Shown here: positions 1 through 61,602 of the stretch, in pieces | Position numbering within the stretch: the stretch's first letter is position 1 | How the letters are laid out: each line of letters begins with the position of its first letter | Assembly: GCA_000388065.2 (NCBI GenBank) | Contig: KB932204.1 | Length of the DNA: 61,602 nt | Reading direction: 5' to 3' (one strand) | From: Fonticula alba ATCC 38817 | Taxonomy: Eukaryota; Protista; Nucleariida | The notes under the pieces: model-generated | What the model saw: the letters and a program-made list of their open reading frames with translations, nothing else | Told to the model about the DNA's origin: nothing | The model's database searches: none | Made by a program: the position numbers and the translations under genes

Positions 1-536
1 CCCCCCCCGGCTACACGGTCGGCGGCCTGACAAAACCAAAGATGGCCGGGCCCCATTCTGTGGACATGTGATGAATGCGTGTGGTGCGGGGGAATCACGC
101 GAGTCTGTCTCGCACGGCCTCCAATCGTCGGAAAATGATCTACCGCCGTGCAGCCCGGCCGGCCGAACGGCCCTGCCGCCCCTTGGCAGCTCCCGCCCCG
201 CTGGCGTTGGCAGCGAGAGAGAGAGCCAGAGAGAGAAAGGCAGAGAGAGCAGGAAAGACGCACGACCGCCGTTTTCGGCAGCCTGCGTGTTCCCCCCGCA
301 AATAAAACCCCGACAGCTCCCCTCTCCCCCCCGTCCCTTCCTCCCTTCCCCCCTTTCTCCCTCCGCCGCACGCCCATCTCCTCGCTACCTCTTCCTTGGG
401 CTCCTTTTGCTATTGTCAGCGCCCTTGCCCCGTCGCACCCGGAGGATCGCCCCTTCCTCGGCATCTTTCTCCCAGCTCCCTTCTTGATCTCGGCCTTCTG
501 AACGCGTGCGCCAGTCACGATCGCCTCTGTCCTACG

Positions 537-3104
537 ATGAACTCCCTCGTCAGGTCCGTGATGCCCCCTCTCTCCCCCTCCCCCCCCCCCCCCCCCGCCC
601 CTCCCCCCTCTTCTCCACAGCTTGCCCCCGGAAGCCCTGCTCGCAGGTGCCCTTTTCGCCTTCCTGACAGGCCCCCTCTCCCCATTTGCCCGTAGCATCC
701 TCGCGGCCAACAAGCCCAAGTCTCTGCTCGGCGATGAGTATGACGACGTGACCTCCAGCTCGGATTCCGACTCCGACAATGAGACTCAGCTTGCCCAATC
801 CAGCACCGGTGCTACGGCACTGGTGCCCCATGCGGCGGGGGCCCGCGCGTCCGGCGGCCCGGCCAAGGGCAACGAGCTGACCGCCATCGATGAGCAAGGG
901 CGTCGTGACTACGGAGCTCTGGTTCGCGGGTCACAGGTACATCCCCATCCCATCCCTCCCCTTGGCTGGCACCCCATGCACCCACATACATCTCCCGCCG
1001 CGCCTGCCTGGCCTGGCCCCCCGGACATGTGGCCTCCGCCTGACCCGCCCCCCCCCCTCCCCCTTCTCCGTGCCTGCCACTCCCCGACACAGAACAATGT
1101 CCATCGCTATCAGGACCTCCTGCCGAAGGACATCGACCCGTCGGACCCGTCCTTCAACCGGCCCGACGAGGAAACCGAGCAGAGCACCATCGAGGCCACC
1201 CGCGAGGCCCTCAACAAGCAGCTGGCCAATCGCATGAAGGCCGCCAACCCCACGCGCAACATCCTCAAGGAGACCTCGGCCCCGACGATGATCCACTACA
1301 CCCCCCAGAACGAAACCAAAGAGCGCGTCGTCATGATGATCCAGCGCAAGCAGGACCCCCTCGAGCCGCCGAAGTTCCGCGCGCGCAAGCTCCCGGTCGG
1401 TGCGTTGGACCTCCCCTGGTCCTGACTCCCCTCTGTGTCCTCCCATCCCTCTCCCCATTGCCGCCCCACCGCACCCCGCCCCGTCCGTCAGTGCACTGAT
1501 CCGGCCCTGTCCCTCTCCTCCGCCCTGTGAAGGCCCTTCGGAGCCGACGGCCCCGGTCATGCGGTCCCCCCCGCGTGCCCTTTCCGCCAAGGAGCAGGCC
1601 GCCTGGTATATCCCCCCCTCGATTTCCAATTACAAGAACGCCAAGGGACATGTGGTCCCACTTGACAAGCGCGTGGCCGCCGATGGAAAGGCCCTGCAGG
1701 AGGTGCGCACTGGCCGCCCATGGGCCCACTTTCCAGCCACATCTGCCCCTCCGGCATCCGGCCAACCGCCCCGATCGCATGCGCTTCCCTGCCCCGGTCT
1801 CCTCTCACCCTCCTCCCCCCCCCCCCCCCCCCCCCCCCCCGCCCTCCCCAATCGGGGCCCCTCCTTCACAGACCACCNNNNNNNNNNNNNNNNNNNNNNN
1901 NNNNNNNNNNNNNNNNNNNNNNNNNNNNNNNNNNNNNNNNNNNNNNNNNNNNNNNNNNNNNNNNNNNNNNNNNNNNNNNNNNNNNNNNNNNNNNNNNNNN
2001 NNNNNNNNNNNNNNNNNNNNNNNNNNNNNNNNNNNNNNNNNNNNNNNNNNNNNNNNNNNNNNNNNNNNNNNNNNNNNNNNNNNNNNNNNNNNNNNNNNNN
2101 NNNNNNNNNNNNNNNNNNNNNNNNNNNNNNNNNNNNNNNNNNNNNNNNNNNNNNNNNNNNNNNNNNNNNNNNNNNNNNNNNNNNNNNNNNNNNNNNNNNN
2201 NNNNNNNNNNNNNNNNNNNNNNNNNNNNNNNNNNNNNNNNNNNNNNNNNNNNNNNNNNNNNNNNNNNNGGGGGGGGGGGGGCGGCCAAGAAGACCGGCCA
2301 AAACACACATGTCACTGACCCCTCCGACTGAATCCCCCGACTGACCCCTCCGGCTGACGCCCCAGTCTCGCCGAGACCACTCGCGCTATGACCGAGGAGG
2401 AGCGCCAGCGCGACGCCGCCCGCCGCGACCTGGCATACGACGTCCGCCGGGAGATGCGCATGTCGGCCACCGGGCGCACGCGCGAGCGCGACACCTCCGA
2501 AGACGTGGCCCTTGGCCAGGCCCGGCCGACCGGTCGCACGGATGGCGACATGCTGGTCGACCAGCGGGTCTATGCTCGGGCCCAGGCCCTCGATGGGGCC
2601 GGCAGTGGTCGTTGGAATGACGAGGACGCCTACAATGTCTACACCGATCCCCTTTACTCGACCGCCAGCCGCGGGGTGTATGTCCCGACTGACGATGGCA
2701 GCGGGGCCGGCGCCCGGCGCGGCCCGGTGGAGTTCGAGCGTGACACCGCCCCGCACATGCCCACCACCGAGGCGGATGACACCGGCCGGCCGGCCCGTGG
2801 CGGCCCCGGCACCGGTGCCCCGGCGGACGATGACCGGTCGCACTATCGCGATGATCGGCGCGACTTCCGCGACCGGAGCCCCGGTCGTGACCACGACCGT
2901 GACCGGCGCATGCCCCCCCCCTCCCGCGGCGGACGCCATGACGATGAGGATGACGATGTCTTCGGTGTGGATGCCCTCATGGACTCGGCCCGGCATTCGC
3001 GCTCGGCCCGCCGGCCGCGCGAGGACAGCCGGGAACGCGGCTACGACCGGTCGTCGCGCGACCGGGACCGCGAGCGCGACCGCGACTACGATCGTCGCCG
3101 TTGA
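537..3104 (+). CDS. SNW1: SNW domain splicing factor SKIP/SNW1/Prp45 (multi-exon; one exon runs into the assembly gap)
   Basis: Exons 537-553, 696-936, 1093-1399, 1533-1702, 1872-(gap 1878-2268), 2366-3104. The translation has QDPLEPPKFR..GPSEPTAPVMRSPPRALSAKEQAAWYIPPSISNYKNAKGHVVPLDKRVAADG (SNW domain) and RDTSEDVALG..DQRVY..DAYNVY (SKIP C-terminus). Splice phases are consistent. The first acceptor (695 vs 620) is the less certain junction. Confidence 0.93.
1878..2268. other. Assembly gap hiding most of an SNW1 exon
   Basis: 391 N. A CAG acceptor at 1869-1871 and ACC ACC codons lead into it. Other gaps: 5444-5669, 7364-7440, 12181-12346, 14792-14862, 19725-19966, 44435-44499, 46288-46297, 53068-53094, 58119-58159. 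Confidence 0.99.
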
Positions 3105-3297
3105 GGGCGCAAGGCGGAGAAGATGCACCACCCATGCTGAAGTGGGCATGTGCCTGCTTCGCCAGCATCGCTTCTCCCTGCCGCCGCTCTCCCCTCCCCT
3201 TGCCCCAAGCGGGGTGCCTTCCTTTGTTGCCCTTGTTCTTTCCCTCTCCCTCTCTTCCTCTTTGACGTGTGCAGCCTCCCCTTGCATATTTGCCATC

Positions 3298-3303
3298 AAT
3301 AAA
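3298..3303 (+). terminator. Putative AATAAA polyadenylation signal of SNW1
   Basis: AATAAA about 195 nt after the SNW1 stop codon in an otherwise GC-rich region. Confidence 0.5.
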
Positions 3304-4267
3304 CGTTCGCAAAACCTCCGGCCCCCGGCCCCTGCTCTACCGGCTAACAAGGGCACCCGCCCGCCTCTCTCTCTTGCTTTCGCTCCTTCCTCCTTGGGCT
3401 TCTTTCCCCATCTCCGACCCCCTGCCCCCTGGCATCCGGCGGTGCGCCCTGATGGTGCGCCGCCCGCATGAATTCAACAGCCTAAGGAGGTGATATAATC
3501 TATTTTATGCAGGCAATGGCGATGCTCCCATCTTGCCGGGAGGTCACCCACACCGCCCCCGGGCCCTAGGGCATGACATGCCACCAGGGGCGGGCACCCC
3601 TTCAATAGGCCCCCCCTCTCCGGTGGGGGAGGAGAGGGTCCCTTCACGCGTTCCCCCCGGGGCCGGGCGTCTGTGCGTCTTACTGTCCAAGAGCCGGGGG
3701 GGGATGCATCCAATGAACCCAGGGAGCGGGGGAAGGCGCGAAGGGCGATGTGTGCCGGCCTACTGGACCGCCATGTGCTCGATGCCCTCCTGCCTCGGCG
3801 CGATCCCCCCCTGCGCTCTTGGCTCGCCTCCGACGAAACACAATTCCCCCGCCCCAAAGTCAGGGGCAGGGGGGGGGGGGACGAGCGGAGGAAGATCTAT
3901 CGGCAGGCATCTCCCTCCTTCCCATTGTTCATCTACGTCACTCTTGCCTCGCCTCCCACGCCGCCATCCGAGGATGTCTATGGGCGGGGACCGCCCAATC
4001 TCGCGCAAGGCCGAGGCAAGCACATGGCGAGGGGTGCGAGCACAGCGAGTGCACACCGCGCAGGCGAGGCTCGTCGAGGTGATACCCCGGGGGCCGGGGC
4101 GAAGTGATAGCCTCCCCTCGCCAGCGAGGGGAGGGGGGGGGGGGGGAGCAGGCGGCGCGTGGCTTGAAAGGGTTGCTTCAGGGGAAAGGGCAGACGATTT
4201 GCCCATCTCCATGCCTCGGCTGCTGCCCGCTCACCCTTGTAAGCCTGCCCGCTCGCCCTCGATCAAG

Positions 4268-5355
4268 TCAGACCATGGAGTCCACTTGGTCATCCCACTG
4301 GCCCTTGATGGACTGGGTGTCCTCCAGTGAGCCGGAGTAATGGGTGTCCAGGGCTCCACCGCCATCGTCAAGACTCCCGACGTCGCTGCACTCGCTGCTA
4401 TCGTCGTAGTGAGAGGGGGGCCCGCCTCCTGGGAGCAGGCCGGCGCCGCCGCTGGCGCCCTGGCCCGGGGCGGCCCCACCACCCGGCGGCAGGTCGAAAT
4501 ACCCCCCGGACAGCACCCGGCCGAACTTCGGGAAGTCATTGATGGTCGGCGAGGCGGTGAAACTAAAGGCCGGCGAGGCCAGCGGCCCGGGCGCCCCCTG
4601 CGCATCGACCGGCGACGGGGCCGTGCTGCTCCCATTGCCGGACGGGGTGCGCGAGTGGGCAAACATCGGCAAGAAGTCCATGGCCGAGGCCTTGTACATG
4701 CCGTGGCCCACCGGGGTCAGGGCGGCCGAGCCCTCCGGGCCGGCGTGCATCGGGCTGGCGGCAAGGCTCCCGCCAGGGGACGGGCCGGTGGACCCGCCGG
4801 CATTGCCACCGGGGGTGGTCGGCGATCCGGCCATATACCGGCTGAGGACCTCGCGCGACATGGCCGCAATCACTCGGGCCGAGTCTCGCTGCAGCCGGCG
4901 TGCCTGCCGTGTCGGGTGCTTCGGCCAGTCCTCATTCTCACGGTCGATGAACTCCTCCGACAGGCCTTGCTCCCGGAACATGGAGTCTGCCACAGCTGGA
5001 CCGACAACGCGGCGGCGCTGCCGGCGCTCGCACCGGCACAATAGCGCCCGGTCGCCGCCGCTCAAGAAGAGCCCCTCGCCACCGGACCCCAACGGGGACG
5101 TTGCACTGGCCGAGGAGGGTGATTCTGCCGAGCGCACATGGCCGGCTCCTCCGGCAAGGTCGCTGGACTCCATGTACTCCGGGAGCAGGGTCTCCAGCGG
5201 CACCAGCAGGATGTTGGGCACCAGGAGGTCCTTGCGCGGGGGGAACTGCCATGGTCAAGGTCGGCAAAGGGGGGCCAGGTTAGCGAGATGCCACCGCGCA
5301 GCAACAAAGAAGGCACGGCTCCCTCCCCATGCCCGGCGATCCGGCCCACCGGCAT

Positions 5356-5405
<50 letters not shown>

Positions 5406-7349
5406 ATACACACATACAAGACCGATGGGATTTCCCCAGCCCCNNNNNNNNNNNNNNNNNNNNNNNNNNNNNNNNNNNNNNNNNNNNNNNNNNNNNNNNN
5501 NNNNNNNNNNNNNNNNNNNNNNNNNNNNNNNNNNNNNNNNNNNNNNNNNNNNNNNNNNNNNNNNNNNNNNNNNNNNNNNNNNNNNNNNNNNNNNNNNNNN
5601 NNNNNNNNNNNNNNNNNNNNNNNNNNNNNNNNNNNNNNNNNNNNNNNNNNNNNNNNNNNNNNNNNNNNNCCTGTCAATGGTCGGCGCACCTTCCGCACAG
5701 CCCCAACACAGGCCACCCCATGCAGCCACTGCTCCAGGACGCCGAGAACACCGTGGACCTTGGCCGAATGGGCCAGTCGCCGGGCCTTTGCCACCTTCAT
5801 GGCCTTCGATTGGGCGGTGCGCGGGCTGGGGGCCGTCATCATGTTGCCACCGGCCGACCGGGCCCCCGGATGGGACTCCCCGCCGGTGGGCCACCATACC
5901 AGCCGGTGGAAGGACTGCAAAATCGACACGGCGTTCGTCAGGCCCAGCAGGCCGTACGCCAGCCGGTCGAGGTCGCGCACGACATTGATGTCGGCCTCGA
6001 GCGAGGCCGAGCCGGTCCGCCGCCGGCTGCCCCGAGTCGACACGATGGACTCCGTCTCGACCAGGTCGCCCGACTCATCGGTGGTGGTCAGGTCGGCCAG
6101 CTGATCGGCCGAGGGGCCGCCACTTGCCCCGGAGCCATGGGGCGGGGTTCCGCCCTCGCCCTCGCGAGCCTGCTGCCGACGGGTGCTCGCCCGCAGGATG
6201 AGCTCCTGCTCCAGCCGGCCATACGTGGCCACGAGGGCTTCGGCCAATTTCCGGCGCACGATATCCAGGTTGCCCTGCAACCGCGCGCCAGAGCCACCGA
6301 CCAGGCGCATTTGGCCCGGGAGGCAACCGGCCGGCACGCGAGGCAGCCCGAGACCCGACATGGCGGACAGTCAGCGGAGGAAGAAAGAGCCGAAAGGGAA
6401 ACCGCACCAAGTGCCCAGTGCCCGGGGAGGTGCCCCCCCCCCCCCCCTCTCCGAAACCACGGCCCACCACCTCCCTGACCCGGGCGCAAGGCCCCCCCCC
6501 AGGGGGAGATCGCACCAAGTCGGGCGGGCGCTCCCCGCCGGCCGGGACCGCCTCGCCGGCCGTGGCGGCTGCCGCCACGCGGACCCCATGAACATGCCGG
6601 GCCAGCACCACAGCCACATTGCGGAAGACATTGCGCAGCTGGATCAGCTCCGGGTCGAGGATTTGCTCCGAGGCCTCGCCCCCGGCCGAGGCGATCATGC
6701 ACTGGCCGGACGCCGGAGACCGGTTGCCCCCGGTATTCGGGCTAGGCTGGAAGGGCAGCGAGTTGGTCGAGTACGATCCGAAGCCATTCACATAGGCCGG
6801 CATGCCGGAGGACCCGCCGCCCCCGGCCCCGGGCGAGGACACCCGATCCCGGTCCGGACCCTCGGCCGCCAGCTCCAGGGCCGCCATGCCGTCGATCAGC
6901 TGGGCAGCAGTTCGGTCCTTCCCCGCGATGGCGGACACCGAGGAGGCCGACCGCGTGCCATTGGACGCGGCCCCCCCGGCCCGGGGCATCTCCCGGCCGA
7001 CGTTCGGGGAGGAAGCCACCGGCGATGCGGACACCGACGCTGTCCGGCTACGCGGGGCGGTCGCCGCGTCCTCTCGGCCAGAGGCCCGTTGTTCGTTGCG
7101 CCGGCGCTCGAGGATTCGCGCGCTCGGCGAGGCACGGCTCGCTCCAGCCGAAGGACTATCCATGGCCGGCGAGGCATGACCCAGCGAGGGTGGCAGCGTG
7201 GCACCGGTGGTGGCCGGGGCCGGGGCCGACGGCGCCGAGGGTGCCCGAGACAGAGCCCGAGCCGCAGACGGCGCCAGCACCGCGGCCGGGGCCGCCGCGC
7301 CCGGGGTGTCCCTTCCTCGGGGGGAGCTGTGAGCACGAGACAAGGACAT
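4268..7349 (-). CDS. Hypothetical orphan protein, about 798 aa, Ser/Ala/Gly-rich with helical islands
   Basis: Exons 7349-6516, 6274-5690 and 5245-4268 join in phase 0 through GTGCGA..CAG and GTGCGC..CAG introns with C-rich tracts and branch-like CTGAC/TTGAC. No family recognised. Additional exons may lie upstream or in gaps 5444-5669 and 7364-7440. Confidence 0.65.
5357..5417. repeat. (CA)n microsatellite in an intron of the orphan gene
   Basis: About 22 perfect CA units followed by TACA/CACA variants. Confidence 0.95.
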
Positions 7350-9709
7350 CCTCACGCTGGCGGNNNNNNNNNNNNNNNNNNNNNNNNNNNNNNNNNNNNN
7401 NNNNNNNNNNNNNNNNNNNNNNNNNNNNNNNNNNNNNNNNGGGGGGCACACCAGTAGTGCAGGACGGCAGCAACAAACGCCATTCGGAGAAGCATATGCC
7501 AGAACAGCCTGTGAGTGCCAGAGCAACGGGGGAGGCGGGAGAAAGCAACAGAGAGACAAGGAGAAAGAAAAAGAGGGCCACAGACTCCCGCATAATCGCC
7601 TGCCGCCGTCTGTGAGAAGAAGCATGGGGTACGGCGCAGATGTGAACATACACAGGACAGTGAAAAGTTTCTCCAAGGCCAAGAACTGGGCGATGCAAGG
7701 TCACTTGGCGGCGAGGGGGGGGGGGGGGGAGGGGAGAGCTGGACGAAATGCAGAGAGCCCGCACGATGGGCGGCCCGAAAAAAGAGGGGCGAGCGGGGGG
7801 CGGGGCGAGGGGCCCGACGGCAAGAGGCAAATGCGCGGAGGGGCGAGGAAGGGCGCGAAGACCGGCTGGGTGACTCCACGAAGACACCAGGGTCAATGGA
7901 GGGCGGGAGACAGAGGGGGCGCGGAGGGAGGGGGAGGAGAGGGAGGCGGAATGGCCAGAAGGAGGGCCATCCCTCCAGGGGTGTCCTACCTGGCTGTTCA
8001 TCAATCTGCTGCCAGTACTGCCAGCTGGAGGGACCCCGACGGGGCAACTGTGCCATGATCGCCATCCATCGGAGCTGGGGCTTTTCCCCAGGGGAAGATA
8101 TCGCCCACGGAGAAAGTAGGACCTCGGCGGTGTTGCCACGCGCGGGCCGGCCGAGGAGGAGGCAGAGACACCCGCCCCGTCGCCACCACGCCTCGAAGAG
8201 CCCGGGCTCAAAGAGGCAATCGCCCACTCGCTGGAGGCCTCGCAGGGCCTAATAGCCCACAGTGGCCAGCCTGGCGCACTGCAGCTGGCGTCGGCTGCCC
8301 GGGAATCCCAGCGAAGGCGGGTGTATAAATTCACACACAGACACACACGCACGCACAGACCGATTCATGTGCGCGCACACACACACGCACGCACATGGCA
8401 TGGTGCCCGAGGGACACAGAGCGAGGCAGAGAGGGAGAGAGAAGCAAAGAGAGAAGCAAAGAGAGAAAGAGAGCAATTGGATGCAGGGGAGCCGGTGCCG
8501 ATCAGGGCGCCTGCCGACAATGATGACGTATGGCGGGACGGGGGGTATTGGCGGCCAGGTCGCCGGGGAGTAACTCGTGCGTGGGCGGGCTCGGCGGGTG
8601 AGGGGCTCGCCCCCTCCCAGCCCGGAAGCATAGCTCATGCGCAACATGCGCTGCCCGGCAATTACACCCACGCGTTCTCCGAACCTCATGCCAAAAGGAT
8701 GCCCCCGGGGGCGTGCGTGCGTGCGTGCGTGCATGCGCGCGTACGTGCATGTGTGTGTCTCTGCGGGGGAGAGGGGGGGGGGGCAGCAGGGGCAGGGGCC
8801 GAGGCCAGCGTGGAGAAGCCCCGCAGGGTCGTCTGCCATTGGGGTTGTCCCGTCCTTCGGCGAGAGCGCCGCCAGTCCCCGCGGGAGGCCGAGGCCCACT
8901 GGCCCAACGCCAAAGGGGGCCCACAATCAACAGGGCAACTACCATGCAGCTGCCGGGCCGGTCCGTTCCACTTGTCTGACTCCGGCGCAGGAGGCGGAGC
9001 TGCTCTTTGGCGCAATGGGGGCCCCTCGTCACCAGACTGCCAGATCAACACTTCCTGCTGCCCTTTTCATCGTGCATTTCATGCGACCGGAAGGGAAAGG
9101 TTGAGCCCTCCCAGCTCGGTGGCACACTATGACCCAGGCCCCGGCCTCACAGGGGGGGAGGGGGGGGGGGGGGGGCAGGCCAGCGCCCCAGCGCCAGGAG
9201 CAAGCAAGCTGGCCCCAGCAGATAGCCGGGGCCGGCCTCCGCGGCGAGGGGTTCCATCGGCCTGCGCCGGCCCCTCGTCGCCATCCTATTCGCCCGGTAT
9301 CGCGCCGAGCCATGGCGTGCCAGAGGAGTCCCCGCCGGACTCCAGCCACCCGCCATCTGTTCCTATTTGCACGTGTGGATATGGGCCGATAAATTCCATG
9401 ACAAGTCAGTCCGCCCGCAGGCAGGGAGCGGGGGCGCGGCACCGGGGCGGATGAGGGGCGAGTACAGCCACGAGGCCCCCATGCTCACGGCGCTACGGCC
9501 CGGCCCGGGTCATTAACCACCCAGTGCGTGGGGCCCGCCAATGTCCGCGGGGGTCGACTCCCCTGGTGATTGTGGGGGTGCAAGAGGAGCACCACCCAAA
9601 TATGCGCGCCCTTGGGCGAGAGGCGGCGGGCGGGGGCCAGCCTAGCCGGGGTCGGCCCAGCCGAGGTCCACCCATCACCCCGCCTAGCACCATGGGGGTG
9701 CGGGGCTGC

Positions 9710-9741
9710 GGGGCGAGGGGCGAGGGGCGAGGGGCGAGGGG
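9710..9741 (+). repeat. (GGGGCGA)4GGGG tandem repeat with G-quadruplex potential
   Basis: Five G4 runs separated by identical CGA loops. Confidence 0.8.
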
Positions 9742-10928
9742 AATGGCCCGGCGAGGGAGGAAGAGCAAGCTGGGACTATCTGTAGGAGGCCCGGAAACCA
9801 GCGCCCAATTTGGCTTCCACGATTCGATGCCTCGGGCGGCGCCACCATGGGGGCCGACTGCGCCGGTGGAAGTCCGAGCATCTGCATGGTTGTCGGGGGG
9901 GCCTGGGGCAATCCCCCCATGTGAGGGGATTTGCCAGGCCATATCTCCCACGAGGTGTTTTACATCGAGGACCATGGGACGGGGAGAAGGAGAAACAGCC
10001 ACCTCCAGGGCGGGGTGAGAGGGCGAGAGGGAGACCGAGCGAGAGGGAGGCAAGAAGTGGTCCATAATTGTACAATCTTCCCAAGGGGGGAACCTCCGAA
10101 AACAGGGTGAACCATGAGCCTACTTCGTCGCTGAGCGAAACCCCCCAGTCCGCCGCTTGTGTCGACATGTGAGGCCCCCCCCCCCTCTCCCCCATCGCCC
10201 CGCCCAAAGCTCATCTTTCTCGGCCCCTTCTGTCGCGGTTGAACACCTCCCAGTGGGTGGCAAGCGACCGGCCTCACGCTGGATGAGCATTACAAATGCA
10301 TGGGATGCTCAGCACCTGACGACTGGCGAATGGGCGCCTGCCCTTCTTCGGGGGGCCGCCGCCGGTCTCGACGACAGTGGGCATCATCCCCCGGGGGGGG
10401 GGGGGGGGGGGGGGCAAGCACCTGAGTGCTCGACAAAGGCAATGGCCAAGGACGCTTGGGGTACCCCTTTCGTCGCACGCCCAGTCCGGGCCCTCTGCCC
10501 TCCCGCCCCGATTTAAGACCGGCCCCGAGGGGACCACCGGGGCGAACCGGCGCCCGAGGGGCCGGAGGGGACTTGCTGGAGCCAGGAGCAGCGACAACAT
10601 GGCGCCGACTGGAAACAGCCCCGCTTTCTCCCCCCCCCCCACCCCACCCCCAGGGGACCGGGTCACACGCCCCCTCCCTTCCCCCCTCCGCAGCAAGACA
10701 ATGGAGCCGCAGGAGATCGACCGAGGCCCCGGCATGCACGGGGACCAAGCGCAGGAAATAGATACACAACAAGGCCACGCTCCCCGCAGGTGCCCGGGCA
10801 CCGTGGCCGCCGAACGTTCGTGCGGCTTCCCGCCATCGACCGGCTACTCCCGTCACAGGCTGGTGTGACAGGGGCCTGGTAGAAGACACGGGCCCAGGCC
10901 TCTGCACAGGAACCCACACAGACACGCG

Positions 10929-10978
10929 CCGACATGCACGCACACGCACCGACATGCACGCACACGCACCGACATGCC
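10929..10978. repeat. 20-bp minisatellite (CCGACATGCACGCACACGCA) x2.5 next to a CA-rich tract
   Basis: Direct head-to-tail repeats with no spacers. Confidence 0.85.
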
Positions 10979-12536
10979 CGCACACTCTCACACACAGATA
11001 CACGCACACACACACACACACACACGCGCGCGCGCCCACACATACTCATGTTCCAAGACCGTGAGAGGAACGCCTCGGGCCACTCACCTCGAGAATTTGT
11101 GCCTCGCTTCCATGGCCCGAGACAGTACCGGCAACTAAAATAACAACCCCCACGGCGGAAGGGCGACTGGTGAGCCTGACGGCCGGGGGACCGGGCAGCC
11201 GGCACTCGGATCGCCGCGGCCGCGGGACAGCAAACGACCGCTCGCAAACGACCGCCCCGCCCTCGTCTGCCACCCCTTTGCCCTGATGCCGCCACAGGCC
11301 AGGCAAGGGCGGTTGGCAAATGGCAGCAAGGGACGCGCGGGAGCTCGGGAGGAGTCGGGCGAAAATAGCACCCCAGAAGATGGCCAGTCATTGTGGGGTT
11401 GGATGGACGCCATTTAATTGGCCCGAGAGGGTCATGTGCCTTTGTGGTGATGTGATTGCTGTCGCATAATGACGTTTTGTTAATTTGAACCGCTCGACCC
11501 CCTCGCGCGAGGATACTCCCTCTTGGTGCCGTAAACCGAAAGCGCGATTCTACAGTAGTAGCTTTCAAGATGAGCGAACGGACCATCCGAGGGCTCTCCC
11601 ATGTCGGCTGCGCGGCGAGGTGAACACAACACAAAACGAATGTCCTACACGACACGATTCACGAGCACACATCGAAGAAGCCCACCTCCGCTGGTATGTC
11701 CCCGCGTTTGCAGTTCCAGGACATAGACCCCGAACGTGGCCCCTCCCCGCCCTCTCGCCCGCTTTTCCATTGTCCTCGCTCGGAGGATGGCGATGAACAT
11801 CTCGCTGGCAAGCTCTCCCGCCTTGAAGGGGGTGATCAGCCCGCTCCCTTGGCCCGGTCGGTGTCTTCCGGCGGCGGGGGGGGGGGGGGGGGGGGCATCC
11901 ACGTTGCGGGCAGGCCGCCCCAAACGTCTGCAGCTCGACAAGCCTGTCCATTTCTCTCCGGAGGCGGAGGCGTGTCATCCCCCGATGAACACCAAGCCGT
12001 TTGAACATCCCCCTCCCGGAGGCTCTCCGTAGGCAACACGGCTGGGGCGCTCTGCCCGTGTGACACCCTGCTTGGGATGCTCGCAGGCAGGGGGGGGGGG
12101 AGTCCACGAGCATCGGCGTAGGCAAACAGGCGGTAGGGCCCCGGGGCAGGGCCCCCCCCCCCCCCCCGAACGGCCTCTGCNNNNNNNNNNNNNNNNNNNN
12201 NNNNNNNNNNNNNNNNNNNNNNNNNNNNNNNNNNNNNNNNNNNNNNNNNNNNNNNNNNNNNNNNNNNNNNNNNNNNNNNNNNNNNNNNNNNNNNNNNNNN
12301 NNNNNNNNNNNNNNNNNNNNNNNNNNNNNNNNNNNNNNNNNNNNNNCACGGGGAGAAGACGGGCACGCCCCCAGTCCCGGCGCGCCCGGCCGCGAGCCGC
12401 GGGGAGAACCAACCAGCGAGGGGAAAATACCCACCATCTTCAGCGTGTCCCCCGCCTCTCTCCTCCCACCACAATGCTAGGCACACAACCAGGGCCAGCC
12501 TGGACGGACACGCGCACATGTAATAGAACAAGGTCA

Positions 12537-12542
12537 TTTATT
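12537..12542 (-). terminator. Putative AATAAA polyadenylation signal of PDI
   Basis: TTTATT on the + strand, about 430 nt downstream of the PDI stop on the - strand. Confidence 0.5.
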
Positions 12543-12968
12543 TTGGCAGATAGAAACTGGGTCTGTGGGTGGGAGACAGGGGCAGAGAGAGGGAGAGAGA
12601 GGCGGGAGGGAGCGCGCATGCTCACAAGCAAGGAGAGGCTCTCCCTCGGAGGTAGACCTTCACTCGATGCACCTCTGCATGCGTGGCCGGTCGCCTTTCC
12701 CCCGCGCCCGCCCCCTCGCCGCCGCCGCCGCCACCGCCGAGACCTCCGCCTGACATTCACCTCTTGGTGGGTGTGCGCGCGTGTCAGGCGCGCGCGCACA
12801 CTCACGGACGAGAACACCAGGATGGGAGGTCATCATGGCCCCCAGAGGGAACGGGGGGACATGCGCGGGCGCAAGCGGCAGGCGGCAAGCAGGGGGGGGG
12901 GGGGCGGGGGCGAGGCATGGAAAGGGTCGGGGGAGCAACGCGAAAAGGAAAGAGGCATCCTGGCGCGC

Positions 12969-14737
12969 TTACAGGTCACCATGAGCGTGGTGGTCCTTCT
13001 TCTCCTCGTCCTTCTTCTCGTCCTTCTTCTCCTCCTTCTTCTCCTCCTCGGCGGCGGCGGCGGCGGCGGCGGGCTTGGGGGCGGTGCCGTTGGCCTCGAT
13101 GAATTTCTTGAAGCCCTCGACGGTGCGCTCACCGTTGAAGTCCACAACCTTGCCGTCGGCGGTGACCAGCTTGATGGTGGGGAAGCCGTGGATCTCGAAC
13201 CCGGCATCCAGGGGCAGGTCGTTGGCGGTGGCGTCCATCTTGGCAATGACGATGTTGGAGTTGGACTTCAGGTCGCCGGCGAGCTCATCGTAGATGGGGA
13301 TGAGGTTCTTGCAGTGGCCGCACCAGGGGGCGTAGAACTGCACAAGGACATCCTTGCCCTTCTCGTTGACGATCGAGTCGTAGGTCTTGCCGACGACAAC
13401 GGTGATCGGGCCCTCCTGCTTCTCGGGGATGGGCTCGGACTTGAGGGTGGGAGTGACAGAGCCATCGAGCATGCCCTTGGCCAGCTTGCCAATCGCCTCG
13501 GCGGTGATGGCCGCATCCTGGGACAGGGGGAACTTGGCGCCCTTCTGGCCCTGGATGGCGAAGGCCGGGAACTCCTGCTTGAGGTTCAGGGCCTCGGCGA
13601 AGGCGCCATACTTGGTGGCATCGAGGTAGACGAAGTTCATCTTGCCCTTGAGCTCCTTGGCGATGGCCTCGACGCCCTTGCCGAGGGTGGCACGGTGCTC
13701 GTCGGTGGTGACGAACAGGACGGCCATCGGCAGGGGGGAGCTGGCGAAGTGCTGGTAGTTGGACTGGTTCAGGTCCTCCATGAGGGCCACCGAGTTGTCG
13801 GAGACGAACTTCTGGACGGTGTCCACGGAGAAGTCCGAGCCCTGGAGGATGTTCTTGCCCTCGTCGAACTTCTTGAACAGGACAACAGCCGGGGCGGTGA
13901 CGCCGTGGGCCTTGGCCAGGTCGGCCGAGGTGGTCGAAGCGAAGGACATCTTCTCGCGCAGCTTCTCGGCGACGTTCTTGAAGTTGGCGGCCTTGGCGTC
14001 GCCCTCCTCGAAGAAGCCGACAACAACGACGCGGTCGTCCTCGATGAACTTGGTCAGCTCGTCGGCCTTCTCGAAGGTGGAGACGGCGGGCAGGACCTGC
14101 CTGTGGTGCCGAGCGCAGCCGGAGGCAGAGGCCCGGCAGCGGGGGAGGGGAAAGGGGGAGGGGGAGAGAAGCACGCGATGGCACGAGCAGGTCAGTCATC
14201 ACACCTCGGGCAATGCACGCACAGACACGCCCGAGCGCCCACGGTGCCGGCGCGCCCCTCGCCCCACACACACCCTTGCGACACAGGCGGGGGAGGAGAG
14301 GAGCGAGGCAAGGCGGGGCCGGCCGCGGGGAGGGGGGAGAGAACGTACTTCTTCATGAAAGAGACCAGGGCATCGACCTCACGGGCACCGGAGTAGTCGA
14401 CGACGCTGTCGCCCTTGTTGCGGAAGACCTTGAGGGTGGGGTAGCCGCGGATGCCGTGCTTCTGGCAGAGCTCGGTCTGCTCAGTGCAGTCGACCTTGGC
14501 AATGGTGGCGATGCCCTTGAGCTTGGTGGCGGCCTCCTCGTACTTGGGAGCCAGCTGCTTGCAGTGGCCGCACCAGGGGGCGAAGAACTCGACCATGGAG
14601 GTGGCACCCTCGGCGTTGACGACGGAGTCGAAGTTGTCCTTGTTGAGGTCGACAACATCGGAGGCGGCGGCGATGGCGGTGAGGGCCAGGAGGGCCATGA
14701 GGGCCAGGCCGAAGGCAGAGCGGGTAGCGGGAGCCAT
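12969..14737 (-). CDS. PDI1: Protein disulfide isomerase (a-b-b'-a'), 506 aa
   Basis: Exons 14737-14349 and 14100-12969 (GTACGT..CAG, phase 2). Signal peptide MAPATRSAFGLALMALLALTAIAAA, two FxAPWCGHCK active sites, GYPTLKVF and GFPTIKL motifs, acidic/basic tail ending HGDL*. Confidence 0.97.
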
Positions 14738-17578
14738 GTTGAACAGTGCGGTGGGGGGAGAACTGGGCGGGAGAGAGGGCGGGGCGGGGGGNNNNNNNNN
14801 NNNNNNNNNNNNNNNNNNNNNNNNNNNNNNNNNNNNNNNNNNNNNNNNNNNNNNNNNNNNNNGAGCACCACCCACCGCACTTTCGGGCGATGCCCCCCCC
14901 CCCCCCCGCCCCCCCGGCCACCCTGGAACCTGTGCAGCGCCCGGCCCGGAAGGCGTCCGGCGGCCGGGCATCAAAAGAGCGCACAACTGCGTGTGCGACT
15001 GGCGCGAGAGCTGGGTCCCATGTTCGCCCGGGGCTTCGCTGGAAAGCGGCCCGGCCTGTCCACGGGTCTGCCCTTTCCCGCGGCGGAGACGAGCGGTGGC
15101 TTGGGGGCGCCGTCCCCGGACGGCACATTCTCGAAAGAGAGGCGTCTTCTTGCGTCGACCGCCGGGGCCGCGCCCAATGGGCTCTCGCCAGCTAGTCAGC
15201 CCGCTTGCCCCCCGCTTTTGGCTTCCCCTTGGGGGGGGGGGGGGGGGGGCTCGGGCAGGGGAAGGATACCCCACCGCTCGGGCGGCCTCCCAGCGCCAGG
15301 AGAGGCACACCGACGTCTCTCCCGGTCTCAGGGGCCGGGCCGGCGCGGGACGCCTGGCCGCGCGCAAGGGGCGCCGGCCGCGGCACGCGACGTCGTCCAG
15401 CTGCGGTGTGGGCCGGGCCGGTGTGCGCGGGAACCGGCCAGCTTCGGAGTGCAAGCGCCCGCGCCCGGCCTCCCGGGGCGGGGCCGGCCCGAGGGATCGA
15501 CATGAGAACCCGAGACGGGGGGGGCCGGAGGGGCGCCTCCTCTCTCCGCTGACCTTCTCCGCCTGGCGGGGGGGCGGAAGCGCGCCAGCTGCACCGCCCC
15601 GGTGCTTAGGGCCCGCGCAACAGCCCACCCAGGAAGCCCGGGAGAGGACGGGCGGGGGGGGGGGGGGGGGACAGGATTATTCAGGGCCCCCGGGCCCGGG
15701 CCCCGGGAAAGGCCGCCCCCCCGGAACAAACCACACAAAAAGACAGGGGCCCGGGGGGGGGGGGGGGGGGAACTCGCTCGCCCTCTCGCCCTTCCGCTCT
15801 CGTGCGGCCCCGGCCCCCGGCCGCAGAGAAGAACGCCAGCCAAAATGGCACATTTAAAATCACCCCAAGTATCCCCCCAGAGCATTTTAGACTCTTGCCC
15901 TTCCCCCGACGCCTGGGGCGCTGCCTCGTGTTTCACGCCGGCGCGGCCGGAAGGCGCTCGAGTTGTCCCCCTTTCCGGGGCGTCCCGGCGGCCCGGGCGC
16001 AAGGGGCTCTCCCGCTGGCGCCGCCCGGCAGACGTGGAACACACACACACACACACACGCCGGCAGGGAGGGCTGGGGTCGCGGGTTCTTCGTCTCGGGC
16101 CTCGCGCCCCGGCATGGACAGGCCATTAGTCATCCGCTTGCGGGCATCATGTTCCCCACCCGCCGCCCTCCCGGGGAGAGTTGGTCAGACAGGCCGCCGC
16201 CGGAACGGCCCGAGCCGCGGTAATGAGAGGGCTCGTGCGCCTGCTCGCCGGGGCGCGATGTCTGTCTCCCCCTGGCCCCCTGGCGCGCGCCGCCGGGCTC
16301 CCCAGCCCCCCGGTCCCCACTCGCGGAGAGCCCCGGGAACATGCACAGGCCCGCCCGCCGGGGGCCGCCCCCCCCCCCCCCTCCGCTCGCCGGGCCCGCG
16401 AAAAAGGGGCACCCAATCAACTGACAGATATTCATCCGGGCAAGCGGGCTAGTTCGATGTGGAGAGCGCTGATTGGTTATGTAAGAGTAATGGTCACATG
16501 ACCAAACACACACCCCGAGGCCCGGCTCGCCTGGCGCCCCCTCCGGGAGCGGAGGCGTCGCGCTCGGCGCCTCGGGCGCGCGGGTCGCCGGCAGCCTGGG
16601 GCGCCACTCGCGCGCCTGCGTTGCGTGGCCCCGCCACCGCCCGCCGCCCGGCCAATTGCTTACGCACGCAGCCTGTCGGTCTTGGCACGGGGGGCGGGGG
16701 GGGGGGGGGCGGGGGGCGGGGCGCTGGCAGGGACGCCGGCCTTGGCGCGCCCGGGAGTATGTCCGGGGACAACAGGGCCGGGCGTGCCCTCACGCCGGTT
16801 GCCCTGTTGCCCACGCAGCGCCACCTCTGTTTGAGCCCCTGCCGGTGGGCGTGGGCGCGCGTGCGCGCCTGCCTCGCCCCGGCCCTCCCTCGCCCCGTCG
16901 CCCGCCCTCCCGCGCCGGATCGGCCCCGGTGGCCCGCCTTCCGAAGCAGATGCGGCGCCTGCCCCGGCCCCGAGGCCGGCCGGCCCCGAGCCGTTCCCCC
17001 GCCCACAAGTTCCCCATCTTGGCCAAGCAAGGATCCTGGGCGCCGTTGCCGATCGGGGGGGGGGGGGGGGCACTGCCCGGAATCCGGCTCCTGCCGGCAC
17101 CCCGCCCAGGACTCGGCGGTCACCCACAATCGCAGCCCGATCGCCGGCGGGCGCTCGCCTTCCCGCCTCCCGTGGCATGGCAGGGGGACCCCACCCTCGC
17201 CGCGGCTCCGGACTCACCAGCCTCCCCACCCCCCCCCACCCCCTTGCCGACTCCTTGGGCCAGAGGCACACCTCTCTCCCTCTTCCTTCCTCGCTCTCCC
17301 TGTCTCTCCACCCTTCCCTCCCCCTGGGGATATGCGCCACGTGCACATACACATGGCAATCTACATTGGTTTCATTGGGAGAGGGCGCATCAGAACGGCA
17401 ACGCCACATGGGCCGCCTGGCTCTCGCTCTCGCCAAGGTGGGGCGCAAATGTACACGCGCGCGGCTGGGCGCATTCACGCGCACTCACCCCCGCAGCAAG
17501 AGGGGAAGGAGGGGGGGGAGCGGGGGAGGGGAGGGACACAGGAGGGAGCCCTGCTCTCCCCGGGGGCGAGAGGCCGTC

Positions 17579-20500
17579 TCAGTACAGATGCGGCGGAGGG
17601 GGCTCCGGCACCGCACACACCAGCCAGGGCTCCTTCTCGCTGGAGGCACCGGCGGCGGCGGCCGCCGCCTCGTCTTCCCCCACATCGCCAAGCCCGGGCC
17701 CCCCGAGCCCGGCACCGGTCGACGGGTCGGGCGAGCAGAGGCTCCCGCCCACCGACGGACAGGGGATCGACGCCGGCGGGAAGGGCAGCACAATCACCTG
17801 GGCCTGGGCCAGGCTGGCCGACTCGGCCTCGGTCCAAACCCCATGAGACCGGCGCCACTGCCGACGTTGCTCCGACTCGCGCGTCGGGTCCAGCACCGCA
17901 TCGGAAGACATGTCGCCGCTGCCCTGCCAGCCGAACTCCGCATCCTCATCCTCCCAAAGCCCATGCGTCAGGCGCCACTGCCGGCGCTCCTCCAACTCGG
18001 TGGCGGTCAGCCCGCGCGGCGGCGGCCGAATGAAGGACCGCACCGAGGCCGAGGACACATGCATCCGCTCCAGCAGCGCCTCCATCCGGGCATCCGGCTC
18101 CTCGTCGAAGGAAAACCCGGTCGGATCGAAGACCGCCGCGTAGGAGAGCCGATGCAGGGGCGCGGCCGGCCGGGCAGGATGATCCCCGGTCCCGGTCCGC
18201 ACCCCGGCCGCGGCCGGGCCACTGTGCTGGCTGGACAGGGACTCGCGGGGCGCACCGGACGACGACGCCAGGTCCGGGTTCATCTGCATGCGTTCCAAAT
18301 CCACAACCATGTCGTCGTCATACTCCATCGGCGAAAGGAGCGGCGACTCGGCGGACCCGCGAGCCCCGCTGCTCCCGGTGGTGGTGGTGGCCGCCGGCCC
18401 GGCCCGGCCGGAGCTCGACTGCCGGCCCCCGAGCAGCGGCACGCGCCGGCGATGGACAAACAGCTCCGATGGGTAGGCCTGTCCCAGGCGCAGGACCCAG
18501 AAGAGGAAGAGGCCCACCAGGGCCTCCACCGCGCCTCCGAGCGGCACAGCCAGCCACTGGGAGAAGGGGAAGAACAGCCGGCCAATGAGGACCGCCAGCA
18601 CAAGCAGGAAGATGTACACCTGGGTCATCATCCGCAGCCGCGAGAGGGCATTGAACTTCAGGGCCACCGCTCGGAGGTAGTAGACCGCCTGGATGGGGGT
18701 CGCAGCATCCCGAGCTGCGCATGGATGTGCACCACAAACGGCCAGAGCAGGCAGATGCGCGCGGTCACAGCAGGGCGGAAGGCGACATGGGACGTTAGAA
18801 GCCGCCGGCAGGGGGAGCATCAGCCGGAGGGAGAGGGGGCAGCAGATCCAATTCGCCCCCCCCCCCCCCCCCCCATGGGAGTGGTCGAGACATACCGGTA
18901 ATGAGAACCTGGATGCGCAAGGCCATCCGGCGAAGGTGCGACAGCGTCTCCATGCTGTATGTGTTCATGAAGCGTGCCAGGAGGAAGACCACAAAGTACT
19001 GATGAGAGGGCCGAGGAAAGGGTCAGCAAGCGAGGCAAATGTTGGACCACGGGCGCCGGGGACTGGCCGGCCTTCCCCCCCCCCCCCCCTTTTGTTCCCC
19101 GGTACCCGGCCCCGGGCCAGGTCGCCATCTTTCCGGCCCGCGGAGTGGCACGGTGCGACACATACCGTGAGGAAGTTGAAGCCAGGCGAGATCAGCAGAA
19201 CCATGAGACCGGCGAAAATGGCCGGGGGGACTGGGCAGCAGGCGAGCCAAGCCCCCGACAAAGCGACGAGAAGGGATACGTGCAGGGGTCAGAAGCCGGC
19301 AAAGGGGGAAAAAAAAACCCCACCCCCCGTGCAGGGCATGTCGCCCGAAACGCACTGACAGAGCCCTTCCACTCGGGCGACGAAAGATCCGGCCGCGAGA
19401 CACCCCAGCCCAGCGCCAGGGCGATGAGCAGAAACACGCGATACCCATAGCTGACCGAGATGGCAATCGGCGCCATCCAGGAGTACGAGTTCTCCACGTA
19501 GCCATTCCGATCAAGCGTCAGCAGATAGAGACTGCCGGCCGTCCAGGCCAGTGTCATCAGCGCCATCGAGAGGACCACGCTCCGATGGGCCGCGATTTTG
19601 GTCTTCGCGTGTGTGCGTGTGCGTGTGCGAGGGTTGTAGACAGGGCGGCGGGGGTAAGGGGGCGAAGGGGGGCGCATTGGGTGCCAGGTGGCGGATGGGA
19701 AAGGACAGGGCTTTCGGTGGGGGGNNNNNNNNNNNNNNNNNNNNNNNNNNNNNNNNNNNNNNNNNNNNNNNNNNNNNNNNNNNNNNNNNNNNNNNNNNNN
19801 NNNNNNNNNNNNNNNNNNNNNNNNNNNNNNNNNNNNNNNNNNNNNNNNNNNNNNNNNNNNNNNNNNNNNNNNNNNNNNNNNNNNNNNNNNNNNNNNNNNN
19901 NNNNNNNNNNNNNNNNNNNNNNNNNNNNNNNNNNNNNNNNNNNNNNNNNNNNNNNNNNNNNNNNNNGGGGGCATGCCTTACGGGTGAGTCGAGCTAATCG
20001 GAGAGGAAGAGAAGGGGCAAGGGGGGTGGATAAAAGAAAGGCAGCGGGGGTGGCAGTGCCAGCTCGAAAGGCAAAGTGAGGGCCTCATATCGGGGCAGGA
20101 GCGCCGCCGCCGCCAGCGCACCTTCATGGTGAGATAGTTATCCACCGAGGGGCAGGCATACATCCAGAGGCTGTAGGTGGAGGGCTCACTGGAGGTGTCG
20201 GGCGTGGTGCCGCGGAAAAAGAGGTTGTCATCATGGAGGAGCGAGTGCACTTGGCACTTGAAGGGTTCCGGCGCCGAGGGGTCCTGCGGACGGGTGGAGC
20301 TGGCACAAATGTCTGCCAGGCCGGAGGTGAGCTTCGCAGAGGCAACAGGGCGAGGGAGGGGTCAGTTGGGGGAGGGGGGAATGTCCAACATGGCGGCCCC
20401 AGGGCCGGGGAGAAGAGGTGGAGGAGAAGTGCCCTGGCGGGCTGCCACAGCCGATCGTACATAGGACAGCTCCTCCATGGTACACCACTGGAGGAGGACG

Positions 20501-20883
20501 GGATTGTCCTCGGAAATGGGCTGCCTCAGCGAGGGTCAGCATGGCACAAGCACACACGTCGCATAGTTAACGTCAGTCACCAGCACCAGAGGGGGAGGGG
20601 GGGGGAGGGAGGCGAGAGGGAAAGCCCGCGCAAGAAGCACCCCCCATCGGGGGGGACGTACAATCGAGGAATCCAAACTGAATTGGTAGTGCCCACCGGG
20701 GCGCATGGTGTATGTAGACTGCCCGCCGATGGACATGCGGACTTGAATCAGGGCCGGCGTCGTGTATGTCGGCCGCAGGGAGATGGTCGTGTCCTGAACG
20801 AGGGCCTGCGCCGAGGACAGCAGCAGGGTGGCCAACAGGGCCACAGCCAGCAGGAGCGTCCAGGCCGAAGAGGGCCGTGCCAT
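17579..20883 (-). CDS. GOST/LUSTR-family seven-transmembrane protein (GPR107/GPR108/TMEM87-like)
   Basis: Exons 20883-20662, 20520-20461, 20331-20122, (probable exon in gap 19725-19966), 19602-19356, 19230-19166, 18998-18896, 18714-17579, all phase-consistent. Signal peptide, lumenal domain and TM region with RVFLLIALALGWGVSRPDL (compare TMEM87 RTLVIIVSLGYGIVKPRL, from memory), then a long cytosolic tail. Confidence 0.75.
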
Positions 20884-22741
20884 GCTCCTCCCGGTATGGG
20901 GAACTGAGATCCCGACGGCAGGTTAGCAATCGCGGACATGGCGAGGTGGCCACCGCAGGCCCGAGCATATACCAAGGCCAGCATGGCGACAGGTTGGGAC
21001 CCCCCCCACGAGAGAGAGAGAGATGGGGGCGGAGAGAGGGAGAGAGGGAGAAGGGGCGGGAACACACCGTTGGCGTCAAAAGGCCCCCTCATGGTTGAGG
21101 CTAAGTGGCGAGGCAAAGGGGGTAGCGTCGCTGGAAACGGGGCAATATGCCTTGCGCAAAGGACCCTGGGGGAGGGGCGTCGCGAAATAGCAAACACAAA
21201 CGCAGGAGCAGGGGGGGGGGAGGGAAGGAAACAAGGAGAGGGTAGAAAAGAGCGGGCGAGGAGCAGGCAGAGGGGGAGGGGGGGGGGACAGGAGGATGTG
21301 AGAAGGCGTGGGTGCGGAAGATCCCCGGATCGGGGGGGCCGGGGGCGGGGATCTGGCTGAAAAAAGGCATTTCTCGGGAGGAGCGGAGGAAGCCATGATC
21401 GGCCTTCGGTGCCCGGCGGAGGTGGGCCGGGGGGGGGGGGGGGAGCAGCCGGTGCGGGACGAGATCGCGCCTGGCGACCCCCCTCCCCCAGGACCATCTT
21501 CCGTGCCGGAGCCGCTCCGGGCGAGTCATCACTCGCCACGCGCCATTTCCCGTCCCGGCATGCCCCCGCCCCCCCACTGCCGAAGCTGGCTCCCTAGTGC
21601 GTCTTCTGGCCAGCACACGCACACACACACACACACATGCACCAACGTGCTTCACCGCCCGAGGGGGGGGGGGGGGCCTTTCTTCGGTAAGGGCCCGCTT
21701 GCCGAAAGCAGAAGCAGCTGTGCATCCCGGCCTCGCGCGTTGACCGGTGCAGGCCGTTCCTTCGCGGCGAGGGGGGCCAATGAACACCCCCCCCCACCCC
21801 GGGGGGGGGGGAGGGGCCATCAGCATGAGACAGCATCTGGCCTCTGGCGAAGTCCCGCCCCCCTCGGCCCTTAGCCAGCCAAGCCCCGGCACGGTCGCGA
21901 GGCCAAGCCCCCGGAGCATGGTCCCTGGCCGATCGTCACCCCTCCGGTGTGCTCCCTTGGCCCGCACGCATTCCTCGAGCACATCTCTCGCGCCCGGAGC
22001 CGGGCCCCGGGCAGGAACATGATCGAGCATCTCCGGCGTCGATGGGAGTCAAGGGCGTCAGCCCGGCGCACAGGGACCCGGAGCCAGTGTGGTGCGAGAT
22101 TCAATCCGCCGGCTACCCCGCAGCGTCGCCCGCGGCGGCCGCGCCTCCCAGCCGCGCTGGAAGCCCCGACGCCCAGGCGGATCCCGGCGCGCTCGACCCA
22201 AAGAATGCCCCCCCCCCCCCGCCCGCCCCCCCGCCCACAGCCCAAGTGCACGGTTCAATCTTATTATTCTTTCCTCTTCTTTCCTGGGGCGTGTGGTGCT
22301 ACTGGCTCTCGCCCCTGCGGCCGTGGAAAGGGGCGCCGGATACTCGCGCGCCTCTCTGTGACGTATGGTCCACTCGGAGCAAGGCGGGGGGTTAGGGTTG
22401 GTGGGTCGCGTGACAGAGAATCTGCTGTTTTGTATGTTCCGTGCTGCCTTTGGAGCATGGCGGACCCGTGTCGCCGGCCGGACGGCTGCCCCATGCAGCC
22501 CGACCGACTCGGGGGATTCTGACCGGCCTCTCGATCGCGCTGCTCCCTGCTCACGGATCGGGCCGCGCTCCGTGGGGACCTCCCGCCGGGTCTTTTTCGG
22601 TGCCCACTGGGCATTCGCGGAGGGAACCATCGAACGCAGTCCCCCCCCACCCCCACCCCCGCCACCGCCGCCACCACCACCATCACCGCCACCACCTCCT
22701 CCTCCTCTCCGCCGCTCGGCTTGTTTGCCTGACTCACGGCC

Positions 22742-23097
22742 ATGATCCGCCGCCCCCCAACCGAAATCACCCTCGGCCCGGAGGATCTCACCGCCTACAT
22801 GGCCGCCGCTCCATCCTCTGCCGGTCCTGCTAGCCCGGCCAGCCATACCATTGACCTCCAGCAGCAGCAGCAGCAGCAGCAACAGCGGCAGCAGCAGCCG
22901 GCCGATCAGACACCCCCGTCGACCGGGCCCGTGCCCCATGCGCCTGGGAGAAGTGCCCCACAAGGCGCGTCCGTGCGTGCCACCTCCTCGCCTGTGCCCG
23001 AAGAAACAAGCGACGCCTGTCTCACCCTCCTCTCCACTCCGTTCCACTGGCCGTCGGTGCCACCCAGTCGGCCGACTCCTGGCCCCAGCAACTCTGA
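22742..23097 (+). CDS. CDC26: APC/C subunit Cdc26/Apc12, about 79 aa with a polyQ linker
   Basis: N-terminus MIRRPPTEITLGPEDL matches the Cdc26 signature (human MLRRKPTRLEL, yeast MIRRAPTTLQL). Probable exons are 22742-22972 and 23089-23097 (GTGCGT..CAG). The 3' end is uncertain. Confidence 0.75.
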
Positions 23098-23281
23098 GCG
23101 CATTCGGGGGAGGGGGAAGGGCGGAAAGCAGGCAAGGGCACATCAGCAAGCCGACCGGGTGTTTGTATTATTGGCACGCGCATCTTTCCGCGCTCGCCGG
23201 TTTCTTCTTTCCCCGGCGCGATGGCATCCGACGCCACGCCCAAATACAGCCTCCCTGGATGATACTCCCTTCCTGGCGCCG

Positions 23282-26200
23282 TTACTCAACGCGCACCGTC
23301 GAGAAGAGCCAGCGCGCGGTCTGGAAGGCGGCGAATACACCGACTCCAGCTGCCACCGGGCACAAAAGCAGCAGCAGCTGGACGCCGCGGAAGAGAATCA
23401 CCACCACGGCGGCCGCCTGGCCGGGCAGATCGGTTGCCGTCCCGACGCGGACCAGCTGCGTCACACAGTGCAGCATGACGGCCATCGCCGCGGCACACCC
23501 CGGGGCCAGAGCGGCCGGCCACCACCAGAAGTAGTTCTGTCCCGTCCGAGGGACGGAGGGGTGAGCGAGAGTGAGAGCGACGAGAAGACCCGGGGGTCCC
23601 GAGCATGTGGAGGAGCAGGCAGGAGACAGGGGGCAGGTGGAGGGGGGGAGGGGGGGGGGGATGGTCCACCGCCAGTGTTCAGGAAAGTGTCAGTGGCCAA
23701 ATCCGGGGCAGGAAAACAGGCCGCAGCAGCGGCAGCATCATCCCCGGCAGCAGCAGGAGCAGCGGCAGCAGCAACCCACTCGGAGCCGGGTGACAGGGCC
23801 CGGAGCACGCACCTCGGTCTGCCAGCAGTGATAGGCAGTGGCCATGCCAGCCAGGCATGCCCCCCCGATGAGGGTCCCCATCCAGAGGGTCAGTGCCAGG
23901 GCATACTCCCAGCTGACCATCGGCGGGAACCAGCTCCAGGGAACCATGCCCGAGTGCAAGCGCGCCAAGGCGCCCCACATGTAGAGCCCCAGCGGGAAGG
24001 CATACGCCAGGGCCACCGTGTACGGCCCGAGGGGGATCCGGCCCCACAGGAGCGGAGCCACCGGGACCGGGCGCGGGATGCGGTTGGTCCGCACGGGGGT
24101 CGATAGGACGGCCTTCTTGCGGCCGAAGTAGGCCCCGGCCAGACCGAAAGGCAGGGCCCCGGCCATGACCAGGCCCGCCCCGAAAGCCCCGAGGACCACG
24201 CGAAGGGGGATGCGGCTGCTGCTCTGGACCAGCGAGGCAGCCAGGTTGACAAACATCTGGGCAACCATGAGGCCCGCGGGAATGGTGAGGGAGTTCTACC
24301 GGTGCCCGGGCAAGGCATCGACGCATGGGGGCGGGTCAGCACGCGTGTGTGGTGGGGTGTGTGCGCGCACGCGAGGAACATGCAGGGCCGAGGAAGTAGG
24401 CCAGAGGGCCAAGGGTGATGCAGGGCGGACGCATGGAGGAAGCCCAGATGCGTGTCCACGCCATCCCGAGGCCCGGCCCAGGGGGAGGGGGGGGGGGGGG
24501 GGGGGGGGTCTTGAGCAACGCACAATCACGGCCTGCCGACTCCAGCTCCCGGGACCCTTGGAGGCGGCCGAGGCCGTTGACGAGGGGGCCGCCGTGCCGT
24601 GGATGAAAAACTTGTGCACTCGCGAGCCGTGGTAGTTGGCAACCGCACTGTCGGCAAGATGACCCCCCGAGGGCCATCCGGGGGAATGTCGTGAGTCTCA
24701 TGGAACCAAGGGGCCGCGGCAATGTACAGCGCGAGGTGCAGGGCCACCTGCTGATGGATGGCCGTCGGGCCTTGACGCACGACAGAACGATAAAGGCACA
24801 GGCAGTGGCGCCAAGGATGGCCAGTCGAGACCCATGGCTCGAGAGGGTTTGCGAATAGAGAACCTCCGAGAGGCTGTCGCCCGAGATCGAAAGCAGCACC
24901 AGGCCTGGGCGGGTGGCAACAGGCAGACCGTCAGTCAGTGGCACCACAGCCGGCCTCAAGCCCCCGACCTGCCCCTCCCCGCGGCCTCGCTGTTGCCGAT
25001 TGCGGCTCGCACGCACAGGCCGTCAAAAAGATGCCCGTTGTGGCCAGTTGAATGGCAGTTGAGATGAGAAGGACCAGCCAGCCGCGGCGCCGCGGCGGCC
25101 GGAAGACATCCCCATGAATCAGTCGCCAGCCGGCCAGACCGCCGACCTGGCCGCTGGCCGACGGATCGTCGATCATCAGCACGAGGCCCTGTGCCGCGGC
25201 AGATCCGTCCTGGAGGATGGCCATGGCGGGAGGGGGAGGGCGAAAAAAAAAGCCCCAGGAAGAGCAGGAGGCCGGACGAGCCCCCTCTGGGCGTGAGTAC
25301 GCATGGGCTCGGGGAGATGGCCGCTGGCCGCAAAAAAAACAAACAAACAAACAAACAAGCAAACAACACACACACCTTCTCCTGGAGCTCGATGTTCGTG
25401 CGCGAGTTGTAGCGCTCGCTCTCTTCGCGCATGGACCGGAAGATCATGAAGCCGAAGCCCACGATGACCACGGGCGCCAGGAAATCGCCGATCCCCAGGA
25501 GCTTGGCGCTGGAGGCGTCGGCCGGGACCACCGGCGCCTGCAGCGAGTGTGCCAGTCGCACTGGCGGCGAGGCCAGCGCCCGTGCGACCGGCACAAACTC
25601 CGCCGGCGTGGTCTTGACAAAGCGCACCGAGTACGAGTAATTGATGGCCAGCACCTCGGTCGGGGGGGTTTCATCGGCGCGCTTCTTCGGGCTAGAAGTC
25701 AGGTCCAGCACCGGTTGCGGCCGGATCGAGTCCGCGTCTACCATCGACTCATCGCGATCGTGTGGGCAGAACCCGTGCGACTGGTCGATGCTGTGGTGGC
25801 CGGTGGGGGTCCGCAAGGGGGGGGGGGGGGGAAATCGGGTGAGCATGCCTCCGCGCGGAGTGGCGTTTCGAGCACGCTTTCACACCGGGAAGGGGGGGGG
25901 GGGACGCACCTTCGCGGCACGGCCTCCACCCCGAGCACGCGCAGGCCGGTCTTGTCTTTGGACAGAGACTCGGGATGGAAGTAGACCTTCAAGTCAAAGT
26001 GGTTGAACAGGACCGGGAAGCCTTTCTGCGGGCCGGACAGCGGGGCCGCGACCGGCGGAGTGAAAGGGGACATGCGCAGGAGATGAGACAAAGGGCGTGG
26101 GGCTTGTGCTTGCGGCCGTGGGCCGGTGAAAGTGTGAAACAGCCCCACCTAAGTGGGCAAGGGGAGAGAGAGAGCACGGGAGGACAGGGAGGAAGGGTCA

Positions 26201-27534
26201 TGGAGGGGAGCAGAGCGAGGCGCGACGAACCTCAAGGCGTCCAAGTGGAATGCCCAGCTCCACGCCGGCGGCCAGGTCTGAGTTGCCGTAGAAGCGCGAG
26301 TGCCGCGAAAAAACCGGCTTCCCGGCGATCACCCTGTAAATGTGTGTGTGTGTGTGTGTGCGTGTGCATGTGTGCGGGGACGCAGCACACCAGGATGGGA
26401 ACATGTGGTCGGTCAAACACCCGCAGGGGCCGGCATTCGGGCGCACGGTCAGATACATACCACTCGGCGCGGTGGCCCGACTTGACCAAAGACGAGAGGA
26501 GAGACGATTCGCTACGCGTGGCCTTGACCGTGGACGATCCGTCAGCCCCGCGGCACAGCGGGGAGCAGGGCAGATCGATGCCGGCCTCGATCTTGGCGGG
26601 TCCGGCAGCCCGGCCAGACAATCGGGAGGAGATGGCGAGCGGATGTCAGCCGGCGGCTGCTCGCCAGAAGCAAGCGCCCCCCTCCCCTCGCGCTTGATCA
26701 TGCAGCACGTACCAGCAGCGGACTCAAGGACACGCGATCGCCGCTCCACATCTGCAGCCAGTCATTCCGCCGGGACACCGGCCCGACAGGACCGGGCTTC
26801 AATCCGGGGACACCGTCGGCCGGTGTCTTGCCAGGCTTGGTCGGCGCCAGGGAGCGCTCGGTCGTGCAGAAGGGCAGCCCACCGACCGGCCGAAGGAGGG
26901 GGTCGCTGCCCAGCAGGGCCATCGGTGCGCCGACCGTGTTGTACCATACCGGCACGACGTCCCCCTCCTGTGCAATGGGAAGAGGGAGGACAGGCATCTG
27001 GTCAGGGTGCCGCTGGGGGGCTGCCAAAAAAAAAAAGCCCAACCAAACTGGACTCTGGGTCACCCATCCCTCTCTCGCTCTTCGCCTGGCCCGCTCCAGT
27101 CCCTGCCGCTGATGCCCCCCCCCCCGTCCCCCCCCCCCCCCCCCACACATATACACGCATACAGGACACTGCCCTGTGGGATGTCCTTCTTCCTGGCCTG
27201 CTTGATGCGCTCCAACGGCACGTTGCTTGTGGGCTATCCGTTGTTTGATGCGGTGTCGGCCGTGCGCCATCGCTGGGCCGCTCGCGGGGCCCCCCCCCCT
27301 CCCCCGAGATCATGAACGCACCGCGAGAACGAGGGACTTCAAGACAGCGGTATTGCCGACAAAGCGCGAGGGAGTGCCGGAGGAGCTCGCCGCCATGGCG
27401 TGCCCCTTTGCCGCCATGCCCTCAAGGGCGAGCTGCTCATCAGCCTCGTCGGTTGCCTGGGCGAATGCCCTCGATGCGGGCGCCAGGACCACCACCAGGG
27501 CAAGGAGCAGGGCGAGTAGCCGATGGGTGGCCAT
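23282..27534 (-). CDS. Transmembrane 9 superfamily (nonaspanin/EMP70) protein, divergent, about 803 aa
   Basis: 11 exons: 27534-27322, 26967-26713, 26591-26461, 26333-26231, 26025-25910, 25790-25376, 25209-25017, 24904-24781, 24647-24524, 24295-23813, 23536-23282 (2412 nt, in frame). Motifs LPFC, GDRVSLSP, LFNHFDLKVYFH, GWRLIHGDVFRPP, PVRTNRIPRP, ENYFWWW and C-terminal VRVE. Confidence 0.92.
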
Positions 27535-28583
27535 TTTCCTTACACCACGCAGATCGGCGTTCGGTCGCCCGAAGGTCCAGGATGCAAGAGGAGCGAAAGG
27601 GAAAGGGGGAAAACGAAAAAAAAAGTGGGGATGACAGTCGGAGGGCGGAGAGGGGAGAATGGTGATTGATAGTGAGGGGGGGGGGGGGGGGGGGGCCCAA
27701 GTCGGCGGGCGCCGCTCGCGGGCCGGCGGGGCACCACAAAAAGATGCCCCCTCCTCCGCTCCCTCCTGGCGGGGTGTCCCCGAGCCGTGTGTCTCTCGCC
27801 CCCCGCCCCCTGGCGGGGTGGTGTCCAGGCCCAGGGCGCGAGATCTGATCCGCCGAGGGAAAAAGAAGGCCGCCTGGAGGTCGCCTTCATCCGCCCCCCG
27901 GTGCCAGTGTGCCGGGGAAAAGGAAAGGGAAAAAGGAAGAGAAAAACAGAAGCCGTCGAGGGGGCGCTAGAGGAAGCACACACACGGGGCCCTCCGCCTC
28001 GCGCGAGCTTGGCCCCCCGCCCGCCGGCCCGACCCGGCCCGCCCCGATCGGGCTTGGCCCTTGCCCCGAGCCCAAGGTGACAGGTTAAGGGTCGGTTGAG
28101 GGCGTCGCACCGCTCCCTCCCGGCTGCTCCCGCGACAAAGGCCGCGGCCACGGACTTGCACACACGTACGCACGCACGAACGTACGCCCACTTGCCCCGG
28201 AGCCGGGCGCGCTTCTTCGGCGGGGATTTCGGGCCCGATCGGAGGGAATGACAATGGGATCACGAGCCCGCCCGGCGCATCACGCACAAACCCTAAATGC
28301 CCTTCAAACGGCGGAGGGGCCCCAAGCTCGTCGTCCCACCAGCCTGGCTCGGGTGTTCCATCGGTTGTCACTGCCCAAGCAGGTCAGCATGCCAGGAGCG
28401 CGTTTCCTAGGGTAGCAGACAAATTTGTCCACGACGATGCCTCGGGAGCGCTTCCTTCTAGTACACAAGAACACATCATCGAGGGTATGCTCGCAAAATG
28501 AGGGGCCCGAAGAGCGGACGACGAGGGCGGGGCCCGTCGTGGCGGGATCGCCCGGGCTGGCCGCTCCTAATCTCCGCCGCGTT

Positions 28584-28602
28584 CGCGCGCGCGCGCGCGC
28601 GC
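28584..28602. repeat. Alternating (CG)9 tract with Z-DNA potential
   Basis: 19 nt of perfect CG alternation in the intergenic region between the divergent TM9SF and CNOT1 genes. Confidence 0.85.
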
Positions 28603-28761
28603 CGGTCGAAGCTAATCCGACGGTGCCTGCCCGCCGATGATGGAGGGGCCCGGCTCCGCCGAAAGGGGGTTGTTCTTCTGGAAGCTTGTCCGAGAGGCTT
28701 GTCGTTACTTTCTTCGCCCCGGCGAGCTTCCCCCGCGTCGCCCTCCCCCCGTTGATCATCC

Positions 28762-28814
28762 GGGGGGGGGGGGGGGGGGGGGGGGGAGGGGGGGGGGGGG
28801 GGGGGGGGGGGGGG
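28762..28814. repeat. 53-nt poly-G tract with a single A
   Basis: Directly visible. Homopolymer length may be misassembled. Confidence 0.8.
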
Positions 28815-30375
28815 CATGCTCCCTACGTTCTCCGCCTCTCTGTCCGCCCGTCCCTTGTCGCCAGCGAGAGCCGGGCCGAACACCACCCCCACAGAGCTGG
28901 CAGCCGGGTGGCGGATGAGCAGCCGAGCAAAGGCGCCGGCCGAGGGGGCGGGGGAGGGTGGACGCGCCTGCCGGGGCAAGGTGGCATTTCAGGCGCGCAC
29001 ACACACACACACACACACGAGAGCGCCCCCGCCCACCGAAAACCATTGACCTGGCCTCCTGGGTCTTGGGCGTGAGAGTGGCCGCGGCGTGCTCGTGGAC
29101 GCCGGTTTCCCCGGGGGCGCGCATGTGCAAGAGCGTGCACGCGCGTGCGTGTGTGCTTGACAGCCACTAGGCCGGCCGGGGAGCCTGGGCAGGCGCGAAC
29201 CCGTTCAATCGCAGTTCGGCCCAATCCCCGGATACCACCCCCCCTCCCCCTCTGAAGTCCGGGACCCCTAGTTTCTTGGCGTCTCTCTTGGCCGGTGGCG
29301 TAACCCCTCTTTTTGCTCCGTTGGACTCTGCCCCCGCGCCTGCCTGCACGCGTTTTCTCCCGGAGGAGAGGGTGGCCTACTCCCGAGGAGAGCGGGAGGG
29401 GGGGCGGGGGAGGGACAAGGGTGGGAACGGCCCCCTGGCCTGTGCTAGCCATCGCGGCGCGGCCTGGGCCCTTTTTTTCGGCCCCCGCCCTCCTCGCCCG
29501 CGGTCCCGTATCCCCGGAACAGCACTGTCCGACTTATTGCTTCCTCCTCCTCCCCTCTCCTTCCTCTCTCTCTCTCTCTCTGCCTTCCTCGCTCCGGTCT
29601 TTGCCGTACATAGCCACTCCCCCCCCCCCCGCCCACCCTCTCTTCTTGCCCCCTTCGGCCGCTCTGCCGCGCATCAGCCGGCTCCTCCCCCCTTGCATTC
29701 TTTCTCTCCCTGGTTCTTCCCCTCTCCGCCTCGCGCCGTCTTCTCCCCTCCCTCTCACGTTTGTCTCTGCCCGCTTGCTCCCTCCTTGCTCCTTCCTGAC
29801 CGTCAAACCCTTCCCCCCCCCCCTCCCTCCTCCCTGTGACCTGCTCTTCCTTCGCTCCATCGCGCTTCCATGCACATCTTCTCGACCCCTCCCTCCCCTC
29901 CCCACTCCCTCGTTCTCTTCCCCCTCCCCCCCTCGCTCCCCTCCACTGCCCGTTGGTCCCGTGTCTCGACCCGTGCATGTACGGTCCATCCTCCCCTCTC
30001 CTCCTCTGCGCACATCACCCTCATTGCTTCGCACCACCAAAGCCTTCTCGCTATCCCTGTGAGTCTCGCAATTACGCCCTCCTTCCATGTTGTCTCATTT
30101 ATTTTGGCCCCCCTCCTCCCCCCTCCCTGATTCCCGCCCTTTCCCCTCCCCTAACCTTCCCGCCGAATGTGGCACCCATCCTGCTGTCTTGCTTCCTCCT
30201 TTCCTCGCCTCCCCCGCTCCCCGTGGTCTCTCCTCTCGGTATGTGCCCATCCTCCCTCCCCCACCATGGCGCTCGCGTGCGTCCACCTCCCCCTCCCCCC
30301 CCCAAACTAACTCCCCTTCGCCTTTAGCCCTGCTCCCTCCGCCTCCCCATACCACAGGGATATCCTTCGCCCGTC

Positions 30376-33300
30376 ATGTCCTTGCATCCCGGCCGCGCCT
30401 ACGCGTCCTCCGCTCCCGCGGCCGATCCCTTCCCCCTCGGGTCATCCTCTCGCGCGGCGCCTCCCCCCCCTCCCCCTCCTGGCGGCGGCGGTGCCACCAT
30501 CGCCGACTACATTGCCTCCATCTCGGCCAACAAATCGATTGTCCCTCCTCCCGGGACTTTCTACTCCTCGGACTCCTTTTTCCGACCCGTGGCCTTCAGT
30601 CCGCCGAGCTCCTTCATCCACCGGCAGATCTCCTGGTGTGTCCAGCACCTGTTCTCTGCCTCTGACTTCGAGCTCCGCAAGCCGGCTCCGTCCGCCTCGC
30701 CGTCGCGCTCGCCCGCCCCGGCAACCAGCCAATCGGAGGCCTTCCTCCTGGCCCCCACTTCCGTCGTCAAGGCCCCCCTCGAGAGGGTGCGATTCTGAGT
30801 CCCCCCCCTCTCTCTCTCTCATTCTTTCTTTCTCTCTCTTTCTTTCTCTCTCTTTCTTTCTCTCTCTTTCTTTCTCTCTCTTTCTTTCTCTCTCTTTCTT
30901 TCTCTCTCTTTCTTTCTCTCTCTTTTTTTTCTCTCTCCCTCCCTCCCTCCCTCCCTCCCTCCCTCCCCCTCTCCCTCTCTCCCTCCCCTTTACACAGACT
31001 CCCATGCTGATCACCTTCCCTTCTCGTGAATCACTCCCGCCCCCCTGGCGCTTCAGTTGATCAGCCTCGGTGGCACTGCGGCATTCGAGTTCTACCTGGG
31101 CGCCCTCTTTGACGCGATCGACTTCGGGTCCCTTGACCTGCTCTTTTCCTCGGGGTTCTCGCCCTCCAGTAAGGACATCCCAAGCAGCCTTCAGCAGGCA
31201 CTTGCTTCCAATCCCTCTCTCTATCGTCAGCTGGCGCTCTGTTGGCTTCTCGGTCAAGAGCTTTCCATCCTCCTTTCGCAGTCCTTCCGCTCCGGCATCG
31301 TCCTTCGCCTGCTCGAGTCTCGCTTGCTGCCGCGCTTCCACCACCCAGCCGGCTCCACTTCATCGTCTGCCACCAGCACCGTCTCCACCGACGGCGTTCC
31401 CTCCAAGACCGGCTCCTCCAGTCCACCGTCATCGGTCACGACAGCCGCTCCCTGCCTCCCGGCCACAAGTCTCCCCCGACTGTCGCCCGTCTTCGCCCTT
31501 GTCCGGCACGCGTTCCTCCTTTTCCGTGGTGACGCCCTCTCGTGCTTGCTTCTCGGCACCGTTCTCGCCGGGTCACCAAGCTTCCTCCGGTCGGCCGCCT
31601 TCTCCGCCAACCAAGCCCTGCCCCCGTCTCAGCCGGGAGCCCATCCATCTGCCGCCGGTTCCGCCCCAGGTGCCACTGCCTCCGGTGTTGCCCCTTCGTC
31701 GGCCGCCAACGCCACCACTGCTTCGGGATCCCCTGGCCTTCGGCAAATCGATTCCGGTCGTGTTCTCTCTAATCTCGGCCACGAGCTTGTTCGCGTCTAC
31801 CTGGCCCACGGCATCGGCCTGGTCATCAGCCACTTCGATCCCTCGGACCGATCTGCCTCCCTCCCCTCGGAGCAGGACGACCCCGCAGCCACTTCCATCG
31901 CCTTGAGCCCGGATCTCGGCCGCTTCTTCCACACGCCCGTCTCTTCGGTCACCCCGGGTGCCGTTCACGAGATCCTCCAGTTCCTCCACGCCCAAGCCCA
32001 CCTTAGCTTCCGCGTGCACGGCCTCATCCTCACCGAGACGTGCGGCTTCCCGTCTTGCCGATCCCCTGCCTGTGCCCCGGCTTGCTCCTCCCTCCCCCCC
32101 CCCTCCCCTCGTCAGCCAAGCTAACACCTTTGTCCTTCCCTTCCCTTCCCCCCCCCTCCCTCTCCCTCTGTCGCCCCCACCACGAGCAGCCAAATCCTAT
32201 TCGCCCATCTCCGGCATCATCTCCTGCCCGACTGCTCGCCCTTCCTCTATCCGCTGATCTACGCGATTGACGGGCTCCTGTCGATTTCGCTGCTCCGCTC
32301 TCCCGCCTCGGCCCCCCTCCCCCAGGACCTTCCGCAGTTCTCCAACGAGGTCATTTCCCCGATGTACAGCCATCCGAGCAAGCTCGACCCGGCCCCGGCC
32401 CCGGCCCCGGCCCCCGGGGCGGATCGCACTGCTGTTAGCTCGTTCTTCGGCGGCGGGGCCTCCCCCGGGAGCGCCTCCCTGGCCCTGTACATGAGCGAGT
32501 TCGGCACTTCCTGCGTGGCCACCCTGGCCACCGCCTATGCCCTGCTCCAGTCGTATGTCATCATCTGTGCCAACATGGACCCGGCCAGTCCGCCCGACGC
32601 GGCCGAGCTGCCGGCCCTCCTCTCGCGCTACATCACCGACGCCCACATCTCGGACGCCATCACCATGATGGTGCACACGGTGCAAACCGCCCGGACAGGG
32701 TCCTTCCACATTCAGGCCACCTCCTGGCCGGCGCTCATCCAGCCGGATGCCGCGGCCGCGGCCGCCGCCACCACCATGGCGGCCCCCTCCCAGCCGGCCG
32801 CTGCTGCCAGCGCCGCGGCCACCTCGGCGCCCGCCGCCCCGGGGGCAGGGGGCTCCAAGCCGGAGACCGACTCGTCGCCGGTGGTCCTGGCCACGGCGGC
32901 CGCTGTTGCCGCGGCCACCGGCCAGGCCGTGCCCACGCCGATTGTTGCGCGGTCCATCGACTCCGAGGTGCCGGGGGGGCTCCTGCGCGCCATGTCCGCC
33001 GATCGCCCGGGCGCCTCCGGGCGATGCTGGAACATCGGGAACTTCCTTCGCGCCGCCCTGCAGCTGGTGTGTTCCGCGGGTTTTCTTGCTCCCCTCTCCT
33101 GGCCCCGTTCCCTTCCCCATTCTCCTTCTTCCTTCTCCCCCCCCCCCCTGGTCAAAAGGCCACCGGCCCGATGTTTAGCTGACCCATGCCCGCTGGCCAA
33201 GATCCCGACCCTGAGCCCGGAGGTCATCCTCCGGTCGCTTGACCGGCCGGACCTCTTCCCCCCGGAGTACACCCCATCGATCCTGACGGCGGATCTGCTC

Positions 33301-33465
33301 TTCGAGGCCACCGTTGCCCTGGGCTTCCCGCAGTACTCGCTGATCCGCTTTGTCCTGATGCCGCGTGCGAATCTGCGCTTCACCCCGGCCGCCGCCACCA
33401 CCGCCGCTGCCCCCGCCACCGCTTCGAACGCCGCCGCGGCCGCCGCGGCCGCCGCCGGGCCCCCT

Positions 33466-33496
<31 letters not shown>

Positions 33497-34033
33497 ACGA
33501 GGCTCCGGCCACCGCGGCTGCCGCCGTGCCCTGGGTCAATCCGCTGCCTCAGCTGCAGCTCCTGTCGACCTTGATCGGCTTTGGGTCGCATGTGTTCCTG
33601 GACCCGGCGCACGGCTTGCACTCGGTCTTCCTGGACGCCTCCGGCAAGAGCATCATGCCCCCGTCGGTTGTCGACTCGCTGAAGACCGTGACCGCATCGG
33701 CCTCGGTGTCCGTTGGCAAGGTCGCCTCGCCGGAGCTTGCCCGCGCCTTCCAGGCTGCCTACAGCTATCGGGAAATCCTCCACCTGTTCCTGGCCTTGGA
33801 TCAGTTGAAGGACAAGACCGTGTCCTCCCTCTGTCGGTCGATGCTTGGCGAGGCGTTCAATGCCACGAGCTCGCTGCTGCTGCTGAGCATCGCCTCTCTG
33901 AATGTGCGCCCGGTGTCTCCGCCACTCCTTTTTTCTTCGGCTGCTCTCTCCCGCTCGCTCGCTCGCCCCCGGGGTGGCCTTCTCGCTGACTCCATCTCCT
34001 TGCTCCTCTGCCTCTGTCTCCGGCTCTCTCCCC

Positions 34034-34069
<36 letters not shown>

Positions 34070-35979
34070 TCGCAGTTCAAGGAGATGTTCCTCGCCAACA
34101 AGATCGTCCCGGATCTCTTCTCGCAGATGGTCAATGCCCTGCTCTTTATGGCCATCAATCTGCCGCATGACAGCCTCCCCTACTTCCCCGGGGTGGGCCC
34201 CTTCGCGTCGTATCTCCTGCGTGCCATCTGGCACCTGAACCCGGAGGCTATGGTGTCGCTGCTGGTTTTGCTGCACCGCCAGTCGCCGGAGTATGTGGAG
34301 ATCCTGATGACCCTCTTCTTTGGGCACATTCTCCAGGGCGACCCGGCGCAGATCCTCCGCCCGGCGGTGGCCAGCCCCACCGATCGGCCACAGGAGGGGC
34401 CCGATGCCGGGGCCGGCCCGGCCGCCCCCGGGACGGATGGCAGCGCGCCCAGCGCCGGTGCCTCCGCCGGCGGTTCATCCACCCCGGCCGGCGGGCCCGG
34501 CGCCGCGGCCATGGCCGGCGATGGCGGCCCGGACACCCGGGCCCATGAGCTCCCGCCCTTTGTCCGGCTGCGCTCCATCCACACGGTCACCCTGGGGTTC
34601 ATCCTGGACCTGGCGATCGCGGCCTCTTCCAACAATTGGGCCCTCCCCGAGGGGGATGGGTCCCTTTCTTCCTGGCTCTCGGTGCAGGTTGGCCACTATG
34701 GGGAGATCTTCCTGACGGCCATCTTCGAGTACATCCAGGCCCGCTGGTCGCTGGTGGAGCTGAAGTCTCCCACCCTTTCGGTGGTTCTCCTGTCGCAGCT
34801 GTTCTTCGTTTTGCTGTCCAGCACTGATGCCTTCCGGGAGGTGCTGGCCGGTGGCGGCCCGGCCGCCGGGGCCGCATCCGCCAGTGGGTCCCCCACGGTT
34901 GCCCCTCACAGCCTGAACCCCCCACTGCCCGAGTCGGTCAGCCTGCCGGTTCAATTGCAGAACCAGGTCATCGACTTGCACAAGCGCTGCTGCCAGATCT
35001 ACCCGCAGCTGGCGCACCCGACCCCCTCCGGGGCCATTGTGGCCAAGTTCCCGGCCGCCGGGGCGGCGAATCTCCACCTGCAGCCGATCCAGCCGCACTT
35101 CTTCTCGCGCTTTGCCCCGGCCAATGACCTGGTCCGCCAGGCGATCGACCGTTTGCGGCAGTTCTACAACGGCAAGGTGACCCTCCTGGTGCTGATCGAT
35201 GAGCTGCGCCAGCTGCGTGACTCCCAGCAGCCGGACAAGGTCAAGTATGCGGAGACCATTGTCCAGTGTGCCATCGACGACACGGAGCACATTGCCATCT
35301 GCCCAAACAATGAGCTGATCCTCTTTGGCCGGCTTTTCGGCCAGCTGATCCTGCACCAGCTGGTTCCCAAGGAGTCCTTCGCCATGTCCATGACCTATGT
35401 CAAGGCTTCCTTCTCCTTCAAGCCGCTGCAGCGCCGCTTCCGCTTCGGCCTGCTGGCCCTGCTGGAGTTTATGCCCATTCTCGAGCACTACCCGGAGTAC
35501 TGCCGCGAGCTGTACCAATTCGAGTCCCTGCGGCAGGAGTGCCCGCGCAAGTTGAGCGCCCTCCTCCATCGGGTGATCAGCCGGCACTTTGAGGGGGACG
35601 TCCTGGCCGGGGTGGGGGCGCTGCCTCCCGGGGCCGGGGGTGCCGGGGGCGATGCCTCCGACGAGCGGTCGGATGGCGAGCCGGAATCCCCGGACTCCGA
35701 TGTGCCGGACTCCGATGATGAGCGCCAGCGTGTGGCTCTCCAGCGGCAGCAGCTCCAGCAGCACACCACCCACCATCAGATGCTGCAGGCGCAGCAGCAG
35801 CAGCAGCAGCAGCAGCAACATCACCAGCAGCTGCTGCAGCAGCAGCAGGCCGCAGCAGCGGCCGCGGCCGCGGCCGCCGGCCACCCGCATATGCAGCACT
35901 TCCACCACCACCAGCAGCAGCAGCCCCCGGCCGCGGGGGCCCCCCTGACTCATATGCACCTTCACATGCAGCAGGCGGC

Positions 35980-36011
<32 letters not shown>

Positions 36012-39000
36012 CGGCCCAGCACATGCACACCCACCACCAGGCCCAGGCCCAGCGCCACCTCATCCACCAGCAGCAGCACGCCGCCCAGTATCAGCAGCAG
36101 GCCCAGTATCACGAGCACCAGCTTCAGCTGCAGGCCCAGCAGCAGCAGCAGCAGCACGCCCAGGCCCAGCAGCAGCTGCACCACCTCCAGGCCCAGCAGG
36201 CCCAGGCCTCGGGCAGTGGCGCCAAGGATGCCGAGGTGAAGTCCCCCTCCGGGTCGTCTTCCGCTTCTTCCTCCTCCTCCTCGGCCCCGGCTGCCGCCGA
36301 GCATGGGGCCACCGCCTCGGCCGGGCTCGATGCCGGAGCCGGCCCCGGCGGCATGCCCTACCATGTTCCGCCGGAGCCGGTGCGCGAGCGGATCGACTTC
36401 ATCCTCAACAACATCACCGCTTCCAATACCGCCTCCTCGGCCCACGACACCCTGGACCTGCTGCATCGGGGGCTCCAGGCGGCCGCCCTGGCTGGCGGGG
36501 ACTTCCCGGACAAGCATGCCGGGGCCGACCTGCTGGCTGCCCGGCCGGACACCTACTACCTGTGGTTCTGCAACCACCTGATGGAGACCCGCATCATCAA
36601 GGAGCCCAACTTCCACCCCGTGTTCCTGGCCCTGATCGAGGCCATGGGCGTGGAGGCCATCGATCAGACCCTGCTCCTTGTGACATACAGCACCATTCGC
36701 GCGCTGCTGGCCGATGGCGACTCCTCGTCCACGACGTCCTCCTCGGTGCGGACTGGGCTCTCCAAGCTCGGGTCCTGGCTCGGGCGCATCACCATCGGCC
36801 GGAACCGGCCGATCCTGCACAAGCACCTGGTCATCAAGGATGTCCTGCTGGATGCCATCCGCGACAAGCGCCTGCACCTGGCCATGCCCTTCGTTTGCAA
36901 GACCCTGGCCTTCTCGAAGGACTCGCTGGTACGTGCCATTGTGCCTGCTTCCTTGTTTGTCGAGGCCCACCTGCCTCTTTTCCTCGCCTCCCCCTGGCGC
37001 TGACGGTTCGGCTTTCTCCCCTCCGCTTCCTTCCCCTGCCCCTTCCCCCCCCCCTCCCGCACCCCGTCGCCTTGCCTCCTCCCCTGGGCCCGTAGGCCTT
37101 CCGCCCGAGCAGCCCCTGGACCATGGCCATCCTGCGCTTGCTCGGGGAGATTCTCCTGGAGAAGGACCTCCGCATGAATATCTCCTTCGAGATTGAGGTC
37201 CTCTTCAAGGAGCTGGACCAGCGGTCGATCACCCCCTCCAACATCCTCAGCTCCCAGGACTTCCTGTCTGGCGGCCTCGGCAGCCGGACCGGCGGGCGCC
37301 ATGCCCCGCGCCGTGCTCTTGGCCAATCGCGCGATCTCAACGAGGCCAGCGTCATTGTGGCCGATGCCGCCACCGCGGCCGCCGTCGACGCGGCGGCCCT
37401 CGTGGCGGCGGCCCTGTCCACCCCGGGCCGAGGTGCCACGGCTCCCCCCTCGAGCGAGGAGGCCGGCCCTGCCGGGGCATCGGCCTCGGGCGCCGGCCAG
37501 CATCCGTCGCATCCTGGCGGCCAGCAGTCCCTGCAGCACCAGGGAGCCGCCGCCGGGCATCATGGCCCCGGCGGGCAGCACCCCTCGACCGATGGCGGCC
37601 TGGCCGACCCGGCGGCTGGCCTGCTTGAGGGGGGTGGCGCCGACGACTCGGCGGCCGGGCGTCGTGCCCTCTCCGACGGGTCGGCCGTCGATCCGGGCAT
37701 CGAGATCACCCAGGCCCAGGAGCTCATGCAGACGCGCGAGCACTTCCGTGCCATTGTCTCGGAGGCGATTGACGAGTGCGTGCCTGGCCCTTTAGGTCGA
37801 CTGCCATCCCCGCTTCTTCTTCTTCTTCTTCTTCTTTTTTTCTTGTCATGCGTGGCCGCTTTCCTTTCCCCCACTCTCTCTCTTCGCCATCGACTGTCGC
37901 TCACATCCTGCTTCTCCGCCTGTCTTCCCCCCTCCCCCTGTCTCGGCTCGCGCCGTGTCTTCCTCTCTCTCTCTCTCTCTCTCTCTCTCCCCCCCCCCCG
38001 CCCCTCGCAGTGCTGCGGCCGACTTCATCGAGAAGAACATGCGCCAGCTGAGCAATGTCGCATGCATCAGCGCCGAGATGCTGGTCTCCAAGGACTTCGC
38101 CGCCGAGACCGACGACCGGTCCATCCACTCCAGCGCCCTGGCCATGGGCCGGGCTCTGGCTGCTTCGCTGATCGTGGCCAGCAAGGAGACCCTCCGCCGG
38201 CTGATCACCACCCACTTGAACACCAAGATCGCCGCCTACCAGGGCGAGGCCCATGCCGGGGCCGCGCACCTGACCCCGAAGCAAATCCGCCTCCTGACGC
38301 AGTATGCCACCAGCGACACGACCGTCGAGCAGGTGGCCTACTACATCACGCAGTTCAGCTCCAACCAGGTGGACCGTGTCCTGCTGGAGCTGCTCCAGCG
38401 CCGGCGCCAGTGCTCGCTCAATGCGGCCGGCAGCCCGCCCGATGGCAAGGTTCCCTTCGATCTGGACGCCCTCAAGGCGGCCAACCACTACTCCGATCAC
38501 ATTCCCCGGTCGCTGTTGCCCGGGTCGGTGGAGCTTTCGGCCGCCGGCCCCTACCTCAAGGTGTATTCGGACTTTTCGGAGATGCCGCTCCAGCTGCATG
38601 AGCATGGTGCGCGCTTGGCCCCGGCCGTGGGCCCGGCCTCCGACGTGCCCCCGGTGGCCGAGGCGGTGGCCCCGGCCGCCGATGCCTCGGGCGCCCATCC
38701 CCCCCAGGCCCCGGGCGCCGGTGCTGCCGGGCCATACAAGCAGCTGCCTGCTTCCGGCCCGGCCACCGCCGGGGTGGTGGCGCCGCCGGCGGCCGATCCC
38801 CGCGCCGGCGGCCCTGCCATCACGCCGGAGATCCTCATCACCAATGTCTTCCAGCAGTTTATCGCCGATGTGGGCACCATTTCCGGGCCGGTGTTCCCGC
38901 TGAAGCACATCAAGGAGGACCCGACGCACCCGCTGGTTGCGCTTGGTACGCCATTTTCTCTCCCCCCCCCCCACTTCCTCCTTCTCCTCCTCCTCCGAGG

Positions 39001-42000
39001 GGGCTCCCCCGTGGCATCCCGCTGGTTTGCACTTACTGACCACTCTTCCGTCCGCATGTCTCCCTCCCTCTCCCTCCCTCTCCCTCCCTCTCCCTCCCTC
39101 CCTCCCTCCCTCCCTCCCTCTCTCTCTCTCTCTCTCTCTCCCTCTCTCTCGCCACCTATCTTCACAGTCAACAACATGATCGCCCGCTGTGGTGCCTTCG
39201 AGTGGCAGCTGGCCCGGCTGGCGCTGGATGCTCTGTTCACCCTGTCCTCGGACATCCATCTGCCGGGGAGCGGGAGCACCCCGGGCGAGGAGCTGGCCGA
39301 GTCGACCGGCGGCTCCTCCCCGGCCCTGGCCATGGCGGCCTTCTGCGCGCTCTTCCTCCTGCGCTTCTGCCACCAGGGCACCAACCAGGCCTACTGGCTG
39401 CAGAAGTACATCCAGGAGCTGATCTTCAGCGGCCGGGCCAATGTCCTGGCCCTGACGGTGCTCATCCGGGCCGAGGTCCTGAGCCTGACCTTCGTGCTGG
39501 AGTCCCTGACGCACGTGGCCCATGGACAGGCGGCGGCCACGGCCGCCGGTGCCAATGCCGGCAGCGCGCCCGAGCCCTCCATGGCCAATCTCTTCCTCGG
39601 CACCCTGATCGGGGTGTACATCCGCGGCTTCGGCGATGCCGATGCCCTGCTGGACCGCGAGACCCTCGGGGAGCTGGACATGCTGAGCAAGAGCGTGGCT
39701 CGCAGCCACTTCGGCCCGATCAGCGAGTCGCTGATCCGCCAGCTGCATGCGGCCTTGCAATTTAGCGCCTCGCCGGCGGCCGCCTCGGCCATGGCCCGCG
39801 GCCTGCACACCGCCTTCTTCACCATGGTCCCCATCTTCTCGCTCTTTGTGCTGACCAGCAACAGCCACAGCGCCACGCTGATCAGCCTGCCTCCGGCGGT
39901 GGCGGCCGGCCCCGGCGAGGAGGCCGCCGCCCTGGCCACGGCCACCGACCGCCTGGCCTCCGTGGCCCAGGAGGTCCGCCATCTGATCACGGCCTGGCGG
40001 CTGATCTTCCTGAGCCCCAGCTACGGGGAGTCCTCGCACTTGGCCTTCGCCCGGTCGATCAACACCACGCGCAGCCTGTCCACCGCCGATGCCACCCTCT
40101 GCTTTGTCATGTTCTTCCTGGACCTGTGCATCGGCGAGTTCCTGGTCACGCAGCAGCTCTCGCCGGCTCTCTATTCGGGCACCGGGCTGGCCGGGGCCCC
40201 GGGCCCCCGGCACCCGGCCTTCACCCTGGTGGACATGTTCACCCGGCTGGTGGCCCTGCGCGTGCGGCTCATGGCCACCGATGCCGAGCGTGTGCTCTTT
40301 GTTCGCCGGGTGCTGGCGGCCATTGTCCTGCACATGTCGGCCGTCCAGCAGCAGCTCTTCCTGGCCCTGCCCCAGGCGGTCTATCTGCACGTCTTCTCCA
40401 ACCTCTACTATGAGCTCCTGTCATCGGATGCCATTCTGCTGTTGTCGCGCGCCACCGGCGACCAGCCGGCCGGGGCCCCGACCGCCGGGGCCACCCTGGC
40501 CCCGCGCAGCAGTGCCGCCCCCCCGACGGCGGCCGGCCCCGCGTCCGCCTCCCGCCCTTCCTCCGATCCGGCGGCCGCCCTGCCGACCATTGCCTCGATT
40601 GCGGCCGCGGCGCTCGAGTACTCGGAGTCCCACCCGACTGCCTCCTACTCCTCGGCCGGCGGGCCGGCGGCGGCGGCGGCGGCCGATGCGGCCCCGGTGG
40701 CCCCGGCCACGGAGACCGACTCGCTGGCCGGGGGCGATCTCGGCCACCTGGCGCCGGCCACGTCGGAGCTGATGTCGCAATTGCTGCTGGCCTTCGCCAG
40801 TGCCCTGGACGCCCTGCGCCCGTCGCAATTCCCGCTCTTTGCCTTCCAATGGGTGGACCTGATGGCGCATCGGCTCTTCATGCCGAAGCTCCTGCTGCTC
40901 GGGGCGCCGTCCATTGTGCCGGCCTCCTCCAGCAAGCCGGCCATGCTGGTTCCCTCGCAGCAGCCCCGCCGGGGCTGGCCGGCCTTCAAGAAGCTCCTCG
41001 TTGCGCATCTTGAGTTCCTCGGCCATCGGATGCGCGCCTCGCGCCCCCTGCCCCCGAGCCTCAAGAACCTGTACCGGGCCACGCTGCGCATCCTGCTGGT
41101 CCTCCTGCGCGACCTGCCGGAGTTCCTGTGCGACTACCATGTGTCGCTGGTGGCCGTGGTCCCGCATGGGTGTGTCCAGCTGCGCAATCTCATCCTCTCG
41201 TCCTTCCCCCGGCACATGCGCCTGCCGGATCCCTTCACCTCCGAGGTGCAGGTGGACTCCCTGCCGGATGTGCACATCCCCCCGCGCGTGCCGGCCTCCT
41301 TCGTCCGGATCTTCGAGAAGTCCCCGGCCGGGGTGGCCCTCCTTGACATTGTCAATGCCTATCTGCGCACGCGCGACGCCACCGGCGACCCGCTGCGCCA
41401 GCTGGCGCGCCTGGTCCACACGGCCGACAGTGAGCAGCAGCCGCAGCAGCTGACCGATGGCACCACCCTCCCGCCCAAGTACAACGATCCGCTCATCAAT
41501 GCCCTGGTTCTGTATATCGGCATCCACTCGACCGCGTACCACATGGCGCAGCTGATGCCGTCGGCGGCCGCGGCCGCCGCCGCCGCACTCAGCTCGTCCA
41601 GTGCCTCGGCCGCTGGCGCCGGCTCCCTCATGGCTTTGCTGTCATCGGCGCCCATTTCGCCCTCCGGCTCGCCATTGCTCGGCTCGGCGCCGGCCAGTGC
41701 CTCGCTGTCGGCCGCGGCGGCCGCCGCCTCGACCTCGGCATTGGTCGGCACGTCCCCCAACCTCGGTCCTCTGTCCGGTTCGTCGAGCGCCGCCGGGGCC
41801 ACGGTCACCTCGATCGCGCCCCGGTCGCATGGCGCCGCCGGCTCGGGCGCGGGAGACCACACGTCGGCCACGGTGGCCGAGTCGGGGTCCGAGGCGCCTG
41901 GCGCCACCGCGGCGGCCGCTGCCGCTGCCGCCGCCGCCGCCTCATCGCTCATGATGATGGGGCCCCTCCCCTCGGCGGCGGACTCCCCGGCCATGGACAT

Positions 42001-42337
42001 CTTCACCCGGCTCATGGCCGACCTGGACCCGGAGGGACGCTTCCACTTCGTCAATGCCATCGCCAACCAGCTGCGCTATCCCAACCGCCACACCCAGTAC
42101 TTCAGCGGTGTTCTGCTCTACCTCTTCCTCAAGTCCAATGAGCTTATCCAGGAGCAGATCACTCGCGTGCTGCTGGAGCGCCTGATCGTCAACCGGCCTC
42201 ACCCGTGGGGCCTGCTCATCACCTTCATCGATCTGATCAAGAACTCCCGCTACGACTTCTGGAACAAGCCCTTCACCACCTGTGCCCCGGAGATCCAGCG
42301 TCTGTTCGAGACCGTCGCCCGGTCCTGCCTGACGTGA
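30376..42337 (+). CDS. CNOT1: CCR4-NOT scaffold subunit NOT1, about 3536 aa
   Basis: Exons 30376-30786, 31057-32039, 32190-33066, 33202-33903, 34076-36928, 37096-37775, 38011-38945, 39168-42337 (10611 nt, in frame). MIF4G domain (PPEPVRERIDFILNN..EPNFH..LGSWLG..FRPSSPWTMAIL..FEIEVL), KDFA-containing CAF40-binding region, and the C-terminal QEQITRVLLERLIVNRPHPWGLLITFIDLIKN..CAPEI. Confidence 0.96.
30808..30965. repeat. Compound (CT)/(TCTT)/(CCCT) polypyrimidine microsatellite in the first coding-region intron of CNOT1
   Basis: Nearly pure pyrimidine run of about 160 nt built from repeated TCTTTCTCTCTC-like units. Confidence 0.9.
35741..36205 (+). repeat. CAG/CAC-rich coding repeats giving a Gln/His-rich insert in NOT1
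   Basis: Several (CAG)n runs in frame in the largest middle exon (34076-36928). Confidence 0.9.
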
Positions 42338-43547
42338 GGGCCCGCCGGCGTCGGGCCTGTGTGGCTGGCTCGAAGCCCCCGCCCCCTGAACCGGCGGCGG
42401 GGCCCTCTGCGCTGTCTCGCAGACAAAGGCGCGCGGAGGGGGCAAAAAAGGGGCGGGCCTGCACATGAGTCCGTGTGTCTTCCTTCCCCCCTGTGTCCAA
42501 TATACACTCACCTGTCCCACAACAGTCTCCCCGGTCTTTGTGCATGTGTTCCTTGTTGTTTTTTTTTTTTGCTTTTCTTTTCCCCCCCGCCCTTTCTTTG
42601 CTTCTTGCCTTTGTCCATGGTCGTGCCGGCGCGGGGCGCTGGAGCGTGAAAAATGGCGGGGAGCCTTGCCGCGGCCGCGGCCGCGCCGGCTTGCGTGCTG
42701 CTGGCGCGCCTGGTCGGGCGAGGAGAGCCGGCCGCCCGGACGGGCTTTCCCCAAGCAGCGACGGCCGCCCCGGGACCGGGCACCCGGCACTGCCAGCCCG
42801 TGAATAATCCCCGCTGGGGCTCGGTCCTGGGTGCTGGGCGCCCGAGCCGCCCAGTGAGGCCGAGGACGGGGACGGGGGGGGGGGGGGCGGCGCACGCACA
42901 GCGCACGCATGCGGCCAGTCGCGTCCCCGCCCCCGAGAGAGCGCACGCGCGGGCGGCCGCGGGCCCCGGGACTGCCAACCGAACGGTGAAAACGGTTGTT
43001 TTTTGAATCCACCCGCCGGGCCCCCTGGCCAGGAGCCACCCCGCTCCCGGCGGCGGGGGGCGGGGGGGGGGGGGCTGCCGGACGGGGGAGATGGTCAGAG
43101 GCACACCGGCCCCTTCACGGCCCCAGCACCCTCCGAGGGCATCGGGCGAAATAACAATGCAATAATCGCCCCCGGGGCTCTCCCCCGGTAGCCCACTCCC
43201 CCCCGGGCCACCCCGTCCTGCCATCGATGTGGCTGTTGCCGCGGAGCGGGGGGGTGGGGGGGCCAGCTTCCCTCCCGGGTGCGCATCAGTGGCCGAGATC
43301 GGGCGGAAGCAAGGGCTAGCTCCGGCGGGCGGGGGTGCTCCCGCGCGACTCCCCGCCGGGAGGGGGGAGGGGCGGCCCTTTTCCGACGCCCCCTCGGCCC
43401 CCGGCCCGCATCCCCAGCAGCCAGAGCCAGGCATCCGCCGGTCCCCCCCCCCCCCCCCCCTTCCCCTCCTCCTCCTCCTCTCTGCCCTTCCTCCCCTCTG
43501 CCGCATCCGTCCTCCCCCGCCCCTCACAGACGCCCCTCCGACCGACG

Positions 43548-46500
43548 ATGATCCTGCCCAGCGCGCCGCTGGAACACCCAGCGGCCGAGCCGCAGGAGCA
43601 CTTCTGCCCACTCGCGGCCGCCAGCGGCTTTGTCTCCAACGCCCGGCGCCTGCTGGATGACGCGCTCCTGTCGGCCGATGCCACCCTCCTGGCGGAGACC
43701 GCCCTGGCTCTGGCTACCGACGCCGGGGCGGCTGGCGCCGCTGGACCACTGGCCGGGCCACTGGCCGGCAATGCCCGGGTCACTGGCAAGACCTCGGTGC
43801 CAGGCGCCACCAGCTGCCCGGCCGCTGCCGCCGGGCGGGCCTGCTTCTGCCCGGCCATCATCGCCTCCGCCGCCCGGGTTGTCTTGGCGCGCGCCGCTCT
43901 GGCCGATGGTCAGCTCAGTCGGGCCTTCTTCCTCCTTTGCGTCGGTGCTGAGTACGCGCCTCCGTCCCCCCCCCCCCGCCCATAGACAGATGAGCACATC
44001 CGCGCGCAAACCCCCACATGCTAATCCCTTTCCCACTCCCCTCCCCCCCACACACACACACACACCGGATCCCCTGTCGCCTCAGCTCACCGGAGGCGCT
44101 CTACCTGCTGGCCACCTGCGCCAAGCGCCTCAATCGCCCGGGTGACTCGTCGGCCGCCCTGAATGTCATCGTTCAGGCCGCCGGCCCCCCTGGCGCCGGT
44201 GCCTCCGGCGACGACCCGAAGGCCGCACCCCGGCCCCTGCGCACGGATTTGGTCTTTCGGTCGGACCTCCCGCGCATTGCCCATCTCCTCCGGGCCGACG
44301 GGGCCGACACCTGCCGGAGTGCTGTCGACAGTGGCTTCGCCCCGAAGTGGCTCACATACGCCGAGGCGCTGCTTGGGCAATTGCTTTTGTACGTGTGCAC
44401 ATGTGGGTGCAGGTGTATCCACGCCCCCCCCCCCNNNNNNNNNNNNNNNNNNNNNNNNNNNNNNNNNNNNNNNNNNNNNNNNNNNNNNNNNNNNNNNNNC
44501 CGCCTCTCACACGCCCACACGCACGAATTCCTCGGCCCTCGCTCCCCGATCGTCGCCCTCCTTTCCCACCCAGACGGGCTACCAGACGATGACTCGGAAA
44601 CGGACGCCCGGCAACACCCCGGCGAAATGGCAGCCACAGGCACCCCTCCGCGCGATGGCCCGGAAGATAGCCTGACCAACCCTCAGGTATGCGGCCCTCC
44701 TGTTCTTCCCCCCTCGCCCCCCCCCCCTCCTCGCTCCTTCTCCCCTTGCGTCTCCGGTCCGCAACGAAAGACGGGCGCCGGCTCGGAGCCCATGACCGAC
44801 ACTGACACCAAAGCAATCCGCCAGACCCCCAGCATCCACGCCGGTCGGCTATTGCGGGCGTTGAAACGCTGCGAACAAGCCCGGCGACGGTACAACATCC
44901 CGGAGCTGTCTCTCGCACATGCGGCCCTGCCGCCGAGCGTCCACCGCGCGCGCGTCCCCTACCTGCTGGATCTCCTGTGCTTCGCGGCCCTGGCGCGCGC
45001 GGACTACTCCACGGCCGCCCAGCACTTCGGCCGGCTACGGGCGCTTTACCCCTGGCGCTTGACCGGCATGGATCAATATGCCTCGGCGCTGCTGGTCCTC
45101 CGCCGCCCGCGCTCCCTGTCGCACCTGTCCCGGATGCTGGCCCGCATCGAGCCCCAGGCGGCCGAGACGTGGGCCGCTGCCGGGGCGGCCCTCGCAGCCA
45201 TGGGCGGCCGCCGGCAGGCCTCCCGCCGGGCCCTTGTGCGGGCGGTTCGTCTGTCCCCCGAGAGCCCCTACGCCTGGACCATGCTCGGGCATGAGCTCCG
45301 TGACCAGGGCCGGCTGGATGAGGCGTGCACTGCCTACGAGCGGGCAGTCAGCCTGGACCCCTTGCACTTTGTGGCCTGGTGCGTGTCATGCCACGGTGAA
45401 CGCCCCCTTGTTGGGCCTCCTTCCCCCACCCTCCTCCCGGGGTTTTTTTTTTTTTTTTTTTTGCTCCCCTGCCACCCCTCCGCCCGTGACCAACCGCGTG
45501 CTCTGTCCCCCTTTGCAGGTACTCCATGGCCATGGTGCACGCTCGGCGCCGCCAGCGCTCCTCGGCCCTGGTCTTCCTCCGCCGGGCCCTGCTCATTTAC
45601 GACACCCCACTCCTTTACTTCCACTATAGCGCGGTATGTCTGGCTACCTCTTCATTCCCCGCCCCCGCGCCCGCCCCCTTTCGCGGGCTCCCTTGCCTGG
45701 GCCCCGTGCTGACTTGCCCTGCCAGATTCTCCACGACTCCGGGCGGCTTGACGATGCGGCGCATGTCATCGAGCATGCCATCCACCTGTCGGAGGAACAG
45801 CTCCAAACCGAGGACGCCGAACTCGATCAACCGGTGCCCGGGATTCCCCCCGCCTCGCGGGTGGACTACATCCCGCTGAAGCCCCACCGCCCAGCCCCAC
45901 GCCGTGTGTTCAAGTCCCTCCACTCGCGCATTGCCCTCGATCGGGCCCTGGTCCAGGCTCGCATGGCTCGTGCCCATTTGGACGAGGTCGATGCCGTGTA
46001 TGCCTGCTTCGGCTTGCCGGCCTACCCGCGTGACGGGTCAGACTCGGCCGTCCACCTGCAGGCCGCACTGCCGGAGCAGGCGGTGGCGGCCCTTCAGCAC
46101 CATTTCGACCAGGCCAACCAGTGCCAGCACAATGCCCTGATCTTTGCCCAAGACGCTGGCGCCACGGCCGAAGAGTGCTTCTGGGCCGAGCCCTCGGACG
46201 TCGACGCGGCCCGCGTGGCCGCGCGCTCCTACCGGGTACCTACCACCGCAGTGATCTGCCTCGGCCCGCGGCTCCGCCGGCATCCCCNNNNNNNNNNCCC
46301 CCCCCCCGCCCCGCTTGGTACTTGGAACTCCAGCTCATCGGCGACGAGGACAAGGCCCACCTGTTCTCGACACATGCATACGCCATTTCGGCGGCCGCGC
46401 CGCGCGCCGGCTCGCTCACTCTTCAGACTCGCACGGCCTCCTCGTCACACGGCCCGGGACAGGCGGTCTTTCCCTTTGACTCGGATCTTGACGAGGATGG

Positions 46501-46933
46501 CGACTTGGATACCTTCGACGGCCGGGGGGCTTCCGCCGGCCAGGCAGCCCCCTCGGCAGATGTCGAGCCCGACCCCCCGGGCCATCTCAACTTCCAGGAC
46601 GAGGACTTGCTGGACAGCCAAACCCCTGCGCACTTTCTTTTTGAGTTCGACTTCCCTGGACAAGCCCCCGAGCAGCAGCCCCAGCATCCGGATGACCAGC
46701 ACCACCCCCACCCCCACCCCCACCAGCACCACCAACACCAACACCACCCACACCAACACCAATATCCCCAGCATCACCCCCCTGGCCACCACCCGCACCA
46801 CCAATCCGCCTCTCAGGGCGATGACAACGCCACGCAGTCCTCCATGCTCCATGGGGGGGGCTTTGACCCGGAGCGCGATCTCGACGACTTCGACCGCGAG
46901 TCGATGGAGCTTTCGCCACGGCACCGTATGTGA
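43548..46933 (+). CDS. CDC27: APC/C TPR subunit Cdc27/Apc3 homologue, divergent
   Basis: Exons 43548-43951, 44086-44388, (hidden exon implied at gap 44435-44499 by a phase mismatch), 44574-44686, 44825-45378, 45519-45633, 45726-46235, 46334-46933. The TPR order matches Cdc27: SPEALYLLATC; RLTGMDQYASAL; ETWAAAG; YAWTMLGHE; LDPLHFVAWYSMAMV; YRLIGDEDKAHLFSTHAY. Confidence 0.85.
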
Positions 46934-47184
46934 GCCTTCCCCGGGCGGGGGGAGGGGGGGGCGAAAGATCAAGTCCTTTTCCTCGACCGCCCTCCGACTG
47001 TCGCGTACACGCGCGCACGCACACACAGACCATGCGCCTGCGCATGAACATAGAGTAGATTTTTTTTGTCTATTTGCACGTTTTTGTTCGGAAGGGAGAT
47101 GGCCAGTCTTCGCACCAGGAAAGCCTCCCGGCGGCGGGCGCTGGCCAGAGACAGGAGCAGGTGCTGGCCGCGCATATCGGCGCG

Positions 47185-49075
47185 TCAGATTAACCCGGCC
47201 ATCTCGGCCATGAAGTCCTCGTAGGTGGCCTCATCCTCCTGGGACACGGTGGTCGGCTTGGCCGTGGCGTCGGTGTCGGTCGGCTGAGCACTTGCCGTCG
47301 GGCTGGGCGCTGGCGCCTGCCGGGCCATCGTCGTCTTCAGGTTGGCAATCATGGCCTTCTGTGCGGCGGTCTGGCGGCGGGGTGGGGATTGTGTCAGCTC
47401 GTAGCACGGGGAGAAGGGGGGGGGGGAAAGTGTGCACATGTATGTGCGTGCGTGTGAAAAGAGGGGCGGCAGGGCGGGAGGGAAAGAGATAGAGCGAGCA
47501 CCATCCCTGGGAGGGATGCACACAAACACGCACTCTCTTGGCCGGGGGGACAACGCCGCCTGCGCGGCGCATGGCCATCACATTTGCCGGGACGAGGCCG
47601 GTAACTTGCGTCCGGGCCTTTGGCACGGGGGCCGAAGAGGCAACAACCGATGGGGCGGACCCGGGCCGAGGAGGCACGCGCAGGGGCGCCGCTGCCACAG
47701 ACGAACCGGGCGCCGGGACGGGCAGTGGCAGCGGGGCCATCGCCACCGGCGCAGGGGGGCCCGACATCGGCGGCTGGTAGTAGCCTCCTCCCACGCCAGG
47801 GGGGGGCATTTGCGGAACTGGCGGCCCGCCGGCGGCCATGGGCGGGGGGCCGGCCGGAGGGAAGGGCGGGAAGGGCGGCGGCAGGGGACCACCGCCGGCC
47901 GGCGCCAGGCCATACGGCAGGGCCGGATTCCAGGGAGGCATTTGCGGCGGCGGCGGCGGCGGCATACCGGCCATCCCCGGGCCCGAGGGAGGAGGGAACC
48001 CCGGCAGATTGGGTGGCGCCAAGCCGGCGCCATGGGGAAGCGCCGGCCCGGCAGGCATCGGCGGCAGGTCGTCCTCCCCGTTGTCAGGCGGCATGGAAGG
48101 CATCGGCGGCAGGTCCTCCTCCCCACCGTCATTGTCCGAATCGGAGGATGACCGGTCCAGCTGCGACGCATCGTCTGCCCAGGCGCTGATGGTCTCGACG
48201 CCGCGAGCTGAACCAAGCGTGTGGCGAGAGAGGGAGAGCGAGAGGGCGCGCCGGGTCAGATGGCCGCGGCCATGAGGAGAAGATGGAACATCGAACAGCC
48301 GGGAAAGCGAAGGGGGAGGGGAGGAGGGGAAGGCGGGAAGGCGTACCATGGGCCTGGTGCCGGCGAGCGCGCTGGGCCTCCTGCGCATTGAGGATCGACG
48401 AGTCGGTCTTGTGCGTCCAGTTGATCTTGACCGCGGAGATGTGATTTCCACTGGAAGAGGGAAGGGGGGGGGAGTCAGGAACATGCACGAGCACCAGACG
48501 AAGAGGCTGACGGGCAGGGGAAGCCCCCGTGCGAGTGCCCGGGCGATGCACCACGTACAAACGGTCCAGATCAATACCCTCCTTCTTCTTGGCATCTACG
48601 AGCTCGTGCAGTTGCAGTCGCAGGGTGCGCAGATGCTCCTCATAATTGGGGCTGCTCTTGTTGTTCCGCTGCCAGAGCTCAATCTCACGCCGGAGATCCT
48701 GCACCTCGTCACGATGCTTCTTGATGACGGCATCCTTCTTACGACGGTCGCGATTCTGGGACCAGCGTCACCGGGCAGCCACGCCGGGAGACGGGCAAAG
48801 GGCAAAGGCGGCGGGAAGGAATGTCAGTCAAAGGGCGCCCGGCGGAGAGATGGTGCACGAGAGTCGCTGGGAGATGCGCACCTTGGCCTTCTCTCGGTCG
48901 GCCTGCCGCTTGCCTGGGTGTGGGGCAAGGGGAGGGGGAGATCATTCCGCACGTGTTTGACGCGCGAGCGGGTGCAGAGGGGGCAACATGTTAAGCCGGG
49001 GTTCGCACACAACCGGGAGGATTGAATGGCACAGGGAAACGCACGCTCGCGATCAGCGGGGTTCAATGCCTTCAT
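47185..49075 (-). CDS. WBP11: WW domain-binding protein 11 (Npw38BP/SIPP1), splicing factor, about 407 aa
   Basis: Exons 49075-49045, 48913-48882, 48755-48559, 48450-48347, 48207-47534, 47370-47185 (1224 nt). N-terminus LNPADRERKRQADREKAKNRDRR (compare MNPTDQARKEARKRELKKNK), Pro-rich middle, VTGLVPANVMAMRR, and C-terminal YEDFMAEMAGLI* (compare YEAFMKEMEGLL). Confidence 0.88.
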
Positions 49076-49636
49076 AGCTGATCGAACAGGAGGGGCACAG
49101 GGACAAACGGGTCCCGGACTCGGCGATTAACCGGGGATATCGATGTGGAGAGGGAGGAAAAGACCGAAGAGGTGGGGGGGGGGAGGAGAAAGGAACACAA
49201 AGGAGGGAGAGGGAAAAAGGGGCGGGGGAGGAACGGGAGGGGGGGGGGTCTCGATGGCCACTTGCGTCAATGCCAGCACGCTCGGACCAACGCTGCTCTT
49301 GAGCCGATCCGATCACCGTGAGCGCGTGATACGCCCACGTGCCTGACCGATGGTGGCGCCGGGAGCCAGTAACGCTTTTTTAAAAATCCCCGACCAGGAC
49401 CGGCCCCGCGCCCGGTGCCCCCCCCCCCCCCCCGTTCCCTGCGGCCCCTCTGCCGGGGATCGGGCGGCCCCATGCCCGGGAAAGGCGTTTTTCCCGGACC
49501 ACGGCGAGTGATCGACACCCGCGGCAAGGCACCTCTCCGCCTCCCTCCTCCCCTGCGCCTCCCCCCTTCCCCCCTCCCTCGCCTTTTTCCCTGTCTCTCC
49601 CTCCCCCCTCCCCCTCGCTCGTGCCCCTCTCGCATC

Positions 49637-52600
49637 ATGGCGTCTCGGCCTGCCCTGTCAAATGGCTTCTGCGAGCGCGCCTTCGGCGGAATAGATGGCT
49701 CCGATGTGGACGCGGCCGCCGCGGCCCTGCAGGAACGCCCCACCCTTCAACTTGTGTCCTTCAAGGCGCCCGGCCCCTCGGGACTGCGAATGTGCGCCAA
49801 CAGCCGGGGGGGGGGAAAAAAGAAACCCTGCCCTCCCCCTTTCCACGGCCAACGCCATGCACATCTGTGCCCGCCCACACATCCAACCACACACATGCCC
49901 ATCCATCCGCCTCTGCCGTACTTATGCCCCTCCCCCCCCCCCCCCGGAAAAAAAACGCATCCACAGCGCCCAACTCTCCGACGGCTTTCACTCCTTCCCG
50001 GCGGTGTTTGTCTCGTCCCTGAACCACATGTTCAGCGGCTCCCCCGGGGCCGGATCGGCCCCTCTCAAGGGCGGGCTCCTGCAAGAGGGGTCGGTCATCT
50101 GTGTCACCAACCATTCGGTCATGACGCAGCCCAAGTCGTGCGTCCACCCCTCCCCCCCTTTCCGGCTCCTCGCCTCCATGCCCCGGAACGCCCCGGCCTA
50201 ATGTCCCCGTGTCAGCCTCTCGCGCTTTCTCCTTGTCCAGGGCATCGACATCATCGGCCACCAGCCGATCCTCGGCAACCCGCTGAAGTTCCTGCCCTCG
50301 CCAGGAAGTGCTGATCAGCCAGCGGCAACCCCCTCCACCTCGGCCCCGCCGCTCGCCCCAACGCCGGGCCGCGCCCCGGAGACCCCCTCCCGCCGGCTTT
50401 CCGCCATGTCCGTTCGCTCTCCTGGCCAGGCTGATTCCAAGCTACCGGCCGATGTGCCCGTCATGTCGCTCAATCCGTACCTCCGGCAGTGGACCATTCG
50501 CGTGCGCGTGATGGCCGTCGATCCGCTGCGCTCCTTCAGCAATGACCGTGGCAGTGGGTTTGTTTTCTCCGCCGAGGTGGCCGATGCCTCGGTGCGACCG
50601 CGCTCGCCCTGTCTCCCGCCCCCCCCCCCCCCCCTCCTCCCCCCTCCCTGGCGCCCCGCCGGGCCTGTGCATTTAACCAATGTCTCCATGCCCCCACCCA
50701 CACGCCCGCACCCACATGCCCTCCTCGGTTCCCCCCCCCCTTCATCTAGGGCTCAATTCGTGTGGCCGCCTTCAATGATGTGGCAGAGACCATCTCAAAG
50801 CAGCTTGTTGTGGGCCAGTCGGTCATCCTGTCCCGCGGGATGGTCCAAGTCCCGCGACTCGCCCGGCCCATCATCGGCACCGAAAGCCGGTATGAGATCC
50901 GCCTGGACAGCCGGGCCCTGATCGACCCGTGCGACCCGGTTGATGGGCCACCCGGCTCGGATACCCACATTGCCGGGCCCACCACAGCCCAGGTGTTTGC
51001 CGAGCGAGTCTGGACCCCCATCAATGCCCTCTCTGGCTTTGGCACCGGCCACATCGTCGGTGCGCCTGCCATGCAGGATGTCCCTCTCCTCGCTCCCCCT
51101 CCTCGCCTGCACTCTTTTTCGCCGCTCGAGCAGATCGCCCCCCCCCCTCTTCCCCCCTCCTCCCAGCCGCCGTCCCCTGACTGCTCTCCTAACCCGGCCC
51201 AAACACCCAGACCTTCTCGCCGTGATCACGGACATCCGGCCCCCGGTAGCTGTGATGGCCAACGGTGAAATGGTCCTCCGGCGCATGGTGCAAGTGGCCG
51301 ATCCGTCCGGGGTTTCCTGTGCGGTTACCTTCTGGCGCGACCATGCGCTCGAGCTTTCCCGCATCATCGGCGACGTCCCGCACGGCGTGGCCGATCCCTC
51401 GGAGGTCGTCCGCATGCACCAGCCCGTGGCGGAGCCCCCACTGGCCGAGGACGTGGCCTCCACCTTCAGCCGACCTCTTGGCGTCGGGTCGGTCCTCGGT
51501 GTGCGCTCCCTTCGACTGGTGGAATACCAGGGGACCTATTCGCTGTCCTCGATGCAGCACTCGACGCGTCTCTTCCGCATGGGTGCCGACGCGCATACCG
51601 AACCGCTGGCTCGCTGGTTCCTTGAGGATCTTGGCGGCCCCGCTGGCGCGCGGCAACTTCGGAATATCTCCTCGCTGCGGGATGCCGCGGCCGCGGCCTC
51701 CTCCGGCGAAGGGAGCTCCTCCTTCGGGCCAGGTGGCGGTGACGCCCGGCAATTGACAAACCCCATCTACCTGGGCCAGATCCAACAGAAGGTCAGCCCC
51801 TGCCTAAATTCGTGGCCATCTCCGCAACCCCGGTCCCGCCCCTCCTTGCTCCCTCTCCCTCTGGGCAGACACTCATACATTCCTTCGCCCCTCCACCACT
51901 CCCCCCCCCCTCCCTTCCCCGCCACGCAGCTTCAAAACTTGAAGCCCGGCGACCCGGCGATCTTCTCCACGATTTGCCTCACCCCGGTGCGCCTGATGAT
52001 TCAGGCCCCCCTCACGTATCCTGCCGATGAGAATGGCAACAAGGTGCGGCCAGTTCTCGGGGCGACCACCGGCAGCATCCAATGGTCCAGCGCTCGGACG
52101 GGTGCCCTGCTGGACACCTTCGAGCACCGGTTCATTATCCGCCTCCGGATGGCCGACGCCTCGGGCAACATTTTCGTCAATGGTACGGTCAGGGTATTCG
52201 GGATGACTGTTTTTCGCCCCTGGCCCCCTGCTCCCCCTGCTCCCCCTGCTCCTCCTGCTCCCCCTGCTCCTCCTGCTCCTCCTGCCCCTCGGACTCTGCC
52301 CTCTCCCAATCACTGTCCCATCTCCCCCTGTCCTGCCTTCCTGCCGGCTGGCTTTCTCTCCTTTGGCAACCGCCACTAACCCGTGACTCTGGTCCATCTC
52401 TCCGACGAAGCCTTCGCCGCTCAGGCCGAGCCCATCATGGGCATGACGGCCGAGGAGTACTTCAACCTTCGCTTCGGGCCGAATGTTGGCATGCGCGACC
52501 GGCGCTCGACCCCGACCGTGGCCGCCATCGATCCCGAGGCGGATTTCGAGGCCGATCTCGAGGCCGCCTTCGAGGCCAATCTCGAGGCCAATCTCGAGGC

Positions 52601-52994
52601 CGATCTCAAGGCCGATCCCAAGCCCGGGCCGGGCTCCGAGTCGGGCCCCGGTGCCGATGTCAAGACCGAACATGCGGATTCCGGCTCCCCCGCTGTCGAA
52701 CATCCGGCTGTGGCCCTCCTCCGCAGCACCACCAAACTGGATGGTCTTCTGCCCGAGCAGGCGCAGCAAATTTTGGACCTGACCGCGGAGGACCTGCAGG
52801 ATTTGGTGCCGGCCGCATTGGCCGCGCACGAGCGGGTCTCTTTCTCTCGGCCTCTGGTGGCGCGGATTCGCAGCCGGGCCGAGATCTACAAGGAGGAGGT
52901 CACCATTCGCCACCACCTGATCGCCGTGCGGCCGGTGGACTTCGTGCAGGACGCGCGTCACCTCATCCAGGCCATTCATACCTACCTTTCCTGA
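49637..52994 (+). CDS. RPA1: Replication protein A large subunit (OB folds F, A, B, C), about 809 aa
   Basis: Exons 49637-49791, 49967-50137, 50216-50591, 50750-51059, 51211-51791, 51930-52182, 52411-52994 (2430 nt). Motifs QLSDG (DBD-F), SLNPYLRQWTIRVRV..DASGSIRVAAFND (DBD-A), VDLLAVI..DPSGVSCAVTFW (DBD-B), RFIIRLRMADASG..AFAAQAEPIMG..YKEEVTIRH (DBD-C). Confidence 0.93.
52225..52287. repeat. 9-bp tandem repeat (C[C/T]CCTGCTC) x7 in the last RPA1 intron
   Basis: Directly visible head-to-tail units. Confidence 0.9.
52536..52622 (+). repeat. 12-bp coding tandem repeat (GAGGCC[G/A]ATCTC-like) giving EA[D/N/A][L/F] x6 plus KADP in RPA1
   Basis: Translates EADFEADLEAAFEANLEANLEADLKADPK. Confidence 0.9.
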
Positions 52995-53582
52995 GGCGAC
53001 GGGCAGCTTTCGCCTCTTGCCTCCTCGTGCTTCGCGGTCCCCCCCCCCCCATATATCCTCTCCTCCTNNNNNNNNNNNNNNNNNNNNNNNNNNNCCCCCC
53101 CGGCCCGCATGTGCCACATGCATGTGGGTCGTAATAGAACTGGATCGCTGTGTTCACACCTGGCCATGTGTGTGAAAGCACTTGTATCTTCACGCATTGG
53201 TGTGCCCCCTGCTCGACGTGTGTCGGTGTATCTGCGCGAGGGGCAGCCATGCAGCGCATGCTCCTACATGTGCGCACGCACGTGCCTGCACCGAGGTACT
53301 CACCCAGGTGCACACACAGCCGAGGCGGGGAAACGCACGCCGGCCCAGCCTGGAAGCCGACCCGATCCGGGAAGCCGGCACCCATGTGCGATGAGTCACG
53401 GAACGCTCGCCGAACAGGGGCTTGGGCGGCGTCTCCCAGGCGGAGGTCGATGCCCAAGGGCACGGAAAGCCCGAGCCCACTGGCTGTCAAGTGCCACGCC
53501 CGGGCCGACAAGGTGGTCCGAGTGGCCGAGAGGAAAGGGCTGCTTGGAGGGGGCGCCACATGGCGACGGGGTATCAAACAGA

Positions 53583-53615
53583 AACAACAACAACAACAAT
53601 AACAATAACAATAAC
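53583..53615. repeat. (AAC/AAT)n trinucleotide microsatellite, intergenic
   Basis: Eleven AAC/AAT units. Confidence 0.9.
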
Positions 53616-56600
53616 ACAGTCAGTCGGAGCTGGCCCGGGACAAGGCCGGTGGCATGCCAGCGGGATGGCCATCGAGATCGCCCCGCGTGCGCGGGATGCC
53701 CCGATGGGCGTCGATCTGGTGGGCGGGTGGGCGGGTGCCTGGATGCCGGTATCCGGCCACCATGCGACAGCACACTCGGATCAAGGCAGACACACGGGGC
53801 AATCCCGGGGGCAGGCGGTGGCCCTTGGGGCTGCGTCTTGCGCTGCGCCGCCCGCTCCGAGCAGCTCGACCACCGGCACCATAACCATAGGGCCAAAAGG
53901 GCAGCGCGTTTGTCGGCGCCCCTTTTCGGCCCCGGGCCCCGGGAGGGGAGTGGCCGGGAGATTGCTGCGAAGGAAAATGGTCGCCCTCCGCCCCACCGGA
54001 CGAGATGTCGCCGAGGCAATGGGCCGAGGGCCTTGCTAACTCGCCGGGCCAGCCCAGGACGCATGGTGGGCAGAGCACGCTCTCGGTGACGGAGCGGACC
54101 CGGAAGACGACGAGCATGCAAGGAAGAGGGAGAGACGGGCAAGAGACGGGGGTCGATGTGCGGGGAGCCAGGCATGGGCTCCGGGGCTGAGCAGCTTTAC
54201 GTGGGTGGCCCTCCACGCCAGGGGGGCGCCTCGCCTGGCGAGTGCCATGCCCTCCTTCGCGGCCGGCAGGTGGCACCCCTCGGCGAGCCGGCCCGTTTCG
54301 GAGCCACCTCGCCCCATCCCCCCCCCCCCCCTGTGTCGTGTGCCCGCCCGGGGCGAAAAGGCGCCGACCGAGGGGGCGCGCCTCGCCTCGGGGGGAGCCT
54401 CTCAAGTGCCAGGCGGCGGAGCCACCCTTGCCGGCGGCTTGGGCGGTGCTCAGCCCCGCAGCAACGCACCCCAGATCCCACCCCGGGCGAGGCGGATGGG
54501 ATCTGGGATCCCGTTCAGCCGGAGGGAGCAGAGCCGGGGGCATGCTCCGCCGGGTCGCCGCGCCGCGTTGCGCCCGGTTCTCCCGACACCACCCCGGCCT
54601 CCCGGGGCCAGAGCAGGCGCGCGCGGCATTTCTCCCCCCACGCGGGCACCCCTGGCCCGGAGGTGCGTGCGGGCGCACCCCGCGTGGGGAGGAAGGCCAG
54701 GCGACCTTGCGCCCCCTCCCGCCACCGCGCCAAGAGCACGTCTGAATGCTTGCCACTCATGTGGCCAGAGTCGGCCCCGGTAAGCCATGACGCGATCGCT
54801 CGCCCCGCCGTCGCCCGCATCCAGGGCGCCCTTCGCCCGTGCCATATCGGGCGCTGGCGGGGGAAACCGCGTCCCCGCGCCCGACGCCGCCAGCCATCCA
54901 CCTCTCGGCCCCTTCGCGCTCCAGCCCCGAGGCCTCCCCTCCGGGCCCGGAGCGATGGCTCCCCCAACGGGAGCCGGCCGGGCACAGAAGGCAAGCGCCA
55001 GCAGGGCATAAAGTCGAGACTCCGGAGGCCACGGAGGGCCGAGCCGCGCCCCGCAGCACCGATGTCTCCCGGCCCCGGTGCCCCGGCAAACTTGGCGGTG
55101 TGTGCCCGGCCTCCGGGCGGGGATTGGGTGGACCCATGCGCGGTCAAGCAGGCACACACGCACACACACACACACACAAAAGGGACACACGCGCACACGG
55201 ATACTCCGAACCGCATGTGGCGTTACTCATCTCCGGGGAATCCGCGCGCAACGGCCCCGCGCCTCAACACACCCCCGGGCGCGGAGAAGAGGCGACCCAG
55301 GCCTGCATCCCGATGCAGGCTGGCATTTCCCAGCCCGGGAGGATGCATCCATGCCTGGCCGACTGCCTGTGAAATGCGCCGGGCGCCACATGAGCGCGGC
55401 AAAACGCCCAGGCCGCCCGGAACCGTCGCCAAGGGGGGGTCTTCTGGCGCGCAGAGCGAAGCGGAACCCCCCCTAGGCCGGATCCAAGTGCGCCGGGGGT
55501 CTTCGCTCGCCGGCGGACGCCGACCCAATCCCCGTCCGGACCGCCGGGCAGCCAACATCGCCCACAGGAGGGGGACGGCCAGCAGGGGCACAGCCCAGCA
55601 CCCCCCCCCCCCCCCCCCCGGACGCCGGGAAAAAGCCAAGCCGAGGCAAAGGGCCGGGCAGAGGTGCGAAGTCCCACCCGGGGGAGAAGGGCGAACAGCT
55701 TCCTGAAACTCTCTTGATCTACAGTCAGACTGGGGCGAATGGGGGGATGCCCCCTCTCTCGTGGACGGGCCGGAGGCCGGGAGAACCGGGCGAAACAGAA
55801 AAAAAAAAGACCCCCAGTCGAGCATGCGCCTCGGACGCAGGTGCCCAAAGCGACGGTCCGGAGCGAATACCTGGCCTCCTGTTGCGAGAGAGGGCAAGCG
55901 CACGCGCCTCCCCCGGGACGGGCCTGGACCCGTGGGCCCCCTGCTCCTTCCAGACGACGCCACCCAGCCGTAGGACCTGCGGCGCCCCTTCGGCCAGCCG
56001 ACCGCCCAGCCGACAGGGCGGCCGCCGGGCGCTCGCACGACTCGCCAGCCGGGCCTGACGAATTTTCCATGTGCTAGAGACGCGCACAAACATGCTTGGC
56101 CCCCGGAATTCATTTGGTGGCCAGGCTTGGCACAGGACAACACCACTCCCGCGGCCTGCGCCGACCTTGGCCGTGGAAAAAAATGAATGAGACCACCCCG
56201 CACCAACACCGAAACTTGGCCTGGGAACCAAAGCGCCGCCCGAGGGGGCGCCAGGCGTCGGTTGCGGCCCCCACCCCTGCCCCCCGTCGCTCTTGCCCTG
56301 CGCCCCGCCGCGCCTCCCCCTCCCCCCGACGCCCCTTCTCCCGGCCCCGTGCGCGAGGTCGGGGAAGGGGGAGGGGGGTCTGTTGGCCCGGATCCCCGCC
56401 AGGCCGGCTCCAACTCCGCCGACCGCCGGGCTCGAAATGCCCCCGGCCGAGCCGCCGTTATCCGGGCGCTTCCCCGGGTCCGCCAGCTCCAACGGCCGTG
56501 CTTCCCCGGCGCCCGGCCCGCCCCAGGGACCAGATCTCAAGAGCCCTCCCAGGCAGGGGCCGATCATCAGCATTATTAGCATCAAGCACGCCCAGCCCCC

Positions 56601-57578
56601 ATCCCCCCCGCCCCTGCCCCGGTGTCGTGCATTGGGGCACCTAACACGATTGGCCCTGGACGCAGGGGCACACACACACACACACACACACACACAGGCA
56701 GCCGGAGCATGTGGGGATCCAGGAAAAATACCAAGAATTTCCCCCAAATCCCCCCCCACCCACGAGCCACGAGTAGAGCGCAGGCATGCCCCCCTCGTGG
56801 GGAGAAACGGGGCGGCTGGGGACAATTTTCGGCCCGCCTTATTTTCCCCAGCCCAGCCAGGACCGGGAATTCAATAGCACGCCCTCGCGGGGCGGTCCCT
56901 GATCGGGGCGCGTGTGCGCGGCCAGCCCCGCACCCCCGCCCCCCCCCCCCTCCCCGACCTCACACTCGGAAGACCATGGGAAGGGATGACCAACGGCCCT
57001 GGGGCGACCCCAGCCGAGCCCCCGGCCCCCAGCAATCCGCTCCTGATGCGCATGTGGTCATCCATCACCGCGCCCGACCGGATTCACGTTGGTCGACCCC
57101 CCTTCCCCCCCCGGCCCCGGCCCCGGCTCCGGCTCCGGCCCGACCTCCCCGGCTCCGTCCCCATCCTCCCCCAGCCACTTCCGTCTCAAACAGAGGGAGC
57201 CACCACTTCGCCCCTTTCGTCCCTCGGAGTTGGCGCCCACCGGAACAGGGCCACTCGCCGCCCGCCGGCCCGCCCGCCGGCCCGCCCCCCTCGTACGGAC
57301 TTTTCCGTTACCGCCCCAGCCAATCCATCCCCGGTTGGCGGGCACACCGACGAGGCCCTTCCCTCGCCATCCCCCTCCGCCACCCCTTCACACCGCCCCC
57401 TTGCCCCTTCCCAGCCGCACCTCCTCCCCGCCCCCCCCCCCTGGTCCGCAAGATCGAAGCCCTCCTGTCGTGTCTACCGCGCCCTTCCCTTCCTTTCCTT
57501 TTTTTTCCCCTAGACCAGTGCGTTGCCTCTTCCCCTCACCATCCCATCTCCGCCCCACCGCCGGCGCAGTAGGCCACC

Positions 57579-58709
57579 ATGCTCACCCTCTCTTCTGCCC
57601 ATTCCCCTCCGCTGCCTTCAGCCATGACAATCAACAACAACGTCGGAAGCAGCCTTCCGACCACGAGCCCCGACATGTCCACCCTCTTTTGGAATGTATG
57701 TCCCCCCCCCCCACCCACCCACCCACCCATCGGTCCTTCGCCGATGTGTGCCCCTGTCTCTCTCTCTCTCTCTCTCTCCCTCCGCTGCACCCCGACAAGG
57801 CCCCACACTCACAACTCCAAATGCGCCCCACAGGACATCAAGCCCCTCTTCGACCGCATCCTGTCCCATCCGCTGATTACTGCCATCAAAAATGTCACCA
57901 TCGACACCAACCAGCTGGTTCTATTTGTTATCCAGTCGCGCCTGGTGATCGCGGATGTCGTCCGCGCGCTGGCCATCCTTGCCTCCCGCGCGCCGGCCAT
58001 CGAGGTGACCGTCGTCGTCTCGAATGCCGTCATCGCCGTGGCCGAACTGAAGGCTGCACATGACCGTGCGTCGCACTTACCTTCTGCCCTCTGCTCCGCC
58101 TCTGCCCCCCCCCCCCCCNNNNNNNNNNNNNNNNNNNNNNNNNNNNNNNNNNNNNNNNNCCCCCCTCCCCCCGGCATCCCACCTGAAGGCCACCTTGGCC
58201 GCTTCAATATCGATCCCGCGGCCCTGGACCGCGCCAATTACTCGCCCAACGCCCTGATGGCCGGGTCGCACGCCATCCGCATGGCCCATGAGCGGCCCTT
58301 CCACGAGGCCCTCGCCTCCATCCTCCCCCTCCTTTGGGTCAATGTCGCGGTGGCCAGCAGCATCCAGAAGGCCGGCCTTGGCCAGCCGGCCTCGGCCTCC
58401 TCCCACCAGATCCGGGAATTCTGCACCCAGGTCATCGAGATGTTCTCCACCAGCAACCTCGCCAAGGCCACCACCTCGCTGATTACCCTGATCGACCGCA
58501 TCGACTCCGATGGGGCCACCTCGGCCATCAGCCACACGCACCAGGTCCTGTCCATAGGCGATGCGGCCAACATGCCGCAGATGGTCACCAACTCCCCTCC
58601 GCTCTTCGAGTCCGACCGCCTTGCCATGCGGAGGCACTTCAGCCAGGGCACCAAGTGCGTTTGGCTCCTGTACGAGTGCTGCATCAACAACCAGTCCTGG
58701 ACGATCTGA
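57579..58709 (+). CDS. TenA/THI-4/PqqC-fold (thiaminase II-like) protein with substituted catalytic residues, about 289 aa
   Basis: Kozak-like GCCACCATG. Exons 57579-57695, 57834-58065, 58189-58709 (870 nt). LFWNDIKPLFDRILSHPLITAIKNVTID..LVLFVIQS, AELKAAHDR, YSPNALMAGSH, EALASILPLLWVN and MRRHFSQGTKCVWLLY align colinearly with TenA as I recall it. Confidence 0.8.
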   Translation: MLTLSSAHSPPLPSAMTINNNVGSSLPTTSPDMSTLFWNVCPPPPPTHPPIGPSPMCAPVSLSLSLSLRCTPTRPHTHNSKCAPQDIKPLFDRILSHPLITAIKNVTIDTNQLVLFVIQSRLVIADVVRALAILASRAPAIEVTVVVSNAVIAVAELKAAHDRASHLPSALCSASAPPPPXXXXXXXXXXXXXXPPPPGIPPEGHLGRFNIDPAALDRANYSPNALMAGSHAIRMAHERPFHEALASILPLLWVNVAVASSIQKAGLGQPASASSHQIREFCTQVIEMFSTSNLAKATTSLITLIDRIDSDGATSAISHTHQVLSIGDAANMPQMVTNSPPLFESDRLAMRRHFSQGTKCVWLLYECCINNQSWTI

Positions 58710-58719
58710 TGTGCCACGC

Positions 58720-58752
<33 letters not shown>

Positions 58753-58761
58753 CCTCCCCCG

Positions 58762-58844
<83 letters not shown>
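58720..58844. repeat. Adjacent G29 run and ~96-nt C-rich run just after the TenA-like stop codon
   Basis: Directly visible. Lengths are unreliable in a draft assembly. Confidence 0.75.
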
Positions 58845-58848
<4 letters not shown>

Positions 58849-59462
58849 CCCCTCTCATTCCCCCATTATAGATGTGCATGCGCAGAGACAGACACGCGTG
58901 GCGCGCCTATGCGTCTGTGTGCGGGTGACCACATGCAGACTGTCATTTTCCCTTTCCTATCTCTCTCTCTCCCCTTCTTTCCTTCATTCCCCTTGCCCTT
59001 GTTTTCCTCCCCCTCATCCAGCCCAGCAGCGTGGCCCCTGGCGCCGGCGCCAGGGGGGAATGCCCCGCGTGTCCCTCGCCCCCGGCCACCTAAATACATG
59101 CCCCCCTCCCCCTTCTGATGACAGGTATTGACCCTACACGTGGGCATCTGAGTTGAGAACACACACACACACACACACGCTAAGTGGTGTTTGTGCCCTC
59201 GCTCGATGGGGATTCACACATATCCCCCCACCCCTCTGCCACGTGTGTGTGACAGGGAATGCACAAGGGCAGGATGCGTATCTCTATACTATTGAAGTGT
59301 ATTGGGGAGAGGGAGAAGAGGAGAGGCACCGCTTGGCCGGGGCAGACTGTTTGCCGTACACGAGCCACACGGGGAGGGGGGGGAGGGGAAAAGGCCAGGG
59401 AAGATATCATCAAGGACGGGAAAGAGAGAGAGAAAGAGGGAGGGAGAGGAGGGAGAGGCGAA

Positions 59463-59466
<4 letters not shown>

Positions 59467-59499
<33 letters not shown>
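59467..59499. repeat. (GA)n microsatellite
   Basis: About 16 perfect GA units between the convergent 3' ends of the TenA-like and kinase genes. Confidence 0.9.
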
Positions 59500-59503
<4 letters not shown>

Positions 59504-59600
59504 CGTGCATCAAAAACAGCACGCCAGAACACCCCCTCCCCCCCCCCCCCCCCTCCCTGCGCCCCATATCCTCCCCCGAGCCTTCCCCTGCGCCTCGCTC

Positions 59601-61524
59601 TCAATGGACAGGATCGGGAGACTGGCTGGGAGTGCTGTGAAGGGATGCCGTCTCGAGGAGGGCATCAGCGCTGCGCGTCGATGAGGGAACAGCCGACATG
59701 GCGGCCGAGGTGACGGCCGCATTGGCGGCAGCCACCGCCGCCGCCGAGGCGGCAGCCACCGCCGCCGCCGCCGTCAACGACTGGGCCTCATGCAGGGCAT
59801 CCGCCTCGGCGGCCTCCGCATTCCGAGCATTCTTGGAGGCGGTGGCCGCACCGCTGCTGACGGCCGGCGTCGGGCCAATCATGCTGAAGGCCCGCTTGGT
59901 GATGTCCGCCGACCGGGAGATGCCCCCGCCGGGGGGGGCCCCCTCCACCGGGGACTCTGTGCCGTCCGAATCGTCGGAGCCACTGCCACATGGCAGATCC
60001 CCCAGCACACAATCACGCACACGCCAATACTCCACCCAACGCAAGGAGGCATAGGCGCCGAAGTCGAAGTCGATTTCCGACGGCGGAACGCAATGCGCCG
60101 AAATCAGACCCCACAGGATCCAAAGGAGATGTGACACCAGCGCATAGCGAGTCGACTCCAGCAGCACCTGGTCCACCTCCTCCGAGGAGATGCCCAGGGC
60201 CGCGGCCTCGGCCTCCAGCGGAGGCGGGCCGTCCGTGTGCAGGTACGGGTCCAGACGCACCGACCCAAGGGCCTCGAGGCGCCGGTACTCGGCCAGGTAC
60301 GCCCGGATGAAGGCCCGCTGCTCGGCCACCGACGGGTAAAGGTGGAAGTGGAAGACATGCGGCTCGGAGGAGTGGTAATCGGCGGCCCACTGGAAATGGG
60401 CGACGACAAGAAGGGGGGGGGGGGAAAAAAACAACAACGAGGGCAGGGGGAGGACGGAGAGACCGAAATGACGGGGATGACGGGAGGAGGAAGACAACGG
60501 CACACATGTGAGGAAGTGGGCGAGGACATGGGGGGAAAGCGTGAAGGAGGGCGAAGAAATGCGAAAGAGAAAGGCCCCCACCCCTGGCACTCTAGCGCCA
60601 CGATATGCCGATCCACCGCCGAGGGGCGCAGAGGCCTGCACCCAGTGTCGCCACCATGCGTGGTCGACGCACCTCGCAGAAGTGGTTGCCGATGTCGAAG
60701 CCGCGCGGCGCAAAACCAGCATACTCCAAGTCGACCATGGTCACACGGCCATCATAGCCGACCGCTGTGGGCAGGCTGTCCGACGTCCGGTGCGGGGTCG
60801 TCGAATCATGGCCACCATCCCGGCGCAGGATATTCCCATACTGGGCGTCATTGTGGGAGAAGACAATTGGACTGCGCTGACCATCGCGCGTTTCCAACTC
60901 CTCGAGCTTGGCCTCGAGCCAGTCGAGCTCCGCCTGCAGGTCGGCCACCGACACCAGGCGCGTGGTACGCAGGCGCGTGGTCAGGATCTCCGGATCGCCC
61001 ATGCAGGCACCGGTGGTCGGCGCTCCGGCAGCCCCCGGGGTCGGCGCCCCGGCCAGCGCGTCAGCAGCAGCCGGCTCCGGCTCGGCGCTGTGCCGCAGAG
61101 CCGCGCCAGCGGCGCGCGCCTCCGCATCCAAGGCACGGAGGTTGACCGCCCAGCGGCGGATCTTCGCGAAGAGGGACGACACCCCGGGCGTCTCGCCGGG
61201 GATCGACGGCGGCGGCGGGAACCCATGGTCCCGGGCCTGGGGCGAATAGTCCAGGCCGATGGCATGCAGCCGGGCCATGGCTCGGGCAATGCTCCGCGAG
61301 GTCCCGGGCGAGCGGACACTCTTGGCATCGATGGTGCGCGCGTCGCCGATGAACTCCTCCAGCCGGCCCCCGGGGAAAGAGGCCATCAGAGCCGGGCCCA
61401 GGCCGTAATTCGCCACCAGGCCGAAGATCGACAGCTCGGTCTCGCGCGAGAAGAAGTGCGACGAGCCGGAGCCATACACGCGAAGGAGGATATCCGGATG
61501 TGAAGAGGATGAGCAGACGTAGAC
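59601..61524 (-). CDS. Choline/ethanolamine kinase (5'-partial; upstream exon(s) beyond the window)
   Basis: Exons 61524-60673 and 60389-59601, acceptor TAG at 61527-61525. Motifs ILLRVYG..RETE..GLGPALMASFPGGRLEEFI, Brenner motif [34 protein letters not shown], and SHLLWILWGLI. Confidence 0.93.
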
Positions 61525-61602
61525 CTAACCCGGCGGAGTGTCGGGAGGGGAGGAGGAAGGAGAGTGAGTGGAAGAGGGGGAGAGGGGGAGAGGGGAGAGG
61601 GG

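What the first reader, a model, noticed from the sequence alone, without database searches (positions are those of the whole stretch)
52017..52110. RPA1 has lost all four zinc-finger cysteines of DBD-C
Canonical RPA70 has a C4 zinc ribbon (human YQACPTQDCNKKV..YRCEKC..FKYRMILSVNIAD). The colinear segment here is YPADENGNKV..IQWSSARTG..FEHRFIIRLRMAD, so the flanking residues (Y, NK, the R-xI-L strand, AD) are kept but no Cys remains. Domains F, A and B and the C-terminal strand and helix are present, so the gene is not simply decayed. A zinc-free RPA1 would lose the redox- and metal-sensitive element of the trimer core.
Basis: partly seen in the sequence, partly recalled or inferred. Interest (0 to 1): 0.7.

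Follow-up and report, generated by a model that had tools for sequence, protein, structure and literature searches.

The report
Zinc-free RPA1 in Fonticula alba
The amoeba Fonticula alba has an otherwise complete gene for the main single-stranded-DNA-binding protein RPA1 in which all four zinc-holding cysteines are replaced. This is real but not unique: red algae such as Chondrus show the same loss, so the "universally conserved" zinc finger of RPA is dispensable more often than textbooks say.

Summary
Window 49637-52994 (+) is a 7-exon gene that encodes, exactly, Fonticula alba H696_02577 (809 aa). It is an RPA1/RPA70 homologue with all four domains, F, A, B and C.

In exon 6, the segment that lines up with the C4 zinc ribbon has Asp564, Gly567, Ser585 and Thr588 where the four cysteines should be. 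The only other possible ligands in DBD-C are Cys547 and His597. The conserved residues around the ribbon are kept. AlphaFold still predicts the three-stranded ribbon, even from an alignment that contains only cysteine-free sequences. The introns next to exon 6 are too short to hide an alternative exon.

The loss is not unique. Among the 143 nearest full-length RPA1 cluster representatives, 24 lack at least one ligand and 5 lack all four. A whole red-algal clade, including the named Chondrus crispus Rpa1, has D/T/S/S-T at these positions, the same kinds of residue as Fonticula. Fungi (Allomyces, Ustilago) keep C4, so the loss is specific to the Fonticula lineage within its own clade.

Two questions remain open. 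I also could not reach a possible second RPA70-like gene elsewhere in the genome, noted earlier as s1-066717.

This scan had not noted a zinc-free RPA1 before. My verdict is a real and moderately interesting variant of a known protein.

The parts
49637..52994 (+). RPA1 gene of Fonticula alba (H696_02577, 809 aa). Seven exons: 49637-49791, 49967-50137, 50216-50591, 50750-51059, 51211-51791, 51930-52182, 52411-52994 (stop TGA 52992-94).
   Evidence: Each exon translation is an exact substring of P0001, and all six introns are GT..AG. P0001 was found with 576 bits. The public record is GCA_000388065.2 KB932204.1.
49637..50270 (+). DBD-F / RPA70N domain (residues 1-127, spread over exons 1-3)
   Evidence: A custom HMM built from 105 RPA1 N-terminal domains scores 34.5 bits, against 8.7 for the best of 300 shuffles. 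Pfam Rep-A_N itself does not detect it.
50454..50950 (+). DBD-A (residues about 189-301)
   Evidence: phmmer matches human RPA70 and Ustilago RPA70 DBD-A. Pfam tRNA_anti-codon OB matches residues 201-269.
51026..51593 (+). DBD-B (residues about 327-465), with an insert of roughly 35-50 aa
   Evidence: Pfam REPA_OB_2 matches residues 327-387. The alignment with human DBD-B runs to residue 383, with the Trp of 'TFW' conserved. The far end was set by eye.
51954..52991 (+). DBD-C (residues about 540-809), including the C-terminal strands and the trimerisation helix
   Evidence: Pfam Rep_fac-A_C, 5e-16. The AF2 model has pLDDT 79.7. The best Foldseek matches are human RPA70 DBD-C (TM 0.72-0.80 normalised by the target) and Ustilago 4gop_C.
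52017..52133 (+). Former zinc ribbon (Y561-F599), now without any cysteine
   Evidence: AF2 predicts strands at segment residues 41-44, 50-55 and 62-66 with both alignments.
52026..52028 (+). Asp564 (GAT) in the column of zinc ligand C1 (human C481)
52035..52037 (+). Gly567 (GGC), at the place of ligand C2 (human C486), just before the conserved N-K
   Evidence: Ustilago alignment 'egcnk' against 'engnk'. MAFFT puts a gap in this column.
52089..52091 (+). Ser585 (AGC) in the column of ligand C3 (human C500)
   Evidence: (Ustilago alignment)
52098..52100 (+). Thr588 (ACG) in the column of ligand C4 (human C503)
   Evidence: (Ustilago alignment)
52470..52751 (+). Lineage-specific insert of about 94 aa in DBD-C (residues 636-729). 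It contains a 12-bp x 7.4 tandem repeat (52529-52617) coding for acidic EADL/EANL units.
   Evidence: These columns are filled only by P0001 in A3. TRF result. AF2 confidence here is low to medium.

Best explanation
This is Fonticula alba's RPA1, the large subunit of the eukaryotic single-stranded-DNA-binding trimer, with the normal F-A-B-C domain order. In its lineage the C4 zinc ribbon inside DBD-C has lost all four metal ligands (Cys to Asp564, Gly567, Ser585, Thr588), and no substitute ligands lie nearby. DBD-C therefore cannot bind zinc in the canonical way.

The ribbon itself was not deleted. It persists as a metal-free three-stranded beta-ribbon.

My inference is that the two 'knuckle' turns are now held by hydrogen bonds from the Asp, Ser and Thr side chains to the backbone (Asx/ST-type turns), in place of the sulphur-zinc cluster, and by packing of the conserved Tyr561 and Trp583.

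A further inference is that the protein still forms the trimer core and binds ssDNA, because the C-terminal helix and the DBD-C residues matching the conserved aromatics are kept. It would no longer carry the zinc-dependent, oxidation-sensitive switch described for human RPA.

The same end state arose stepwise in red algae, so this is a recurrent and tolerated way for RPA1 to evolve.
For: Gene and identity:
- Each exon translation matches P0001 exactly, and all introns are GT..AG.
- P0001 is H696_02577 of Fonticula alba.
- The best solved relative is human RPA70, at 4e-23.
- Pfam finds Rep_fac-A_C, REPA_OB_2 and an OB domain. DBD-F is found by a custom HMM.

Loss of ligands:
- Shown: - Only C547 and H597 remain as possible ligands in DBD-C.

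Ribbon kept:
- AF2 with a 102-sequence alignment gives pLDDT 86-96 over segment residues 41-70 and the same three strands.
- AF2 with a 26-sequence alignment that contains no C4 sequence gives the same strands. There the ribbon is among the best-predicted parts of the model (pLDDT 82-89).
- Foldseek matches human and Ustilago DBD-C.

Functional residues kept:
- Y561, D607, F617 and W201 lie in invariant columns.
- F617 aligns with the Phe of human 'VTCFQES', and Y774 with the Tyr of human 'VETYNDE'. From my own knowledge these are the DBD-C DNA-contact aromatics.

Precedent:
- At least 24 red-algal RPA1 clusters, including Chondrus crispus Rpa1, have D/T/S/S-T at the four positions. Early-branching red algae keep 1-3 Cys.
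- Red algae are reported to have generally a single RPA1 (PMC4731521).
- From my own knowledge, Brill and Bastin-Shanower (1998) found that ssDNA binding by yeast domain C is not strictly dependent on zinc.
Against:
- P0001 has the longest terminal branch in both trees (2.05 and 2.6, against medians of 0.8). This shows fast evolution, which could also mean relaxed constraint.
- One DBD-A aromatic (the equivalent of human F269) is Leu.
- Pfam's own Rep-A_N model misses the N-terminal domain.
- An earlier scan note reports another 'RADX/RPA70-like multi-OB' gene elsewhere in this genome. I could not read it, so I cannot show that P0001 is the only or the replicative RPA1.
- AlphaFold does not model metals, so the retained ribbon is a prediction.
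- The hydrogen-bonded-turn mechanism is an inference from residue types only.
Confidence: 0.65

Rival explanations
1. P0001 is a specialised or subfunctionalised RPA1 paralogue, comparable to plant RPA1 groups, Teb1 or MEIOB. The replicative RPA1 of Fonticula, with an intact C4 ribbon, would then lie elsewhere in the genome.
For: An earlier first-stage note (s1-066717) reports a 'possible RADX/RPA70-like multi-OB-fold protein' on another piece of this genome. P0001 is very divergent, at most 36% identical to any relative, and has the longest branch in both trees.
Against: P0001 keeps the full F-A-B-C architecture of a canonical RPA1. The exhaustive phmmer search found no second protein at E<=1e-30, so there is no recent duplicate. 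None of the composition-matched (GC-rich-type) top hits that I could trace came from Fonticula. The other gene was described as RADX-like, meaning less canonical than this one. Red algae appear to manage with a single zinc-free RPA1.
Confidence: 0.2
2. Fonticula's gene shares its origin with the red-algal zinc-free RPA1, through an ancient zinc-free lineage or horizontal transfer, instead of losing the cysteines independently.
For: The replacement residues are the same (Asp at C1, Ser at C3, Thr/Ser at C4) and the 'YP-x-D' context is shared. The best phmmer hit is the red alga Porphyridium. With the zinc columns removed, the ML tree puts P0001 next to the red-algal clade. The AU test does not reject placing it inside the zero-Cys subclade (p=0.31).
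Against: Support for that placement is only 28% SH-aLRT, and a position as sister to fungi is equally acceptable (AU p=0.38). Long-branch attraction is expected for a branch of 2.6. Within red algae the loss is stepwise, because early branches keep 1-3 Cys, so the Asp/Ser state arose inside that clade. The gene has Fonticula-type GC-rich exons and GTGCG introns like its surroundings.
Confidence: 0.08
3. The gene is decaying (a unitary pseudogene in the making), or the cysteine-free exon is an assembly or annotation artefact and an alternative exon supplies the C4.
For: The branch is very long, DBD-B and DBD-C carry low-complexity inserts, there is an N-gap about 75 nt after the stop codon, and no RNA evidence was obtained.
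Against: The reading frame of 809 codons is open across seven exons with six canonical introns. Residues in invariant columns are kept in every domain. The Pfam match to Rep_fac-A_C runs on from exon 6 (profile positions 13-69) into exon 7 (73-146), leaving no missing segment. Introns 5 and 6 are 138 and 228 nt, too short for a replacement 84-aa exon, and their translations are low-complexity. Exon 6 contains no ambiguous bases.
Confidence: 0.05

Closest known systems
Canonical eukaryotic RPA70/Rfa1 (human RPA1, PDB 8rk2, 1l1o; Ustilago 4gop; yeast 6i52)
   Same: The domain order is the same: F, A, B, then C with the C-terminal trimerisation helix. The DBD-C fold matches (TM 0.78-0.80 normalised by the target). 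Conserved Tyr, Trp, Arg, Asp and Phe residues surround the ribbon.
   Different: All four zinc ligands are replaced. The spacing between the two knuckles is 17 residues instead of 13 in human (my count from the sequence). Inserts of about 94 and 15 aa sit in DBD-C and another in DBD-B. The sequence is much more divergent.
Red-algal RPA1, e.g. Chondrus crispus 'Replication factor-a protein 1 Rpa1' (P0208) and about 23 unnamed relatives
   Same: These proteins also have the full F-A-B-C architecture, with zero Cys at the four positions and the same kinds of replacement (Asp, Thr/Gly, Ser, Ser/Thr) in a 'YP-x-D ... W-x-S' context.
   Different: They form a well-supported clade of their own (98-100% SH-aLRT) with visible intermediate states: Porphyridium C-CC, Rhodosorus C-CT, Galdieria S-CT. 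They lack Fonticula's inserts. Their relationship to the Fonticula gene is unresolved.
Archaeal RPAs without a zinc finger (Methanosarcina MacRPA1, Haloferax RpaC)
   Same: They are multi-OB-fold ssDNA-binding proteins of the RPA family that work without a zinc motif (PMC3273820).
   Different: They have a different domain count and architecture, no RPA70N, and form homomultimers. In these proteins the zinc finger is absent as a module, whereas in Fonticula the ribbon is retained in metal-free form.
RPA1 paralogues with specialised roles (Tetrahymena Teb1, PDB 3u50/6d6v; CTC1; MEIOB)
   Same: They have RPA70-like OB folds, and Teb1 OB-C is a structural match of the model.
   Different: Those proteins lack the complete F-A-B-C arrangement, and they score far below RPA70 against this protein. 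Nothing here points to a telomeric or meiotic role.

Membership tests
RPA1 / RPA70 (large subunit of replication protein A) | Two tandem high-affinity OB folds, DBD-A and DBD-B | tested here: met
   phmmer matches human RPA70 at 4e-23, aligning residues 128-383. Pfam finds an OB domain and REPA_OB_2.
RPA1 / RPA70 (large subunit of replication protein A) | C-terminal OB fold DBD-C (Pfam Rep_fac-A_C) ending in the trimerisation helix | tested here: met
   59.2 bits against a cut-off of 28.5. The AF2 model has a terminal helix at segment residues 274-289. Foldseek matches DBD-C of human RPA70.
RPA1 / RPA70 (large subunit of replication protein A) | N-terminal protein-interaction OB fold (RPA70N/DBD-F), present in long-type RPA1 | tested here: met
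   A custom HMM scores 34.5 bits against 8.7 for the best shuffle. Pfam Rep-A_N is not detected at E<=10.
RPA1 / RPA70 (large subunit of replication protein A) | C4 zinc ribbon inside DBD-C. This feature is conserved but, on the evidence here, does not define the family: 24 of 143 nearest clusters lack at least one ligand. | tested here: not met
   D564, G567, S585 and T588 occupy the ligand positions. I therefore file the protein under RPA1 by homology and architecture, but not under 'zinc-ribbon RPA1'.
RPA1 / RPA70 (large subunit of replication protein A) | Forms a heterotrimer with RPA2 and RPA3 and coats ssDNA | not testable with these tools
MEIOB / Teb1-type specialised RPA1 paralogues | Lacks RPA70N and is closer to the paralogue family than to RPA70 | tested here: not met
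   DBD-F is present. The listed top phmmer hits whose DBD-C could be aligned, and all the best structural matches, are RPA70-type.

The most novel reading that the evidence does not exclude
RPA1's zinc ribbon has been converted to a metal-free ribbon at least twice independently, in the Fonticula lineage and in red algae. Both conversions use the same chemical solution: Asp, Ser or Thr in place of the knuckle cysteines, whose side chains hydrogen-bond to the backbone as the sulphurs did. In these organisms the zinc-free protein is the only replicative RPA1. If so, zinc and redox control of RPA is not a universal requirement of eukaryotic DNA replication, and nature has already supplied the sequences needed to build a stable zinc-free RPA.
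Probability: 0.4. Interest if true: 0.55.

Novelty: new variant of a known kind. Interest (0 to 1): 0.4.

Why it matters
Reviews describe the RPA70 zinc finger as evolutionarily conserved. It is reported to be needed for structural stability, DNA replication and redox regulation (PMC8210275 and PMC4731521).

Natural, full-architecture RPA1 proteins with no zinc ligand show that the metal is dispensable in some eukaryotes.

They also offer ready-made variants for testing what the zinc actually contributes: stability, DNA binding, or sensing of oxidation.

The practical weight is modest. This is a change in one structural element of a well-understood protein, not a new system.

Tried and rejected
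No splice-junction evidence was obtained.

2. Search for a Fonticula paralogue.
   - The search for homologous proteins with a 50-sequence RPA1 alignment returned only P0001. This was probably because the words were swamped by low-complexity sequence.
   - I traced the hits with the most Fonticula-like composition, and none came from Fonticula.
   - The scan's notes gave one lead, s1-066717, whose sequence I could not reach.

3. Phylogenetic placement. An AU test on the 143-row tree did not finish in two runs. On a 57-row tree the tests did not reject any of three placements, so the origin is undetermined.

4. Alternative exon. I rejected this on intron lengths and on the Pfam match continuing from exon 6 into exon 7.

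5. Alternative metal site. I rejected this because DBD-C has only C547 and H597.

6. Literature. I found no paper describing a eukaryotic RPA1 without the zinc motif, and none on Fonticula RPA.

7. Joined protein. Exons were searched one at a time by reference, and the full-length protein used afterwards is the database's own record P0001.
Full report
**What is there.**
The window is GC-rich (60-74%) eukaryotic DNA with short GT..AG introns. Reading 49200-53400 and the ORF list, I built a seven-exon model on the + strand: 49637-49791, 49967-50137, 50216-50591, 50750-51059, 51211-51791, 51930-52182 and 52411-52994.

A word-based protein search with the long open frame covering exons 5-6 returned one protein, P0001. 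This is 'hypothetical protein H696_02577 [Fonticula alba]', 809 aa. Each exon, translated on its own, is an exact substring of P0001. The pieces cover residues 1-809 apart from the four codons that are split by introns. All six introns are GT..AG, and four begin GTGCG. The public record is GCA_000388065.2, contig KB932204.1. After I used the database's own protein.

**Identity.**
- P0001 matches Pfam Rep_fac-A_C (5e-16, 59 bits against a cut-off of 28.5), REPA_OB_2 and an OB domain.
- Its best solved relatives are human RPA70 (4e-23) and Ustilago RPA70 (5e-19), with three colinear stretches covering DBD-A/B, the first half of DBD-C and the C-terminal strands.
- Pfam's Rep-A_N model does not see the N-terminus. 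A profile I built from 105 RPA1 N-terminal domains scores 34.5 bits on residues 2-125, against 8.7 for the best of 300 shuffles.

The F-A-B-C architecture is therefore complete.

**The observation.**
Window 52017-52110 codes YPADENGNKVRPVLGATTGSIQWSSARTGAL. HMMER aligns it with the human C4 stretch (YQACPTQDCNKKV...YRCEKC) and with Ustilago (YTACASEGCNKKV...NWRCEKC).

I made two independent multiple alignments, one of 150 full-length proteins and one of 102 DBD-C pieces. The four columns that hold Cys in 80-92% of sequences hold D564, a gap, S585 and T588 in Fonticula. By its position directly before the conserved N-K, Gly567 stands where the second cysteine does.

The protein has only five cysteines in all (12, 97, 295, 374, 547), and residues 540-640 hold a single histidine (597). 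No alternative tetrahedral site can be assembled from these.

The surrounding conserved residues are kept. Y561, D607 and F617 sit in invariant columns and R598 in a nearly invariant one. W583 lines up with a Trp that is invariant in the zero-Cys alignment A3 and matches the Trp of Ustilago RPA70.

An alternative exon is not plausible:
- The Pfam match runs from profile position 13-69 in exon 6 straight on to 73-146 in exon 7.
- Introns 5 and 6 are only 138 and 228 nt.
- Their translations are low-complexity.

**Structure.**
AlphaFold2 on residues 520-809 with a 102-sequence alignment gave mean pLDDT 79.7. It predicts three short strands at segment residues 41-44, 50-55 and 62-66, which is the ribbon, at pLDDT 86-96. 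The OB barrel and terminal helix are also predicted.

Foldseek's best matches are DBD-C of human RPA70 (9pd3_N TM 0.80, 8rk2_A 0.78, normalised by the target) and Ustilago 4gop_C, followed by Teb1 OB-C and Pyrococcus RPA.

That alignment is dominated by zinc-binding sequences, so I repeated the fold with 26 sequences that all lack the four cysteines. The overall confidence fell to 66.4. The same three strands were predicted, and the ribbon was among the most confident parts of the model (82-89). AlphaFold does not model metals, so this only says that the sequence is compatible with keeping the ribbon.

**How unusual is it?**
An exhaustive phmmer search of 1.84 billion cluster representatives found 1514 relatives. 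Only P0001 itself scored below 1e-30, and the nearest relatives are 25-36% identical.

Of the 143 full-length representatives among the best 150:

| State of the four columns | Number |
|---|---|
| CCCC | 119 |
| At least one ligand missing | 24 |
| No Cys at all (P0001, P0006, P0012, P0042, P0132) | 5 |

The named sequences among the degenerate ones are red algae:
- Porphyridium: C-CC
- Rhodosorus: C-CT
- Galdieria: S-CT

A chytrid has CCCD, and Allomyces has CCCC.

A tree built with the zinc columns removed needs at least 12 changes of the C4 state. It recovers a fully supported red-algal clade in which every member is degenerate.

Searching with P0132 then brought in about 23 more clusters of that clade, including the named Chondrus crispus Rpa1. 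All of them read YP-[SGA]-D-P-x-T-K-K-K ... W-x-S-E-S-[ST]-G. That is Asp, Thr, Ser and Ser/Thr at the four positions, the same kinds of residue as in Fonticula. A plant RPA1 study states that red algae generally have a single RPA1-like sequence (PMC4731521). The zinc-free form is therefore probably their only RPA1.

Reviews call the motif evolutionarily conserved and important for stability and DNA binding. Zinc-free RPAs are described only for archaea (PMC3273820). I found no paper describing the eukaryotic cases.

**Origin.**
P0001 has the longest terminal branch in both trees (2.05 and 2.6, against medians of 0.8) and an atypical composition. In the 57-row tree it sits beside the red-algal clade, but with only 28% support.

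| Placement tested | AU test p |
|---|---|
| Sister to fungi | 0.38 |
| Inside the zero-Cys red-algal subclade | 0.31 |

Neither is rejected, so the gene tree cannot decide. Fonticula belongs to Holomycota, which is established taxonomy, and fungi keep C4. The loss inside red algae is visibly stepwise. Independent loss with convergent replacement residues is therefore the economical reading. A shared origin is not excluded.

**Mechanism, and what is shown against inferred.**
Shown:
- The ligands are gone.
- The ribbon segment and its conserved aromatic and charged neighbours are retained.
- The domain still matches DBD-C in sequence and in predicted fold.
- Other eukaryotes carry the same state.

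Inferred:
- DBD-C is zinc-free.
- The turns that used to wrap the metal are now capped by Asp, Ser and Thr side chains (Asx/ST-type turns).
- The trimer core and ssDNA binding work without metal.
- The oxidation-sensitive switch described for human RPA is absent.

The F617 and Y774 matches to the human DBD-C aromatics and the intact terminal helix support continued function. The Leu at the position of human F269, and the fast rate of evolution, call for caution.

**Limits.**
- I obtained no RNA evidence.
One earlier search had used an ORF reference that ran through them. Locus L002, fetched, contains them but was neither read nor searched.
- I could not enumerate RPA1-like genes in the rest of the Fonticula genome. 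It remains an untested candidate paralogue.

**Verdict.**
The feature is a real, probably functional, zinc-free variant of RPA1. It is not unique, because red algae show the same state. It is therefore of moderate interest, mainly as part of a wider and apparently undescribed pattern of repeated loss of the RPA zinc ribbon's metal site.

Noticed in passing
P0208 (Chondrus crispus Rpa1), P0042, P0132, P0195-P0216; not in the window: A whole red-algal RPA1 clade has no cysteine at any of the four zinc positions (YP-x-D-P-x-T-K-K-K ... W-x-S-E-S-S/T). Early-branching red algae (Porphyridium, Rhodosorus, Galdieria) keep 1-3 of them, so the loss was stepwise. I found no paper describing this.
   Followed up: partly
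window 52529-52617 (within 52470-52751): A 12-bp unit repeated 7.4 times codes for acidic EADL/EANL repeats. It lies inside an insert of about 94 aa, specific to Fonticula, in DBD-C between the post-ribbon helices and the last two strands. AlphaFold predicts a long helix there with low to medium confidence.
   Followed up: partly
I left it out of all later searches. It lies outside the coding sequence.
   Followed up: no
window 53069-53094: An assembly gap (a run of N), flanked by poly-C tracts, lies about 75 nt downstream of the RPA1 stop codon. Long poly-C or pyrimidine tracts also fill most introns of the gene.
   Followed up: no
window 49792, 50138, 50592, 51060: Four of the six introns start with GTGCG. 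The other two start GTCAGC and GTACGG. This looks like a strong GC-rich donor consensus for this genome.
   Followed up: no
window about 51360-51510 (P0001 residues about 388-436): DBD-B carries an insert of roughly 35-50 aa relative to human RPA70, between the conserved Trp strand and the next strand. This was seen by eye and was not analysed.
   Followed up: no
P0019 (Gorgonomyces haynaldii, a chytrid), P0120, P0128: Some RPA1s have three Cys plus Asp or Gly at the fourth position (CCCD, CCCG). These may be intermediate or alternative zinc sites.
   Followed up: no
P0011, P0141, P0071, P0098 (unnamed, one supported clade) and P0008 + P0026: Two further unnamed eukaryotic RPA1 clades keep only one or two of the four cysteines. 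These are additional independent degenerations, and their organisms are unknown.
   Followed up: no
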